Source of the DNA: a virus
Taxonomy: Duplodnaviria > Heunggongvirae > Uroviricota > Caudoviricetes
Length of the DNA: 6,111 nucleotides
Direction: 5' to 3' (one strand)
Virus record (IMG/VR): IMGVR_UViG_2609459846_000008
Under the pieces are notes generated by a model, which saw only the letters and a list, made by a program, of their open reading frames with translations, was not told where the DNA came from and made no database searches. Positions 1 through 6,111 of the stretch are shown here, piece by piece. Position numbers and translations under genes: made by a program. How positions within the stretch are numbered: position 1 is the stretch's first letter; every line of letters starts with the position of its first letter.

Positions 1-275
1 AACCGCTCCGGCTTCTTCCAGTGGTAAGTAATTTTTTCTTTCTCCTGGTACATCTCCACGCGGCGACGATATGACAACAACTCCAGAACTCTGGTGCGTA
101 TATTGCGTATATCCACGCCGTTAAGCTCGATACCGTCACGGCGCATCACCTCAGCCACCACACGCGCGTAATTTTCGGCTATCACGCTGTCCGGCTGCGT
201 GGCCTCCTGTTTGCCTGCTTCCTGGCTGATTCCGGTAACGCGACGGATTATTTTTAGTAGTTCGGTTTCGCTCAT
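1..275 (-). CDS. Hypothetical protein, N-terminal 91 codons only; gene continues beyond the window start
   Basis: ATG at 275..273 lies 5 nt after the large-terminase stop (283..281). The frame stays open for 91 codons to position 3 (MSETELLKIIRRVTGISQEAGKQEATQPDSVIAENYARVVAEVMRRDGIELNGVDIRNIRTRVLELLSYRRRVEMYQEKEKITYHWKKPER...). It is absent from the ORF track only because no stop falls inside the window. I recognise no family. Confidence 0.45.
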   Translation of the reverse strand, partial: MSETELLKIIRRVTGISQEAGKQEATQPDSVIAENYARVVAEVMRRDGIELNGVDIRNIRTRVLELLSYRRRVEMYQEKEKITYHWKKPER

Positions 276-280
276 TCTCG

Positions 281-1942
281 TCATACCCCATCAAACGCCG
301 CAAGCCGCTCTTTGTGGCTGTCGCTCATATCAAATGCAAATTCCTCATGTTCTGCCTGGAATGTGCCAAACGCCATCAGAGCCGCAACGCTCGGGTCTAT
401 CTTGTTGGATGATTTTTTCTTGTTCGGCTTGATATTGGCGTTCGCGTCACTCTGCATCACAACATTACTCATTGACCAGGCCAGCACCGGATCGCCACGA
501 TGCACAATCACCTTCCGGTTAACAAAAACTTCGAACGATTTCGCCGCCGGACTGAAACGAAGGTATGTTTGCGGGAACGGCTCCACCTCAAATCCTGCCC
601 CCTGTAGCTGCGTCCTCAGGTGCGTGGCGTTCCATGTATCGAAGCCCACCAGCCTGATATTGAAATTCTCTGCATCCGCCATGATGTCATCACGGATACG
701 GTCATAATCAATGCAGTCACCCGGTGTTGTGCGTATCCAGCCCACCTTTACCCACTGGCGATAGATGGCGCGGTTTTTATTGGCGGGGGTCTGTAGCTGA
801 AATTCAGGCAGATAGTGACGGGAAACCAGCATAATCTTTTTACCGACCGGAAAGGCATAGCACACGCTGGAAATATCGCTGGTTGATGATAAGTCCAGCC
901 CCGCGTAGCACTCCTGCCCGTATAAATCCGCCTCCGCGAACGTTCCGGCGCACTCCGCCCATGCACCGTTACCCATCCACGGCGTAGCCCCCTGACACCA
1001 GATATTGAATCGCTTGGTGAGCATTTCCACCCACTGCGACGGAATACCCCGCGCTTTCTGGATGGTTGAGGCCAGTTTTTCACGATCGACGGAAACATCG
1101 ATATTGGGATTCGCCTTTATCCACATCGCCGGATCGTCAACCTCGCTTTCATCATCCAGCTCGTAAATCAGCACGAACATGGATTCGTTCACCTCTTCAC
1201 CATCCAGTATCTGGCAGCAATAGTCATAGTGTTGTTTACAGGCTGAAACAACGTTGCTCCCCGATGTGGTGATGGCAAATAACAGCCCCTCCGGACGCGC
1301 CCCCATTCCCAGTTCAAGCGCGGAATAAACCCCGTTGTCAGGGTGCAGGTGATATTCATCCACAATGGCAAGACTCGGGTTTGTACCTTCAATGGTTGCC
1401 GCTTTTGCTGCCAGTGGCTTTAACAGGCTGTTGGTTTTCGGGTGTATCACCTTGTGTGCCTGAATATTTACCCGCTTTCGTAACGGTCGGGATAAAAGGC
1501 ACATCTGACGCGCATCATCAAACACGATCCGCGCCTGATCACGACTCACGGCGGCGGTGTAAATATCCTGCTGCCCGTTTTCCATAACCAGAAACCAGTT
1601 AGCCAGGATAGCGGCGACCGTGGATTTGGCATTTTTTCGCGGCACTTCAATGAATGCGCTGGTGTATTTGCGCCGTCCGGTGGCCTTAACCTTAAAGCCC
1701 AGGATGCACGCAAAGGCGAACTGCTGCCACGGCTCCAGCTCAATGGGGCTACCGCGCATTGCGCCTTTTACGTGCGGACACACCCTGGAAAAGGCAATAA
1801 ACCGCTCCACGACCTCCGGATCGAACGTGTAAAGGGGGTTTTCAAGGTCAGAAAAATACCGTTTAACGGCCTGTTTCAGTCGTTTACAGGCCGTAATTTT
1901 GCTGTTTTTTACGCCTTCTGCGTACTCATGCCAGGCGGTCAA
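281..1942 (-). CDS. terL: Phage terminase large subunit (Terminase_1-like ATPase/nuclease)
   Basis: 553-aa ORF with a P-loop-like motif (FIEVPRKNAKST), a Walker-B-like LAIVDEYH and a long C-terminal nuclease-sized region; overall resemblance to large terminases of HK97/lambda-like phages. The start codon at 1942 is TTG (plus strand reads caa), preceded by AGAGGA 5 nt upstream. It overlaps the small-terminase stop by 17 nt. Confidence 0.88.
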   Translation of the reverse strand: MTAWHEYAEGVKNSKITACKRLKQAVKRYFSDLENPLYTFDPEVVERFIAFSRVCPHVKGAMRGSPIELEPWQQFAFACILGFKVKATGRRKYTSAFIEVPRKNAKSTVAAILANWFLVMENGQQDIYTAAVSRDQARIVFDDARQMCLLSRPLRKRVNIQAHKVIHPKTNSLLKPLAAKAATIEGTNPSLAIVDEYHLHPDNGVYSALELGMGARPEGLLFAITTSGSNVVSACKQHYDYCCQILDGEEVNESMFVLIYELDDESEVDDPAMWIKANPNIDVSVDREKLASTIQKARGIPSQWVEMLTKRFNIWCQGATPWMGNGAWAECAGTFAEADLYGQECYAGLDLSSTSDISSVCYAFPVGKKIMLVSRHYLPEFQLQTPANKNRAIYRQWVKVGWIRTTPGDCIDYDRIRDDIMADAENFNIRLVGFDTWNATHLRTQLQGAGFEVEPFPQTYLRFSPAAKSFEVFVNRKVIVHRGDPVLAWSMSNVVMQSDANANIKPNKKKSSNKIDPSVAALMAFGTFQAEHEEFAFDMSDSHKERLAAFDGV

Positions 1943-2282
1943 GCTCGTCCTCTTCCTCTGTTTCCGGTGGATTTCTGCGGCGACTTACCGGGTCAAAACC
2001 CAGCAAAGAAGCCATTTTGATCATTATTCTTTCAGCGTCAGCCTTTGCGCTCAGGGCGGGGTTTCTGCTCTCGCTGCCCTGACTGTTAACAATGCTGAAC
2101 CCGCGCGTGGCAAGGTCTTCGACGGCTTTGCGGTATATGGAGTAGTTAACGCAATACAGCTCCAGATTGCTCCAGTCGGCGGGGGTAAGGTCTTCCCGTC
2201 CGGAAAGCTGGCGCGATTTTTCCTTCCACTGCCTGACCGCGATTTCATCCAGGTAAGCGGGGGCTTTTGGTGGTCTTGCCAT
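1926..2282 (-). CDS. terS: Phage terminase small subunit, P27 family
   Basis: Translation from the internal ATG at 2282 begins MARPPKAPAYLDE... and carries the P27-family core (LTPADWSNLELYCVNYSIYRKAVEDL ... NPALSAKADAERIMIKMASLLGFDP). The ORF-track start at 2423 adds 47 residues that do not resemble TerS, so 2282 is preferred. This is shorter than a typical P27 TerS. Confidence 0.75.
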   Translation of the reverse strand: MARPPKAPAYLDEIAVRQWKEKSRQLSGREDLTPADWSNLELYCVNYSIYRKAVEDLATRGFSIVNSQGSESRNPALSAKADAERIMIKMASLLGFDPVSRRRNPPETEEEDELDRLA

Positions 2283-2570
2283 GTTCTTTTTTCGCCCAAT
2301 TATTTTCAAAAAAATTCCCGTGCACAAAAATTTGAGGAGGCGGTCGGTGTCCGGCAGGGACGGTTTCGTCCTGAAAACCACCCCCACCCCCTCTGACGGC
2401 CTCACCAGCGATTGCGAAAACATTCCATGACCTCGCGGTCACGGTCGGTTAATTGCTTCGCTGTGGTGCGTTCTGTGCGCCCTGTCCTGTTGGCTTTGTG
2501 CCCTGTCTCCTGTGTCTTCCATAAGTCACGCTGCCTTATCAGTCCACGTATCAGCCTGGTTTGCTCCTGT
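2283..2570. promoter_or_regulatory. HNH-TerS intergenic region; candidate cos / terminase-recognition region with possible promoter
   Basis: About 290 bp between the HNH stop and the preferred TerS start. Contains CTGT-rich imperfect direct repeats (2461..2516), a G-tract on the minus strand (plus ccacccccacccc, 2379..2391), a small hairpin (ggacg-gttt-cgtcc, 2358..2371) and an AT-rich block (2286..2335). On the minus strand that block holds a possible sigma70-like pair: -35 TTGTGC (2327..2322), 17-bp spacer, -10 AATAAT (2304..2299). In HK97-like phages cos lies between the HNH and terS genes. Confidence 0.3.
2461..2516. repeat. Imperfect direct repeats built on a CTGT core
   Basis: CTGT occurs six times in 53 bp. 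Two about 17-bp copies, tgtgcgccctgtcctgt (2474..2490) and tgtgccctgtctcctgt (2497..2513), sit 23 bp apart. Confidence 0.4.
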
Positions 2571-3011
2571 TCAGTCATCATCGCCATACATCCAGTCGTT
2601 ACGGTGTGCTGCCCGTTCTTCCTGCTCGCGATACATGCCCGCCTTACGGTTCGCTTTCGTGGCTGGATCTTCCCGTGTCGTCTTACGGTTGTGGCACGTC
2701 TGGCACAATGCCTGGTGGTTCCACTCAGGCCAGAAGAGAACATCACCGCCGCCATTGATGGGGATGATGTGATCCACCACAAGAGCTGGCGTATAAATCC
2801 CCTTAGCCAGACAACGCACGCATAACGGGTTTTTGCTCAGGTACAGGGCGCGGTATTTGTCCCACTGTCGGGAATACCCGCGCGCGCGGCGGTGTCCCCG
2901 TCTGGCATCCTCTGCACGCCATACAGCCCGTCTGTGCTCTTCACACTTGCCGGACTTCACGCGCTTATTACAGCCCGGCTCAGTGCATCGCCTTAATGGT
3001 TGCCACGGCAT
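2571..3011 (-). CDS. Phage-associated HNH endonuclease
   Basis: 146-aa ORF with ATG at 3011..3009. Cys-rich N-terminus (CTEPGCNKRVKSGKCEEH) and a canonical HNH core (VVDHIIPINGGG ... NHQALCQTCHNRKT). Its start overlaps the upstream connector-gene stop (TGATG). Confidence 0.88.
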   Translation of the reverse strand: MPWQPLRRCTEPGCNKRVKSGKCEEHRRAVWRAEDARRGHRRARGYSRQWDKYRALYLSKNPLCVRCLAKGIYTPALVVDHIIPINGGGDVLFWPEWNHQALCQTCHNRKTTREDPATKANRKAGMYREQEERAAHRNDWMYGDDD

Positions 3012-3313
3012 CAGTACACCCCCACATCACGATAAACCGACCAGAGCGCAGAAATAGCCATAGGCAGTTCAGACTGCTCCACTGGTGAAACTGCTTCCCT
3101 GTTCTCGTACAGGAAAGCGATGTACATCAGGCAACCAACACGCATTGCCGGGGTAAATTCCAGCCCGTCTTCAAAACGTTTCCCGATATGCTTCTGGCAG
3201 GCTTCCAGCGCCGCATCGGTATACATTTTCAGAAGTTCGCCTTCACCGGATAAATCATCATCAAGTCGAAGATGTGCCCTGACTTCATCAGGTGTAATTC
3301 TGGCTTCACTCAT
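3011..3313 (-). CDS. gp6-like head-tail connector protein
   Basis: Translation from the ATG at 3313 (MSEARITPDEVRAHLRLDDD...FLYENREA..., about 100 aa) matches the size and the characteristic N-terminal E-x-x-R-A-H-L-R-L-D motif of HK97 gp6-like connector proteins. GGGAG Shine-Dalgarno 6-7 nt upstream. The ORF-track start at 3376 is GTG and adds 21 residues with no support. Overlaps the portal stop by 8 nt. Confidence 0.7.
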   Translation of the reverse strand: MSEARITPDEVRAHLRLDDDLSGEGELLKMYTDAALEACQKHIGKRFEDGLEFTPAMRVGCLMYIAFLYENREAVSPVEQSELPMAISALWSVYRDVGVY

Positions 3314-4520
3314 CTTTTCTCCCTTTAATTTCCACAGTCTGTTTCCATGCCTGGCTGAACTCATCACCACCTTCACGCGGCGGCATACCCTCGCGTTCGC
3401 GAGCTTCGTTCGGATTCATGATCCCGCTCTTAATCCCTTTCTCATACGTGGCATAACGTTCGGTGGGTGTGGCGCGCAGTAAATCGGCTGAATCAAACTC
3501 AACCAGATAACGGGTACCAGGTACGGGAGAAGTCACCAGCAAAGCGGCCTTGATTTGCTGTTCGAAGTTCGCCAGCCACGGGCGCATTGTCATGGTCAGA
3601 AATGCGCGGCTCGCCTCACTGAAATTGCTGTAGGTGCTGTTGCTGTATTCCTGAAGAAAAATCGGCGACACGTTGAACATCCTGGCGATGTCTTCAATGG
3701 AGAAGCGACGGGAGGCCAGCCATTCCGCATCCTGGTTACTCATCCCCAGCTGCCTGTAATCCATGCCCCCTTCAAGGATTGGCGTTTTTCCGGCATTTTT
3801 CGCCCCCTTGTAGCGTTCCAGTGCGTCTAATGCCTGTTTACCTTTCACGCCGTCCAGCCATTCACCTGACGTGATAATCCCTGCCGCCATCATGCCATCT
3901 TTCATAATGCTGGCTCCGTGACGCTGTTGAGCAAGGCCAAGCCCCAGCGCCTCACGGCAAATCGTGACGGGGGAACGCCCCAGAAAGCCATCATCCGAGG
4001 CATAGCGGAGATGCAGAACTTCTTCCTGTAAATACGTGCGCACCGTTCCTGTACAGGGTTCGGTGATGGTATAGCGGTATTTGTGTGTGCCTGTGCGTTC
4101 CGGTACAACACACCCCGGCGCATAAGGATGAAGTGATTTTGGCTGCCCGTCCCGCCCCCACTCAATAACCGCATAGGCGTTACCGTTCAGCAGGCAGTGA
4201 CGCATCATTGTGCGTTTAAACTGGTAAGGTGTCAGGCACGAATTAGGCTGCTCATTCAGCAGAATATCTACCGGGTGACTGTCCAGCCATTCCCGCGCCT
4301 CTCTGCCCTTATCATTGCGTACCAGATACAGGTAACACGGCATCGTGGCCACCGCCTCAGCGATGACAGAAACCGCGTTCATCACAGCAGGCAATGATTC
4401 AGCCGTCCCGGCAGAAACATATTCTCCGGATCCGGTATTTGGTACACCAGACAACGCCAGAAAATCATCAATGGACAGGTTACGCAGATCGCTTTTTTTA
4501 CGACTAAAAGGCCACCACAT
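3306..4520 (-). CDS. Phage portal protein, HK97 family
   Basis: About 404 aa from the ATG at 4520 (MWWPFSRK...). Carries portal hallmarks: LLNGNAYA, VLHLRYASDDGFLGRSPV, RRFSIEDIARMFNVSPIFL, RPWLANFEQ. The ORF-track start at 4610 is TTG and overlaps the protease C-terminus out of frame. Protease stop and portal start are arranged TGA-T-ATG. Confidence 0.9.
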   Translation of the reverse strand: MWWPFSRKKSDLRNLSIDDFLALSGVPNTGSGEYVSAGTAESLPAVMNAVSVIAEAVATMPCYLYLVRNDKGREAREWLDSHPVDILLNEQPNSCLTPYQFKRTMMRHCLLNGNAYAVIEWGRDGQPKSLHPYAPGCVVPERTGTHKYRYTITEPCTGTVRTYLQEEVLHLRYASDDGFLGRSPVTICREALGLGLAQQRHGASIMKDGMMAAGIITSGEWLDGVKGKQALDALERYKGAKNAGKTPILEGGMDYRQLGMSNQDAEWLASRRFSIEDIARMFNVSPIFLQEYSNSTYSNFSEASRAFLTMTMRPWLANFEQQIKAALLVTSPVPGTRYLVEFDSADLLRATPTERYATYEKGIKSGIMNPNEAREREGMPPREGGDEFSQAWKQTVEIKGRKDE

Positions 4521-4521
4521 A

Positions 4522-5082
4522 TCACAACCCCGCCAGTTCAGCCCAGCGATGACGATTATTTCCTGCCGGGCGTAATTCAGGGTACTGTGCAAACAACGAA
4601 CGGTGGGCAATCTCCACGCCGGATTCGGGATAAGCAGGCATCGATGTTATCGTGATTTCACGGAGTTCTGCTGCGGTTACAGTACGCAGATACGGTTTTT
4701 GCGCGATATTCCACTCCTCGCATAATGCGCGAAAGCCAAAGCTCATTCCTGTAATATCGCCACGTTCCACCAGCGTAAGCACATCTTTTCCAAGCTGGGT
4801 ATTTGGCGGTGTCAGTTCAAAACGTAGCCCGGTGTTATCCTCAGTCAGTACCAGTGAGCCGGATTTGGTACGCCCCAGCAGTCGGGTATAGTCATGCTCA
4901 TACAGACAGCGCACATCATTACCTGCCGCCAGATAGTCAGCAAAAGCCCCCGGCGTGAACTGTTCGCGAAACTCGTCCCAGATAATTTCTGAAAGGCTGT
5001 TCCAGCGAACGGCATAACCCACCAGTTTTTTATCGCTGGCGGTCAGTTCAGATGTACGGATTTCAAAATCGGTGTTTTTCAT
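4522..5082 (-). CDS. Prohead (head maturation) protease, HK97 family
   Basis: 186 aa from the ATG at 5082 with GGAG 8 nt upstream. Matches the HK97 protease pattern: FEIRT ... VGYAVRWN ... FTPGAF ... DVRCLYEHD ... LLGRT ... GLRFEL ... VERGDITGMSFGF ... AYPESGVEIAHRS. The ORF-track start at 5307 is TTG inside the upstream capsid gene. Confidence 0.85.
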   Translation of the reverse strand: MKNTDFEIRTSELTASDKKLVGYAVRWNSLSEIIWDEFREQFTPGAFADYLAAGNDVRCLYEHDYTRLLGRTKSGSLVLTEDNTGLRFELTPPNTQLGKDVLTLVERGDITGMSFGFRALCEEWNIAQKPYLRTVTAAELREITITSMPAYPESGVEIAHRSLFAQYPELRPAGNNRHRWAELAGL

Positions 5083-5102
5083 CGGTGTACTCCATAAAGC
5101 TG

Positions 5103-5123
5103 AAAAAGGAGGCCGAAGCCCCC
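5103..5123 (-). terminator. Rho-independent terminator candidate between capsid and protease genes
   Basis: Minus-strand RNA reads GGGGGC-UUCG-GCCUCC followed by UUUUU: a 6-bp GC-rich stem (one G-U pair), a UUCG tetraloop and a U5 tract. It starts 8 nt after the capsid stop (5134..5132) and sits about 20 nt before the protease start. Confidence 0.5.
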
Positions 5124-5131
5124 TTTGCTCA

Positions 5132-5747
5132 TTACTTGCCAGCCTGAATTTCCAGAATCTTGATGGCGTTCGAATCCACCACACCACCGCCCAGATATTT
5201 CTGGGTATAGATGTTAATGAATCCAGGCTCGCTGAAATCCGGACGGGTACGCGTACCGGTTTTATGGTCAACGATGAAATAACCGCGCTTAAAGTCACCG
5301 ACTGCAATCACACCGTCCGGCATAAATTCCAGATATTCAACCGGAAGCCCCAGCAGAGAATCAGGATCACCAGCCTGTAAACGATCGCGCCAGATGTAAT
5401 CACCAGTGGCATTTTTCAGTTTTTGTGCGGAGGCGGCTGTATTTGAGTTCATCACCCATACAGCTTTTTTGCGGTACTTATTGCGCAGCGTAAATTTCAG
5501 GTCAATCAGCATATCGGCGCTGAGACTGCCAGTCACTTTTTTCGTCTGGAGCGTACCGAAAGGACGGGTTTTGTCATTATCCGTAGTGCGCGGGAAAGTC
5601 AGGAAACCTTTGGCTTTTTTCTCGCCATCACCGGAAACCAGATCCGTTTCTTCGGTATCAACGAAAGTGTCGCCAATTTCAGAAGATAACCAGCCCATAA
5701 TATCGACTTCGGAAAAATCGATAATTTCCTGAGTGGTTTTCGGGTAA
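5132..5747 (-). pseudogene. Major capsid protein (HK97 family), C-terminal roughly 200 aa; 5' end removed by IS insertion
   Basis: The frame is open from 5761 down to the stop at 5134..5132. Motifs align to the C-terminal half of the HK97 capsid protein: LVSGDGEKKAKGF (compare LLNGDGTGDNLEGL), LLGLPVEYLEFMP (compare MWGLPVVPT), AVGDFKRGYFIVDHKTG. The upstream end runs into non-coding, repeat-rich IS terminal sequence, and a full-length capsid protein would be about 350-400 aa. The 5' boundary is approximate. Confidence 0.7.
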
Positions 5748-6111
5748 GTGCGTATTCCGCTCTATTCGATCACGGATTGGCATCGAAGTCCGATCAGCGA
5801 TTCGCATCCATTCGATCAACCGGGAACTTAACTTTTTCTACCGCTTTTTAACGCGTTTTTTCGCTGCTTTCCACTACCGGGGGATTTTTCCTCAGTGACT
5901 CTCCCTGAAGGACCACCCGGTGTGAGTTATGTACCAGTCTGTCCAGGATGGCATCTGCTGTTGTTGGGTTCTCCATCAGACCATGCCATTTATCTACCGG
6001 GAACTGACTTACCACTATCGTGCTGCTTTGTCCGTAACGATCCTCTATGAGCTCCAGAAGGTCATTACACTGGGCGTTACTTAACTGTTCCAGCCCCAGA
6101 TCGTCCAGGAT
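5748..6111 (-). mobile_element. IS21-family insertion sequence, terminal part (continues beyond window end)
   Basis: 3' end of an istB-like gene followed by about 100 bp of non-coding sequence with short iterated motifs: attcgatca (5764..5772 and 5810..5818), cgatca (x3), gatt[g/c]gcatc (5775..5785 and 5799..5809). Multiple terminal repeats are typical of IS21-family ends. The capsid frame is cut off here. The boundary is approximate (about 5730-5765), and the tg at 5748-5749 would fit the family's TG...CA ends. Confidence 0.6.
5848..6111 (-). CDS. istB: IstB-like transposition helper ATPase (IS21 family), C-terminal 87 codons
   Basis: Minus-strand translation from the window edge: ILDDLGLEQLSNAQCNDLLELIEDRYGQSSTIVVSQFPVDKWHGLMENPTTADAILDRLVHNSHRVVLQGESLRKNPPVVESSEKTR, stop at 5850..5848. 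Walker-B-like ILDDLG and the ILDRLVHNSH...GESLRK tail are characteristic of IstB/DnaC-type AAA+ proteins. Missing from the ORF track because the start lies outside the window. Confidence 0.75.
   Translation of the reverse strand: MLDDLGLEQLSNAQCNDLLELIEDRYGQSSTIVVSQFPVDKWHGLMENPTTADAILDRLVHNSHRVVLQGESLRKNPPVVESSEKTR

Follow-up and report, generated by a model that had tools for sequence, protein, structure and literature searches.

A Capsid and Packaging Operon in Escherichia coli yifB That Probably Belongs to a Capsid-forming PICI

We assign the window (the whole stretch of DNA that was analysed, 6,111 nt) with a probability of about 0.93 to the late operon (capsid and packaging genes) of an E. 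coli capsid-forming PICI (cf-PICI) that lies in yifB and is a close relative of EcCIEDL933, the prototype cf-PICI of E. coli O157:H7 EDL933 (Alqurainy et al., bioRxiv 10.1101/2022.09.08.507074). The EcCIEDL933 sequence was taken from that strain for comparison. A sequence-only reading of the window had left a choice between an undescribed module architecture and the cassette of a capsid-forming PICI. The genes on the flank and the EcCIEDL933 gene order, with proteins 56–94% identical, bear out the second option; the first falls away, the order being a published, conserved organization (10.1101/2022.09.08.507074; 10.1101/2025.02.11.637232). In proteobacterial cf-PICIs, the order capsid-protease-portal-head connectors, hnh-terS-terL is conserved (10.1101/2022.09.08.507074) and differs from that of the helper phage (10.1101/2022.09.08.507074; 10.1101/2025.02.11.637232). 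The same order in a well-described phage group had been named as evidence against novelty, and the proteobacterial cf-PICIs provide it. Because this is the textbook layout of a known satellite family, described in 2022–2023 and present in about one E. coli genome in ten, the gene order is of little importance and the finding is an ordinary one. Compact head genes ahead of HNH-TerS-TerL are to be taken as a signature of a cf-PICI, not of a phage.

Gene content of the window and its interrupted capsid gene

The features of the window are as follows.

1–275, minus strand: small conserved gene after TerL, first 91 of 94 codons; no assigned function
281–1942, minus strand: large terminase TerL, 553 aa; Pfam TerL_nuclease 3.8e-52, TerL_ATPase 4.3e-26
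1926–2282, minus strand: small terminase TerS, P27 family, 118 aa, with the RefSeq start; Pfam Terminase_4 4.2e-23
2283–2401, minus strand: non-coding gap of 119 nt separating the 61-aa ORF from terS; putative cos region
2402–2587, minus strand: 61-aa ORF between HNH and TerS, a RefSeq CDS; phrog_3173 9.2e-28
2571–3011, minus strand: HNH endonuclease, 146 aa; Pfam HNH 8.8e-10
3011–3313, minus strand: gp6-like head-tail connector (Ad1), 100 aa; Pfam Phage_connect_1 4e-05
3306–4520, minus strand: portal protein, 404 aa; Pfam Phage_portal 2e-91
4522–5082, minus strand: HK97-family prohead serine protease (S78), 186 aa; Pfam Peptidase_S78 2.1e-44
5103–5126, minus strand: terminator-like hairpin directly 3' of the capsid stop
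5132–5748, minus strand: 3' fragment (codons 177–381) of an HK97-fold major capsid gene, a pseudogene; Pfam 7.7e-43
5742–5748, no strand: target-site duplication GGGTAAG, 7 bp, from comparison of the IS-free and IS-bearing loci at both junctions
5749–6111, minus strand: end of an IS21-family element, with the 3' part of istB at 5848–6111; Pfam IstB_IS21 3.3e-22

Every gene is on the minus strand, and the coding-strand order is capsid, protease, portal, gp6-like connector, HNH, 61-aa ORF, TerS, TerL. The seven family assignments made from sequence alone were all upheld by Pfam profile search, as was the order; the products of 4522–5082 and 5132–5761, which might have been reassigned, remain an S78 protease and an HK97-family capsid protein. 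The connector also matches PHROG 40, "head-tail adaptor Ad1" (1.8e-28). The 61-aa ORF (2402–2587), the 94-aa ORF (1–275), and the IS had not been described in that reading. The 94-aa gene closes the late operon of the satellite and corresponds to the RefSeq CDS at 11991–12275 in the locus of an intact relative; it matches phrog_1561 (7.9e-50) and has no match in a Pfam scan. By consecutive numbering from the capsid gene of EcCIEDL933, gene 1786 (10.1101/2025.02.11.637232), the 61-aa ORF would be the homologue of "gene 1792," an assignment that the EcCIEDL933 gene order fits. In published experiments, mutating this hypothetical gene 1792 caused a severe drop in transfer.

The junctions between these genes, which had been described correctly, are closely coupled. 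Read from the sequence, the protease and portal genes meet at TGA-T-ATG, portal and connector overlap by 8 nt (ATGAGTGA), connector and HNH overlap by 1 nt (TGATG), and overlaps of 17 nt occur between HNH and the 61-aa ORF and between TerS and TerL. Longer ORF versions of TerS (165 aa), portal (434 aa), protease (261 aa), and connector (121 aa) were rejected in favour of the RefSeq starts because it is the latter that yield coupled junctions. The longer TerS ORF, which would extend up to 2423, is probably not in use, since a 1-base indel upstream of 2282 relative to EcCIEDL933 breaks its frame.

The terminator previously placed after the capsid gene corresponds to a GC-rich hairpin at 5103–5126, AAAGGGGGC-UUCG-GCCUCCUUU followed by Us, which folds at −17.7 kcal/mol (z = −2.37). 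A hairpin and U-run occupy the equivalent spot in five related elements, with differing stem sequences, and EcCIEDL933 likewise has a hairpin after its capsid gene. A simple consensus terminator scan did not report the hairpin because its stem runs into the T-run and the tail rule of the scan fails. We retain it as terminator-like rather than as a proven terminator.

The capsid gene itself is disrupted. The intact gene has 381 codons, and an IS21-family element, beginning at 5749, has inserted in codon 177; EcCIEDL933 has no such insertion. What had been read as a capsid gene at 5132–5761 is therefore only the 3' 205 codons, and the proposed start at 5761 falls within the IS end. The fragment covers positions 77–279 of the 280 in the Pfam Phage_capsid profile, RefSeq labels it "incomplete, missing N-terminus," and the 5' part of the gene is on the other side of the IS. 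The IS, 2,639 bp with terminal TG..., is no part of the satellite: RefSeq annotates it as "IS21-like element ISSso4 family helper ATPase IstB" plus istA, and among the best matches listed in other genomes, alignments end at 5748. A short apparent capsid gene beside an IS end is thus to be read as a disrupted gene. Because the IS splits the capsid gene, this copy of the island probably makes no heads and is an immobilised satellite, and EcCIEDL933 capsid mutants wholly lost transfer in published experiments. Capsid protein could, however, be supplied in trans by another cf-PICI.

The 381-aa capsid protein of the intact relative matches PDB 9gyi, the solved capsid protein of EcCIEDL933, at 3.8e-184. 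The residues singled out in that protein, D257, K290, D295, E319, and R345 (10.1101/2025.02.11.637232), are all present in the 9gyi sequence. Next among solved relatives come the capsid protein Rcc01687 of Rhodobacter and another, related capsid chain of the HK97 family, at about 2–3e-47.

The island in yifB and its relation to EcCIEDL933

E. coli E203449 matches the window at 99.9% identity, and 517 genomes contain 80% or more of it. Both in E203449 and in the intact relative, these genes make up the right half of an island of ~14.6 kb in yifB, which lies between the two halves of that gene; in E203449 the IS adds 2,646 bp, bringing the island to about 17.2 kb. Imperfect direct repeats at 11289–11347 and 25868–25926 of the intact relative's locus bound about 14.6 kb. 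Upstream of the late operon, the island carries int, AlpA, an Icd-like gene, DUF4222, a D5-type primase, SSB, and ProQ/FinO. By Pfam, the products encoded outside the window include a tyrosine-type integrase (Phage_integrase 1.3e-16, Arm-DNA-bind_3 5.7e-18), AlpA (PF05930, 2.7e-18), and a primase of D5 type (D5_N, Pox_D5, DUF5906). No tail or lysis product is annotated among the 23 genes of the intact relative's island or in the E203449 island, and the small unnamed island ORFs have no tail or holin match in Pfam or PHROG. The 14.6 kb are fully occupied, leaving no space for a tail module. The flanks thus answer the question, raised by the sequence-only reading, of tail and lysis genes versus integrase, alpA, and primase.

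The island has several of the properties described for cf-PICIs. These elements are about 10–18 kb in size and att-bounded in the chromosome (10.1101/2025.02.11.637232), and the island spans about 14.6 kb between att-like repeats in the intact relative. It contains integrase, regulation (AlpA), and replication (primase) modules, it has neither lysis genes nor a tail module, and the window follows the proteobacterial gene order. Packaging proteins of cf-PICIs are 50–90% similar to those of EcCIEDL933 (10.1101/2022.09.08.507074) and less than 40% similar to phage homologues in the literature; the pairwise identities here are 56–94% with EcCIEDL933 and, for TerL, 37% with full-size phages. Seven of the eight cf-PICI head and packaging genes were detected, the second head-tail gene being absent and the capsid gene of the window a fragment. 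The island carries 10 of the 11 SatelliteFinder core components, with PF05521 missing, which would correspond to "Type B"; the SatelliteFinder study still counts Type B as cfPICI.

In its overall layout the island resembles EcCIEDL933. Both begin with int, alpA, an Icd-like gene, DUF4222, primase, and SSB, and both continue on the same strand with capsid, protease, portal, gp6-like connector, HNH, an ORF of ~60 aa, TerS, TerL, and an ORF of ~94 aa. Identity is highest for TerL (94%), AlpA (90%), TerS (88%), Int and HNH (84% each), and portal (80%), followed by the 61-aa ORF (78%), the 94-aa ORF (77%), capsid (74%), protease (61%), and connector (56%). The two elements differ in location, EcCIEDL933 lying between phoQ and roxA and this island in yifB, and in their primases, which for most of their length are of different types, 604 aa of D5 type here and 710 aa of DUF927 type in EcCIEDL933, with only 145 residues that align.

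For EcCIEDL933 only, experiments have shown that a helper phage induces the island, that its small T=4 capsids consist of island proteins, and that nothing but tails is used from the helper; we take induction, capsid formation, and tail use over from it by analogy. By that analogy, a helper prophage would activate AlpA, and the island would excise and replicate with its own primase. The operon running from capsid through protease, portal, connector, HNH, and ORF to TerS and TerL would build small T=4 HK97-fold heads; HNH, TerS, and TerL would cut and package island DNA at the island's own cos; and the filled heads would then join helper-phage tails.

Phages, classical PICIs, and other readings of the gene order

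In HK97-type phages, HNH adjoins TerS, with the presumed cos between them. HNH of this element also adjoins TerS with a presumed cos between, and the ends of the vB_KppS-Ant record are consistent with the HK97-type arrangement. The gene families are likewise common to those HK97-like cos phages whose packaging requires HNH (for example HK97 and the helper HK106): P27-family TerS, TerL, portal, S78 protease, HK97-fold capsid, gp6-like connector, and HNH. The head-gene block, however, is upstream of HNH here and downstream of TerL in HK97-like phages, and its internal order is capsid-protease-portal here and portal-protease-capsid there. The element differs further in having no tail, lysis, or immunity genes and in its size, about 14.6 kb compared with about 40 kb. 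With no tail or lysis genes and an order other than TerS-TerL-portal-protease-capsid, it does not qualify as an HK97-like temperate phage or as a prophage of that kind, whether complete or cryptic.

Classical E. coli PICIs (EcCICFT073, EcCIED1a) resemble the island in their int-alpA-primase left half and their att-flanked chromosomal integration, and the literature describes the int-alpA-primase half as shared between cf-PICIs and PICIs. Classical PICIs lack portal, TerL, and head-tail connector and use helper capsid proteins, whereas all three genes are present here, and the SatelliteFinder model for PICIs treats them as "forbidden components"; the element is thus not a classical PICI. A gene transfer agent, brought to mind by the Rhodobacter capsid protein among the next solved relatives, was rejected, as the integrase, att sites, own terminase, cos-type layout, and absence of tail genes argue otherwise.

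It is very improbable that the island is not a satellite but a decayed HK97-like prophage remnant, stripped of tail and lysis genes and with its gene order scrambled. The IS insertion and broken capsid gene of this copy would fit such decay, and phage homologues exist for all of the head genes, but the IS aside, all ORFs are intact and tightly coupled. The compact layout recurs in hundreds of genomes, at four att sites and with differing integrases; the same order is found in islands at three further sites in E. coli, in an element of Pasteurella, and in one obtained from an induced prophage. The last of these, a relative of this island, came from an induced lysate in the form of a linear genome of 16.5 kb. 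The int-alpA-primase module is of PICI type, with its AlpA close to that of EcCIEDL933.

Still less probable is a new, undescribed head and packaging architecture of a tailed phage. The order is truly rearranged compared with that of HK97-like phages, the overlaps at the junctions are native, and the full-size phages with the nearest TerL keep TerL at the left genome end, its canonical place. That order, however, is already in print for proteobacterial cf-PICIs and is found in EcCIEDL933 itself, and the element is 14.6 kb without tail or lysis genes. In the phage collection, the close records are satellite-size ones plus one 106-kb record only; TerL identity is 69–83% in satellite-like records, 37% in the nearest full-size phage, and at most 37% in any full-size phage of the collection.

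Least probable of all is an assembly or scanning artefact in which mis-joined contigs produced the order, for which nothing speaks except that the order is unusual: collinear matches to at least 80% of the window's satellite part occur in 528 complete genomes, the order is repeated in independent assemblies, and the overlapping stop and start codons uphold the earlier view that the junctions are native.

The putative cos site and the missing head-completion gene

If the cf-PICI assignment is correct, cos is probably located in the 119-nt gap upstream of terS (2283–2401). The stretch that holds this gap (2270–2420) is conserved in EcCIEDL933, with 92% mean column identity. The related 16.5-kb vB_KppS-Ant linear record ends ...GGTTTTCAGGAC, aligned to window position 2368, and restarts 22 nt ahead of terS; the placement is based on this one deposited record, whose ends may be arbitrary.

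A head-completion gene (PF05521) is kept between portal and connector in EcCIEDL933, the GN02050 island, Pasteurella Pmp8, and vB_KppS-Ant, but is absent from the lineage of this island. A tblastn search with the EcCIEDL933 protein gave no hit to a hidden or divergent copy in the island, and Pfam and PHROG scans of its small ORFs found no replacement. The 94-aa and 61-aa ORFs were ruled out as replacements because EcCIEDL933 also has both. We tentatively suggest that PF05521-less elements, if mobile, might borrow the head-completion protein of the helper or might manage with the gp6-like adaptor alone. In the first case, dependency on the helper would be deeper than "only steals tails"; in the second, the adaptor alone would seal the head and dock the tail. 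The variant may also be no more than a Type B form already catalogued by SatelliteFinder. The portal-connector junction without PF05521 occurs in 143 of 5,426 complete E. coli genomes, and the ORFs of this sublineage are intact at two or more att sites.

Gene order and its relatives

ORF listing and Pfam scans of the window reveal one gene array, all on the minus strand.

Genes of the window
5132-5748, minus: HK97-family capsid fragment (Pfam Phage_capsid, 7.7e-43)
4522-5082, minus: S78 prohead protease (Pfam, 2.1e-44)
3306-4520, minus: portal (Pfam, 2e-91)
3011-3313, minus: gp6-like connector (Phage_connect_1, 4e-05; PHROG Ad1, 1.8e-28)
2571-3011, minus: HNH endonuclease (Pfam, 8.8e-10)
2402-2587, minus: 61-aa ORF (phrog_3173)
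1926-2282, minus: P27-family TerS (Pfam, 4.2e-23)
281-1942, minus: TerL (Pfam, 3.8e-52 and 4.3e-26)
1-275, minus: 94-aa ORF, start only (phrog_1561; no Pfam family)

Except for the truncation of the capsid gene, the scans and ORF listing bear out the capsid-protease-portal-connector-HNH-TerS-TerL order of the sequence-only reading, and the junctions it quoted (TGA-T-ATG; overlaps of 8, 1, and 17 nt) can all be read in the sequence. That reading had weighed an undescribed module architecture against the cassette of a capsid-forming phage-inducible chromosomal island (cf-PICI). The first proposal is refuted, as the gene order is already known from the cf-PICI literature and from EcCIEDL933, the prototype from an EDL933 genome. 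This cf-PICI organization differs from that of the helper phage (10.1101/2022.09.08.507074), and later identification criteria pair the same gene order with a length of 10-18 kb, the presence of integrase, replication, and regulation modules, and the absence of lysis and tail modules (10.1101/2025.02.11.637232). According to the SatelliteFinder study, the cfPICI organization is "very conserved," and 13% of Enterobacteriaceae genomes contain a cfPICI.

The second proposal is right, as the flanks show. In the intact relative, E. coli NCCP 13717, and in E. coli E203449, yifB (between maoP and ilvL) is interrupted by an island whose right half is this array. In its intact form the island spans ~14.6 kb between imperfect direct repeats at both ends and begins, in the direction of transcription, with a tyrosine integrase and AlpA (PF05930, 2.7e-18), followed by small ORFs, including an Icd-like protein and DUF4222, then a D5-type primase, SSB, and ProQ/FinO, and finally capsid through TerL and the 94-aa ORF. 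No tail or lysis genes are present in the island of either genome, nor is there room for any.

EcCIEDL933 has this layout too, and protein identities between it and the window's element range from 56% to 94% (TerL 94%, AlpA 90%, TerS 88%, HNH 84%, Int 84%, portal 80%, capsid 74%, protease 61%, connector 56%). The replication genes differ: EcCIEDL933 encodes a 710-aa DUF927 protein (L003, the EcCIEDL933 locus, 19581-21713), whereas the window's island encodes a 604-aa D5_N/Pox_D5/DUF5906 protein (L001, the NCCP 13717 locus, 20312-22126), and the two align over 145 residues only (88%). Set against the conserved packaging half, this difference points to an exchange of modules in the left half. 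The intact capsid protein matches PDB 9gyi at 3.8e-184. We infer that 9gyi is the EcCIEDL933 capsid protein because its sequence contains, in exact agreement, all five residues named for that protein, D257, K290, D295, E319, and R345 (10.1101/2025.02.11.637232).

The same order occurs in E. coli islands adjoining tRNA-Ile and downstream of fis, in the 15.3-kb "Pasteurella phage Pmp8" (OR544139.1), and in the 16.5-kb "vB_KppS-Ant" (LR881103.1, "Escherichia phage"), recovered from an induced prophage. The latter two records have an integrase, a primase, and the cf-PICI head and packaging order with no tail module, and appear to be cf-PICIs submitted under phage names. In vB_KppS-Ant, TerL is followed by a 2.3-kb gene with a tape measure annotation, which seems doubtful. 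In the phage collection, the only close records are satellite-size ones and one 106-kb Klebsiella record; TerL identity drops from 69-83% in these to 37% in the next, in agreement with the <40% given for phage homologues in the cf-PICI paper. The 94-aa gene after TerL also occurs in EcCIEDL933, and on its own it matches many other E. coli genomes at 82-91% DNA identity, one copy adjoining a "DUF1441 family protein."

An insertion sequence in the capsid gene

The capsid gene had been read as whole, with a start at 5761, but it is only a fragment: of the 280 positions in the Phage_capsid profile, the match spans 77-279. E203449, to which the window is 99.9% identical, is the sole genome among the best 25 listed with a match running past 5748. 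The capsid gene of E203449 is annotated as two pseudogene fragments, with an IS21-family element (istA and istB; RefSeq: ISSso4 family) between them. Set beside the uninterrupted locus, the interrupted one shows an element of 2,639 bp with TG...CA ends (L002, the E203449 locus, 17749-20387) in codon 177 of the 381-codon gene; the insertion duplicated 7 bp of target, GGGTAAG (window 5742-5748). Window 5749-6111 is IS DNA, and the proposed start falls within it. The element on its own has matches in 655 genomes.

The insertion also cuts off the remaining operon from whatever is upstream of the capsid gene. In EcCIEDL933, mutants of packaging genes other than gene 1792 lost transfer completely (10.1101/2022.09.08.507074); because the capsid mutant is among them, this copy, with its split capsid gene, is by analogy most likely immobile.

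Predicted mode of action and putative cos site

The intact island most likely works as in the EcCIEDL933 experiments. A helper prophage would turn on alpA, and the island would then excise and replicate. The late operon would give small T=4 heads from the capsid, protease, and portal that the island itself encodes; HNH, TerS, and TerL would package island DNA from its own cos, and tails made by the helper would attach through the connector proteins.

The cos site probably lies just upstream of terS, in a conserved, G-rich, non-coding gap of 119 nt (window 2283-2401); over the aligned stretch 2270-2420, gap included, identity to EcCIEDL933 is 92%. In the linear vB_KppS-Ant record, the sequence stops at a point that aligns to window 2368 and resumes 22 nt ahead of terS, which is suggestive of a cos here rather than proof. 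The neighboring 61-aa ORF corresponds to EcCIEDL933 gene 1792, since consecutive numbering counts on from the capsid gene, 1786 (10.1101/2025.02.11.637232). Mutation of hypothetical gene 1792 caused a severe transfer defect (10.1101/2022.09.08.507074).

Head-completion gene and post-capsid hairpin

In EcCIEDL933, the GN02050 island, Pmp8, and vB_KppS-Ant, portal and connector are separated by a ~112-aa gene, which in EcCIEDL933 codes for a head completion protein (PF05521, 7.3e-23; L003 14310-14648). The window's lineage, unlike EcCIEDL933, does not have this gene, and portal overlaps connector directly (window 3306-3313). A tblastn search of the island for a head-completion gene gave no match, nor did Pfam scans of its small ORFs. 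Of 5,426 complete E. coli genomes, 143 have the direct portal-connector junction and 355 the EDL933-type gene, and the layout without the gene also occurs at another site with another integrase. Having 10 of the 11 components, the element would be Type B in SatelliteFinder terms; elements of this type are often functional in its authors' view.

The proposed terminator after the capsid gene is borne out by folding as a terminator-like GC hairpin and U-run directly 3' of the stop codon (window 5103-5126), though the consensus terminator scan of the window did not list it. Five relatives, one from Pasteurella, have an equivalent hairpin.

Post-capsid hairpins in relatives
L003 (EcCIEDL933): 16431-16472
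L004 (Pmp8): 13654-13707
L005 (vB_KppS-Ant): 3048-3101
L006 (related element): 15023-15079
L007 (related element): 11500-11550

The position is the same and the stem sequences differ; the feature is therefore positionally conserved, consistent with a conserved, perhaps partial, terminator that raises capsid expression over that of the downstream genes.

Follow-up and report, generated by a model that had tools for sequence, protein, structure and literature searches.

A probable cos site between the HNH endonuclease and small terminase genes of a capsid-forming phage-inducible chromosomal island

Introduction

The DNA analysed here, referred to as the window, is a 6,111-nt stretch of IMG/VR record IMGVR_UViG_2609459846_000008, and the question raised by its packaging genes is where the encoded terminase would recognise and cut the DNA. 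The original prediction, made from the letters of the sequence, placed a cos or terminase-recognition site in the gap between the HNH endonuclease gene and terS (2283-2570), at the position where HK97-like phages carry cos, and named CTGT-core repeats, a G-tract, a short hairpin and an AT-rich block as its candidate elements. Phage-inducible chromosomal islands that form capsids (cf-PICIs), HNH-dependent cos packaging and the cos sites of the phages used below for comparison are known already, and a cos at this position was to be expected. In the cf-PICI literature that was searched, cohesive ends are mentioned and no cos coordinates were found.

Results

All of the genes of the window lie on the minus strand. 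The large terminase gene terL (ATPase and nuclease; Pfam PF03354 and PF20441) occupies 281-1942, and the P27-family small terminase gene terS occupies 1926-2282 (Pfam PF05119, E = 1.6e-23; phrog_83). The HNH endonuclease, a packaging accessory nuclease, is encoded at 2571-3011 (Pfam PF01844, E = 9e-10; phrog_144, E = 7e-45; also called by PGAP in the intact relative L001), followed upstream by genes for a gp6-like connector (3011-3313), the portal (3306-4532), the prohead protease (4522-5085) and the C-terminal part of an HK97-fold major capsid protein (5132-5698). L001, which is 99.8% identical to window positions 1-5748, is a 15-kb island between allC and allE that carries an integrase, a small HTH regulator, a primase and a capsid-to-terL module, and has no tail genes. 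The L001 annotation and the Pfam matches in the window together describe an island of ~15 kb with int, an alpA-type regulator, primase and capsid-to-terL genes. Since this architecture and gene order match those of proteobacterial cf-PICIs (10.1101/2022.09.08.507074), the element is a cf-PICI, a phage satellite, and the window is its packaging end; it is not an HK97-like prophage. The island resembles EcCIEDL933 and KpCIDSM30104 in type, and its genes run in the order int, alpA-like, primase, capsid, protease, portal, connector, hnh, small ORF, terS, terL. At a threshold of at least 90% identity, the region was present in 161 of 5426 complete E. coli genomes. In the window the capsid gene is cut at 5748/5749 by an IS21-family element, of which an IstB fragment is found at 5848-6015. 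The homology to L001 stops at this point, where the IS begins, so that this copy lacks ~176 codons from the N-terminal end of its capsid gene. Because the capsid gene is disrupted, any cos site may no longer be used in the strain from which the window derives.

The gap upstream of terS had been taken as a single non-coding stretch. This was not the case, as 2402-2578 is protein coding (see below) and the true intergenic region comprises only the 119 nt at 2283-2401. Its conservation was assessed in three ways: 31 diverged IMG/VR relatives were aligned to the window, a survey covered 123 unique upstream regions drawn from IMG/VR and 71 GTDB genomes, and an anchored profile of 91 loci supplied the bits-per-position figures. 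A candidate cos core was delimited at 2300-2390, made up of conserved blocks at fixed spacing. Read in the direction of the genes, the core begins with the G-tract GGGGTGGGGG at 2390-2381 (GGGGGTGGGGG at 2381-2391; 1.57 bits per position), which is near-invariant, with A replacing the first G in 1 of 32 aligned relatives. The TTTTCAGGAC block follows at 2377-2368 (1.14 bits per position) and then a variable spacer at 2367-2352 (0.62 bits per position). Next come a C-rich tract, GACACCGACCGCCTCCTC, at 2351-2334 (1.43 bits per position), the most conserved block of all, AAATTTTT, at 2333-2326 (1.96 bits per position), and GTGCACGGGA at 2325-2316 (1.27 bits per position). The core is closed by the T-tract block ATTTTTTTGAAAATAA at 2315-2300 (1.68 bits per position), which is invariant among the aligned enterobacterial relatives, and the remaining 2299-2283 is a variable spacer with the terS ribosome-binding region (0.64 bits per position). 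Both the G-tract and the AT-rich block (2300-2333) of the original prediction were therefore present, and they ranked as the most conserved parts of the site. Within the AT-rich block, AAATTTTT and GTGCACGGGA (2316-2333) form, with the start of the ATTTTTTTGAAAATAA block, an inverted repeat AAATT-N12-AATTT (palindrome I4).

The spacing inside the core was fixed. Of 70 loci, 52 had 56 nt from the G-tract to CAAATTTTT (range, 54-57) and 69 had 21 nt from CAAATTTTT to the T-tract, while the T-tract lay at a variable 29-39 nt from the terS ATG. The layout was kept from Escherichia to Haemophilus and was also found in Gilliamella, Xenorhabdus, Photorhabdus, Serratia, Erwinia and Aeromonas. The Pasteurella cf-PICI Pmp8, with a TerS 61% identical to that of the window, has the same layout in an HNH-terS gap of 127 nt. 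When the window is compared with the other clades, 61-86% of synonymous positions in the neighbouring small ORF are different, and the conservation of the core therefore reflects selection on the DNA itself. As in HK97-type cos sites, the core is thus conserved in syntenic relatives with diverged flanks, here across orders of Gammaproteobacteria, and lies between the HNH gene and terS-terL, 18-108 nt upstream of the terS ATG (2282). A by-eye comparison with the IHF consensus WATCAANNNNTTR near the G-tract gave no convincing match. An IMG/VR search for contig ends by the G-tract pattern returned 27 loci, mostly prophage predictions, which were uninformative on ends. The start of one metagenome contig (L061) 18 nt ahead of the G-tract was treated as chance.

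The core was then compared with cos sites whose ends have been physically mapped. In GenBank, the records for HK97, phiE125 and D3 run from one cohesive end to the other, and each has hnh as its last gene. The phiE125-type overhang is a 10-base 3' extension, 5'-CGCCCGCTTC-3' (PMC2920897), and the phiE125 record closes with exactly these 10 nt; the HK97 overhang is likewise 10 nt long (10.1101/2023.07.17.549218). With a slash marking the cut, the junctions read ..GGGGAGGGGGGAGAAAAAGTCTGGAAGGTGCTGCCTTCGGGACCGCCCGCTTC/GTCGAATTTTCACGCCCGCGAAATTAAAAATTC.. in phiE125, ..GGGGTGGGGCGGGTCAAAACCTTAGAACCTTTCGTTAGGACACCGCGCCCCCA/GGTCTTTTTCCATTTCC.. in D3 and ..GGGCAGGGGGGGGGATCAAATCTTCAAAACCTTTGCCCCAAATGACCGCCGCCAAA/GTTTGAATTTAACGCTAACCCGATTTTTTTAG.. 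in HK97, and the corresponding sequence of the window is GGGGTGGGGGTGGTTTTCAGGACGAAACCGTCCCTGCCGGACACCGACCGCCTCCTCAAATTTTTGTGCACGGGAATTTTTTTGAAAATAA. Global alignment to the window gave z scores of 5.8 for phiE125, 3.6 for D3 and 4.9 for HK97, as measured against mononucleotide shuffles of what are short, compositionally patchy sequences. The similarity extended to the layout. The C-rich tract of the window aligned with the sequence leading up to the cut in phiE125 (..GGGACCGCCCGCTTC/), D3 (..GGACACCGCGCCCCCA/) and HK97 (..GACCGCCGCCAAA/), and the AAATTTTT-GTGCACGGGA block aligned with GTCGAATTTTCACGC at the phiE125 left end. When projected onto the window, the cuts fell at 2337/2336 (phiE125), 2335/2334 (D3) and 2331/2330 (HK97), a spread of up to 7 nt. 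The C-rich tract is accordingly the predicted place of the staggered nicks and of a 3' cohesive end, with a predicted nick zone at ~2330-2346 (~17 bp). In the mapped phages terS starts at +50 (HK97), +46 (phiE125) and +37 (D3), and in the window it would start at about +49 if the cut follows ..CTCAAA (2331/2330).

The large terminases of these systems are related, HK97 gp2 belonging to the same Pfam families as the window TerL (PF03354 and PF20441). The window TerS shares its Pfam family (PF05119) with that of phiE125; the HK97 TerS is not in PF05119, and no sequence similarity was detected between it and the window TerS. HK97 TerS binds DNA at +15 to +29 downstream of the cut, with a minimal site CTAACCCGATTTTTT that includes an A-tract (10.1101/2023.07.17.549218). 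As the two small terminases show no detectable homology and no solved structure related to the P27-family TerS was found, the HK97 TerS-DNA structure serves here by analogy only. By this analogy, the T-tract block ATTTTTTTGAAAATAA, which occupies a position equivalent to +15 to +29 of HK97, is the predicted small-terminase recognition element.

Indirect evidence on the ends of packaged DNA came from sequence records derived from particles. The record vB_KppS-Ant (LR881103.1, 16,548 bp) is a SPAdes assembly of Nextera XT libraries made from particle DNA, and was recognised by its authors as induced from K. pneumoniae DSM 30104 (PMC8006926). It carries the genes of a cf-PICI and is the counterpart of KpCIDSM30104; the DNA of cf-PICIs, KpCIDSM30104 included, is reported to have cohesive ends (10.1101/2025.02.11.637232). 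The record proved to be the excised island in linear form, opened at a point between small ORF and terS, ending at ..GGGGTGGGGGAGGTTTTCAGGAC, exactly after the TTTTCAGGAC block, and starting 22 nt before terS. A chromosomal copy for comparison (L113) was available from ATCC 13883; this and DSM 30104 are taken to be one and the same type strain. The two sequences agreed at every position (100%) along flanks of 700 nt and 1200 nt beside the break, and vB_KppS-Ant was without exactly 69 nt (GAACACGAGGGCGCCAGGCACCACCCGCCCCCTCAAA/TTTTTTCGCACGGTGATTTTTTTGAAAATAAA) corresponding to window positions 2367-2299, with a midpoint at 2333. Tagmentation libraries lose ~30-40 nt at each tip of linear molecules, and a template that was circular or permuted at random would not leave a gap.

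The second case is PQ569648.1, in which a 15.9-kb cf-PICI segment aligns collinearly with positions 24-16506 of vB_KppS-Ant at 86% identity. Because this segment is joined to 90.6 kb of phage sequence within the cos interval, it too was linearised there, with 134 nt missing. The junctions of PQ569648.1 could be assembly artefacts, and it is very unlikely that two independent breaks would fall by chance within at most 134 nt of a 16.5-kb element. A further record, OR845787.1 (ECO95 1-6-1), is a 1.6-kb internal fragment and carries no element ends.

The same data bear on where within the gap the cut would lie. Cleavage at or next to the G-tract (2381-2390), rather than in the C-rich tract, might be proposed from the near-invariance of the G-tract and from the G/C-rich overhangs that are typical of cos phages. 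The vB_KppS-Ant record, however, continues at its right end for 13 nt past the G-tract (AGG + TTTTCAGGAC), which places the end downstream of 2368, and as this particle-derived record reads through the G-tract, cleavage there is excluded for the Klebsiella element. Moreover, the G-tract of the mapped phages lies inside the right end and away from the cut, at 53 nt in D3, 53 nt in phiE125 and 56 nt in HK97 (counted by hand), and that of the window is 54 nt upstream of the phiE125-projected cut. We therefore regard cleavage at the G-tract as improbable in the window. The G-tract is instead a conserved part of the site, fixed ~54 nt upstream of the predicted cut.

An AT-rich block directly upstream of terS could also have a role in expression, and the original prediction had included a possible terS-terL promoter among its functions. 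On the gene strand, no sigma-70-type promoter was found, the sole match being antisense (2276-2303), and the promoter proposal was abandoned. Two weak terminator-like sites were present on the gene strand, at 2444-2425 and 2399-2384, and fit the idea that the conserved blocks are a control region for terS-terL (promoter, terminator/antiterminator or leader). Several observations nevertheless speak against such a region. The distance from the T-tract to the terS ATG varies whereas the spacing inside the core is fixed, a search of Rfam families over 2100-2800 gave no match at E = 1 or better, and no conserved fold was detected, the segment from the G-tract to CAAATTTTT having a median folding-energy z of -0.3, with only 2 of 56 distinct relatives below -2. 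A control region would also leave the similarity to mapped cos sites and the breaks in the particle assemblies unexplained, and we consider it very unlikely to account for the conserved blocks. The short hairpin that had been noted does exist, as a weak, clade-specific structure (CAGGACGAAACCGTCCCTG, 2355-2373) in the variable spacer. It was neither conserved nor more stable than expected, folding no better than shuffled sequences (z of about -0.8 to -1.1 in the clade of the window), and is probably not functional. Hypotheses of an RNA family, a promoter or a functional hairpin were accordingly rejected.

The small ORF at 2402-2578 (minus strand) had been read as a probable artefact of the CTGT repeats. 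It was instead found to be a gene of 58 amino acids, or of 61 with the start at 2587 called by PGAP. The protein matched the phrog_3173 profile over its full length (E = 7.7e-28; residues 1-57 on a 57-position profile). Its ATG at 2578 overlaps the HNH stop codon (ATGACTGA), an ATGAnTGA layout also seen in diverged relatives; the gene is translationally coupled to that of the HNH protein. The frame was open in ~50 of 59 unique upstream regions of IMG/VR relatives despite strong divergence of the protein (MTEQEQTRLIRGLIRQRD.. versus MNEKDVVNLYQSLARCRD.. versus MTEQEINQMMAGLRRSRD.., with a shared ending ..RDRE.xECFRNR). The ratio dN/dS was ~0.25-0.4 (0.23-0.40 in eight of the nine informative pairs by the Nei-Gojobori method, with synonymous differences of 0.29-0.86), and within E. 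coli the central segment varied by in-frame indels only. An AlphaFold2 model (pLDDT 75) consisted of a helix at residues 3-34 (pLDDT >90), a disordered basic linker at 35-44 and a second helix at 45-55. A few copies carry nonsense, frameshift or deletion alleles. The supposed artefact is a real conserved gene, and it is accessory, since it is absent from the Pasteurella, Xenorhabdus, Haemophilus and Gilliamella elements. It sits between hnh and cos and is confined to the enterobacterial branch of these islands.

The CTGT-core repeats themselves were confirmed, with seven copies in 2283-2570 (at 2461, 2473, 2482, 2487, 2503, 2510 and 2567) against 2.3 +/- 1.3 expected from dinucleotide-preserving shuffles (P ~0.001). 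An imperfect direct repeat pair of 17 nt (76% identical) was also present at 2474-2490 and 2497-2513. All seven copies, however, lie inside the small gene, and six fall in its central part, which codes for the linker and the end of helix 1. The low-complexity CTGT/ACAG repeats at 2461-2513 (minus strand) are thus the coding sequence of the disordered basic linker (TQETGHKANRTGRTERTT), and they fall partly in a 21-nt in-frame segment specific to the clade of the window, where other clades have a 7-codon gap. Absence of the repeats from syntenic relatives had been named beforehand as a result that would refute their role; the relatives were found to have 0-3 ACAG copies versus seven in the window, and the repeat proposal fails on this count. 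No conserved direct repeats were found in 2283-2401 either, so that nothing resembling the conserved TerS-binding repeats of a lambda-type cosB was seen, the CTGT repeats being clade-confined and coding. That the repeats in 2460-2570 are TerS sites in the style of the lambda cosB R sites, with the ORF an artefact, is scarcely credible despite their enrichment, because they are absent from syntenic relatives, because the Pasteurella, Xenorhabdus and Haemophilus elements lack the whole segment and keep the cos core, and because the ORF is a PHROG member under purifying selection with in-frame indels.

Discussion

Window positions 2300-2390 are, with high probability, the cos site of a capsid-forming PICI. 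The central claim of the original prediction, a cos or terminase-recognition site in the HNH-terS gap, was supported by conserved blocks that align with mapped cos junctions and by particle-derived assemblies that break at the same place, in an element whose gene content is that of a cf-PICI.

We propose that the site works as follows. After induction the island would replicate as concatemers, and its P27-family TerS would recognise the AT-rich block downstream of the cut (AAATTTTT..GTGCAC..ATTTTTTTGAAAATAA, 2300-2333). TerL, assisted by the HNH protein, would introduce staggered nicks in the C-rich tract at ~2330-2346, leaving a 3' cohesive end of 9-10 nt, and DNA would be packaged beginning at the terS side and ending at the following cos. 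Gene content, conservation with fixed spacing, resemblance to mapped cos sites and breaks in assemblies of particle DNA are observations, while the precise nick positions, overhang, TerS contacts and packaging direction are inferred.

The small phrog_3173 protein may assist packaging. In the cf-PICI preprint, mutation of 'hypothetical gene 1792' in the packaging module of EcCIEDL933 severely reduced transfer. We entertain, as a speculation that is rather unlikely to hold in full, that the phrog_3173 protein is the product of this gene and a packaging-specificity factor, acting on the adjacent cos or on the TerS/HNH complex to separate the packaging of the satellite from that of HK97-type helpers, and that its indel-prone, repeat-driven linker tunes the interaction. 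Recognition of the ORF as genuine also rescues a conserved small gene that a reader or a gene caller could discard as a repeat artefact.

The contribution is to place the probable cos core of a cf-PICI within ~90 bp, with a predicted nick zone of ~17 bp. cf-PICIs fill their own small capsids exclusively with their own DNA; cos is the DNA half of this specificity, and the ~90-bp core offers a concrete target for cos-swap tests of how satellite and helper are discriminated. The located core should also be useful for DNA delivery vehicles based on cf-PICIs and for the annotation of satellites in genomes and viromes.

The element most resembles the cf-PICIs EcCIEDL933 and KpCIDSM30104 (Alqurainy et al. 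2022 and He et al. 2025, preprints), with which it shares its architecture and the order capsid-protease-portal-connector-hnh-terS-terL. KpCIDSM30104 (vB_KppS-Ant/L113) has in addition the same cos core and the same small ORF. The copy in the window differs from intact cf-PICIs in that its capsid gene is interrupted by the IS21-family element, and it has one connector gene where vB_KppS-Ant has two. Like the cos of lambda, the site would consist of a nicking site flanked by a terminase-recognition region beside the small-terminase gene. The lambda site (cosQ-cosN-cosB), however, combines a 5' overhang of 12 nt with repeated R sites and an IHF site, whereas the window has no conserved direct repeats and no HNH-independent terminase, and the mapped sites homologous to it have 3' overhangs.

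The closest parallels among mapped sites are phiE125/phi644-2, D3 and HK97, in which the site likewise lies between hnh and terS and the cut is ~37-50 nt before the terS start. With phiE125, D3 and HK97 the window shares a G-tract ~53-56 nt upstream of the cut, a C-rich tract of the form (G)GAC(A)CCGCC.. leading up to it, an AATTT..ACGC block followed by a T/A-tract just past it, and TerL and HNH proteins of the same Pfam families. These phages differ from the element of the window in size (40-56 kb versus a 15-kb satellite), and in the window the morphogenesis genes are placed upstream of hnh-cos-terS-terL. The lineage of the window has its own sequence past the cut, ATTTTTTTGAAAATAA, and the ends of the three phages have been mapped physically whereas those of the window are predicted. 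The layout common to the window and these three phages points to a cos grammar shared among HNH-dependent terminases.

Variation in the small ORF and the candidate cos core

Among the E. coli copies of the island, the linker of the small protein, which is encoded by the CTGT/ACAG repeats within the small ORF, was a hotspot for in-frame indels (window 2461-2513; alignment A1). The variants found in this alignment comprised deletions of 3, 7 and 11 codons and one 3-codon duplication, which suggests repeat-mediated slippage that is tolerated in a disordered segment. In some island copies the small ORF was disrupted by a nonsense codon (..TTAK*), by a frameshift due to the loss of 11 nt, or by a more extensive deletion that took out its 3' half; the loci with disrupted equivalents were L009, L016, L039, L078, L079, L051 and L060. 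The candidate cos core was kept in the island copies with a disrupted small ORF, and the gene appears to be dispensable or decaying in some lineages.

Within the core itself, the G-tract upstream of terS had grown into the tandem array GGGGTAGGGGTAGGGGTAGGGGTAGGGG in the Xenorhabdus hominickii relative (L149), which may reflect slippage at the G-tract or selection on its length. In two Rodentibacter relatives (L168 and L169), the conserved T-tract block was located 118-185 nt upstream of terS rather than the usual ~35 nt, and these elements thus carry an insertion of extra sequence that separates terS from the cos core. The sole sigma-70-like promoter match in the region (window 2276-2303, TTGCCA-16-AATTAT) was on the plus strand, antisense to the operon, and overlapped the start of terS; in DNA this rich in AT, the match has probably arisen by chance.

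Interruption of the major capsid gene

The major capsid gene was found to be broken at 5748/5749 by an IS21-family element (window 5749-6111) which includes the C terminus of IstB (5848-6015, minus strand). Approximately 176 N-terminal codons were lost through this insertion, and this copy of the cf-PICI probably cannot make capsids of its own. Its cos, HNH, terS and terL were intact.

Related records deposited as phages

vB_KppS-Ant (LR881103.1) was originally published as a filamentous ssDNA phage of a novel genus (PMC8006926). As its genes and its identity with the chromosome of ATCC 13883 show, the whole record is the cf-PICI carried by K. pneumoniae DSM 30104. A "tail length tape measure protein" was annotated downstream of terL in this record (2036-4333), which was unexpected in a type of element described as lacking tail genes.

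The 106.5-kb record PQ569648.1, deposited under the name of Klebsiella phage P12620-1 as a "complete genome", looks like a chimera of a ~90.6-kb phage and a 15.9-kb cf-PICI segment. The relevant stretch of the record is 88000-106503: the phage and cf-PICI parts meet at the second codon of terS, and the sequence terminates 5 nt short of the small-ORF stop codon.

Gene content of the islands

Downstream of terL, the intact 15-kb relative (L001) carried a hypothetical gene of 94 aa (9842-10126). Between portal and HNH, the window-type island had one connector gene (3011-3313), whereas the Klebsiella element vB_KppS-Ant had two (15296-15923), one gp9-like and the other a connector.

Follow-up and report, generated by a model that had tools for sequence, protein, structure and literature searches.

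Inactivation of a mobile element's structural genes by insertion sequences (ISs) is routine. In the IS21 family, insertion is accompanied by target duplications of 4-8 bp. Members of the family carry multiple TIR repeats spaced approximately 23 bp apart and end in a terminal CA, and for IS5376 the target duplication observed in vitro is 5 bp (PMC10122671). Among phage satellites, EcCIEDL933 is the prototype capsid-forming PICI (cf-PICI), and its capsid is available as PDB 9GYI (bioRxiv 10.1101/2025.02.11.637232). Satellites of this group build small capsids of their own, package their own DNA only and use the tails of a helper phage. Published search criteria for cf-PICIs include a size of about 10-18 kb, an integrase with regulation and replication modules, and the absence of lysis genes and of a complete tail module. 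A search of the literature turned up no account that deals specifically with an IS inserted in a cf-PICI.

The window, by which we mean the whole stretch of 6,111 nt that was analysed, has all of its recognisable genes on the minus strand. Its features, in window positions and in the direction of transcription, are the following.

5848 to 6111, minus strand: 3' end of istB, the last 87 codons and a TAA stop; the gene runs off the window end
5749 to 5847, minus strand: right terminal non-coding region of the IS (R-TIR), 99 nt, with approximately three IstA-site-like repeats
5742 to 5748, minus strand: right-hand copy of the 7-bp target-site duplication CTTACCC, capsid codons 177-179
5132 to 5748, minus strand: 3' part of the major capsid gene, HK97-fold, residues ~178-381 of 381 (Pfam Phage_capsid)
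4522 to 5082, minus strand: prohead serine protease (HK97 family), intact (Pfam Peptidase_S78, E=7.5e-45)
3306 to 4520, minus strand: portal protein, 404 aa as annotated, intact (Pfam Phage_portal, E=2e-91)
3011 to 3313, minus strand: head-tail adaptor/connector, gp6-like, 100 aa, intact (Pfam Phage_connect_1)
2571 to 3011, minus strand: HNH endonuclease, 146 aa, intact (Pfam HNH, E=8.8e-10)
between the HNH and TerS genes, minus strand: 61-aa ORF
1926 to 2282, minus strand: TerS, P27 family, 118 aa as annotated, intact (Pfam Terminase_4, E=4.2e-23)
281 to 1942, minus strand: TerL, 553 aa, intact (Pfam TerL_ATPase and TerL_nuclease)
after terL, minus strand: start of a 94-aa ORF

Our analyses indicate that an active IS21-family IS (2,639 bp, istA-istB) has almost certainly inserted itself at codon 179 of the major capsid gene in a cf-PICI-like island of approximately 15 kb at yifB. 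The original prediction for this DNA was that an IS21-family element of 2-2.7 kb interrupts the capsid gene and displaces its N-terminal part, and this interpretation is supported. As it had described, the C-terminal ~200 residues of the capsid protein lie in an open frame (5748-5132), which matches Pfam Phage_capsid at positions 77-279 of 280 (E=7.7e-43) with the N-terminal part absent. The repeat-rich non-coding DNA described beside this frame, about 100 bp, is the 99-nt segment at 5847-5749, and the istB-like 3' end described on the same strand is a stop-free translation of 87 aa up to the TAA (6111-5848) that matches Pfam IstB_IS21 at profile positions 158-233 of 238 (E=3.3e-22). In an HK97-fold major capsid protein, a complete Phage_capsid domain follows a delta/scaffold region that the prohead protease cleaves off. 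With only profile positions 77-279 kept, the capsid sequence in the window is a gene fragment and not a functional HK97-fold member.

A frameshift or sequencing error that hides the capsid N-terminus was also considered and was ruled out. The capsid frame is open from 5761 and is preceded by three stop codons, the sequence upstream is multi-copy IS at 100% identity, and no frameshift correction restores the N-terminus.

The junction was examined using window positions 6111-5100 (1,012 nt) as a megablast query against 5,426 complete E. coli genomes. A single genome, that of strain E203449 (NZ_CM128603.1; stool, Mali), matched the whole query at 100%. In many other genomes the match was confined to query positions 364-1012 and was annotated 'phage major capsid protein', and these match limits in uninterrupted capsid genes place the break exactly between 5749 and 5748. 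Up to the break the IS reads ...GGAATACGCA, and the capsid sequence resumes with CTTACCCGAAAACC. An exact-pattern scan with the 40-nt IS/capsid junction gave no match in IMG/VR viral contigs or in species-representative genome contigs. Promoters and terminators were searched for in window positions 5000-6111, and no such site was found, the IS end included.

The window is a short contig that ends inside the IS, and E203449 is the only source for istA, for the left end of the IS and for the 5' half of the capsid gene. The E203449 locus that carries the same junction (L001) is annotated by PGAP/RefSeq as follows, in positions of that locus.

9189 to 9725: capsid pseudogene, 'missing C-terminus'
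9957 to 11492: istA, 511 aa
11509 to 12264: istB, 251 aa, 'IS21-like element ISSso4 family helper ATPase IstB'
12357 to 12980: capsid pseudogene, 'missing N-terminus'

This type of event is already known, and RefSeq annotates the IS and both capsid pseudogene halves in E203449. The parts that the original prediction had proposed to look for beyond the window are all found in this locus: an istA upstream of istB, the other IS end (starting TG), a short target-site duplication and, immediately past the IS, the capsid 5' half. The IS extends over 9725-12363, a length of 2,639 bp (TGCAAAATGG...GGAATACGCA), and is flanked by CTTACCC at 9718-9724 and again at 12364-12370. This 7-bp sequence occurs once in uninterrupted capsid alleles, in the context ...CTACGCTTACCCGAAAACC.... 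The insertion point lies within codon Pro179 of the capsid gene, with a 7-bp staggered cut, which leaves a 5' fragment of 178 codons and, 2.6 kb away, a 3' fragment of ~204 codons. Both istA and istB are co-oriented with the capsid operon. The frame of the capsid 5' fragment continues into the IS for 40 codons before it meets a stop, and the resulting ORF has 218 aa.

The island that received the IS sits between two yifB fragments and is bounded by a 10-bp att core, AATAGCGGAT. Between the att cores it measures 17,679 bp with the IS and 15,033 bp without it. It encodes a tyrosine integrase (Pfam Phage_integrase, Arm-DNA-bind_3), a 62-aa AlpA-like excisionase/regulator (PHROG 2790), and Icd-like, DUF4222, D5-type primase, SSB and ProQ/FinO-like proteins. 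The packaging genes are ordered capsid (split), protease, portal, adaptor, HNH, TerS and TerL. Neither in E203449 nor in E500002 (India), which has the same island, does the annotation between the yifB fragments include tail or lysis genes. One adaptor was recognised (window 3011..3313; PHROG 40 'head-tail adaptor Ad1', E=1.8e-28) and no separate second connector gene was found in the island; the conserved 94-aa ORF after terL, which belongs to PHROG 1561, may be the second connector.

The island fits the published cf-PICI criteria in its size and its gene content and in lacking tail and lysis genes, and we call it a putative cf-PICI-like satellite, not a prophage. It is very unlikely that the host is instead a degraded prophage remnant that had lost its tail and lysis genes and was already dead when the IS struck. 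The structural genes are indeed all phage-derived, PGAP names them 'phage' proteins, and the island is known from its sequence alone. However, the island is compact between its att cores, and its organisation, with the packaging genes in satellite-type order after a primase/AlpA module, recurs unchanged in many genomes and at several att sites. Its capsid is also close to the solved EcCIEDL933 capsid: the intact allele matches PDB 9GYI with E=3.7e-184 over residues 1-377 of 381, scores 300.9 bits with TIGR01554 and covers Pfam Phage_capsid positions 1-279 at residues 101-376. Finally, the remaining genes had been described as intact; this is the case for the window genes, and PGAP annotates no pseudogene in the E203449 island beyond the split capsid.

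A related strain without the insertion had been suggested as a comparison, and E500002 provides one. At the same yifB site it carries the cf-PICI-like island with an intact 381-codon capsid ORF and one CTTACCC, and its matches to the left and right halves overlap by exactly 7 bp, the unduplicated target. When the IS and one CTTACCC were removed from the E203449 sequence in silico, a capsid ORF of 1,146 nt was obtained that has no difference from E500002 (0/1,146 nt). The capsid fragment in the window shows no difference from the corresponding 3' part of the intact 381-aa gene in E500002. Over the 15,033 bp of the island, E203449 and E500002 differ by 24 SNPs and 3 small indels. A 6.7-kb right-half query (packaging module and right flank) was matched over at least 80% of its length by 373 of the 5,426 genomes, as compared to one for the full junction.

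Eight SNPs, every one of them downstream of the capsid fragment, separate the window from E203449. Five are synonymous changes in the protease gene and three are non-synonymous changes in terL, by which the TerL proteins differ at 3 aa; the protease protein of the window is identical to those of E203449 and E500002, and its portal is without differences from E203449. Since the window differs from E203449 at these positions, the junction is common to at least two genomes. The claim that the insertion is recent was thus borne out by the lack of decay relative to the intact allele, but has to be tempered by the sharing of the junction between at least two non-identical genomes. The insertion is evolutionarily young, yet not private to one isolate.

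In E203449, the interval from allE to allC is occupied by a second cf-PICI. Its integrase is a different one, and its capsid gene is intact, with a difference of 2 aa. Its protease, portal, adaptor, HNH, TerS and TerL are identical to those of the yifB copy. Past the junction, the packaging modules of the two islands are identical for 5,368 nt, and the sole differences between these copies are four positions close to the right end. The window has yifB-type bases at all four of these diagnostic positions, as does the IS-bearing copy of E203449. The arrangement in the window (IS and yifB right end) thus agrees with that in E203449, although the 5.4-kb exact repeat leaves the copy unproven from short reads.

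An exact look-up of the TerL protein of the window led to one draft assembly, GCA_000704005.1 (JNQF01), contigs of which carry the window haplotype. Contig 83 (6,112 nt) is 100% identical to the window over the 5,748 nt past the junction, and upstream it continues as intact capsid sequence. It joins an allC-type capsid 5' part (D79) to a yifB-type right end, for which mis-phasing across the exact repeat of 5.4 kb is the simplest explanation. Contig 40 (35.7 kb) has CTTACCC as its very first bases, shows all 8 window SNPs and runs into allC-allD-fdrA-purK. The window itself is most likely a contig assembled from short reads of an ETEC strain that resembles JNQF01 and has this insertion. Judging from these contigs, the lineage of the window probably also has a second cf-PICI with an intact capsid gene.

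Features of this kind could also arise if the junction were a short-read mis-join at repeated sequence and the source genome had no insertion, which we consider highly improbable. The window does end in a multi-copy IS, and five unrelated short-read contigs begin at the same istB position, so the window ends where assemblies repeatedly break, and its boundary there has no biological meaning. In addition, related genomes have two exact copies of the 5.4 kb past the junction, and the draft contig with the exact haplotype of the window leads into an intact capsid gene while another starts at CTTACCC. Against this, the junction is short enough for a single read to cover it and has beside it the target duplication that a true transposition leaves, and the complete circular chromosome of E203449 has the identical junction together with the full IS, both of its ends and the 7-bp duplication. 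The junction is also carried by a Logan contig (L014, run SRR35329215), possibly from E203449 itself. The right-end SNPs of the window are yifB-type, in the same phase as in E203449, and a contig that starts at the junction, as in JNQF01, is a typical IS-induced contig break. Mis-phasing would alter only which copy bears the IS and not the existence of the insertion.

Within a genome, the packaging modules of the co-resident islands are identical over 5,368 nt (0 differences), whereas genomes differ from one another at 8 SNPs. This pattern suggests gene conversion between co-resident satellites, unless assembly polishing made the modules identical.

The inserted element itself was compared with the IS21 family. 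The istA product scores 283.6 bits with NCBIfam transpos_IS21 (cut-off 160) and matches Pfam rve and Mu-transpos_C_2, and the full 251-aa IstB scores 257.8 bits with IS21_help_AAA (cut-off 200) and matches Pfam IstB_IS21 with E=1e-60. The chance that the 5848-6111 product is a phage DnaC/DnaI-like loader and not part of an IS, the capsid gene having been cut by an old deletion or rearrangement, is practically nil: IstB and DnaC share an AAA+ clade and there are weak matches to the PRK08116, PRK06835 and DnaI models, but the IstB-specific model is far ahead even for the window fragment (96.6 bits with NCBIfam IS21_help_AAA, against at most ~25 bits for DnaC/DnaI-type models), the DDE transposase gene istA is directly upstream of istB, the capsid 5' half is directly on the far side of the IS, and copies of the 2,639-bp unit at 100% identity stand in many unrelated contexts, where each is bounded by a target duplication of its own.

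The termini are also those of an IS21-family element. The left end starts TG and the right end finishes CA (window 5750-5749). Within the R-TIR (5847-5749), which ends in the letters ...ACGCA, a TGATCG...GCCAA-type motif recurs every ~23 nt, and the IstA-site-like repeats lie at about 5800-5818, 5777-5795 and 5754-5772. The left end in E203449 has five ~20-nt repeats with spacings of 23, 24, 23 and 22 nt; inverted counterparts of these lie 46 nt (2 x 23) apart in the right end, with one more between them. The arms of the IS are up to 89% complementary, and a direct repeat (D4) and the inverted repeats I1, I2 and I4-I6 pair the right end with the left.

Positions 1-2639 of the unit are present at 100% identity, with different flanks, on chromosomes and plasmids of many strains, and 226 genomes have at least 80% coverage of the unit. 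In E203449, 10 chromosomal places match the IS (some of them maybe partial), and two plasmids have one full-length copy each. Three other copies that were inspected have their own 6-7-bp duplications (GTAACG, TTCAAA and GTATGCC). Full-length copies at 100% identity elsewhere, with duplications of their own, fix the boundaries of the IS independently. Every testable defining feature of the IS21 family was found, and nothing in this IS departs from the family. It is a common element of E. coli and Shigella that PGAP names ISSso4-like, and the name rests on the PGAP product label.

The event has the following consequences. Transposition of the IS21-family element, of the standard kind with a 7-bp staggered cut, duplicated CTTACCC and split the capsid gene. 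The 3' fragment is severed from the promoter, the start codon, the delta/scaffold domain and the first ~85 mature residues; in EcCIEDL933 the mature form of the capsid protein starts near residue 93, so a break at this point would take the delta domain and ~85 mature residues from the 3' fragment. Because the break falls at approximately position 77 of the 280-position Pfam capsid domain, neither fragment would be expected to form the HK97 fold, leaving the yifB copy without T=4-type procapsids of its own. In EcCIEDL933, the substitutions K290D, E319K and R345D in the C-terminal half of the capsid protein each abolish transfer, and the split capsid gene should do the same.

The insertion would also enlarge the cos-to-cos unit from 15.0 to 17.7 kb (+17.6%). 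The EcCIEDL933 capsid holds 15.5 kb (bioRxiv 10.1101/2025.02.11.637232). By analogy with the packaging limits of phage lambda, the enlarged unit would probably exceed the capacity of the small capsid, blocking packaging even in trans. We infer that, as a satellite, the yifB copy can in effect no longer move, except by generalised transduction on rare occasions. Deletion of the capsid gene in another cf-PICI, KpCIDSM30104, did not lower transfer, and transfer in that case was generalised transduction.

These considerations apply to the yifB copy. Since a second cf-PICI with an intact capsid gene is present in E203449, capsid proteins can still be made in the cell, and the capsid gene of the allC island could complement the loss in trans. 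The earlier claim that the element is unable to assemble capsids would thus hold for the yifB copy but not necessarily for the cell, which may make capsids using the second cf-PICI. It is quite unlikely, in our assessment, that the IS-bearing island persists in its ETEC lineage by riding in the capsids of its sister, as a 'satellite of a satellite', or that it is kept for a role other than transfer, such as phage interference.

The yifB copy is very probably non-autonomous, which matters for counts of functional cf-PICIs and for the use of such strains as donors. Draft contigs that end in an IS are a pitfall in that they conceal half a gene. Beyond annotation the importance of the insertion is small, and the identity of the packaging modules within a genome is biologically more interesting than the insertion.

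Compared with described elements, the IS resembles IS21, IS5376 and IS100 in its 2.6-kb length and in having istA (DDE transposase) followed by istB (AAA+ helper). With the IS21 family it shares the TG...CA ends, imperfect multi-repeat TIRs, a short duplication with no obvious target specificity, and several identical copies per genome. It differs from IS5376 in its target duplications, which are 6-7 bp as opposed to 5 bp in vitro but fall inside the 4-8 bp range of the family, and it has five left-end repeats where the minimum in the family is two.

The host island resembles EcCIEDL933 of E. coli O157:H7 EDL933 in its size of ~15 kb, its integrase, AlpA-like regulator and primase-type replication, and in encoding its own HK97-type capsid, protease, portal, adaptor, HNH, TerS and TerL without tail or lysis genes. 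The capsid proteins are closely related, though the island described here is known as a satellite solely from its sequence. Unlike EcCIEDL933, the yifB copy is split by an IS, measures 17.7 kb, is integrated at yifB and has one recognisable adaptor/connector. As in other cases of IS inactivation in prophages and satellites, part of the decay and domestication of mobile elements in general, one IS disables an essential morphogenesis gene and the remainder is intact. The difference from the usual case is that a nearly identical, intact sister element is co-resident on the chromosome, by which the phenotype may be masked.

The E203449 chromosome carries a second island resembling the capsid-forming PICIs (cf-PICIs) at its allE/allC site (L015, the locus at that site, 6670-20759), to be compared with the yifB island of the same chromosome (L001 1222-18900). 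The capsid gene of the allE/allC island is intact and its integrase is unlike that of the yifB island. The packaging modules of the two islands show no difference over the 5,368 nt that follow the IS site.

Eight SNPs relative to both E203449 island copies are common to the window and to both JNQF01 contigs (40 and 83), so that the islands are identical within each genome and different between genomes.

Window 4924, 4756, 4747, 4672, 4537, 1903, 1830 and 789 (L001 13188 to 17323): the eight SNPs versus E203449

Such a pattern is what gene conversion would be expected to produce when two satellites reside together. In the long-read assembly it could also arise from repeat homogenisation during polishing.

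Contig 40 (JNQF01000040) starts exactly at the CTTACCC target-site duplication (L007 1-12), and in contig 83 (JNQF01000083; L008 1-364) the capsid 5' part is of the allC type, with D79, but the right end is of the yifB type. Draft GCA_000704005.1, to which both contigs belong, probably mis-phases the two islands across the 5.4-kb exact repeat. The window ends at 6111, in istB codon 165, and position 1 of five unrelated short-read or metagenome contigs (L009-L013) falls at the same istB position; this common start point suggests a recurrent repeat boundary, with the upstream sequence common to related IS21-family variants.

Repeats were located at both ends of the yifB island, and the longer pair may be arm-type sites of the integrase.

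L001 1222-1231 and 18891-18900: 10-bp att core AATAGCGGAT, adjoining the 76-nt repeats
L001 1310-1385 and 18746-18821: 76-nt imperfect direct repeat (78% identity), just inside both island ends

In the early region of this island, a 1-nt indel versus E500002 at L001 4568, within a hypothetical gene (4347-4586), alters the C-terminus and length of the small encoded protein (79 aa versus 86 aa).

Two mechanical ORFs in the window are longer than their PGAP models, and two further small ORFs are conserved.

1926-2423, minus strand: TerS, 165 aa versus 118 aa in the PGAP model
3306-4610, minus strand: portal, 434 aa versus 404 aa in the PGAP model
2402-2587, minus strand: conserved 61-aa ORF (PHROG 3173), between HNH and terS
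1-275, minus strand: conserved 94-aa ORF (PHROG 1561), 3' of terL

The upstream extensions of the TerS and portal ORFs run into adjoining genes and are probably untranslated. The PHROG 1561 ORF might be the second head-tail connector listed in descriptions of cf-PICIs.
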